Shown piece after piece: positions 1-64,000 of a stretch of 64,000 nt of DNA. Position 1 is the first letter of the stretch. Each line of letters opens with the position of its first letter. The stretch is from Rhina ancylostomus. Lineage: Eukaryota. The stretch is taken from contig JARFYF010000054.1 of the NCBI GenBank assembly GCA_030265395.1, positions 24,925,264-24,989,263 of the forward strand, written 5' to 3'. The notes under the pieces are model-generated. The model did not search any database. It saw only the letters and a list, made by a program, of their open reading frames with translations, and was not told where the DNA came from. The position numbers and the translations under genes are program-made.

Positions 1-74
1 AGCATGGAATCCATGTGCTGGACAACAAGGCATTAATGGAGCCAAATTGAGGGCCAGAACTCAGAACCATGACA
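1..74 (-). mobile_element. Fragment of the same LTR family (5' end, reversed)
   Basis: Reverse complement matches TGTCATGGTTCTGAG...CACATGGATTCCATGCT at 44098 and 47040. Confidence 0.8.
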
Positions 75-329
75 AGAGTATTATTTCCAACCACTAGCAC
101 AATTTGTGTAGCTCCATTGGTCTGTACAGTGTGGATTTCCCCTTTCCTGGTGCATAAGGTGCCTCTTACAGTCAGTAACAGATCTTGGGTATTTCTACCC
201 TGATGTCAGTAACATTGATGTCATCAAGCAAGTGAAGCAAGTGATAAAATTTAAGAAATATCCCAGGCCATGAACCAGGAAGCTATTTTTAACCAGTTTT
301 TTAAGGATTTACAGAGTGCAAAATAAAGT

Positions 330-785
330 CTTGTCCTCAATCTACTTGGCATCACATTACCACCACTGAATCATCCACTATCAACATTCTGGGGCTTACC
401 ACTGACCAGAAACTGAACTGGAGTTGCCACATAATGTGGCTACAAAAGTAGGTCAAAGGCTGGGAATCCTGCAGCAAGTAACTCACCTCCTAACTCCTCA
501 AAGCCTATCCACCACCTTCAAGGCTCAAGTCTGGAGTGTGATGGAGTACTCTGCACTTACCTTGATGAGTGCAGCTTCAACAGCACTCAAGAAGCTCAAC
601 ACCTTACAGAACATAGCAGCCACTTGATAGACACCCCATCCACAACCATTCACTCACTCCACCACCGACTCACAGTTTGTACCATCTGCAGGATGCACTG
701 CAGCAACTCACTAAGACTTCTTAGACAGCACCTTCCGAATCCTTGACCTCTACCAGCTACAAGGACAAAGTCAGCAAAAACATCA
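330..785 (+). mobile_element. Non-LTR retrotransposon 3' fragment (post-RT region)
   Basis: ORF 424-627 (KVGQRLGILQQV...FKAQVWSVMEYS...LKKLNTLQNIA) resembles a LINE ORF2 C-terminus; clade uncertain. Confidence 0.6.
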
Positions 786-1604
786 GAACAAAATAAGATA
801 CACAACAAACCAATGTGGTTTAAAATGATTGCTAGTTACAGCTCTGATGTACAAAGGGCAAGTCAATTAACTGAAATCAACTTGTGGCGTGGAACCAGAT
901 GGATTGTAACTTCAGCGAGAGGGTTGGGTAGGGGTTCTAAATGACAATGGGGAGGGAAAAATTGCAACAAAATTCCAGGGAGTTGTGCCTTTGATTGGTA
1001 TATACGGTCCTGTTCTCATCTTGGAGAGGTGGATTTCACAATGGGAATTTTTTATTTGTGTAATTTGAAGAGGATGATGAGGAAACTGTGAGCTTGATTA
1101 TATGATCTTAGTCTGAGGCATTATAAACCATATCAAATCCCATCACAACCTTTAGCTGATCTAACCCTAATGTCTAATGAAGATGCGTGGTATCTACTGA
1201 CGTGTTACCTCAAGACTGGGACTCAGTTCCTTTCCTGGCAGTCAAAGCCACCAATTATTTTGCAGCTTATTTGTTAACCAGCTTTGTTAGTTGTATAGGT
1301 GTTCATCAGCCCATCAGAAGAAAAGGAGGCCTGCATAAATCATATCTACAAAAACTTGCAGGGCTCCTGCACTTCTAAGGAATAATTAGCAACCTTTGTA
1401 TATCCCTGAGATTGAGGCTTCTAGCTCTACAGCATGCATGGATATTACTGCACACAACATAGGAACAATACTTTTCTGTCCCCAGATTCCTAGACCTTGA
1501 TTTGTTCCTTTCCCTCAACTGGATAATTGCAAGCTGATTCTTGCACAGGTAAGATTTCATGACAAAGTTGAGCTGGTGAGCAGTGGCAAAAGTTCAAGGA
1601 AATT

Positions 1605-1735
1605 AAGACTGCTGAAAATCTGAAATAAAAGCAGAAAAAGCAGGAAACTCTCAGCAGGTCAAGAGCATCTATGGAAGGAGTAACAAAGGTAACATTTCAG
1701 GTCAGAGACTCTTCATAAGCAAGGAACAAGAGATA
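1605..1735 (-). mobile_element. Penelope pseudo-LTR copy
   Basis: Reverse of the pseudo-LTR tail; minus strand gives CTTATGAAGAGTCTCTGACCTGAAATGTTACC (decayed hammerhead-like motif). Confidence 0.6.
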
Positions 1736-2764
1736 AAAAAAGATCACCTTAAGCTATCGAGAAAGTGGCAGGAGGGATCTGTGATCGCAGTGAGACCAGA
1801 TCAAATAAATTAATGAGGAATATAGATAGTGATTCAGCTTCTCTTTTTGTGTTGTGTGTTGCTAGTAGCAGGGCTATGGATCATTTCCAGAAAATCAATC
1901 TGTACTAATGAAGAGAGAATAACCGATGGATAACTGACTCCAGAAATGATCAATTCTGATACCGATAGAAAAAGTGAATTACCTAAAGTCACTGATGCTT
2001 TTCCAACTGCACCTAAACATCCATAAACTCTACCAGAATCAGAGTCAGAATCAAGTTAATATCACTGTCTTTGTGTCACAATCTTAATCTTAGTCTGCCA
2101 CAAAACAAATTTCACATATGTCACATACAATCTTAATCTGAGGCAGCTTTGTCACAGACTAAGATATTATATGACATATGTGAAATGTGTAGTTTCGTGG
2201 CAGCAGTACAGTGCAAAGTCATAAAGTTGCAACAAATTACAAAATAAATAAATAGTGCAAAAGAAAGGAGTAATGAGTTAGTGTTCGTGGGTTCATGGAC
2301 CATTCAGATATCTGGTGGCGGAGGGGAAGAAGCTGCTTCTGAATCAGAGTGTGGGTCTTCAGGCTCCTGTACCTCCTCCTTAAAAGTAACAAGAGGGCAT
2401 GTCCCCGATGGTGAAAGCAGGACAATTTATCACCAACTGCCTCACCATCTACAAGGCAATCTTCAACACATGTACCATCCTGACCTTTAACTATGTTGTT
2501 GTCAGTCAATCGTCACTGAACTGAACTCCTTATCTAATAGCACTTTGGGACACCATCACTCTATCAATACAAGACAGCACCTTCTCAAGGCACTTGTAAA
2601 AGTTGACATGCCAGCAAAGTCCTTATCTCATGAGTAAATAAAAAGAACTGAAGTCTCCAATGCATCGCACCTTTCATGTCACCTTCCCTCTTCTATTCAT
2701 CTAAGCACAAAGGAGGACACCCTGGTTACCTCTTCAGAGACATCTCCCTCCCCCATACACCTTG

Positions 2765-3290
2765 CAGCTTAACAATCTTTTTTTGTCTCCTTCTCACTTC
2801 TGATGACTGGTCTTCAACCTGAAACATTAACTCTGTTTTTCTACTCATAGCTGCAGCCTGACCTGCTGAGTATGTCCAGCATCTTCTGTTTTTATTTTGA
2901 ATTCTCCAACTTTAGGTCACTTGCTCCTTCTTTCTATCTGTTTCAGAATGAGCTATTTCTGCCAGTGATCCATCTGTGATTTTGGCTCCATTTTTCTCTC
3001 TCTATTACTACAGTCTAACCTGCTGGACATGTCCCATAGCCCTGCTATTAGCACCATCTATTAGACAAATAAAAAGAAGAAGAATCTGTGTCTAAATGTC
3101 ACATTTACCCATTTGGTCTCACCCTGTCAGAGATATTGCCTTTGATTTCTGCAACTTAAAACTAACTTGTTTTCTCTCTTTCCCAGTTCTGACAGAGTCT
3201 CAGACTTGAAACAATAACTCTCTTTCACTTTCCACAGACACTGCCTGGCCTGCTGAGTGTTTCCAGCGTTTTCTGTTTTTATCTCAGTTC
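2765..3290 (+). mobile_element. Two tandem Penelope pseudo-LTR copies with decayed hammerhead motifs
   Basis: CTGATGA...GAAACATTAACT at 2800-2832 and CTGACAGAGTCTCAGACTTGAAACAATAACT at 3189-3219, each followed by the shared pseudo-LTR tail. Confidence 0.65.
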
Positions 3291-3532
3291 TTTGCCATCC
3301 TTGCTGCTAGTTTCTCACACACCATTACTGCCCCGTTGTTTCCACGCAGTGCTCCTACAACAGCTGCAGCCAGATCAGTGCAAAGTTGCTCACTTGGGGT
3401 GTAAAAAAGAGTGCAATGGCCATAAAGGATGACCTTGAGCAGCTCTGAACTAGGACAGCTTGGCTCCAGATAGCAGTGCTTTACTGTACCAAATAGCAGC
3501 CTGAGATAGCTGGCTGATAGACAATTGTTCCT

Positions 3533-4725
3533 TATTTCAAAAATAAACTTTATTCATATAAAATATGTTCAATTACAGAAAACATAAAGCATAGCCATCT
3601 TTGCATTCACAGTGCCATTTAGCCCATACATTCGGAGTGTAATTCTTTCTCTACATTGGTAGTGTCAGCACAGTATGTGTACATGACACCATTACCAAGC
3701 ATGTAGCCTCCTGGGATGATACCATCTTCAAGTGTTTGAGTGATCTGATGGCAGAAGGACCTCAGACTACAGTCCTTCCCCACAAAGCCTTTGGGTTAGC
3801 TGCTGTGAGCTTCAGTGAGTTCCTCAGCACATACTCCTGCAGCCTGGAATGTGGCAGTTGGCAGTATTCCCTTACAGACATCTCATTGCAATGGAAGACA
3901 ACAAATTTTAGGCAGACCAAAGTTTGTTTTTCACTGAGTTGATAATCCTTCAGCAGCACTGGATACCTGTCTTGGTGTGCGTCCCTGGGAAAAGCCTGTA
4001 GATAGGGAATTCTCTGTTGCTTGGCTGTACCTCAACAAGGGCCTTATATCCTTCTCCAGACCTTCTTTGCAACTACAGAATCCACCAAGAGTTGAGTGTC
4101 CATCTCATCCTCACCAAGGGCAGCGGGCATTGGGAGTGTGATTCCGACTGTACAGGAAGGATCTGACAGGGATGGCAACTCTCACTACCAGCCAAATGAG
4201 GTTGTTGACCTTGTTAGTGAGTTCTGGCAATGAGATGTTCTGCCAGATGATTTGGACAGTCTTCTCAGAGAACCACCACACAGAATCCATTATGTTTTTG
4301 TCTCAGAACATTCTGATTCTGTGCTGACCATGGCCTGATGGATAATGGTCTAAGGTGTTTTCCTGAAAGAACTATTCCAAGGATAGGAAGTGTTGCATTG
4401 TCCAAATAACTGGGACATTGCGTGGCAACAGAGCCAGGCTCATCCTTCGCAACACTGGGGACAGGTAGAACCTCAGCACAGAGCAACACTTGGTGCCTGC
4501 CTCTTTGGTTAGCCAGGCCACCAATGCCAAGCCAACTGATGTTCCATGGATGCACTGTCACTCCCTAGGTCACCACCTCAGCAATCCCGGTGAAGTGCTA
4601 CTGAACGATTTGCAAGAGACCTGTGAAACCCACAAAACCCCTTTGAACCATACTATCCAGAGCCAGGATGGTAGCAACTTCAGTTTGCATGGCAGGAGTC
4701 TGAGTATCTGCTTTAACACTTGGAT
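3533..4725 (-). mobile_element. Tx1/L1-clade LINE 3' fragment
   Basis: Minus ORF 3762-3959 ends LQEYVLRNSLKLTAANPKALWGRTVV, a Tx1-like ORF2 C-terminus; a 3' UTR and ATGAATAAAGTTTATTTTTGAAA end follow. Confidence 0.7.
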
Positions 4726-5193
4726 ACTGGATGGCTACAGTAACAACAGCAGGAAATGGAAAATGTTGCAAAAACTAAGCAAGTCAGGTTTACCTTTTCA
4801 GTATTTTCCGTTCTCTGTTTTTTCCTTATCCTGCACATATACAGTAAGTTTGAACTGCAGGACAAGTCCCACCTCCATGTGATAAGGTGGACTTCTGATA
4901 AGATGGACTCTTAACCTCACAATCTACCTCGTTATGACCTTGCACCTTATTGTCTACCTGCACTGCACTTTCTCTGTAACTGTAACATGTTAGTCTGCGT
5001 TATTTTATCCTGTACCACCTCAATACACTGTGGTATTGATCTGTACGAACGGTATGTAAGACGTTTTGCACTGTACCTCAGTACAAGTGACAATAATAAA
5101 CCAATTTACCAATTCTCAAAGAGGATCGCGAGAGCTCTTGCTCCTTTAATGCTTTGCCCAACAGTTATTATCCCTCAGCCAACAGAGTAAATT

Positions 5194-5404
5194 GCAACAA
5201 ACAATCTGCTGGAGGAACTCAGTGGGTCAAGCAGCATTTGTGGGGGTAAAGGAACTGTCGACATTTCTGATACAGGGTTTCCATTTGAAACGTTAATGAT
5301 TCCCTCCCACCCCCCCGCCCCCCAGATGCTGCTTGACCCACTGAGATCTTCCATGAGGCTGTGTGTTGCTCTAGATTCCAGCATCTGCAGTCTCTTGTGT
5401 CTCC
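5194..5404. repeat. Fold-back Penelope pseudo-LTR element
   Basis: CTCAGTGGGTCAAGCAGCAT pairs with ATGCTGCTTGACCCACTGAG; central CTGATAC...GAAACGTT remnant. Confidence 0.75.
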
Positions 5405-6086
5405 TTTCTAAACAGATTATCTGGTTATGGCTATATTGCCGTTAAAAGGTTCTTGCTCAGAGCCAAGTAAGTTTTGCCCTGAAAGGGATACGAAAGGCAC
5501 TGCAGAAATGCAGGCGTTTCTCGTTAATGGTCTTTCAGGTTAAGTGCTTGCTCATCTACCTAAGCACAAGAGCATGTACACTGAACCCAGCCTGTAATTA
5601 CAGATCCCGCTTCCTGCGTGGGGAATGGAGCCATTAGCCCCATGAGGTCTGCATCTCTGAGTCACTAGAATTCTCTGTACTGACATCGTGTTGCCCAGGA
5701 GGCTGTCAGTCACATTGGAAGCCCTGCTCTGACGACAAGACGATGAACGCTGGAAAGTTGTACACAATACCAGCGAGGCCATTTGTTTAGCACAGTGTAC
5801 TGTTCTGGTCTTCATATTACAGGAAAGGTGCGAGTGCACTGGCAAAGGTGCAGGGGAGATTTACAAAGACATTGACAGGACCGGAGGACTGCAGCCACAA
5901 GCAAGGATGGACTAGGGTTGGTTTCTCTGGAACAGAGGAAGCTGAGGGAGATATATGTAGATATGAGGGGTCGACATGCAGTAAACAGGAAGGACCCACT
6001 TCCCCAATCAGCGTGGTTAAAAATCAGCGGGCACGGGTTTGAAGATAACTTGTAAAATAATTACAAGGGCGATGGGAAAGGTTTGT

Positions 6087-6425
6087 AGAGAGAGAAAGAG
6101 AGGTTGATAGAGAGATTGATGAAGGGAGAGAGGTTGATAGAGGTTGATAGAGGTTGACAGAGAGAGAGGTTGACTGAGAGAGGTTAATAAAGAGAGAGAA
6201 AAAGATGGAGCAATTGAGAGATTGATAGAGAGATTAATAGAGAGAGATTTATAGTGAGAAAGAACTGTCCCTCAGTATGTGACATTAATAAACAAATTCC
6301 AATTCCAAAGTGAGAGAGAGAGACTGAGAGAGAGACTGAGAGAGAGATCGACAGATAAGGAGAAAGATATAGTGAAAGATAGACTGGTAGGGAGACAGAA
6401 AGATTGAGAGAGAGTGACAGAGATG
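6087..6425 (+). repeat. Degenerate GA-rich simple repeat (GAGAGAGGTTGATA-like units)
   Basis: Repeated AGAGGTTGAT and (GA)n blocks, directly visible. Confidence 0.85.
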
Positions 6426-6427
6426 TT

Positions 6428-6619
6428 GACACAAGACTGCAGATGCTGGAATCTGGAGGAAGAAACAAACTGCTGGAGGAACTCATCAGGTTGAGCAGCA
6501 TCTGTGGAGGCAAAGGGATGGTTGATGTTTCAGGTCATGCCCTGAATCAGGACTGGGAATGTAAAGGGATGATAGCCCGTATAGGGGTGAGACAGGGGCT
6601 GGTAATGGAATCAGAGTGG
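6428..6619 (-). mobile_element. Penelope pseudo-LTR copy
   Basis: AGACTGCAGATGCTGGAATCTGGAG...; minus strand gives CAGTCCTGATTCAGGGCATGACCTGAAACATCAAC. Confidence 0.65.
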
Positions 6620-8257
6620 NNNNNNNNNNNNNNNNNNNNNNNNNNNNNNNNNNNNNNNNNNNNNNNNNNNNNNNNNNNNNNNNNNNNNNNNNNNNNNNNN
6701 NNNNNNNNNNNNNNNNNNNACCTCACAATCTACCTCGTTATGACCTTGCACCTTATTGTCTACCTGCACTGCACTTTCTCTGTAACTGTAACACTTTAGT
6801 CTGCATTCTGTTATTGTTTCCTCTTGTTCTCCCTCAGTGCACTTATAGCGAATTGATCTGTATGGACAGCATGCAAAGCAAATTTTTCACTATACCTTGG
6901 TACATGTGACAATAATAAACCAATTTGCCAATTTACCATAGCATTAACAACTTATCATGCAGGCCTAGTAGCTTAATGTGCTAATAACTGTCCCCATTAA
7001 CCCATTTTGACTCGTCCTACAGGCTTTGCTCTATACATCCCTACTCTACCTTCCCTCTGACTGAAGACCTGCTTGATTCTGTCTTCCTCAGTTCTGACGA
7101 AGGGTTGCAGACCCAAACACAGATTGTTTCTCTTTCCACAGATGCTGCCTGATTTTCATCAGTTGGAAACTGATGGCAGTCATCAGGTATATAATTGAAA
7201 AAAGGCCCATGTATAATGATATGGTGAATGGAGAGGCCATGTTTAAGATGTAAAAGATGCAATGCTTAGAGCGGAGACCAGGATTACAGTGAAATCTATG
7301 GAGTACATAAAATTTGCAATGTGCCTCAGCCAACCAAATGTCCACTGATCCACAGGTGATCACTCAATGTATCAAATCAGTTTAGAAACAGATGGGGTAA
7401 ACCAAGAGGAAATATTTAATCAATTGAGTTTTCTTATCTCTGGGCCAATAAGCTCTCTTAGATTGGTGGGTCCAATGCAATCAATCTGCTGCTGATATCA
7501 CTCCTGACTGTTCATCAGCAGCACAAGGTGAGGGCAGGTACTCTGTGAGGGATCCTTTACTATCAGGCAGTGTGTCAGCTCAGGCTATCCTTCCAATGCG
7601 AGGCCTGTGTGAGAACCAAGAACCTCTTCAGATCTGACCTGAATTCAATGGTAATTTGAGAAAACTGACAGGTTACTGGAGGTGTTGCTGAGGATTCTGG
7701 GTGTTTCAGATAAAAGGGCGCATGCTGCAGATCACGCATGCACAATCGTGTTTGTTCTGCACAAGTTTCAGTTGGAGCCTTTCGCTTGCAGCTTGCAGTT
7801 CCAAGAATCTGCAAGAAATCCCAGCTGTGGTATGAATATGTTGGGTGGGGCGAGTTAACCCAGTTGTATCACTTCGAGCAAGAAATACAACAGCACAAAC
7901 CCACACCCTCAGCACGTGCATGGGACTATTTACCTACACTGTTACATCACTGCAAGTGAAGTACTCAGTAGCTTTCATTGACAGATAATTGTGCAATAAT
8001 TTACTAATTGTAGTTGTCATTGCTTTGCTTGAACAACTACAAATTTCTTGTACAAACAGTGTGAATTCATCACTTATCAGGAAGGACGATAAAAGTACAT
8101 GTCAACATAGAACAGTACAGCAGAGAAACAGGTCCTTCTAGTAATTAAATGTCTAATAAATTAATCCCTTCTGCCTACACAATGTCCATATCCCTCCATT
8201 CTCTGCATATCCATGTGCCTATCCAGGAGTTCTCTTAAACAACTCTATTGTATCAGG

Positions 8258-8842
8258 AACAAGGGTGATGAACTTAGACCATGGCTACGTACTTGGAACT
8301 ATATTGTGGTGGTCATTACAGAGACTTGGCAGTAGCAAAGGCAGGAGCAGCTGCTGGATATTCCAGGGTTTAGATGTTTCAAAAGGGGCAGGGATGGAGG
8401 TAGAAAAGGCTTTGCTGATCAGGGACAGTGTCACAGCTGTAGAAAGGGAGGACATCCTGGAGGGATCGTCTGCTGAGTCAGTGTGGGTGGAAGTCAGAAA
8501 CAGGAAGGGAGCGATCACTCTATTGGGAGTATTCTACAGACCCTCAGTAGCAGCAGAGACACTGAGGAGCAGATCGGGAGGCAGATTTTGGAGAGGTGCA
8601 AAAATAACAGGGTTGTTGTCATAGGTGATTTCAACTTATCTAATATTGATTGGCATGTCCTTAGTGTAAAGCGGATAATTGTAGTGGAGTTTGTTAGGTG
8701 TGTCCAGGAAGGATTCCTGACACAATCTGTGGACAGGCTGACTAGAGGAGAGGCCATACTGGACCTGGTACTCGGCAATGAGCCTGATCAGCTTTCAGAT
8801 CTCTCTGTGAGAGAGCATTTTGGAGATAGTAACCATAACATT
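8258..8842 (+). mobile_element. CR1 LINE ORF2 endonuclease fragment
   Basis: ESVWVEVRNRKGAITLLGVFYRP, frameshift, then VVIGDFNLSNIDW...TRGEAILDLVLGNEP...EHFGDSNH (APE motifs). Confidence 0.9.
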
Positions 8843-10875
8843 GGAGGGGCATAGGAGTAGACTATANNNNNNNNNNNNNNNNNNNNNNNNNNNNNNNNNN
8901 NNNNNNNNNNNNNNNNNNNNNNNNNNNNNNNNNNNNNNNNNNNNNNNNNNNNNNNNNNNNNNNNNNTCCTACCTATAATAGGGCGACCAGAATTGAATGC
9001 AGTACTCCAGATTCAGCCTAACTAGAGTTTTATAAATGTCCCTTAGATTTACTTATCTGCAAGTGACCTGAATACTATTGCCTGGGTCACAGTCTCTCCA
9101 ACCATACATCTGTAAAGTTGACATTTGCTCAAACTGATACAGTTCTTTAAATGCAACAGGTAGGAACTGACAGCATTACTCCTCTTCAGGAAGCTTCTGC
9201 TAAATACATGATACCATTTTCTATAGGTTTATACAGGGATAGAAATTGCATTACATAATACAACATTTTCTTTGGAAAACACTTTTAAGCTGAAAACTTA
9301 TTGTACGTACTTTAAGAAGTTGTTTCATGGCCCGTTATACTAATGACATTCATGACTGACCTCACTGTTACAACATTCTAGGTTGAAAACTTGTTTCAGA
9401 AACTGGAGGATGTAGACCTGCTACAGACTCTTAGCCCTACCCAAGCCACCCTATGGGGGTCTACCACTGAATCAAGAACTGGAATCTCTGCACATGATGC
9501 CGATATCTTCTATCGCTGAGTCCTTCTTTGTTCTGGATAAAGAATCCACATGGTGACCATCCTAGCTCCCGGTGCCCACTTCTACAATGTCCAATCAGCA
9601 GTCAGAGAACTGAGTTTCTGGTCCAATCAAGTAACTGCTAAATAAGGGCTAATCTGCCCCAAAGCTGCCCCACTACATGAAGGGGCAGTTGGCAACTGAA
9701 TTCTCAATGGATATGGAGAAGAAAAAGATAATGTTAGTTATTTGTTTTAAATTATCTATTTATGCTTTAATTCATGTAATGTTTTTAATTACTCACTTTA
9801 ATTTTTTAATTATTTAGGACAATGTTAGTATTTTCCAACAGCCATGACTTGCTTTGAGAAGGCACCAGACACCACTCCCACATTTTCTTCTACTGAAGGC
9901 AGTCAAGGCAATCTGGGGTGAGGGTCTCAGGGGTACACAGGCTGAGGCCTTGCTATGTCTTGGTGACTGACCCTGGGTTTGGGAGGTCTGAGACAATTTG
10001 ACCCATGCTTCTGTACCAGGTTAGTATGGGGCTGGGGGGAAATGCGCAGGTGAATCCAGGCATAGGGATGCCTTTTGGTTCAGGGGACCATAAATATTGA
10101 GGATCCAGAAACCAGCTACGGACCAAATGTGTCGAGGTTCACATCTGTCGTAACCACCAGGTCAGGATGCACATGGGAAAAGACTCAACAGTCTATTGAA
10201 AAAACTGCAAAGAAAGTTTAGGTGAACATATCAGCATACAGATTAGATGTAGGAGTAGGGCACTTCTTCCCTCAAACCTACTCTGTCATTTATAAAGGTT
10301 ATGGTTGATCTGATTATAACACTCGCATTCCAGTGCACTCACAGGAACCTTTCACTGTCATACTTATCAAAAATCTTTCTGCCTCTCCACTGAAAATTTT
10401 TATTCTCCACTTCCAATTTAAAGAGTTTCCAAAGACACACAACTCTGAGGAAAAAAATGCCTTGTCTCTGTCCTAAACTGGCAACCTTTTATTCTTAACC
10501 ATTGAGCCTTAGATCTTGATTTGTCCACAAGAGGAAATATTCTCTTCACATCCACCCTCTCAAGACTCTCCAGGACTTTGTTATAGATCCTAAATGAAAA
10601 TAATTATGCTAAGAAAATAATTAATTAAGAATTTTTAATTAAAATCATGCATGTATATCATTAAATTAAATGGAATGCAAATTTGCCATAGAAAATTTCC
10701 ACATGCCATTTGTAAGCTTAAAGCTTAAAAGTACCCGTTGGTGCTGGCTTATGGAAATGCTTCATGGGAGCTTTATTCGAACTGATTTAAGGATCCCAAC
10801 TCAGCTCCAGCACTGAACGCCCACAGTCACCACTAACCTATAAAACTGGCCAAACTCATCTCTTGCTTGGAAGCA

Positions 10876-11058
10876 TGGAGACTGCAGATGCTGGAATCTG
10901 GAGCAAAAAACAAAATGCTGGAGGAACTTAACGANNNNNNNNNNTTAACGAGTCAGGCAGCATCTGTGGAGGGAAATGGGCAGTTGATGTTTCGGGTCGA
11001 GGCCCTTCATTTGGTCTGAAAAATTAGTGGGGAGATAGCCAGTATAGAGGTGAGAGGA
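10876..11058 (-). mobile_element. Penelope pseudo-LTR copy
   Basis: GAGACTGCAGATGCTGGAATCTGGAGC...; minus strand gives ATGAAGGGCCTCGACCCGAAACATCAACTG. Confidence 0.65.
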
Positions 11059-12289
11059 CATGATCCCCCTGTCAACTTGATTCCCAACACTGACGTGACT
11101 CATCGGGCACTGTCATGGGGTTTGGGAAGGGGTTAGTGAGAGATTATGATTGGGGGGTGATGGAGGGTGGTGGTAGGAAATGTGGGGGTTGGTAGCACTG
11201 GTCACTATGAAATGATGAAGCTGTTGTCACTTTTTATGCAACAATTCGCAGTAGTTATGTAATCCATGAGAATGTAACACAGTCAGCAGACACATTGAAA
11301 ACATTTAAAATTAGATAAGATAGAAACATATGAAGCAATGAAATGCATTGGTTGATTTTACAATATAATGGTAGACACCCACTCTTTTGGTTTATTTTAT
11401 GCTGTTTAAGTCTGCATTTTTCAGTGAAGCGAAATAAACTCTTATCTTGATTAAACTTGGCATACTTCTGTTCCCACAAACCTTTTCTAAGGGGAGTTCA
11501 GGTGTCAGGCCTTGACAGTGATATTGAATCACAGGCTTTTGGGTTGGGGAGAAGTTATGCTGACAGGATCAAGTTAGTAGAAAATTCTTCCAAATGTAAT
11601 GTAGACCTGCATTTTCCTTAAAATAAAATGACTCACTTTAAGGCAGTCGAGCAAGTAACAAAGAGGATTTTGACCAAAACACAGTTTTTTGGAATACCTA
11701 TCAATCTCCTCTCATACCTTCCCCTCTCCACCATCTCCTGGCACTGCTGCCTCTGTAGGTTGGCTTTCTTTCAAGGTTTGAGCTTGACTCTGATCTGCCT
11801 TGTTTGAATTGCAATAGGTGTTGGATAGCATCAATCCATAAATCATGCACTTCTCCACACAGCAAAAGAGAGGATCCATTTCAGGTTAAATTGTATAAGG
11901 GACTTCTGCTGCAAGTTATTGTTAGTTGTTTATATTCAGCACAGTCAAAACTGGGGAGATAATTCCAAGTGCACCCCCAGCCCTTTCTCTCAGATTCATC
12001 TCAGATTTTGAGCCAGAACATGACCAGGCAAAACAACGANNNNNNNNNNNNNNNNNNNNNNNNNNNNNNNNNNNNNNNNNNNNNNATACACTAGAACTTA
12101 TACTGCTGTTGCCTTAGATACAGCAGAAGTCAACACATCTTGGATTGCTTGATTCAATGCTGTTTTAATTGGGTAATCACACTGTTACAGATATTTCTGT
12201 GCTGCTGGGTGAGAGATCTTTAACTATCAGTTGATCTGTCACGAACTGCAGCTTAGGATTTGGTCAAGGATTGCCAAGGAAGGGACTGA

Positions 12290-12640
12290 AAGACCTGGAT
12301 AGGAATGGATATGGACAGGATGTTTCCATTAGTAGAAGAGCCAAGGATCTGAGGGCACACACTCAGAATAAAGGGGCTTTCCTTTAAAACTGAGATGAGG
12401 AGGATTTTCTTCAGCCAGACAGTGGTGAATCTGTGGAATTTGTTGCACAGAGAGCTGTGGAGGCCAAGCCATTGTGTGCATTTAAAGAAGAGGCCTATAG
12501 GTACTTGATTGGTAAGGGAGTTAAGGATTATGGGGAGAAGGTGGGAGAATGGGGTTCAAAAAAATCACCCTAGATTGAATGGGGGAGAGACTTGATGGGC
12601 TGAATGGTCTAATTCTGCTCCTATATCTTATGGTCTTGTG
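12290..12640 (+). mobile_element. CR1 LINE 3' end
   Basis: GAGATGAGGAGGATTTTCTTCAGCCAGACAGTGGTGAATCTGTGGAAT...GATGGGCTGAATGGTCTAATTCTGCTCCTATATCTTATG. Confidence 0.85.
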
Positions 12641-13364
12641 ATTGCTCTATGCCCTGTGTTTGTGGAGTCAATCCAAACACTCAGGATGGTTAGGCAGCTG
12701 CACCAAACTGCCCATTTGGCATAAGATGATGACAGATATAATAGGCAAGAAATTGTTTAATTTGACTGCTCATTCAAAGCTTCTCCAAATAAACAAAGTG
12801 CTGGGATCACAGAATGTCCATAACAGAAAGATAGATACAGTGTGCTCCAGTAAAGCACAATGTTAAATTTTCAGTTAGTCCAAAAATTTCCTTTCTTGAG
12901 CCATGTTATCAAAAAGCTAGTCAGAAAATATTGGGTTCACACACAGAGAACCAATGCACCTGATAGGAAATAATACAGATCGGTTCTTGTAAATATTGCT
13001 GGCCAGAGCAGTGTAGAAGGTGGTAGTGGCTGAGGAGTTGGAAAATATTCCCTTGGATCACGTTTAAAACATCAGTGACTGAAGAAATGGATTCAGTTCA
13101 CATCGACAATACATCACATTGGTCTCTAGGGAGCATGCATCAGGAGGTGGTTAGCAAGGAGTCTTTACAAGTGTGCACTTAAAGGCAAATATTTATAAGG
13201 AAGCACTTGCTGATCTATTACCAACTTTACCAAATTTACAAGGTTTATTTACCAAAGATATTTATTAAGGGGTTTTATGGGCAAATTCTTAGAGATAATT
13301 ATTTTGGAAGAATATTTATCGGGCAAAGTATGATAAGAACAGAAGTTACTCGCAATATTCAACA

Positions 13365-14240
13365 GGTCACACAACATCTGTGAAGAGGGAAACAGTTAGT
13401 GTTCTAGATTTTTCATCGGAACAAATGATACAAGTTACAGAGAAGGAGTAAGAGATGATGTGAGCAAAAGGGTGGGGACCAGGAGAGATTGAATAACACA
13501 AACTAAAATGGGTGGTGAAGGCACGTCTGGAGGAATGTAAGTAGGAGCTGAGAAAAGGCCTGAAATACCATAGCAGGATAAATAAATAAAACAAAATGTT
13601 GGAAGTGTGAAATACAAACTGGAACATCTGGTTATCTGAAATTGTTGAAATACCCTGAAAGGTTCTGAGGCTGCAATGTGTCATATCAGATAGTGAAATG
13701 TTGTTCCTGGGATTTGTCTTGAGCTTTGATCAAATAACATAGGAGACCAAAAATAGAGAGGTGCGACTGGGACTAATTGAAGTAGCAGGCAACTGAAAGT
13801 TTGGGTTCAATGTTGTGGACTGCAAAGCAGCCATCCAATCTGGTTTCTCCAACATGGAGGAGACAACATCATGAACAAGGAATGCGGTACCCAAAGTTGG
13901 AAGAAGCACTACTAAATTGTTCTTTAACAATGGATGGATTGCTTGGGATCCTGGATGAAGGAAGAGGCTTAAAGGGCACATGTGGCATTTTTACCAAGGT
14001 ATGTCTGCCAGAGAATATTTATTGGTGCATAGATACTGAGTATGTAGACAGAGGACACTGGAAATGCTTGGCAGGTCAGGCAGCAACTGCGGGCAATGAA
14101 CCTAAATTATGTTTTAGTTTGATGAACTTGCATCAGGATTGCTATTAAATGTCATCTAATGAAAAGTCACATAAAATATTAACTGTGTTTCTCCCTCCAT
14201 ATATGCCGACTGGTCAGCTGGGTATTTACAGCATTTTCAT
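13365..14240 (-). mobile_element. Degenerate Penelope-like element with pseudo-LTR pieces
   Basis: 13640-13730 resembles the GIY-YIG tail seen at 25830-25920; pseudo-LTR-like segments at both ends. Confidence 0.55.
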
Positions 14241-15069
14241 ATAATTGTACAATACAATCGATATGATAACTACAGAAAAATTATTGAAAATTACTTTATA
14301 TGTTTTGTTTATTGGTTATCATGTTTTCTTCTTCTTAGGCAGTCCCCTGGGTTAGAGGATGACCCACTTCCACTGAGGAGTGGAAGCTGCCTGTGAGTGA
14401 ATTTTCTTAATGGGTGGCTGTTGCTCATCAACTACCACATGGACCTGACAGAGCAAGGTCCTGGTCAAATGGCAAGGAGGTTCAAGTTGTGCGAAGACCA
14501 GGTTCTGATGCCACATTAATTTAGTACAAACACATACATAGACATGCACGCACACACGAACGTGCGCACACTCCTTTCCCTAAGCCCCCATCCCGATTCC
14601 AATCCTCAGTCTCCTCCCTTTCCTCAGTCATCTTTTCTCGCAGCTACTTCCTCTTTGGCCCCCTCCCTCTTATTTCCCCCACTCACCATNNNNNNNNNNC
14701 CTCAAATGTCTGTCAGCCACTTGCTCACTGTAGAGTGAGACCGGCCCCACCCCTTCCCCCACAGCCATCATCACTTGTCCCTTTCTGGTGTGACCCACCA
14801 ATCGACAATCACACCCCCTCTCTAAAATCCCAGCTGCTCTGCTTATGTAACTCCTTTCTATAATCGAATCTGATCCTGTCACTCTTTCTGATGTGGAATT
14901 TCAAATCATTGTGACAACTTGAGTGAATGTAAATATTGTCTCTGGAGTACCTGCCACCAGCAAGTTAGGTCTGATCAATATTGTCCTTTGACAATAACAT
15001 TTCCTTTTTGCTTCTCAGGTTCTGGCGAGAAAATGGAGTATCTACTCTGGGCCAATGCCAGGCTCTCAT

Positions 15070-15350
15070 TCAAATCTGGCAGTTAAATGGGTGGCTGAGT
15101 GACTGGTGTAGGGGGCAGGGCTTCAGATTCCTGGACCATTGGGATCTTTTTTGGGGGAGGCATGANNNNNNNNNNNNNNNNNNNNNNNNNNNNNNNNNNN
15201 NNNNNNNNNNNNNNNNNNNNNNNNNNNNNNNNNNNNNNNNNNNNNNNNNNNNNNNNNNNNNNNNNTTCTCCCTCTTATTTCCATTTCCATGGAGCAGGCT
15301 CAATGGGCCAAATGGCCTTCTTCTGCTCCCTTATCTTGTGATATTGTGAT
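15070..15350 (+). mobile_element. CR1 ORF1 (esterase-like) fragment and CR1 3' end on either side of a gap
   Basis: WLSDWCRGQGFRFLDHWDLFWGR before the gap; ATGGGCCAAATGGCCTTCTTCTGCTCC tail after it. Confidence 0.7.
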
Positions 15351-16439
15351 CTTTTGAAATCTCCATGTCCAGGATAATCAGTGATAACACCAGCATTCAG
15401 TTTCTTCCTTCAGGCACATTTGGATTCCAGCCATTTCCATAAGGCTATGTAAACTGCACCAGGATAATGGAGGTAGACCTGAGTATCTGGAAGTACAGAG
15501 GGCATGGCACAGGCTTCACAAGACTAACATTACAGCTCCTGTACATCTGGGTATAAATCCAACATATCAGCTGCAGGAATGAGAAGCTTTACTCTTTATT
15601 CCATTAACATTTCTATTAGTGATTTAGATGTTTCCTTTTGCAACATTTTCCATCAGCTTTTTATGATTCAAAGATAATAAAAATGAGGGATTGGGAGTGA
15701 TAGGAACAGAGGAAGGAAAATTGGAAAATCCTGGAAAATGGACATAGGGATTGCTGTGTACAATAAATTATTGCAGGATATGCTGAGGCAGAGGGGAGGA
15801 AACCCCTATTGGCTCATTCATTAGTATGGTTAGAGCACCCAGCCAGAGCTAATCAAGGGGGCCTGATCTGGGGAGTTGCTCATACCAGTTGAATCTAGCT
15901 TACTTAAAGCCAGCATACATCTGTGAAGGTGCATTGTAGTTTCAGCACATGTTTGAATGAGAATAATCACAACTGTGACTTATAACATCAAGTGGGAGTG
16001 CACATGTTTTCCAATGTTACGTTGGCAGCATTGGTTGAGAAGGTGAGAAGAAGTTTTGCTGGACACAAATTGCAAAGGCACAGAAGGTGAACACCCAGGG
16101 TCAGGGAGCTGGATGCATGCCTGTAAAAAGTTGTAAGTTCACCTGTATTATCGATGCTTTCTCTCTCAATAATTACCACCAACAGTCACTGTCTGTGAAG
16201 ACTTAGGCCACAAACAGTGATATGCTGGGATTGGTATAGGTATGCATGGTGGTCGGCAGGGACACATTGGGCTGAGAGGCCTGTTTCTCTGCTGTATAAC
16301 TCGTTATATTCCTTTGTTTGTGTTCTCTCTTTCTCATTAAGCTGTCAACCAGATGGTTTCATCAACAGCTTATCATGATGGGAACCCAGGTCTCACTCTG
16401 TACAGATTTAACCTCCTATTTAACCTTTTATGCCCTCTC

Positions 16440-16610
16440 TACAACTTAAAATTAACTGTGTTCCCTCCTTCCCAGTTCTGACGAAGGGTCTCAGACCTGA
16501 AATGTTAACTTAGTTTCTCTTTCCACAGAGACGGCCTGATCTGCTGAGTGTTTCCAGCATTTTCTGTTTTCGTTTTAGATTCCAGCAACTGCAGTTTTTT
16601 TTGAATTTCA
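16440..16610 (+). mobile_element. Penelope pseudo-LTR with a minimal hammerhead-ribozyme-like motif (16474-16510)
   Basis: AGTT-CTGACGA-A-GGGTC-TCA-GACCT-GAAA-TGTT-AACT: stem I AGTT/AACT, core CUGANGA and GAAA, stem II. Followed by the family's CTGCTGAGTGTTTCCAGCATTTTCTG...GATTCCAGCA tail. Confidence 0.7.
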
Positions 16611-18319
16611 AGGCTATGAGTGAGGTCTGAGGTGAAAATTGGGAATGTGCATCAAATATATTGCATTAGATCGTCACCCAGACTGGGAGAAGCTGAAAGG
16701 CAACTTTTAGCTTCACAGAAAGCCTGCAGATCTGGAAGTTTTTCCATAGATCTGAGCAGATGACCTTTCGGTCTACAGATTCCAGTCAGTAAAGGGCAGC
16801 CCTGATTTGGCTTGGTACCCACATGTTGCATTCTGCTGGAAGGCTCTGACTACAGATGTACTTAGATTGTGTCTTCAGGTGAACAAGTAGGCGCGGGCCC
16901 CAATCTGAAAGCCCACCCCCAGCAGTTGTGTGACCTTTACTTAACTACAGGATCCTGGGAGACCTCGTGACTTCTATGAATTTGCATAGATTCCAAGCCA
17001 AGCCCACAGAGTTTGCAGGTGAGGAAACCTGTAATTCCTCTATCGCATTTTACAGTATGAATATTCATTGCAGCTACTCCCTGTATCATGCTGAATGTGA
17101 AAAGCTGTGATCCACAATAATTGACTTACACCACCGGGTTTAATTCATCATTAACTTATACCTCTAATCCATTCCATCATGGAATAATATTTAGCTTCTT
17201 TTCTTTCTGCTGCAGTATATTTCTTTTCAAGGCCAGAATAGTTAGCTCAAAATCCAAGACTGACCCATCTACTGTCCTTTGTCCCCTGACATTCTGCTTG
17301 AGAAGGTGCCTCACCATCATCTTAACAAGGGCAATTAGGAATGGGTAATAAATGCTGTCGTTTTCTGTCACACCCCAATTTCAAACCACGATTATTTTTG
17401 TAAGATTGTCACAGTTAAACTGCCCTTGCTATTCTGTTTCATTCTTGTTGTTATTATTACATAAATTACTACAATGTTACATGATCTTGACATTGTCTTT
17501 TATGTCTACAACCCAACACCTTTCTGAATCCTGATTCTCCCCTCTCCCCTTTTATGAATTTAAAACACCAATGCAGAGATAACTTTCTAAAGAGAAATTG
17601 GTTCAAAGTTTTCACTTGACCTTGATACAGTAGATTCCTCCAAGATCAATCTTCTGTTTTAAGTATTTTACAATACTCTTAAAAATATAAGACTTGTCTT
17701 ACATGAACATAATGTTAAACATTTTTGGTATATTTTGGTACCTTAAGTAAAAGAGTTGGATGGAAGTTATAAACTCTGTGTGACCTAGACCCATCATTAT
17801 GTTATTTATAATGTATGGAAGATAACAGGAAGCTCACGGAGAGCTTCTGAAGCCAAAAGCAACAATTTTCTCAAAAATATTTAAGCAGATATTCACCTGA
17901 GGGCAAAGAAGCAGCAAGGTTTTGTGGTTAGAAGAATGAGTTTCCCTCAGCTGTTGCCAAATATAATTCCAAGATTGAATAATATATTTTAACTCTCTTC
18001 TGTCTCTAGGCCAGCTAGATTGATCAGCTAATTTTCTTTTAAGTAGTTAGACCTTCAGCAGAAGTTCCTGGGAATGGAAGATACTCGTGGAAGGTTTGGC
18101 CAGGCTGGGTTGTATTGATGTGGGACTTGGGGGAGGTGGAAGGAAGACTGGCATCCAAATAGGGGAGAGCTCATGGAGGGAGGGACAGGCAGTATGGAGA
18201 AGATTAGAGATGAGAGCCAGAAAACATTGAAGGCTGGAAGCCACATAGTAATCGGACTGGATGCCAAAACAGGCACAAAATCAGCAAGAAAGAAGGTCTC
18301 TTGAATCATTGCCTACATG

Positions 18320-19200
18320 CAAGCAGAAAAGTATTTAGCCACCTGATAGCTCCATTCCAGGCTGTGGTATATTAGGCAAGTACTTATCTCGGTACATTTT
18401 AAATGCCATGAATACTTCAGCCTCCACAATCCTTCCAGGCCAGAATCTCATCAATCTTTGGGTGAAAATTCTTTCCTCCAGTTCCTTCTAATCAGTCTTC
18501 CAATTATCTTAACTCCAGACTCCCTGGTTAATTGTCTCTCTGCCGAAGGAAACAAGTCCTTGTGCTCATTCTGATTGTGCCTCTCACATCTTTGCACACA
18601 TTGATTAAATCTCCCCTTAACCTAATTTGTTTCAAAGAAAACATCCCCTACCTTCTAACCAATCTCTCTTTGTAACAAATATTCTGCAACTGTGGGAACA
18701 TGCTTATACATCTCCCCTGCATCCTCTGGCGTGCTTTAAATTGTCTTTTAAACAGTCCTCAGCAACACCATAACCAATATGTTGCACTGCCATTAAATAA
18801 CTTCTCTGCTCTTTTATTCTGTGCTTTGGCCATTGAAGGCAAGTCTCCTGTACATCTCCATAACCATCTTTTCCATCTACCCTAGTACTGCCAGTGATCT
18901 ACAGACAGGCACTTCAATATCCGTCTTCACTCTGCTCCCATTGAGTGTGCATTTCCTTGCCTTGTTTGGCTCCACAATTGCATCGCCTCACACAACTCCA
19001 GACAGTTTTCCATTTCCCCGCATGACCAATCCATTGACATCTTCTTACAGCTTAAAACATTCTTCCTCACTATCAACCACTCATCCAGTTTTGGCATCAT
19101 CTGCAAAATTAGACTCTTACATATATGTCCAAATCATTGATTACATAGCAGGAGAAGGAAGGGGACTTCCACTGACCCCCGTAAAGCCCTCTGCAAACAC
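18320..19200 (-). mobile_element. Old CR1 LINE RT/3' fragment
   Basis: GGCATCATCTGCAAA (minus strand FADD RT motif) near 19092, with a decayed CR1 3' region below it. Confidence 0.65.
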
Positions 19201-20173
19201 ACTTCCAGTCAGTAAAACTGAAGCTCCAGAGGGAATTTATCAGTCTGGCATCAGGGATTCTGGAATTTAGCCTTGCACAGAATCTGGAGAAGGTGAACGG
19301 GCTGTTCAAGATCATGAAGGCTGCTGGCAGGACAAATACAGACAGATGCTTCCCATGCCAGAAGGTTTGGTAGTCGGAAGTAATAAATCTAAAGGAATTG
19401 GCAAAGGAACCAAGGGAAAGAGGAGGGAAAGTTTGTTACATTACAGACTGCAATGATCTGCATTACGCTTCCTGAAAGTTATGGTGTAAGGAATTGTAAC
19501 TATAGTAAAAGATTAATTTTATGCCTTGTCTAATATGCTCATGTTCCAATTCATGTCTGTTTAATTATAAGCAAATTACTTTCCTTTCTGTTGCCTTTCT
19601 GAATAAGATTATAAAACTTAACAATATAAGGAAAATGAACTTGAATTGCCTTGATGGGAAACCCCTTTACTGTATCTGCATCATTACAGTGAGGTAGGTT
19701 CTTTATTGTCATTTGGAAAGCCATTAGCTTAAGTGTCAATGGTGAGAAGAATGTAATAATAAATGCCTTTAAATCTTCTGATTATGCTATGTTCAGTAGA
19801 CAGGAGGAACTGAAAAATCTGGAGACAAGCTATTTGCTTAAATTAGCATTGTTCATTTTGTGCATGGACAAGTATTCATCCCATCCAGTTGTTGATTATC
19901 ACAATAACCCAAAGTTAACCAGTAGTTGATCAGAATGATCAGTGCACATTGCACTCTGTGGCAGATTAAGGACTCCTTAACCAGTTCTTGACCTATTGGA
20001 ACCAACTCAATACCTAAAGTCCCCAAATAACAGATACCAGTGACCCAAAATTGTAGGTCCATCTCACTAAATAGTTTCCAGGCATTGTCCTGCATCAGAT
20101 AAGGTAGTAAGCTCCCATAAGATACATTATTTATAAAGCCAGAGGAATAGCCTGGACAATTACCTTTTGCTTT

Positions 20174-20247
20174 TGTCACAATGTTGATCTGAGCAAACTC
20201 ACAGAGAACCCAAATGCAGCACACTGATACAAGACTGGAGTCAGGAT
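20174..20247 (-). mobile_element. Fragment of the same LTR family (3' end, reversed)
   Basis: TGTCACAATGTTGATC...GACTGGAGTCAGGAT is the reverse complement of the LTR 3' end at 47341-47415; runs into an N gap. Confidence 0.8.
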
Positions 20248-20322
20248 NNNNNNNNNNNNNNNNNNNNNNNNNNNNNNNNNNNNNNNNNNNNNNNNNNNNN
20301 NNNNNNNNNNNNNNNNNNNNNN

Positions 20323-21090
20323 GATGGAGGGGAGTTCACTTTCCTCAATCTCTGCAGGAAGTAGAGGTGTTTCTGGGCTTTCTTAATGAGGGCTGTGGTG
20401 TTGATGGACTAGTTCAGGTCATCAGCAATGTACACCCCCAGGAACCTGGTGCTGCTGACTTGTTCCACCACAGACCCGTTTACAGTCAGCGGGGTGTGCA
20501 CACGGCGACCCTTCCTGAAGTCCACTATCCATCTCCTTAGTCTTCTCCACATTCAGGAAGAGGTTGTTATTGCTGCACCACAAGACCAGTTGCTTCACCT
20601 CCTCGCTGTAGAGTGTTTAATCGTTGTTTGTGACGAGACCCACCACTGTCGTGTCGTCGGCAAATTTAACAATGATTGGAGCTGGATCTGGCCTCGCAGT
20701 TGTGAGTCAGCAAGGTGAACAGGAGCGGGCTGAGCACACAGCCCTGAGAGGAGCCAGTGCTCAGTGTGATGGTGCTTGAGGTTTTCTCCCCTATTTTGAC
20801 TAACTGCAGCTTGCAAGTGAGAAAGTCCAGTATCTAGTTGCAGAGAGGTGTATTGAAGCCCAATATGCTCAACTTCCTGATCAACTGTTGTGGGATGATG
20901 GTGTTGAATGTGGAACTGAAGTCGATGAACAGCATTCTGACACATGTATCTTTTTTTTCCAAGTGAGTTAGTGCTGAATGCAGGGCAGAGGATACTGCAT
21001 CATCTGTGGAGCTGTTGGCTTGGTATGCATATTGGGGATCCATGGTTGAGTGAAGGATGGATCTGATGTGCCTCATGACTAGCCTCTCAT
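20323..21090 (-). mobile_element. Rex1/Babar-like LINE RT fragment
   Basis: [53 protein letters not shown] and downstream KF(A)DDTTVVG-like sequence. Confidence 0.85.
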
Positions 21091-21449
21091 CAATGTTGTC
21101 AACTCTTTGTCAACTCTTTCCTTTTCTTCTGTCTCTTCTGCCAGTCCTTTGGTTCAGCATTTGCTCCTCCACAGGTGACATGTTTTCAAAGGTATGATAT
21201 TAATTAGTTTGCAATTTCAGAATTTGTTGTTCTACTGGAAATACTTAAAGCTAGTCTAACCACATTCTGACATGCATTCAAACTAAATGTTATTACTGGT
21301 GAGTAAGCATGATGATTCCTTTGTGTATGAGGTGTATAATTATTGAGTAATCATGAACCATCCCTTCAAGGAATTTCACTTTGAAGAACATAGCCTACTC
21401 ATCAACATTCTTGTAGATTTTATGAGGAGATAACAAACAGGGAACTGCA

Positions 21450-22410
21450 TTTGGTGTAGTCTACATGGATTTAAGCAAAGTTTTTGAGAAAGCTCCATGT
21501 GATCAGAAAAATATAAACTAATGGAATCCCATGGATAGGGGCAAGTTGGATTAATGATTAGCTTTGTGGGAGAAAACGAAAGGACATGGTTGATGCACAG
21601 TGTGGACAAGGAAACTCAGTGCAGGAAGTTTCCACAGGTCTTGTACTAGTCCCATACTTCTTGTGGTATATATTTAGACAAATGCAGGAGCCATAATTAA
21701 AACGTTTGTCAACTGCATCAAAACTGGCAATGTGGTCAACTGTGAGAAGGTCCTAGGCTGCCAGAAGATAGCAATGGACTGATTAGATAGGCGCAAACAT
21801 GGCAAATGAAACTGAGCTCACTGATGTGCAAGGCAATGAAATTGGAAGGAAATCAATGCAAACAGTACACTACAGTTGGTGGGATTCTAAGAAATGTAGA
21901 GAAACAGGGGAATCTTGAAACTTGTCCACAAATCTCTGAAGGCAACAGGACAGGGAGATGAAGTGGTTACGAAGACACAAAAGATACTCACCAGATCAGC
22001 ACACAAGATAAAAGCAGAAAGATTATTCTAAACTGTATGAAACACTTGTTCGGCCACAGCTAGAGGTGAGTGTGCTGTTCTGGTTACCGCACTATGAGAC
22101 AGATCTGGTTGGTACTAGGGGAGATGAGACGGGAGTCACAAGAATGTTGCCAGGACTGGAAAATTATTGAAAGGAAGACAGTCTGTTTGGGCTGAGGTTG
22201 TTTTCTTCAGAACAAAGCAAGTGTTAGGAGGAGGGAGTGTAGTGATTTAATTGAAGTATATAAAATTATGACAGACCCAGGCAGTGTCAACAGGAAGTAC
22301 CCACTCCCTTGAGGAGAGAGGTTGATAACCAGGGGATATCAAGGAAAGGATGGGGAATTGGATGAGTGTTGCATCAGAGGGTAGTGAATCTCTGGAATTC
22401 TCTGAACCCC
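21450..22410 (+). mobile_element. Old CR1 LINE RT/3' fragment
   Basis: Decayed CR1 motifs: TTCCACAGG..., TGGCAAATGAA, CTGTATGAAACACTTGTTCGGCCACAGCTAGAG, GAGGGTAGTGAATCTCTGGAATTCTCT. Confidence 0.7.
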
Positions 22411-22798
22411 TCCTCCCNNNNNNNNNNNNNNNNNNNNNNNNNNNNNNNNNNNNNNNNNNNNNNNNNNNNNNNNNNNNNNNNNNNNNNNNNNNNNNNNNNN
22501 NNNNNNNNNNNNNNNNNNNNNNNNNNNNNNNNNNNNNNNNNNNNNNNNNNNNNNNNNNNNNNNNNNNNNNNNNNNNNNNNNNNNNNNNNNNNNNNNNNNN
22601 NNNNNNNNNNNNNNNNNNNNNNNNNNNNNNNNNNNNNNNNNNNNNNNNNNNNNNNNNNNNNNNNNNNNNNNNNNNNNNNNNNNNNNNNNNNNNNNNNNNN
22701 NNNNNNNNNNNNNNNNNNNNNNNNNNNNNNNNNNNNNNNNNNNNNNNNNNNNNNNNNNNNNNNNNNNNNNNNNNNNNNNNNNNNNNNNNNNNNNNNNN

Positions 22799-22875
22799 GT
22801 ATCCTGACTTCAGTCTTGTATTGGTGTGCTGCATTTGGGTTCTCTGTGAGTTTGCTCTCGATCAACATTGTGACA
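22799..22875 (+). mobile_element. Fragment of the same LTR family (3' end)
   Basis: GTATCCTGACTTCAGTCTTGTATTGGTGTG...CAACATTGTGACA matches 47339-47415. Confidence 0.8.
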
Positions 22876-24815
22876 CTGTGGAGGGAAATGGACAGTGGGT
22901 GACATGGGCGGAGACACTTCATCCGGACTCTGTCTCTGAAATACAAACATTTTGGATAAAAAAAATGATAATCTGCTTTACTCAAGAGCATGCCTCTTTG
23001 GTAAACAACTGGCACTTTTTGTGCCTTTTGGCATTTGTATTTCAGAGAGCTGGGTGAAGTGATAACGTGAAGCATTTAGATTAAGCCAGCACTCTCATTA
23101 AGTATTGACTCATGCTTTACATTCATCCTAAACATGTAAGCCCGCAGCGTTAAGTTCGTTTTGAAAAACTGCTTCAGATTTCAGTCCCTTCCTTTAGTTG
23201 GGTAAGTTTTGTTCTAGCTCTTTTCCAGTTTAATGAGTTCACCTGCACATTGAAAGGGCGTGTGTCCCATTCTGCTGGGTACTACCATCCAACAGCCTGT
23301 AACAGTTAGATTCAAGATACTGCATCTCTTTTCATTGGCTCAAGAGATAGGAAGGTGTTGAAATAACTTTTTAAATCAAAATAAATAATGCATCCTGGCA
23401 TAGTCAGTGTCTATGAGATTGGCCTGTAAACAACAGACCCCTTCTGAAACATGGTTATTGACCTTCTGAATACTATGTATGGCACAAATGCCAGGGTGAG
23501 GCTGAATGGTCTGGTTTCTTGTAACACTGATGTCTGAAAATGATCAGTATTTTAATGTGATTACCTGCAGAAGGTGCAAGTGTCCTGAGTACCTGCTGGG
23601 ACTATGTTGATGGTCACACAGACTTGTCAGTCCTGCACCAGTTTACCTAATCTGTGGGTGAATGACCACAGTTACCTTTCAGAATATGCTGTATTCAGAA
23701 CATTCAGTATTCCAGATGCTAAGGGGAAGGTTGTTGTTCATCCGCACCCTGTGACGTCCTGGTTTCCGACCAACAAGATAACATTTCAATCCCCATCATT
23801 CTGTGTCGGATTCTGATCATGTATCTTAGCCAGTGGTAACTTTGCAAAACATGTCTTCAACCATGTTTATTGCTGAAAGGGGATCAATTTAATGTACGTG
23901 ATCTGTGGGCAGATTGAGTTAAAATACAGCAACGAGTTGTTGATTCTGAGATCTGAGATGGACCAACTGCTCCATCTTGTGATCGGAGGAGAACTTTCCT
24001 TGTTCCTTGTGTTTCAATATCCAGCATATTGAAATGTTAGTTTTACACCCATCTTCTTTAATGATAACTATTTGTCAGAACCTGTCACTATTTTGTATTG
24101 CTGGCTTTGAATCGCAAGCTAACACATTCAAAAACTTCTACGTCCTTTGGTGGTACAGAATTTACACAAGTTCAACAATGTCTGATTGAAGAAATTTCTC
24201 ATTATTTCAGGCATAAATCCTGAGACTGTGAACCTTGATACTCTATCTATTCCAGCCAGGGGAAACATTGTCCCTGTCAGAACTTTATACATTTCAATGA
24301 GATCTTCTCATATCCTTCTAAACTCTACAGGCCCAGTTGACCCATTATCCCTAAAGACAATCAGGCTGCCATTCATGGAATCAGTCTGTGAAGAAGGAAA
24401 CGATTCTCCATCTGGTGAAATATTGCAAAGTTCTCCACAGGAGCACCATCTGACAATGATTGACAGCGAGCTACAAAAGAACACACTGAATCAGTTCAAC
24501 AATAGTATTTAAGATCTTGAAGCTACTCCAAATTCCAATCTCCAACTACAGCACTGTGTGCAGAAAGAATATTATTCGACTTGAAAGAGAAAACAATCAT
24601 GATTTTGATGGCAGAATTTATGAGAAATAATGAAAACCTTCCTTCTTTGAAAAAGGGTAAACTTTGAAGTAAAATAGTTGACACAATTAAGATTAACAGA
24701 CTTGACTGGGAAGGATTTTTTTTACCTTAAATACCTTGCATGCAGGTAACTTTCAGAAACATCAATTGCCAGTCAATTGGTTTTGTTAAGCCCCTAAAGA
24801 CTTCAGACTGATAGG

Positions 24816-24992
24816 ACACACACAAAATGCTGGAGAAACTCAGCAGGTCAGGCAGCATTTATGGAGGGAGATAAACACTAACTGTTTAACATTGACTGTT
24901 TATTTCCCTCCACAGATGCTGCCTGATCTGCTGAGTTCCTCCAGCATTGTGTGTGTTGCTCCAGATTCCAGCATCTGCAGAATCTCTTGTTT
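24816..24992. repeat. Fold-back (inverted) Penelope pseudo-LTR element
   Basis: ACACACACAAAATGCTGGAGAAACTCAGCAGGTCAGGCAGCATTTATGGAGGGA pairs with TCCCTCCACAGATGCTGCCTGATCTGCTGAGTTCCTCCAGCATTGTGTGTGT. Confidence 0.8.
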
Positions 24993-25419
24993 CAGTGATA
25001 GAAGGAATACCTTTGCACAGGCAATATGCCATATACACAAACTGAGTCTGATAGATGTGCTGAGTGCCTTAACAGGTACGTTAATGGGTAGGGTGACTCT
25101 GGAGAGAGATCTCTGTATCTGGTAGGCATGAAAATGACAAGTTGAACTGGATTACCAGGATGTGCGGGTGTTGAGACAACAGTTGAGCTACTCAATAAAT
25201 TCACAAGCAGCTTAATGCAAAGGATGTGGTGCAGCATGAAAATACACCGGCTGGTTGATCATTTGAAAAAGCTAAATACAATTCTAACTCATCCATCCAG
25301 CAGCAATTTGCAATCCTACCCACACCTTAGGGTACCCACATAGTGCCTTTATTAGTATCAATGCAAAGTCACTCTTTGCCATTTTTTGTACCATGCCCTA
25401 ACAACCTGGTTTGGGCTAG

Positions 25420-26246
25420 AAACAGAAACACTCAGCTGGTCAGGCAGCATATTTAGAAAGAGAAAGGTCATGAATCCACCATTCAAGTGGGAAAGAGTGA
25501 AAGACAGTCAGTTTGAAATCAAAGAGAGAAGGGGGAGGGGTGGATAAGATAAGATAATGGGGGACCTCTGATGGGATGAAACCAGAGCTGCTATGGGGCC
25601 ATTAGATGAAGTCATAAGTTGACACATTAATGAGGGGAAACTAGAGAGAGAACATGAACAAAGGACACAAGAGTTGTGAACTGAGGGCAATTAGAGAGAG
25701 AGAGAGACACAGAACACAGACAAAGGAACATAAAGGCTGCAAAAAGCTGAACTGTCAGAAAAGCCCAGAAGGCCAGGCAGTGTTAGTTGAGAGAGAAAAA
25801 CTAAACCAACGTTACAGAAAAAGTGAGTGACCTGAAGTTTTGGAATTCGATTTTGAGTCCGGAAGGCTGCAATGTGCCCAGGAGGAAGATGAGGTGTTTT
25901 TCCTGCAACTTACATTGGACCTCATTAGAACAGTGCAGCAGGCCACAGATAGATACATCAAGCAGAAGTCAGATGGAGAATTAAATAAAAGGATAGTTCC
26001 ATGGAAAGGTGTCATGAGAAGAAGAATGGTTGGTGGAGATGGAAGAGCACACTAGAGGCAGGGAACAATCCCACTGGAAGACAAATGGGGGGAAGGGGCG
26101 CTGGTGGAGGGAAGATGTGTCAGGTGGTTGAATCTCATTGAAAATGGCAGATATCGTGAAGGAGGATCCATGGAACACAAAAGTTGGTTAGTTGGAAAGT
26201 GAGGACCAGAAGGTTTCTATCCTTGTTCAGTCTGAGAGAGGGGTTG
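25420..26246 (-). mobile_element. Penelope-like element 3' fragment (GIY-YIG C-terminus plus pseudo-LTR)
   Basis: Minus strand at about 25828-25917 translates CKLQEKHLIFLLGTLQPSGLKIEFQNFR, the typical Penelope C-terminal motif, followed by pseudo-LTR-like sequence. Confidence 0.75.
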
Positions 26247-26270
26247 NNNNNNNNNNNNNNNNNNNNNNNN

Positions 26271-26377
26271 TTCCAGTTACTGCCTGTGTTTGTCCTGAGG
26301 AAGTATCCTAACTCCAGTCTTGTATCAGTGTGCCACATTTGGGTTCTTTGAGTTTGCTCCAGATCAACATTGTGACA
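26271..26377 (+). mobile_element. Fragment of the same LTR family (3' end)
   Basis: TTCCAGTTACTGCCTGTGTTTGTCCTGAGGAAGTATCC...CATTGTGACA matches 47306-47415. Confidence 0.8.
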
Positions 26378-39117: not shown

Positions 39118-39600
39118 TAACAGAGAACAGTACAGCACGATACAGGCCCTTCAGCCCACAATATTGTGCCGACCTTTAAACCTCGCCTAAGACTATCTAA
39201 GCCCTTCTTACCACATATCCCTCTATTTTAAATTCCTCCATATGCTTATCTAGCAATCTCTTGAANNNNNNNNNNNNNNNNNNNNNNNNNNNNNNNNNNN
39301 NNNNNNNNNNNNNNNNNNNNNNNNNNNNNNNNNNNNNNNNNNNNNNNNNNNNNNNNNNNNNNNNNTATTGTGCCGACCTTTAAACCTCGCCTAAGACTAT
39401 CTAACCGTTTCCTCCCACATATCCCTCTAGTTTAAATTCCTCCATATGCTTATCTAGTAATCTCTTTAATTTGACCAATGTACCTGCCTCCACCACCATC
39501 CCAGGCAGCGCATTCCATGCCCCAACCACTCTCTGGGTGAAATACCTTCCTTTGATACCTCCCTTGAACTTCCCACCCATTACTTTAAAGCCACGCCCTG
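39118..39600 (-). mobile_element. CR1 LINE 3' end (duplicated across a gap)
   Basis: ORF 39401-39760 includes KGRYFTQRVVGAWNALPGMVVEAGTLVKLKRLLDKHM; AGAACAGTACAGCAC...GGCCCTTCAGCCCA tail. Confidence 0.9.
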
Positions 39601-40737
39601 TAAGAAGCTGGTTATCCTGTGGTAAATGACTCACCTCCTGGCACATTTCCAGGAGCCCAAAGCATAGATTTCTTGCTCTGGTAGCATAGCTAGTTCGAAT
39701 AGAATATCTAATGCAGCAATTGTAGGCACACGCATAGTTTGAACAAAGCCATGAAGACACTGGATGTTATCATGGCTGCCACCTTAAATAATGCGCCTGA
39801 TAAATTAGCCTTGGCCACATAACTCCTTATTGATCTGCACTGAAAGCTATGAGATGGTGGTACCAAATGGAAACATAGAAAATGCCTTCACTCAGAGCAC
39901 CTCTGCTTCATGCCCGTTGTCCACCCCACTACAAGTCAACACTCCATATGCTGCCTTGGTCCCAACAACTGATTTAGTTCTATGCATAAATGCAGGAGAA
40001 ACTGTCTTTGGTGGGACTTTCATAGGTTCTGAATCTCAGAAATTATTGGTCTTGAGTGCCAAGAGTACACTAACAGTTCAAGCAGTGATCTGAACAGCCT
40101 GCTTCTGCTTCTGCTGATACCATTAAAGTTACATGGAAGTAAATACAAATACTTTATTTATATAGTGCCTGTCATGTCCTTTTCAGAACAGTTGCAAGTG
40201 CTTTACAGCTAATGGTGCCGTTGAACTATAGTCACTGCTGCAATGTAACAAACATTGGAAACTTGGTGGCCATTTTCCACACAGAATGATTAGTGTGATA
40301 AATTACTTTAGAAATGTCGACTGAGGGATAAATGTTAGCCAGCACACTGAAGATAACTCCCCTGTTCTTCTGCAGAATCCTGGCAACGGGTCTTTTAAGT
40401 CCACGCAACTGTAAAAGAAACTTCAAATTTTCCTTTGAAGGTATGAGAGCTGCAGAGAAGATTATAGGTGTCTCTCTACCCTCCATTGCGGACGTATATA
40501 TGGACCGATGTGTCAGAAAGGCCACAAACATAATGTCTGACCCTTCTCACCCCTCCCACCACCTTTTTGCANNNNNNNNNNNNNNNNNNNNNNNNNNNNN
40601 NNNNNNNNNNNNNNNNNNNNNNNNNNNNNNNNNNNNNNNNNNNNNNNNNNNNNNNNNNNNNNNNNNNNNNNGATCTGAAATGCAGACAATAATGCACTCA
40701 ATTCGACATTTCAGAAGTGTTCTTCATAAATAACTTG

Positions 40738-41202
40738 TAGAACATAGAACAGTACAGCACAGTACAGACCCTTCAGCCCACCATGTTGTGCCAACCAATA
40801 TAAACCTACTCCCTGCTCAATCTAACCTTCCCTCCTACACATCCCATAACCCTCCATTTTTCTTACATCCACAGGCCTATCTAAGAGTCTTTTAAATTTC
40901 CGTTTGTACCAGCCTCTACCTCCAGCCCTGGCAGTATGTTCCAGGCACCCACCATTTTCTGTGTAAAAGAACCTACCTCTGACATCTCCCCTAAACTTTC
41001 CTCCTCTGACCTTAAACTGATGCCATCTGGTATTGGCCACTGCCACCCTGGGGAAAAGGCGCTGGCTGTCCACTCTATCTATGCCCTTCACAATCTTATA
41101 TACCTCTGTCAAGTCGCCTCTCATCTTGTATTGCTCGAAAGAGAAAAGCCCTAGCTCACTCAACCTTTCCTCATAAGACATGTTCTCTAATCCAGCCAAC
41201 AT
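40738..41202 (-). mobile_element. CR1 LINE 3' end
   Basis: MLAGLENMSYEERLSELGLFSFEQYKMRGDLTEVYKIVKGIDRVD, the canonical CR1 ORF2 C-terminus. Confidence 0.92.
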
Positions 41203-44097
41203 TTCATATGAACTGTTTCATCTTTAGCAGTCAGGAAGACGTAATGAAGGCAACAGAACAAGTCAGGGTTGTCAATAGTAAACCTATTTGGGATGTTCAG
41301 GAAGCCAATATGGTCCAAACACTGATTCCTTGGGGAGTGATAGGGCCGGAGGAGATTACAGAGCGAAGGATTGCTGACAGTTGAAGACGTGGAGATAATT
41401 TAAAATCAAGGCATTGTTTAATAGAGAGTCATTCCTGGTTATTCTGGTCAACGAGAACAAGCTGAAGGACGATGGTTGAAATTTGATAATGAGGAGGTTT
41501 CAAGCCCCTTAAGTAAAGGGGCAAGAATTTGGGAGGCCAACTGTAGCCATTCATGGCATCAATTCTCATGCTGCCTCTTATGTTCTTTTGTTATATACTT
41601 TATCTCATCTGGTTATTGACCCTTCTGCAATTGGAAATGGTTTCTACCTTTTTGCCCTATCAAGATGTTGAATACCTCAATCAAACCTCCTCCTCCATCA
41701 AATCTCACCTCCGATGCCATTCTGGTAAAAATCTCCTTCGCATTCTCATGAAAGTGTCGAGTCCAGAGATGAACTGGGCATGAATCCACATGTTAGGAAA
41801 GTTTACATTAACTTCTTTGCCTTTGCACTCTATCCTGTAGCACTTTTATAAAGTTAATGGTCCCGTGTGCCTTTTTAAAAGCCTTTTCAACTTGTTCAAC
41901 CACCCTTAGAGACTTTGATATATCCACTCCTAAGTCTTTACAATTTTACACACTCTTTAATATTTTACCATTTAATTTATGTTCCTTTCTCTGAAAGTTT
42001 GCACCAAAATGAATAATTGCACACTTCTCCGTAGTTAGTTGTATCTGCCATCCATCTGTCCATTTTACTAGTTTGGGTAAGTTCTCCTGAAGTCTGCTCC
42101 TGCCCTCCATATTGTTCATTTACAAGTTTCTTCTTAACTTCAGACCTTGAAATCATGCACAAAGCCAGATCAATAATATTTTTAAAAAGATCAGTGGTTG
42201 CAACATAGACTGTCAAGAACAACACTGTGTACTTCCCTCCAGCCTAAAAGAAACAGTCATTCCCTATTACTCTTTCTTCATCTTAGCCAATTTTGTAATG
42301 ATACAACCATTACCCCTTCTTTGCTAACAAGTCTATTAACTGTACCTTATTGAAAGCAATTTGAAAGTTCACATACTCATCATCACAAGTTAGCATTATC
42401 AAATCAATGCAAGATATTATTTATTAACTAATATTTTTTCAAATAATGATCAATTTTGATCACTAAATTCGCTAACAGTTTTTCCACTGGTAATTAGCAT
42501 AATCATCGATTTTTTTGCACAGGAAGGTGTTTGGCCCTCTGGTCCATGCCAATTGAAAATGGACTTTTGTTTAATCCTGTTTCTCACCTCTTGATCCAGA
42601 TGATTTGACTCTCCACATGTTTAGCCATTGCTAGGTTTATCCCTCTCATCATGTTTGAATAGCAAATGGTATTTTCAAAATCCTTCCTCCAGTGCCACTC
42701 ACAGGTCTAGAGAGAATTCTAGGGTTTTGGTCAGAAACATTACAAATTCCATCCCTCTGAAATCTAGGAAGTATCCAGTCTAGACTTGTGTACCTATAGT
42801 GGGGTCCAGCTCCATTTTATTTTGCCATATCCATTCGTCTCCTACATTGCCAGTTATTGGCAACATTCTCTTCCTTAGTGAAGACAGATGGAAAGTAACA
42901 ATTTACTACCTGCCCACTGGCTCCAGCACAAGATATTATTTTCAGTTAATGATCATCTCTACCCTTTAGCCATCAAATTCCTTTGCATATTCCCCACTCA
43001 TCTCATTCCTTGTAATATCTTCTCCCATATTATTTGTTTTCAGTTCTCCCTTGCATTTATTATATTCAGTTTGGTTCTTGACTAGATTATGAACTTGGCG
43101 TTTATTATAAACATCCTTTTCTGCTTCATATTCATCTTGTTATCTTAAGCTTCCACTGAGTTCTTGCTTTGAATTCCAATACATCTGTGTAGGAAACCTA
43201 TTCAGCTCCCTGAAATTAGTTCTCTTTCTGTTGTAATGAATGCTCATGGATCTTTTGAATAGCTGCCCTAGTCCTAATGACACTGGTCTAGATTTTGTGG
43301 GGGAAAATGCGGGTATTTCCATGCTGAACTGCTGGTATTTCCCTGTATAAGATGCAGCAAGTTCAAGATCCCCCTGCATGTGTGTATGAACGCAAATGTC
43401 CCGAGCTTCCTGCCTGATCTTTCCCAGAGAATCTCTAACTGTATCTTTCATGCAGAGGAAGAGTTGTGAGGAACCCAGTGATTAATTAATTGTTCTCTTG
43501 AATTGTTTTAATTTATTTAGAAGCTTAAAAGTGTGCATAAGTGTTCAATTACTTTTCCTAAAAAAAATATTTTGAATATTTTTGAGATTCTAAAGGCATC
43601 TTGAATGTTTAGAAAGGCAACATATTTGACAGCTTTGGTCACTGGCCAAACCAGGGAACTCAGATGTTTTTAGTATTTTCATTTGACAGATGAAGAAGCT
43701 TCCATTCTTGGGAGATCTGCACAGTTAAGAACGAACTTAATGCAAAGAGCGATAGGTTTGTGTAGCTCATTGTAATTCGCAAATTCTCGGCCATTATGAG
43801 GAATTTTCCTCAAATTCTCCCTCTGAAATGTATTCCACTAGTCCTGCCTTCGTTCCAAAAACTAATCCTGCTTCTCCTTTACTGACCTGAAACTATAATA
43901 TTCAAGAAAATTTCTTGCACACATTTTAGCTAAGACCATCCATACCCTTTATGCTGCTCATTTATAGGGCTAGCCTGGTCCATATTTGATTCTGAAGCTC
44001 CAGGAATCTTTCTCTCATTTCTCCAACCATGCTTTAATTGAACATTGATGGAACCAATGGGTAAGGTAGGAAAATATCTGTGTTCTTACTTTGAGAT

Positions 44098-44250
44098 TGT
44101 CATGGTTCTGAGTTCTGGCCCTCAATTTGGCTTCTTTAATGCCTTGTTGTCCATCACATGGATTCCATGCTGGACTGATTGCATAACGACACTCACCCGA
44201 GCCCCATCAGGGACCTAGCATAAGTACCTGTTTCTCTAGCACTAGTTGCC
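44098..44250 (+). mobile_element. Fragment of the same LTR family (5' end)
   Basis: TGTCATGGTTCTGAGTTCTGG...CTCTAGCACTAGTTGCC matches 47040-47194; runs into an N gap. Confidence 0.8.
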
Positions 44251-45221
44251 NNNNNNNNNNNNNNNNNNNNNNNNNNNNNNNNNNNNNNNNNNNNNNNNNN
44301 NNNNNNNNNNNNNNNNNNNNNNNNNNNNNNNNNNNNNNNNNNNNNNNNNNNNNNNNNNNNNNNNNNNNNNNNNNNNNNNNNNNNNNNNNNNNNNNNNNNN
44401 NNNNNNNNNNNNNNNNNNNNNNNNNNNNNNNNNNNNNNNNNNNNNNNNNNNNNNNNNNNNNNNNNNNNNNNNNNNNNNNNNNNNNNNNNNNNNNNNNNNN
44501 NNNNNNNNNNNNNNNNNNNNNNNNNNNCCCCCCCCCCCCCCAACATTTTGTCCTAATAGCAGAGACTGCACTCCAAAGTCATTTTGTGATCTATGAAGCA
44601 TGTTGGGGGGTTTCTGGAGAAGCGTACAAGGCACAACATGAATGCAAATCTTTTCATTGCTAATATAGATAGTAATGGCTTCAATTATTTAGAGGTAAAT
44701 GTGGAAGTTCATCCCTAATGCTTCTTACTCTGACAATATCCAACTAACAGCAAAAAAGAACTTTCAAAACCACAACAGCAGGTTCAGCTATATTTAATGA
44801 TTACCAAAAGGGATGAAACATAAGCTTATGTCACAGTAATGTGGGCCCGCAAGGTCAGGAGTTCTGCTTGCTCATGTTCCAGGTGCATACCTCATTCTGT
44901 ACAAATGTAAAACACATTTTATGAGAAAGTAGTATGTGAGCTGCAAGAAAAATCAGCTAGTTATTTCCTGCATTAAGTTTCTCAAAGGCTTCAATCACCT
45001 ATTTTCATCTGCTGGTCTTGAAGGGCACCAATCACACAGTCAATGTCCTTTGCTTTTGCAACTTCTGTTTTCCTCATTTGGTCTCAATGAACCAAACGAC
45101 TCAAGACTTTGGGAATTCACGTTTCAGTGCTTTAATCCTGGTGAGGGAGTGCACAAAACTAAAATTACACCATAGTAATGAAATCACAGGTTAGAACTAT
45201 TAATATGATGAATACTAACAA

Positions 45222-45470
45222 CTTTTAATTTTTTTAATTTTTAAAATTTTATTTACAGCATGGTAACAGGCCCTTCCAGCCCAACGAGTCCGTGCCACCC
45301 ATTTTAAACCCCTATATTAACCTACCCGTATGTCTTTAGAATGTGGGAGGAAACTGGAGCACCCGGAGGAAACCCACGCACAAACTCTTCACAGACAGCG
45401 ACGGGAATCAAACCCCGATCACTGGTGCTGTAGTAGCGTTGCACTAACCACTACGCTATCATGCTGCCCC
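45222..45470 (-). mobile_element. tRNA-derived SINE (HE1-like)
   Basis: Minus strand has a tRNA-like head (GCGTAGTGGTTAG...GGTTTGATTCCC), body TGCGTGGGTTTCCTCCGGGTGCTCCAGTTTCCTCCCACA, CR1-like tail GGGCTGGAAGGGCCTGTTACCATGCTGTA and an A-rich end. Confidence 0.85.
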
Positions 45471-45480
45471 AAAGGAAATG

Positions 45481-45552
45481 TTCTCTGACCGGGAGTCGAA
45501 CCTGGGCCACGGTGGTGAGACTGCTGAATCCTAACCACTAGATCACCAGAGA
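45481..45552 (-). pseudogene. tRNA-Glu(CTC) pseudogene
   Basis: 72 nt on minus: TCTCTGGTGATCTAGTGGTTAGGATTCAGCAGTCTCACCACCGTGGCCCAGGTTCGACTCCCGGTCAGAGAA. About 10 differences from the recalled vertebrate tRNA-Glu-CTC. A and B boxes and the acceptor stem are retained; the anticodon stem has 3 mismatches. Confidence 0.88.
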
Positions 45553-46131
45553 ATAATAAAATTCTAATAAACTGCCTAGGAATTCCAGTACAGACAAATA
45601 GATTCTTCATTGCCAGGTCAGTGAACGACTGGTGGCTCCCATTGGAAGCTGGGAGCCAGAAGGTGGCCAGGAACATGAGGAGGTACAGTATACTGTCAGG
45701 ACCAGGCAGCTGAATAGCAGAGTCCAGGGGAGGGCATGGGGACGATACTCTATGTGAAGGAGTTAAAGGGAGGGTGAGTGATGGGATGTGAAGTGAGAGG
45801 GAAAGCAGTGGGCAAGGGCACCTGTGCTTCATCCTTGTGTGTAGCAGAATAGCAATGAGGAGGAATAAACATATGTTGTATTAATGGTTAATTTGGCTCT
45901 GGAATTGAAGTTTCTTTCACTGAATTGGCTACATTTAGAAAATAGTGAAGATCATTCCACTTAATGGTCAGATCAGTGGGGTAACAATGATCCTTTTAGC
46001 CATGGGATTGATACAGTAAATTTCACTGTTGCTCAAGTCCCAAGTCCTCAGACAGAACTGAAAGGATGATGGGCATTTTAATGGTCAATAGTGGGCCTCC
46101 TGTGTCCAAGGCCACAAGGGGATGGGTGGTC

Positions 46132-46134
<3 letters not shown>

Positions 46135-46164
<30 letters not shown>
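46135..46164 (+). repeat. (GA)n microsatellite
   Basis: Perfect GA run of about 15 units. Confidence 0.95.
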
Positions 46165-46166
<2 letters not shown>

Positions 46167-47039
46167 AGAGGTGTGGGGTGGTGTTTGGGTCTTGGGTCAG
46201 ATAGCTAAGGCTAAGTGACCAGAGGAGTGGTTGCTGGTTGTTGCCAACAAATGTTCAGGCTGATAAGGTGGCGAGATGCCAGTGAGCAGGATCAAAGCCA
46301 TGAAGAGTTAAATGAGCAAGGACAAGACTGGGAGGAGATGGGCTTTGCCAGTGAGGAGGATCAGGGCCATGGGTTACACTTGTGGTGACCAACATTGTTT
46401 CTGGGAGGGAAGCTGGTGGAAATCAGGTCAGAGATTTGGGAGAGTGGATCTTCATCTTGGACCTTGGACAATCATGGTGAAACGGGCCTCAGCAAACAGA
46501 GAATGCATGTAACTTAGCTGATCGGTGAGGAGCCTTTTTTGGGTGGGGAGGCAGAGACCAGGCCAGGAGGGGGAATCAGTGAGCCATATGGAATATTGAT
46601 GGGTGTTTTGGGGATGGTGGGGGTGATGGGGCCTTCTTGAGGAAACCCCAAGGGATTAGGGGTAAGTATGAGACTTACCTTAACAGAGGCCCAATCTGGC
46701 CCTAGTACTCGGAAAACCTAACTTGCCCAAAAATTCCTGATGATGGTCGTTCCCACAATCACTTGATCTAACTTCCCCTTACTTTCCTGTGGAAAGACAT
46801 TATCTTGTGTGTGACTAATACAGAAACCTCATCAGATAAGCTGGGATGATCTGTGGCCAGAAATGCCTGGTCAGGTTGCCACAGGGGCCCAATTCAACCT
46901 GGAAATGGATGCAATTACAGTAACTCTGGGAGGGAACAAAAAACATTCAAATGTAGGACCTAAAGAAACACCATCTGAATTTCCAGACCAATGTTTTGGG
47001 TTTTCCTTGAAATGAAGCAGAAGCAGCTTCAAATAAAAG

Positions 47040-47415
47040 TGTCATGGTTCTGAGTACTGGTCCTTGATTTGGCCCCTTAGGTGCCTCATTGTGCAACACA
47101 TGGATTCCATGCTGGACTGATTGTATAATGACACACACCTGAGCCCCATCAGGGGTCCAGCATAAGTACCTGGGTTTCTCTAGCACTAGTTGCCAGAGTA
47201 TNNNNNNNNNNNNNNNNNNNNNNNNNNNNNNNNNNNNNNNNNNNNNNNNNNNNNNNNNNNNNNNNNNNNNNNNNNNNNNNNNNNNNNNNNNNNNNNNNNN
47301 NTTCCTTCCAGTTGCTGCCTGTGTTTTGTCCTGAGGAAGTATCCTGACTCCAGTCTTGTATCAGTGTGCCACATTTGGTTCTCTGCAAGCTTGCTCTCCG
47401 ATCAACATCGTGACA
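47040..47415 (+). mobile_element. Solo LTR (probably Gypsy-type) with 5-bp TSD
   Basis: Starts TGTCATG and ends CGTGACA (TG..CA termini, short inverted repeat). Flanked by AAAAG at 47035-47039 and 47416-47420. The interior contains an N gap. Strand is an arbitrary reference orientation for the family. Confidence 0.8.
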
Positions 47416-47689
47416 AAAAGCAGCTGATGTTACTGGGAAGTTGCCACCAGATCTGACTGTTGAACTTAATGGCTTCGATAGAAGTGCTTCTCACTCTGCA
47501 ATTTCCCAGCCATTTCTGTATGCCTGTTCTCCATTCATCCAGCAATCTTACCTTCTGAATAAATTCCATTTCCAGATTGGTTTAGAGCATTAACAGTGAC
47601 TTTCACTCCAGTTTGTGAAATGGTTCAGACCGACTATTGTTTCTATTGGAGGAAAGGAGGAACTGCCAAGCATTGACATCCATTGGTTG

Positions 47690-48765
47690 TGGAACATTCA
47701 GAGTAAGATGGATAAGGCAAAAAAAAGAGAGAAGCCTGTGATGTGGTTAAACTGCCGATAACCTAAAGGGGCATAAAAGTTTCTGGGGTTGAAATTAGAA
47801 AGGAAATTAGGAAGGCAAAGTGTGTGGATGGAAAAATATTGGCAGGTGATACCAATGAAAACCCCAAGACATCTGATAAGTATGCAAAGAGCAAAAGGAT
47901 AATAAAGGAAAAAATGGAGCTCGTTTGAAACATAAGCCTGAATGTGGAGGTAGAAGACTTGTATAGTTGTAAACAAATACTTTAAGCCTGTCTTCTCAAA
48001 AAGGAATGATATAAGTGTGATCATTAAGGAGGAAGATTGTGAAGTATTGGAAATGATAAATAGAGAGAGACATTTACAGGTCTAGTATTAAAAGTGGATA
48101 AATTGCTAGGCCCAGATAAAATGTACCTCTGACTCTTAAAAGAAGCAGGGAAGTAAACAGTTCTTTCATGTTTTAATCCTCATTGTCTACAGGTGTGGTG
48201 CTAGAAAAATGCCAACATTTGTACTGTCATTGAAAACAGTAGAAAATTATAAACAATCACTATTAGCTGGTCAGCTTTGTGGGTCGATTATTGGAAAATA
48301 ATGAGGTTTAGTGTAAATCAGCACAGATTAATCAAGAACATGATGGACTGATTGATTGAATTGTTTGAGGAGATAAAGAGAGTCAGTGAGAGTATAAGTG
48401 GACATTTGGAAGGTGTTTATCAAAGTCTTGCATGGTAACTTGATCAAAAATGTAAAATCCATTGAGATTTAAGGAAAAGTGGCCAGTTGAATTAAAAATT
48501 GCGTCTATGGGAGAAACCAAAAGGGCATGATCAAAAGGTTTTTCAGTAACTGGAGAGGTTTTGTCAAAAGGGTTCCACAGAGCTCAGTTCTAGCTTTTTT
48601 ATGTCTATCAATGAGTTGGACAAATGACAGAGGAAATGATTAAGAGATTTGTTGACGATACTGAAATTGACAGTGTGGTTATTGCTGAGGAAGAAAGATG
48701 TAGGCTGAGGGATGTATTTGTATGAATGTGTGAAAAGCAGCAGCATTCAAAGCTGTAGATGAAAA
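47690..48765 (+). mobile_element. Old CR1 LINE fragment
   Basis: Decayed CR1 sequence: AAATACTTTAAGCCTGTCTTC, GGCCCAGATAAAATGTACC, GGTTCCACAGAGCTCAG, ATCAATGAGTTGGAC. Confidence 0.6.
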
Positions 48766-48769
48766 GCTG

Positions 48770-49132
48770 GGAACATAGAATATTACAGCGCAGTACAGGC
48801 CCTTTAGCCTATGATGTTGTGCTGACCTTTCGTCCTGCTCTATGATCTATCTAACCCTTCCCTCCCACATAGCCCTCCATTTTTCTATCATTCATGTGGC
48901 TGTCTAAGAGTCTCTTAAATGTCCTGAATGTATCTGCCCCCACAACCTCTGCTGGCAGTGGGCTCCACGCACCCACCACTCTCTGTGTAAAAACTTACCT
49001 CTGACAGCCCCCCTATACCTTCCTCCAATCACCTTAAAATTATGTCCCCTCTTGTTAGCCATCTTCACCCTGGGAAAATGTCTCTGACTGTCCATTTGAT
49101 CTACTCCTCTTATCTTGTACACCTCTATCAAG
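48770..49132 (-). mobile_element. CR1 LINE 3' end
   Basis: IEVYKIRGVDQMDSQRHFPRVKMANKRGHNFKVIGGRYRG plus a CR1 tail. Confidence 0.88.
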
Positions 49133-52100
49133 TGGGCTTAAATTTAATAGCTCAATAGCATGCTGGATTGAATGACCTACTTCTTATGCTATAAATTTGT
49201 GTTTCCCTGGTTTAAACATACTTTTTAGATTATCAAACTCACCACAAATGATGGTTATGGGATTCTATGTGGGAAAAGCAATACAAACTACATAGTAAAT
49301 TATATATATCATTAAGTAGAAATTGGAAGCAAAATAACATTCAATAAATATTGGAATATAAATCATAACATGTAACATATATGTATATTGTAACATATAC
49401 AAGTCTTACCAAGCAGATTTATGTATGTCTCAGTTTTTGTAGCAATGCATTGATTTGAATTAGAATTTAGTGTGCATGACCTATCCCACACATCAGACAC
49501 ATGCTAGGAACTGCTGACAAACTGCTAGAGTTTACTTGTTCACATTAAGTATCCAGTAGACAAAAGGAGAGTGAGGAACATAATTAGCATTATTTTACTT
49601 AATTTCAGTAATTATTCCAGCTACTTTACTTAAGAGCAATAATATTGTCAGCAGTTTTTTAGTTAATGACACCATTGTAAGCAGTGGTGGATTACTGAAT
49701 GGTATTAATCTTTGCAGTATAAACACCATATTTTGTCCACTGGCAGTAATAATACTGATTGACAGNNNNNNNNNNNNNNNNNNNNNNNNNNNNNNNNNNN
49801 NNNNNNNNNNNNNNNNNNNNNNNNNNNNNNNNNNNNNNNNNNNNNNNNNNNNNNNNNNNNNNNNNNNNNNNNNNNNNNNNNNNNNNNNNNNNNNNNNNNN
49901 NNNNNNNNNNNNNNNNNNNNNNNNNNNNNNNNNNNNNNNNNNNNNNNNNNNNNNNNNNNNNNNNNNNNNNNNNNNNNNNNNNNNNNNNNNNNNNNNNNNN
50001 NNNNNNNNNNNNNNNNNNNNNNNNNNNNNNNNCACAATGCTTTATTTCTTTTTGTGCATTTTATGTTAATTTTTTGGCATTTTTCATTTCTCTCTGGCTG
50101 TGACCAGGAAGTTCTTTTGCATCACTTCCTGGAGTGTTTTGATTGGAAAATTCTGCCTTTGTCATTCCTTCAACTTATAAGCAACAACCTCTTTTTACAC
50201 AATCAAATGGAAGTAGAAAGATGACAGTATTCAAATTGTGGTCATGAGTTCTTAAAACAGAAGAAAAATATTTTGAAAGACATTGCGTTGTGACAGCTCC
50301 AGAAGGTCCAAAATGATTTAATATTACTAATGCATGTAGCCTTGGAGCAATCAAGCCAGAGTAATATTTCTCTGTATGTCCATATCCAAATGTATATGTG
50401 TATGAAAATACAGTTTGATAGCATTTTTGTATTTTCATGACAATTCAATGTACATTGCAAAAAAGGAGAAACAGTGGTAAATTAATGAGGGGAATAGTGA
50501 AAACACAGTCAAGGAGTATGGATTTTTCAAGGCAGGAAGGGAGGCACAATAGCAAAGGAAGTCTTCAACAATGTCCCACCTACAGGGCAGTAATTATATG
50601 ACTGAAGTATCAGCTTTTGATGGTGATTACATTTTTCCCCATTAACTAAGTCACAGAGAAGAATATATAGTTCTCTAAAAGCTAGAGAACGAATCCCAGA
50701 TAGTGCTCTGAGAGTATGGAAGGACCCAAAAATGATCTCAAAAATCTAGCAGTTGCCTCACTATCATTAGATAATCAGCTCCTCATACTTATTGGCATTG
50801 ATCTGCAGGAAATATTGGCTCTTCCGGGGCTTATTTTATTCAATAACTTTTCAGTATGTAGATAATGCTGGCAAGGCTGAATTTATTGCCTATCTGAGGT
50901 TGCAGTGATAGGTAAGGTCATGGAAAAATAAGTCCATTTTCCTAGACCAACCAAGAAGTAGCAAAGTTTAGACTAACTGTGATGATAGTAGTTTAAGTAA
51001 ATTCAAGATGAGGATATTGCAGCAAACAATTTGGAACAGAAGTTGAAGACTACAAATCAGAGGAACAATCTTATCAAATGATAAGTATATTATTTTAACT
51101 GATCACCAATTTATTGGCAATGGAAAAACATGTTGAAGCCTATTGCAACAGTATTCAAACGTGCATTGCTTGTACTTTGAAAAGATAAGTAAGCATAAAA
51201 CTCAGATCCATATTGAATTTTTTAGGGGTGAAACAGAGGCTATTTTGATTTCAAAATTATATCTGATGGAAGTATGCATATTTGCGATAAGAGTCACACC
51301 AGACATCCCATTGGTCAGAGCAATACCACAAGTTTCCAAGGGAACTGGGCAAAGTAGGAAGATCCTGACTGGCAATACTGATTTGACACTGATACTCCAT
51401 ATTTAGATCCCAGTGCTCTGACCACACCTCTCTTAACTCACAGCTGAATTTCAACAATGGAAAGAATCCTGTACTACCAACAACATTTAAAGTTTTATCA
51501 CAGACTTTCAGTTTATGCTGCATGATTTCTGAAAGCTGTTGCTACAACTCTAAAAATGTTTTTGAGTTTGTTAATGATCCTGAAATCTACAGGTAGCTAT
51601 GTGGCAGATGTTGAAGGACTACTGTTCCCAGATATTAGTGCATTAATAGGCATTCCACTTAGAAGACACAGTGACTGGGAGAATAAACAGAGACTTCACA
51701 AAGTAGGACTAGCTATTAAATGCAAGGAGGAAAAGTAGGGTTCTCAGATTTTCCGGATGCTTTCAAGACGGCCNNNNNNNNNNNNNNNNNNNNNNNNNNN
51801 NNNNNNNNNNNNNNNNNNNNNNNNNNNNNNNNNNNNNNNNNNNNNNNNNNNNNNNNNNNNNNNNNNNNNNNNNCGGATGCTTTCAAGACGGCCATAAACA
51901 TTTACCAGTCAGGTTCCTGTCAGGTTGGAACTGATATCTGTAACATTGCACAGTTTGGCATCCACTGAGCCAGATCATCTTGTTGGGTATCTACCTATGA
52001 CCTACCATTGGTTATCTTCAATGAGCCTGCTGAATTACTGACTGAGGTCAACAGATGGCCCCCTGACAAACTCCATGCCACTTGTCAATCATTGCTCCTC

Positions 52101-54019
52101 AGAGGAGGCCACATGACATGCGCTGATCCTCCCAGGTGATTGACAGTGAAACCCTTGATGACACTTCTACATTGTACCATTTTTTGGCATGGGGTGGAGC
52201 TTCATATCCACAATCCCACCAGTACCCAATTAAGAACACATCAAGTGTTTCCATTTCAATCACTTGAGAGGAAGGGTATATTTAAAAGATATAAGTAAAC
52301 TGCCTGATGTACCCTCTTCCAAAATGTCCATACCCCATTATGAGACCAAAGTTCAGCACCGTATTTCTCCCACCACCTGCACCCTGTCATTTCATCCCGA
52401 GATCCTTTGGACACTCTCACCCCAAACCTCCCTTAATCCCAGACAGAGCCAGAGATCCTGATCTTTCCTGGGGTCTCACTTAATCAAAGACATCTCACCA
52501 TTCAGGATTCCAGAAGTGCTGAAAAATCTTGGTGGACCTTAAAGGGGATGGTGCATGTCAGCTCCATGGAAGGCATATAGACAACCCTTCACCCTTCCTG
52601 GATGAAGGCTACTTCTGCCCACTATCTCACCCTGTGCAGATCCACCTCAAAGCTGCCCATTTAAAATATGTGCACTGTTAGTACCTGATCAGGTGCTGAG
52701 AGTGTGCAATCAAATGGTGGTGTCGCATTGTTTTTTTCCCCCATTAGTCTTCCACCACTAGCACACACAAGTTCTAGTTCTCAGACATTACAAGGGAAAA
52801 TGCACAAGTATAGAGTTGTGGTGAGGACCTAAACATACCTAATCCTCCATTGTTTCAGCCACCAGTAATAAACACAATCTCAATCCTGGAGATAAAGAGA
52901 AGCAGCTAGACTGCTCCTCTGGTTAGCCATTTCTGCCTTTTGCTGTGCACTGCCTTATTCTGCAAGGGATAGGAAAGTGCATCAGAGACACCACTCTGTG
53001 GTTGGACAGTGTGGCCTGGTTGAATGTTACATAGTTCAACAGCTAGCAATTATACAAACGATGAGATGTGAGTGCAAGGCATGCATCATTGCTAAGCATG
53101 TGAGCATTGTATGACTAATTAAATGTTTTTTTTAAGTACAAATCCTGACTGAAAGATATTGATGTTGGATAAGGAAACTGGGAGTGGTGCTGTGAACAGA
53201 GGCGAGACTAAGGGTTCAGCTGATAGGGTATGATATTTGACTGTGACCACCTCTGAGGTGATTGAACATTTGCTACACTCTATCCAGGATTTGGGAGTTG
53301 ACACTAGGCATAATCCACCATAATTACCAACTCCCACTGACTTTGGAAGAGTTTAAAGGGCATCCTCGTTCACTTATAGATACAACACTTTTGTCTTCCT
53401 CTTCGTTCCTTACAACACTTCGAGTCAACCATGAGACAGTTTTGGGACCTGCAGGTTTTCCCATATTATTCCATTATTATGACTCCTTCCTAATTAGAAT
53501 GTGTTGCAATGACTATCGATATCTTATGGAATCACAATGCCCCTCCCCTTTAAGAGGCTGACTTTAAGCAGTGCAGGCTAACTTGAAGTGGTGTTTGTCA
53601 CTCAACAGCACAATTAGCACTGATAGCAGACTTTGAATCATTCAAATCAGCACTAATTTGGTGGAGTGCCAATTAAATTGGAAGTAATGAATGCAGATTA
53701 TTCCCAAATCATGATCCCTGTTGCTATCCAGTGTAGTCACTGAGATGTAATAGTGGAAAATAGATTATAGTTTTCAAGAGGAAGCTGAGCTTCTTCAAGG
53801 CAACCAGAGAGATAGGGAAGTGTGAGTAAAGCAGATTGTGAGGCACCAAACAGCAGTAGGTTAAGGAGGATTAAGTATACAGATGTNNNNNNNNNNNNNN
53901 GTTCAGAGGGTAACATTAATAAGGCTAGGTTAAGATGATGCTGTATGGTACTGGGTCAATTAGTATCAAGTAGAATGAAATAGGTTGTGTTAATAGATGG
54001 AAGTTTACTGAGTGTCTTT

Positions 54020-54410
54020 GGACAGGGTTCTATTGAAAAAGCAGTGTGATAACATTGACCTTGTAGAGGTTTATAAAATCATGAGGGCATAAGTATGGTA
54101 GATAGTCACACTTTTTCTGAGAGGTGAGTAAAACTAGAAGGCATAAGCTTAAGTGAGAGGGGATAGATTTAAATGGGACCTGAGGAGCAAATTTTTCATG
54201 ACATTCTATATAGTATATAGAATGAGCTACTGGAGGAAATGATGGAGACAGATACAATTATAATGTTTAAAAGTCATTTGGACAGGTTCAGGGATAGGAA
54301 AGGGATATGGGACAAAGGTGTAGTCAAGTGAGATTAACTCAGGAAGGTGTGTTGCTCAATGTGGATGAGTTGGGCTGAAGGGCCTGCTTCTGTGATGTAT
54401 GACCATATGG
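54020..54410 (+). mobile_element. CR1 LINE 3' end
   Basis: GACCTTGTAGAGGTTTATAAAATCATGAGGG...GGGCTGAAGGGCCTGCTTCTGTG. Confidence 0.8.
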
Positions 54411-55384
54411 CTCGAAATATAGAAACATGGGTTAAGTTAGCATAGACAGACATGGTTGAGAGGCCAATGAATACAAGTATATTGAAAAGATTTGGTTGTA
54501 ATTTGGTTGAGTTGCTGTTTGACAAACATGGGTTGAGGTATAAGATATGCATTTTCTGTTGAGATGGCACACAACAGGCAGGGGTTTAAGTAGCGTTGCA
54601 TGGTATGCATGTGGTTTTGGGTAGCAATGGATGGATGTTGGTTTCTTTCAAGACATGTCCAAAAACATAGTGAGCTTTGCTAAGGTGCCAAACAATCCTT
54701 GGCATTTAATACATTTCCGTGCAATTTTCTACAATGTCAATTTTTGTTAAGTAATTGAATACATTATAAAATAACTTAATCAGAAAACACATCTTAAGTG
54801 AGGTGTTTGCATTGTAAAGTATTACCATTCAACATCTTTCTAAAAGTTCTGGAAATTTTATGATTTTAGGTGTAATTCTTAGCTGAAAGTATTAGCTTTG
54901 CAAACCGCAGCCGGAACTCACTGCTTTGACCCAGAGAATTATTTTTTACTTGTCTCTAAGCAACCTAAACCTCAGTGGTCTAAATGTTGTGAAAGAAGGA
55001 AGTAGTGCATCAAGGTTCTCTATACCAAGACACGCACAGACACAAAGCTTCTCATCTACTGAAATTCAATTGTGTTTCTTTAAAGGTCAATACTTCTATG
55101 TGACAGTTTAAATCATACTTTCTTGGAGACAATAGTCGTCCCTTTTACTCTTGAACCATGTGCTTGCAAAGCAGCTCCAATANNNNNNNNNNNNNNNNNN
55201 NNNNNNNNNNNNNNNNNNNNNNNNNNNNNNNNNNNNNNNNNNNNNNNNNNNNNNNNNNNNNNNNNNNNNNNNNNNNNNNNNNCAATAACTCCTGAAAAAT
55301 GCTGTAACCTGTCAGTCAAGGTCCCACTCTCTAATCATTCTTTCAACAAGATTAGGGACATTTCTGTTACTGGTTCTGTCAGAT

Positions 55385-55675
55385 CTGGCTCAGTTGACAT
55401 AGTTCTGCACTGATTTCTGTCGGGGAGTCTGAAAATTGTGGGTTCAAGTCCTAACTCTACACACCTTAGCACATTTTAATTTCATTCCATTGAAGTTCTG
55501 AGATTGCTGCAATTTCAGAGGTATCCCCGTTCAGGTGAGATATGGAACTGAGACCTTGTCTTACCTTTCACATGTGCTGAGATGATTTCACTGTAATATT
55601 CAAAGAGGAGTGGGATAGTCAATTTTTATCTGTCAAACAACTAAAACAGATGAATTAATTATTTATTTCAAACAG
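55385..55675 (+). mobile_element. Old Deu-domain SINE (SacSINE1/AmnSINE-like), split by the Penelope insertion
   Basis: GGCTCAGTTG...GTGGGTTCAAGTCC head, then GCTGCAATTTCAGAGGT...TTCAGGTGAGAT Deu-like body; probable tail resumes at about 56410-56660. Confidence 0.5.
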
Positions 55676-55679
55676 TTAA

Positions 55680-56410
55680 ACTGAAACTGCAGATGCCGTA
55701 AACTACAATAAAAACAGAAAATGCTGGAAACACTCAGTAGGTCACACAACAGGAAAAACAAAAGAGAATCAGAATTAATGTTAAATTCAAAGGCCTTTCC
55801 TCAAAACTGGGAAGGAGAGAAATGAAGTTGGTTGTAAGTTGCAGTGCAGGTGGAGGAAGGTTGGATAGAGCAAGGAATATCTCAAATAGGGTGAGGCCAG
55901 GGTTGCAGTAGGCTAAACTGGAAACAAGCCACTCAAAGGATTAATGGCAGTGGTTATGGAGCAAGAGAGAGAGAAAAACCGAACAAAGGAACATAAATGA
56001 AATGAAGTAAAAGCAGTGAGAGAATGACACATCAAACAAAGGGACATAAAGGTTGTGAAATGCAGAGCTGTAGGATGTACCTGCAGGCCAAGCTGTGTTA
56101 ACATGGGGAGTAAAACTGAACCAATATCACTAGCCAGTTCTGATAAAGACAGAATATTTTAACTGAAGCTGCAGAATTCTATATTGAGTCTGGAAGGCTA
56201 CATCTTGTCAGGTGGAAGATGAGATGTGCTTCCTCAAGATTGCATTTGACATCATTATAATGGTGCAGGATAGACCAGAGTGGGACCAGGATGGAGGATT
56301 AAAGTGCCAGGTGAAAGGACGCTCGGGGTCATGCCTGTGACTGAAAGGGCAATGACTTAGTCCACAGAGGCAACCGTGAGTTTCCTGTTGCTCTTTGTTG
56401 GAGCTCGCTG
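55680..56410 (-). mobile_element. Penelope-like element 3' fragment
   Basis: Minus strand near 56160-56250 gives KCNLEEAHLIFHL...RLNIEF (frameshifted). Pseudo-LTR end at 55686-55815 (CTGCAGATGC...AACAGAAAATGCTGGAAACACTCAG). Confidence 0.7.
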
Positions 56411-56649
56411 AGAGCAAATTGACTGTATGTTTCCTCCATTATAGAAATCCCAACGTGCATTAATGTTAGTGATGTAAAATGTCCAAAGGAACTTCAGGAA
56501 AGATATTTAAGAAATAAGACAATATGGCCAAACAAGGAGATATTAAGTTAGCTGATCAAAACCTCAGTACAATCATAACTACATTTCAGAAGTGTTTTGT
56601 TGTCTGTCAAGTATTTGGGAATGTAATGACATCATGATAGCCACTGTAT

Positions 56650-57690
56650 AAATCAAGCAAAGTCAACATAGTTTTGTGAAACAAAAATCATGTTAGACCA
56701 ATTTACTGGAGTTCTTTGAAACAACATGTGCAATGAATAAGTGGAGACCAGTGGATGGACTTAGATTTTTAGAAGGCATTTAGTGAGGTGCTATATCAAA
56801 GGTTTTTGTTGAAAATGGTTATTTATCTGGTTGACAAGATGTAACATGGTGTTCCACAGTGATCGGTGCTGGGCCTTCAAATTTTTACAATTTATATAAA
56901 TGACTTAAAGGCACCCAGGTATAGTTGCTAAATTTGTGGATGACACAAACTTAGGTTTAGAGTTATGTAAACGATATAACAAGACTACATAGAGACATAG
57001 ATGTGTTAAGTGAGTCAGCATAGATCAAGCAAATGGAGTATAGTGTGGGAAAATGTGAAATTGTCCATTAACAGAAAAAAATAAAATAAATATTATTTAA
57101 ATGGTGAGAGACTTTGCAGAGGGATCTGAGTGTTACAATCCATGTCTCACAAAAGCAAGTATGCAATTACAGCAAGAAATTATGAAAACTGACAAAGTTA
57201 TTGTCTATTGTGAAAGGAATAGACTTTAGGGCAGGTTATGCTTTAGTTATGAAGGANNNNNNNNNNNNNNNNNNNNNNNNNNNNNNNNNNNNNNNNNNNN
57301 NNNNNNNNNNNNNNNNNNNNNNNNNNNNNNNNNNNNNNNNNNNNNNNNNNNNNNNNNNNNNNNNNNNNNNNNNNNNNNNNNNNNNNNNNNNNNNNNNNNN
57401 NNNNNNNNNNNNNNNNNNNNNNNNNNNNNNNNNNNNNNNNNNNNNNNNNNNNNNNNNNNNNNNNNNNNNNNNNNNNNNNNNNNNNNNNNNNNNNNNNNNN
57501 NNNNNNNNNNNNNNNNNNNNNNNNNNNNNNNNNNNNNNNNNNNNNNNNNNNNNNNNNNNNNNNNNNNNNNNNNNNNNNNNNNTTTAAAATAGGAGAATAT
57601 GTGGGAGGAAGGGTTTAGATAGTCTTAGGTGTGGTTTAAAGGTTGGCACAACATGGTGGGCCAAAGGTCCTGTATTGTTCTTTGGTAAAG
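56650..57690 (+). mobile_element. CR1 LINE RT fragment and 3' end around a gap
   Basis: AATTTACTGGAGTTCTTTGAA (NLLEFFE), GGTGTTCCACAG, AAATTTGTGGATGACACAAAC (KFVDDT). Confidence 0.8.
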
Positions 57691-57755
57691 TGTAATGGTT
57701 ACAGAGAGAGTGCACTGCAGGTAGACAATAAGGTGGAATGTCATAACGAAGTAGA

Positions 57756-58550
57756 TTATGAGGACTCTTTCCATCTTGTCATACTAGGCAACTGTTCAAT
57801 AGTATTATAACAACAGCAGGATAGAAGCTGTCTTTGAGCCTGGTGGTATGTGCTTTCAGACCTTTGTATCTTCTGCCTATTGGGAGAGGGGAGAAGATGG
57901 AATGTCCGGAGTGGGTGTGTCTTTGATGTTGGCTGCTTTACTGAGGCAAAGAGAAGTACAGACACGGAGAGAAGGTTGGTTTCCGTGATACGCTGAGCAA
58001 TGTCCACAACTCTCTGCAGTTTCTTGCAGTCCCAGGCAGAGGAATTGCCATACGAGCCATAACGGATCCAGATAGGATGCTTTCTATGGTGCATCAATAA
58101 AAATTGGTGAGGGTTGACAAGGACATGCCTAATTTCTTTAGCCTCCTGAGAAAGTAGAGGTGCTAGTTAGTTTTTCTTGCTGTGGCATTTACATGGTTGG
58201 ATCGGGGCAGGCTCTTAATGTTCACTCCTAGAAACTTGAAGCTCTCAATCCTCTCGACCTCAGCACCATTGATGTAGACAGGAGCATGTGCATCATCCTC
58301 CCTCCTGAAGCCAAGAACCAGCTCTTTTGTTTTGTTGACATTGAGGGAAAGGTTGTTGCCGTGACACCATGTCACTATGCTCTCTGTCTCCCTCCTGTAC
58401 TCTGATTCATCATTATTTGAGATATAGCCCACTACTGTGGTCTCATCTGCGACCTTGAAGGTGGAGTTAGAGCAGAATCTGGCCACGCAGTCATGAGTGT
58501 CTAGGGAGTAGAACAGGAAGCTGAGGATGCAGCCTTGTTGGGCACCATGT
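57756..58550 (-). mobile_element. Rex1/Babar-like LINE 3' fragment
   Basis: FKVADETTVVGYISNNDESEYRRE...WCHGNNLSLNVNKTKELV...FKFLGV. Confidence 0.88.
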
Positions 58551-58784
58551 TAATCTTTTAAACTCACTTCCTCCAAGTTCAATGGAAACAGAGCCTTTGA
58601 ATATGTTTGTGAAAGACTAAGATTCTTGATAAACGAATGGGTGAAAGGTAACTGAAGGGAGGTGGGAGTATAGAGTTCAGGTTACAGTCAAATCAGCCTT
58701 GATCTTATCGCATGGCAGAGTAGGTTGAGGGCTGAGGGGCTTATTCCTACTCCTAATTCATATGTCTGTATGACAACTCTTACA

Positions 58785-59335
58785 TTACCAGTTTTTACAG
58801 ATGCACCATAGAAAGCATCCTATTCGGATGCATCACATCTTGGTAAGGCAACTGGTCTGCCCAAGACCACAGTGAACTGCAGAGAAATGTGAACACAGCC
58901 CAGCAAATCATGTGTAACAGCCTCTGCTCTATTGACTCTGTCTACATTTCCCACTGCCTCAGGAAAGCAGCTGAATAGTCAAGGACCCCTTGCATCCCAG
59001 TCATTCTCTCACCTCAGGCAGAAGGTACAAAAGCTTTAAACCACGTACCACCAGACTCAAACATGTTTTCTATCCCACTGTTATAAAAGTCTTGAACAGA
59101 CCTCTCATACGCCAAAGATGAATCCTTGATCTCCCACTTACCTTGTCGTGGCCCTTGCACTTTATTTGTTTATCTGCACCGCACTTTCTCTGTAGCTGCT
59201 ACAATATACTCCCCATTCTGTTTCTTTTTAGTACCTCAATGTACTAATGTACAACATGATCTGTGTGGATGACGCATAGACAAAAAGCTTTTCACTGTAT
59301 CTTGGCACATATGACAATAGTGAACCAATTCAATT
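58785..59335 (+). mobile_element. Rex1/Babar-like LINE 3' end
   Basis: AGATGCACCATAGAAAGCATCCTA...ACCACCAGACTCAA; its 3' UTR is shared with the copies at 4905-5115 and 6720-6935. Confidence 0.8.
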
Positions 59336-60493
59336 CTGCCAAAGTAGAAGGATCCACTTTCACCCATCTCCAGATACTGAAAACTTTAACCGAACGTGTT
59401 TTCTACAGTTATATTACTGGTATCCCAACACAGCAAAGTATCTGAAAAAGCACTTCCTAAATTTGCAGTGCCACCTACTTGATGAAATCATGCCGATTGT
59501 TTTACTCTGAATGCTGGCATGGATAGATTTCGATGTGAGTGATCATGTGGCAAAGTCGACTCCACAAATAATATTTTGGCCCTTTACTTTGTTCTGACCT
59601 TAGCTTGATCCCATCGTGAAACCTGCTACTGAGATGAGTCATAGTGTGAGTGGTTTATCCAACAGAATCATTTTACTTAACCAGCTCTCTTGATATGAGC
59701 AAAAGGGGTTTAATTTTTATATGCATATATATGGAGTTAATTTACAGTGCTGGACGTTGGTAATAAGACCAGTAGTAATTTCCCATCACTAACTGCCTTA
59801 GAGAAGCTGGCCGTGAGCTGCCTTCTTGAACCACTGGTAAAGTGTTCTGGGATTTAGACCCAGTGACAGTGAAGAAATGGCAATGCTACTTCAAGTTAGG
59901 ATGGTGTGTTCCTGTATGCCTACTGACCTTGTCCTTCTTAGACATTGCGTATTTGGCTGCTGCTGACTGAGTAGTCGGGGTGAGTTACTGTGGTACGTTT
60001 TGTAGATGGTACACACTTCAGCCACTGTGTGCAAGTGGTACAGGATATGAATTTATGGGGTGGTGGCTGGGGTACCAAACAAGCAGATTGCTTTGTCCTA
60101 GATGGAGCAGACTTTCTTGATTGCTTTTGGGGCTTCACTCTTACAGGCAAGTGGAGATCTATGTCTTGTTGACGCCACTGAAGTGACGTANNNNNNNNNN
60201 NNNNNNNNNNNNNNNNNNNNNNNNNNNNNNNNNNNNNNNNNNNNNNNNNNNNNNNNNNNNNNNNNNNNNNNNNNNNNNNNNNNNNNNNNNNNNNNNNNNN
60301 NNNNNNNNNNNNNNNNNNNATTGTTGGTTTAGTGGTTAGATTCTCTCTTGAAGAAAATGGTCATTGCATGGCAGTACTGCAACATAAATATTATGATTCA
60401 CATCAGTCCAGGCTTGGTATCTGGGTCCTGTTGAACAGAGGCATCACATAGAACGTAGAACATAGCATCATTCTGTGAGATGTTGCAGAGACA

Positions 60494-60790
60494 GGTACGG
60501 TAATGTAGTGGTTAGCATAACACTATTACAGCGCCAGCAACCCAGGTTCAATACCGGCTGCTGTCTGTAAGGAGTTTGTACATTCTCCTTGTGTCTGCGT
60601 GGGTTTCCTCTGGGTGCCCTGTTTCCTCGCACATATCAAAGATGTATGGGTTAGGAGTTGTGGGCATGCTATGCTGGCACTGGAACTGTGGTGACACTTG
60701 CGGGCTGCCCTTAGAACATTCTACACAGAGGTGCATTTCACTGTGTGTTTTGATGTACGTCTGACTAATAAAGAAATCTTGTCTTATCTT
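60494..60790 (+). mobile_element. tRNA-derived SINE (HE1-like)
   Basis: TAGTGGTTAGC A-box, GGTTCAATACC B-box, TGCGTGGGTTTCCTCTGGGTG body, AATAAA and an ATCTT-type tail. Confidence 0.8.
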
Positions 60791-61865
60791 ATGGAATTAC
60801 ACAATCCAGAAACTGGCCCTTCAGCCCAATTCATCCATGCTGACCAAGATACCTACCTGAAGTACCATTTGACTGCATTTGGCCCATATCCCTCTAAACC
60901 TTTCCTATCCATAAATCTGTTCAAATGTCTTTTCAACATTGTAATTTTACCCACCTCAACCACTTCCTCTGACAGCTCGTTCCATGTACTCACAACCCTC
61001 TGTGTGGAAAACTTGCCCCTCAGCTCCTCTTTATATCTTTGCCCTCTCAACTTATACCTATGCCCAGTGGCTTTAGACTCCCCTACCCTAGAAAAAACAC
61101 TGTGATCATCCACCTTATCTATTCCAGTCTTGATTTTGTAAAACTTTACAAGGTCACCCCTCAGCTTCCTTCGCTCCAGGGAAAACAGTCCCAGCCTATC
61201 AAGTCTCTCCTTTTAACTGAAGCCTTCCAGTCCAGCAACGTCCTTGTGAATCCTTTCTGCACTGCTTCGAGCATAATTACATCCTCCCTATAGTATGGCA
61301 ACTAGAATCGCACACAACATTCCGAGTGCGGTCTCATCAATGTCCTATAACATGATGTCCCAACTCTTGTACTCAATGCCATCCAATGAAGGCAAGCATG
61401 CCGATCGTCTTCTTCACCACTTTGTCTACCTGCGTCGCCATTTTCAGAGAACTATGTCCTTATACCCCTAGGTCTCTCTGTTCCACCACAGTCACCAGAT
61501 CCTTGAATACACATTCACTTTGTATGGCCTACCCTGGTTTAACTTCCAAAGATGGATCACTTCACACTTTTCAGAGTTAAATTCCATTTGCCATTCCTTT
61601 GGCCACTTTCCCAGTTGATCTAGGTCCTGTTGTAACCTTACACACCTTTCCTCATTGTCCACCACATCAGCAATTTTAGTGATATCTCCAAACTTACTAA
61701 TCATGCCACCTGGAGTCTCATTAATATATGACAATAGCAGGGGTTCCAGCACTGACCCTTGTAGCACACCACTGGTTACTGGCCTCCAGTATGAAAATCA
61801 ACCCTCCACCACCATCCTCTGACTCTTTCCACCAAGCCAATTTTGTATTTAACTGTCCAGCTCAC
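60790..61865 (-). mobile_element. CR1 LINE RT-to-3' fragment
   Basis: LQGSVLEPLL...ISKFGDITKI...LQQDLDQLGKWPKEWQMEFNSEKCEVIH and RGKFSTQRVVSTWNEL. Confidence 0.9.
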
Positions 61866-62524
61866 CAAGGCTTGAACCTTGCAAACATTCCTTATTCTGA
61901 CCTGATGATAGGAGTGTTGGTCATTGATGAAACAGTTGAAGATGTTTGGGTCAGGGCACTACCTTGAGGAATCCCTGCAGTGACAGACGGGGATGATTTT
62001 CCTCCACCAACCAAAATCAAGGGGTGACTCCAGCAAATGGAGTGTTTTCCCATTAGTGACCATGTTCTTCAGTTCTATAGGACTCCTTAATGTCGTGCTC
62101 CATCAAATGTTACCTTGATGTCAAGGACAGTGACCCTCACCTCACCTCCAAATTCAAATGTTTGATCATGTTTGAGCATCCGTGCAGAGATGATTGGTGA
62201 GTAAGTGCCACTTTAGAGTACTGTTGATAACATTTTCCATAACTTTTGGTGATTGTGAGTAGATGATTGAGGGCATAGATGGGCAATTGACAACACTCTG
62301 CTATTGTTGCAACTCTACTGGAAGAACTTAGCTAGAGGTACAGCATGTTTTCAGTACTACAGCCAGGATGTTCTCTGGTCACACTTCCCTTTCAACTTCT
62401 AGTTCTCTCAGACATTTCTTAATGTCACATGGAGTGAACCAAGTTGGATAAAGACAGCCTCAGTGACGTTGAGGATTTCATGAGGAAACTGAGATAGATC
62501 ATCCTTGCAGCACTCCTGCCTGAA

Positions 62525-62660
62525 CTAGACTGATGCAGGGTCTGGACCCAAAACATCAACTTAAATCTTTTGCCTCCACAGATGCTGATTGCCCCACTGA
62601 GTTCTTCCAGTGTTCTGTTTTTGTTCTAGATTCCAGCATCTGCAGTCTTTTTTATCTTCA
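62525..62660 (+). mobile_element. Penelope pseudo-LTR copy
   Basis: CTGATGCAGGGTCTGGACCCAAAACATCAACT followed by the CCACAGATGCTG...GATTCCAGCATCTGCAGTC tail. Confidence 0.65.
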
Positions 62661-64000
62661 AACAAATGTTTCTGGCTTGACTTTGGCATTCACATGTTGG
62701 ACACAGCCATCATTGAGAAGGGGAACATTCTTGGAGCTTCCTACTTTCTACTGGCAGGTAGGACGGCAGAGCTTTGATCTGATCCAGTGGTGGTAGGATC
62801 ACTTGGCTCTGTCTTTTGCAACGTGCTTTTGCTTTTTAAGGCAAATGTATCCTATGATGCAGCTCCACCAGGTTGGCACCTCAGTTCCTTGACTCTTGAT
62901 GGGATCCACCTAATTCCGTACAACTCCCAACACTTTGCTGCGCAGCATTCAGAGAAGGGCATCATATTTAAAGGCACTCTCTGCACAGCCACCAAACATT
63001 ATCTGCATGCATTTCAGCTTCCCTGGAAAAGAGAGAGGCTGCACATGAGGAGACAGCTCCCACATTCACTTGAAAGGATGCGCATGAATTGGTCAACAGG
63101 ATACATGCTAGGAAGAAGGTGTGGAACACCAAGGACTCAAGAAATCCACCTGACAGGAGGTGGGTACAGCAGACTCCTCCAGCAGTGAGAATCCCCACAC
63201 AATGGAACAAAGCTGAAAGAAATTTCAGAGCGTCAAATGATGTGTCAAAGTGAGCTGAACAACTATTACATTTGCAGAGTGGAGATCTTCACGGAAAACA
63301 TTCTGATGTTAATTCTGAGTTCCTCATGCAAGATGCCACACATGAGGAAGTACAGAGATGTTGTAGAGAGCTGTTAGAGTAAATGGAATTTCAGTGGTTC
63401 AGCGTGTGTTNNNNNNNNNNTGTTCCAGTCCGTGCATGTGGAACTGTACAGCAGGATGTGAGGAAACTGCTGCCAGTCATGTCACCACTGAGACATCCAT
63501 TAAATGATTACCCCATGAGTTAGGTGCTAGGACAAGCATTCCCTGTTTGTTGTAACACAATCTGTGGAATCAAGGTTGCCTGTTACACGGCAGACATTTC
63601 TACATTTATCGATAGGAGTGGGCTGGCAAAGCTGTGACCTGCAATTTTCACTCACAGTAAAAAGAGGAGCAAACCCCTCAGAAGTTGCAGAGGGGAAGGA
63701 CAAGGAAGTTCTGGTGCATGAAATACGTGCCAGCAGAGAGGTGTGCTGTACACTGAAAGAAGGAGACCAGCCAGGGCTGCAGGTAGGAGCCTGGCAGGAT
63801 GTGACTGCTATTCTCTCGACCAGAAATATGGTAAGTAGTTTCACAATTTCACAATACAACACACTATTGAAACTACTGTTATTTCACAAAATAATACTTA
63901 TCCAGACACTCAAGCAATCACACAAACTGTTACTCAATGTTACCTGTACACAACGCCCTCTGCTACACCATCGCCCATCCTCACCCCACTATTGACATTC

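What the first reader, a model, noticed from the sequence alone, without database searches (positions are those of the whole stretch)
16474..16510. Dispersed minimal hammerhead-ribozyme motifs in Penelope pseudo-LTRs
Seen: one short repeat family recurs at least 8 times (about 1700 -, 2800 +, 3189 +, 6530 -, 7094 +, 11000 -, 16478 +, 62530 +). Together the copies imply a consensus CAGTY-CTGAYGA-A-GGGTC-N2-3-GACCY-GAAA-CGTY-RACTG. This is stem I, the CUGANGA core, stem II, GAAA, a near-absent stem III with a palindromic ACGT, and the return strand of stem I. Established: Penelope-like elements carry minimal type I hammerheads thought to cleave as dimers. GIY-YIG tails beside such repeats here (25830-25920, 56160-56250) support a Penelope origin. 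Inference: this genome holds a very large population of mostly decayed self-cleaving RNA motifs, and many copies are short and ORF-less like retrozymes. The 16474 copy keeps both core boxes, but its ACGT has decayed to ATGT.
Basis: partly seen in the sequence, partly recalled or inferred. Interest (0 to 1): 0.7.

Follow-up and report, generated by a model that had tools for sequence, protein, structure and literature searches.

The report
Decayed hammerhead relics of Penelope retrotransposon
The motif is real: it is one of very many worn copies of a tiny self-cutting-RNA sequence carried at the tail end of a known class of jumping gene (Penelope-like), an arrangement described in 2014, and this copy is likely inactive.

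Summary
Observation confirmed. 16474-16510 is a minimal type I hammerhead motif inside a 5'-truncated end (about 16304-16603) of a Penelope-like retroelement with Neptune-type protein features. The genome holds 6,808 intact-core matches against 566 for the reversed pattern. Of 17 loci chosen only by the GIY-YIG protein and mostly gap-free downstream, 14 carry the repeat just downstream on the same strand. Three subfamilies keep the core, with one compensatory swap in stem I. Genomic copies decay like neutral DNA, CpG sites first: 1 of 29 unselected copies keeps the full core. The 16474 copy lost one palindrome base, has no tandem partner and is predicted to misfold. No regular tandem arrays were seen, so these are not retrozymes. 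This matches Cervera and de la Pena 2014, and the scan has noted it before in this genome and in others. Two extras. First, 17 of 40 young copies begin at the motif's front edge (lead from earlier notes). Second, splice-site-like signals bracket the spacer between the stop codon and the ribozyme, as in fly Penelope; this is untested. Cleavage was not tested.

The parts
16474..16510 (+). Minimal type I hammerhead motif, 29-nt-core subfamily: 4-bp stem I, CUGACGA, extra A, 5-bp stem II closed by G10.1-U11.1, GAAA, AUGU tetramer (ACGU in intact copies), U17; the predicted cut would fall between 16506 and 16507
16304..16603 (+). 5'-truncated 3' end of the Penelope-like element that carries the motif: part of the pyrimidine-rich spacer, the motif and about 90 nt of terminal repeat; no ORF
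   Evidence: 16300-16470 aligns to the endonuclease-to-motif spacer at 55810-56180 (score 68; best of 300 shuffles 46) and at 25520-25836 (53; best shuffle 46); 3' extent
16455..16475 (+). Polypyrimidine tract ending in CAG inside stem I: looks like a 3' splice site (inferred, untested)
1683..1725 (-). Decayed copy, first box broken
2792..2836 (+). Copy with both boxes, but G16.2 changed to A and stems partly broken
3181..3223 (+). Decayed copy, two bases of the first box deleted
5185..5401 (.). Head-to-head inverted pair of repeat ends (5267-5185 minus, 5259-5401 plus), motif decayed
6516..6558 (-). Decayed copy, first box broken
7086..7129 (+). Decayed copy, first box intact, G12 lost; nearest same-strand copy that spans the motif, 9.4 kb from 16478
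10978..11021 (-). Decayed copy of the younger 28-nt subfamily, first box broken
13644..13889 (-). Third, frameshifted GIY-YIG remnant, followed on the same strand by the repeat at 13421-13334
24796..24994 (.). Head-to-head inverted pair of repeat ends lacking the first core box
25837..25959 (-). GIY-YIG endonuclease C-terminal remnant, followed on the same strand by spacer and a decayed repeat at 25516-25425
56185..56289 (-). Frameshifted GIY-YIG remnant, followed on the same strand by spacer and a decayed repeat at 55842-55677
62519..62653 (+). Decayed copy, both boxes broken

Best explanation
16474-16510 is a minimal type I hammerhead motif in the truncated 3' end of a Penelope-like retrotransposon with Neptune-type protein features; in active ancestors it likely cut the element's RNA weakly and only with help, and this copy, like nearly all others, is likely dead and decaying. 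Steps. (1) Shown: the element's ORF (RT with YIDD, CX4CXXC linker, CCHH GIY-YIG) is followed by a spacer of mostly 300-490 nt, the motif and a 90-140 nt terminal stretch. (2) Inferred from PMC11167929: reverse transcription starts at one of two sites shortly downstream of the motif and often stops early. That would give the many short, ORF-less and often head-to-head copies, whose 3' ends fall loosely into two groups. (3) Inferred: in source elements the motif was kept under selection, since three subfamilies share the core while loop II, the flanks and one stem I pair changed. (4) Inferred from PMC4209133 and PMC11167929: with no stem III of its own it would cut after GUC or GUU only when folded by the element's protein (my odds about 0.5) or by a second copy pairing through the ACGU palindrome (about 0.35); about 0.15 that this lineage's motif no longer cut at all. 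(5) Shown: after insertion, CpG bases inside the motif are lost first, and the core is not significantly better kept than its flanks.
For: Copy number: core pattern 6,808 vs 566 reversed; exact young motif 209 vs 0; the 16474 subfamily 96 vs 0. Linkage: of 46 loci picked by the endonuclease alone, 17 had a mostly gap-free 600 nt downstream, and 14 of these carry the repeat on the same strand, 1 also on the opposite strand; 6 of the 29 gapped or short loci carry it too. All 3 endonuclease remnants in the window are followed by it. L099 holds RT, linker, endonuclease and motif in order. Stem I positions were outside the search patterns, yet pair 2.1/1.1 is C-G in 23 of 34 copies of subfamilies A and B and U-A in 20 of 30 of subfamily C. 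Decay: both boxes in 6 of 29 unselected motif-spanning copies and the full core in 1 of 29; C15.2/G16.2 kept in 35 of 56 cells. In 16 endonuclease-linked young copies the core matches in 162 of 172 cells vs 1190 of 1306 in the flanks (p 0.19), and the full core is intact in 0 of 16. The 16474 copy's preferred fold pairs its first box with loop II, and its dimer-like arrangement scores -5.4 kcal/mol vs -9.7 to -19.3 for four intact copies.
Against: No cleavage assay. Covariation is thin: it rests on essentially one event. In one search (36 hand-picked of 77 core loci plus the 16474 copy), 16 cells with double change vs 9.6 +/- 3.0 shuffled (4/500), but pairs with double change 3 vs 2.8 (324/500), and stem II shows none. 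Rfam finds no hammerhead, and intact monomers fold only mildly better than shuffles (z -1.3, -1.1 and +0.1). The energy model prefers other duplexes over the active-like dimer for all five motifs tried. A mixed-subfamily comparison did show the core better kept than a downstream block (233/254 vs 532/632, p 0.002). I attribute this to subfamily divergence in that block and to a profile trained on intact cores, but it points the other way. Pfam support for the endonuclease is below cut-off (18.7 bits vs 22.6), and the RT fragment had no Pfam hit; it was placed by tblastn to another element of this genome (E 5e-33). No full-length element with both terminal repeats was found.
Confidence: 0.88

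Rival explanations
1. The short copies are non-LTR retrozymes: an independent non-autonomous element that spreads as tandem repeats processed into circular RNA.
For: Most copies lack an ORF, and 17 of 40 young copies start at the motif's front edge, so they look like a unit. A 2026 preprint reports retrozymes in one cartilaginous fish and derives retrozymes from Penelope-like elements (10.64898/2026.07.22.740005, passages).
Against: No array: TRF finds only short-period repeats in the window, and 2 of 30 close same-strand pairs have two intact cores, both across assembly gaps (one is an identical 69-nt overlap). The motif is the minimal form, whereas retrozymes carry canonical type I hammerheads (PMC7229834, passages). 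The same repeat runs continuously into endonuclease ORFs. Caveat: the assembly has gaps at repeats and could have collapsed arrays.
Confidence: 0.04
2. The 16474 copy is a host-kept (domesticated) ribozyme acting on a host transcript near mir-142.
For: It is the best-kept motif in the window. It differs from its subfamily's usual form at only one core-adjacent base. The insertion is present in a second organism's contig covering 16103-16498.
Against: 6 of 29 unselected copies keep both boxes, so one such copy among ten is expected. The palindrome is broken by a CpG-type change, there is no partner within 8 kb, and the predicted fold buries the core. It lies on the strand opposite to mir-142, and no host exon was found among 116 long frames.
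Confidence: 0.03
3. The motif was kept in source elements as a folded signal (protein-binding site, transcript start or splice site), not as a working ribozyme.
For: The anole hammerhead was dispensable for insertion in vitro, and no reads ended at its cut site (PMC11167929). The 16474 subfamily carries G10.1-U11.1 (TG in 89 of 118, CA in at most 8, so not CpG decay) and GUU (92 of 96) rather than the G-C pair that PMC4209133 calls highly conserved. Copy 5' ends pile up at the motif's front edge.
Against: All catalytic-core bases and the palindrome are shared by three subfamilies whose flanks differ, which a mere hairpin signal would not need. The anole motif did cut with protein, and C3/G8 mutants lost this.
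Confidence: 0.15
4. Chance: a hairpin in an abundant repeat that happens to resemble the hammerhead boxes.
For: No Rfam hit and weak folding z-scores.
Against: Both boxes, the extra base after A9, G10.1, the palindrome and stem I all occur in the order that PMC4209133 describes, at the place expected in a Penelope-like element.
Confidence: 0.01

Closest known systems
Minimal type I hammerheads (min-HHR) in pLTRs of metazoan Penelope-like elements (Cervera and de la Pena 2014, PMC4209133; parts 1-2 of 4 read, supplements not seen)
   Same: Short stem I, extra base between positions 9 and 10.1, no stem III, palindromic 15.2-16.2, thousands of dispersed single motifs in several subfamilies, found in fish Xena, Poseidon and Neptune elements.
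   Different: The text I read names fishes, coelacanth, Xenopus and reptiles, and no shark or ray; its supplements might. The 16474 subfamily has G10.1-U11.1 and GUU. Stem II is 4-5 bp.
Neptune (or Nematis) clade of endonuclease-bearing Penelope-like elements (Craig et al. 2021, PMC8557442; passages)
   Same: C-terminal GIY-YIG with two cysteines inside the motif, a CX2-5CXXC linker, inverted truncated copies and a hammerhead in the terminal repeat.
   Different: No tree was built, so Neptune vs Nematis rests on motifs alone. No full-length copy was recovered.
Anole Poseidon element PAc (Frangieh et al. 2024, PMC11167929; parts 1-2 of 4 read)
   Same: Hammerhead in the terminal repeat just upstream of two 3' end groups, about 30-40 nt apart.
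   Different: Different clade (Poseidon lacks the linker finger). Its activity was measured; nothing was measured here.
Metazoan non-LTR retrozymes (Cervera and de la Pena 2020, PMC7229834; passages)
   Same: Short, ORF-less, with a type I hammerhead, and probably moved by Penelope-like proteins.
   Different: Retrozymes are 150-450 bp tandem arrays with canonical hammerheads and circular RNA. These are dispersed or inverted ends with minimal motifs.

Membership tests
min-HHR of metazoan Penelope-like elements | CUGANGA and GAAA boxes in type I order | tested here: met
   16478-16484 and 16499-16502; 6,808 vs 566 genome-wide
min-HHR of metazoan Penelope-like elements | Stems I and II pair, with compensatory change between subfamilies | tested here: met
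   84% of cells paired vs 16-48% when slid; one compensatory pair in stem I, none in stem II
min-HHR of metazoan Penelope-like elements | Extra base between 9 and 10.1 | tested here: met
   A16485; A in 25 of 29 unselected copies
min-HHR of metazoan Penelope-like elements | Palindromic 15.2-16.2, no stem III | tested here: met
   ACGU is the majority form in unselected copies (C in 21 of 29, G in 14 of 29 with A from CpG decay). The 16474 copy itself has AUGU, which allows only wobble pairs
min-HHR of metazoan Penelope-like elements | G10.1-C11.1 pair (highly conserved, not stated as invariant) | tested here: inconclusive
   G-C in the exact young motif (209 copies); G-U wobble in the 16474 subfamily (89 of 118 TG, at most 8 CA). 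Its effect on activity was not found in the papers checked
min-HHR of metazoan Penelope-like elements | Lies in the terminal repeat of a Penelope-like element | tested here: met
   14 of 17 endonuclease-picked loci; 16304-16470 is homologous to the spacer of an endonuclease-linked copy
min-HHR of metazoan Penelope-like elements | Self-cleavage (dimer or assisted) | not testable with these tools
   needs a bench assay
Neptune-type EN+ Penelope-like element | RT followed by a C-terminal GIY-YIG endonuclease with the CCHH motif | tested here: met
   L099 and L102 translations; Pfam GIY-YIG E 0.002, below cut-off; Atlas clusters at 0.96-0.97 carry GIY-YIG in 13-56% of members
Neptune-type EN+ Penelope-like element | CX2-5CXXC finger in the RT-EN linker | tested here: met
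   CX4CXXC in L085, L089 and L099; criterion from PMC8557442
Neptune-type EN+ Penelope-like element | ORF flanked by two pseudo-LTRs (partial tandem) | tested here: inconclusive
   not seen in 20 10-kb loci or in the 4 candidate pairs L104, L105, L208, L209; gaps interrupt many
Neptune-type EN+ Penelope-like element | Placement in the Neptune clade on an RT tree | not tested
   no reference set at hand; no tree built
Non-LTR retrozyme | Head-to-tail tandem arrays of 150-450 bp units | tested here: not met
   gaps could hide arrays elsewhere
Non-LTR retrozyme | Canonical type I hammerhead with stem III and loop contacts | tested here: not met
   minimal form without stem III; no Rfam hit
Non-LTR retrozyme | Abundant circular RNA | not testable with these tools
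   needs RNA data

The most novel reading that the evidence does not exclude
The four bases at the ribozyme's front edge do triple duty. They form stem I, they end a 300-490 nt spliceosomal intron that starts at the ORF's own stop codon, and they mark where about 40% of young copies begin. Splicing or a transcript start there would then set the element's RNA end and reshape stem I, a switch suggested for fly Penelope and here shared by a vertebrate Neptune-type lineage across subfamilies.
Probability: 0.25. Interest if true: 0.5.

Novelty: new member of a known kind. Interest (0 to 1): 0.17.

Why it matters
As it stands it is an ordinary instance of a known arrangement. Its use is as material: thousands of sequence-intact motifs in three subfamilies of different age, in one vertebrate genome, let one ask what the Penelope hammerhead does. 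That question is still open: the 2021 paper calls its function unclear, and the 2024 paper found it dispensable in vitro. If the intron and front-edge reading held, it would tie splicing, the RNA's 5' end and the ribozyme's state together in these elements.

Tried and rejected
Rfam scan at E up to 10: no hammerhead family hit. Search for RNA runs holding 15300-17300: no RNA holder listed; this says nothing about expression. The two contig sets laid cannot show RNA ends. Search for spliced genomic copies (endonuclease end next to the motif): 5 hits vs 1 control, none with endonuclease upstream, against 2,667 unspliced endonuclease ends. L126, with only 22 nt between the two, does not join at the predicted sites. 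This neither supports nor excludes the intron, since Penelope-like elements retain introns (PMC3846280, passages). Search for a full element between two motifs: L104 and L105 hold no ORF between them, L209 has an endonuclease end only before the first motif, and L208 is an identical overlap across a gap, likely an assembly duplicate. A Pfam GIY-YIG search of the genome returned 5 matches from other element families, with no such motif in the loci fetched. One search had a column-offset bug, and its numbers were discarded and redone. The 5'-end histogram over unselected stretches (110 copies) was not used for the edge test, because other subfamilies stop matching the young-family profile at the same place. 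No host exon was found among 116 frames of 75 aa or more; only LINE-type RT and endonuclease pieces and weak hits below cut-off. Paper searches for hammerhead + shark, Penelope + cartilaginous fish, Penelope + shark + Neptune and Penelope + skate listed no paper on this motif in sharks or rays (listings only; the library lacks most subscription journals and Repbase). A search for data on G10.1-U11.1 gave nothing usable.

Full report
Setting. The window is G000:C54:24925264-24989263 in a 2.2 Gb assembly with many N gaps. It holds mir-142 at 28785-28869 (-), and an Spt4 gene lies about 118 kb further along on the same strand. The host is therefore a jawed vertebrate (inference; the range of mir-142 is recalled). 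That it is a shark or ray comes from my recall of such repeats and from earlier scan notes and was not tested here.

The observation. They give a 4-bp stem I, CUGACGA, an extra A, a 5-bp stem II with a 3-nt loop, GAAA, then UGUU and the return strand. A profile from 17 genome loci finds 20 copies in the window and none in the reversed window. A broader profile gives 20 hits in 61,009 non-N bases of the window, 35 in 152,780 bases of neighbouring DNA and 24 in 171,473 bases from 20 arbitrary places, with 0 in each reversed control. The last figure, 140 per Mb, extrapolates to roughly a quarter of a million fragments; this is a rough inference from a small sample. A pattern with only the two boxes and ACGTH matches 6,808 places against 566 for the reversed pattern. 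Rfam has no hammerhead hit in the window.

Subfamilies. Three forms recur. A has a 28-nt core, N7 = U, cut triplet GUC and 209 exact matches to one pattern. B has a 28-nt core, N7 = A and GUU. C has a 29-nt core, with 96 matches; the 16474 copy belongs to C. The first stem I pair lay outside the search patterns. It is C-G in 15 of 24 A copies and 8 of 10 B copies, and U-A in 20 of 30 C copies. That is a true compensatory change but a single event. On a hand-picked alignment (36 of 77 core loci, leaving out gapped or clearly truncated ones, plus 16474) 84% of cells pair, against 16-48% when partners are slid. Double-changed cells exceed shuffles (4/500), the number of such pairs does not (324/500), and stem II has none. 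In C the base before G12 is T in 89 of 118 copies, with the mirror CpG product (CA) in 4 of the 100 listed and at most 8 overall. The G10.1-U11.1 wobble is therefore the subfamily's own state, as is GUU (92 of 96). The 16474 copy departs from its subfamily's core-adjacent positions only at C15.2.

Origin. Each is followed on the same strand by the repeat. The DNA upstream of the 16474 motif aligns with the spacer behind the 56185 tail (score 68, best of 300 shuffles 46) and behind the 25837 tail (53 vs 46). It ties the best shuffle for L149 (46) and shows nothing with two other spacers. An endonuclease read from L008 finds 33,841 first-look candidates in the genome, of which 150 were scored. 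Of 46 loci picked by that protein alone, 17 had a mostly gap-free 600 nt downstream; 14 of these carry the repeat on the same strand and 1 also on the opposite strand. Of the 29 gapped or short loci, 6 carry it. [quoted passage not shown] By the criteria in PMC8557442 (passages) this is Neptune- or Nematis-type; no tree was built. No complete element with both terminal repeats was recovered.

State of the copies. Among 29 unselected motif-spanning copies, 6 keep both boxes and 1 keeps boxes plus CGUH. The CpG positions C15.2/G16.2 are kept in 35 of 56 cells and G12 in 15 of 26. That call also showed non-CpG core positions better kept than a downstream block (p 0.002), but the block differs between subfamilies and the profile was trained on intact cores. 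Restricted to 16 endonuclease-linked subfamily A copies, the difference is 94% vs 91% (p 0.19), and none keeps the full core. This fits selection on source elements and neutral decay after insertion. For 16474, the predicted best fold pairs the first box with loop II (z -0.24), and the palindrome can form only U-G wobbles. An active-like dimer scores -5.4 kcal/mol against -9.7 to -19.3 for four intact copies, although other duplexes score better for all five. The nearest same-strand copy spanning the motif is 9.4 kb away and has lost G12. A contig from a second organism covers 16103-16498 with 7 other letters and one gap, so the insertion likely predates that split.

How it likely worked. Cervera and de la Pena (PMC4209133, parts 1-2 of 4 read) describe this architecture in Penelope-like repeats of fishes, coelacanth, frog and reptiles. 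They found no cleavage by a single motif and low cleavage by dimers. Frangieh et al. (PMC11167929, parts 1-2 of 4 read) found that the anole motif cut only when the element's protein was present, that cutting was not needed for insertion, that no public reads ended at the cut site, and that reverse transcription starts at two internal sites which define the 30-40 nt tail. Here the 3' ends of young copies fall loosely into groups near +90 to +110 and +125 to +140 from C3, which fits that model. My reading is weak, assisted cleavage in source elements and none at 16474.

Not retrozymes. Retrozymes are tandem arrays with canonical hammerheads and circular RNA (PMC7229834, passages). TRF finds only short-period repeats in the window. 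In 211 loci (1.04 Mb, some overlapping) there are 253 motif-spanning copies and 30 same-strand pairs under 1 kb; 2 pairs have two intact cores, both across gaps. What is common is the inverted pair: 28 of 79 unselected hits have an opposite-strand copy within 250 nt, and 4 of 79 a same-strand one. Inverted repeats are a known Penelope layout (PMC3846280, passages).

Two extras. First, a lead from earlier scan notes, which I tested. Among 40 gap-free subfamily A copies found by core patterns (9 with a gap at the 5' end were dropped: 3 of 24, and the flagged rows among 28 were likewise left out), 17 begin between -10 and +2 of C3, 6 between -90 and -11, and 17 extend further (binomial p about 1e-10; two separate sets gave 9 of 21 and 8 of 19). 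Copies that start inside the motif are excluded by design, so this shows a drop just upstream of the motif, not a peak relative to positions within it. Second, the ORF's stop codon overlaps GTAAC: G, T, A, A appear in 39, 43, 44 and 42 of 65 endonuclease ends, rows that include gaps, duplicates, frame slips and a few other families. An AG after a pyrimidine tract sits 4 nt before C3 in 12 of 14 spacers. In D. virilis the intron's end maps to the 5' end of helix I. Against this reading: the whole spacer is about 80% pyrimidine; similar pyrimidine-AG stretches recur downstream of the motif; an Arg codon before TAA gives GTAA by itself; the AG is also part of stem I; and no spliced genomic copy was found. 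The same bases also resemble an Initiator element (motif recalled, from no call).

Verdict. Real, correctly identified and ordinary: a further genome's example of the minimal hammerheads of Penelope-like elements, noted by this scan before in this genome (6 notes) and in others (22 notes in at least 9 genomes). Four paper searches listed nothing on this motif in sharks or rays. Supplements of PMC4209133 and of the 2026 preprint, which I did not see, may cover it. Interest 0.17.

Noticed in passing
window 28785-28869 (-): mir-142 precursor, Rfam 105 bits; an Spt4 gene lies at G000:C54:25071720 on the same strand.
   Followed up: partly
endonuclease-to-motif spacers, e.g. L056, L062, L149; window 25837-25520 (-): GTAAC overlaps the ORF's stop codon and a pyrimidine tract plus CAG ends inside stem I, like a 300-490 nt intron; no spliced genomic copy was found.
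   Followed up: partly
subfamily A loci L001-L047 and L180-L207: 17 of 40 gap-free copies begin within -10..+2 of the first core base; 4 of the 8 such copies checked have an inverted copy directly upstream.
   Followed up: yes
29-nt subfamily, L124-L152 and window 16486/16498: G10.1-U11.1 wobble and GUU triplet are the subfamily's own state, not CpG decay; the effect on activity is unknown.
   Followed up: partly
subfamily B, e.g. L037, L031, L042: Stem I has an A-C mismatch at the fourth pair in 6 of 10 copies: the A of the CAG is kept although its partner changed.
   Followed up: no
window 5185-5401, 14049-14237, 24796-24994, 30918-31076: Head-to-head inverted pairs of the repeat; they account for the weak MIR2275 and MIR2118 Rfam hits.
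   Followed up: partly
L049, L051, L053 (contigs C35029, C27946, C12343) and L050, L052: Other GIY-YIG elements with open frames up to 377 aa on short unplaced contigs, unlike the family studied; possibly young elements or foreign DNA.
   Followed up: no
L208 (G000:C7:74622926-74623126): Apparent tandem dimer of intact motifs is an identical 69-nt overlap on both sides of a 100-N gap, likely an assembly duplicate.
   Followed up: yes
window 45481-45552 (-): tRNA-like hit, Rfam 30.7 bits, just above the gathering score; possibly a SINE head.
   Followed up: no
window 8477-8851 (+), 20837-21109 (-), 58166-58549 (-), 61495-61797 (-): Fragments of LINE-type endonuclease and reverse transcriptase.
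   Followed up: no
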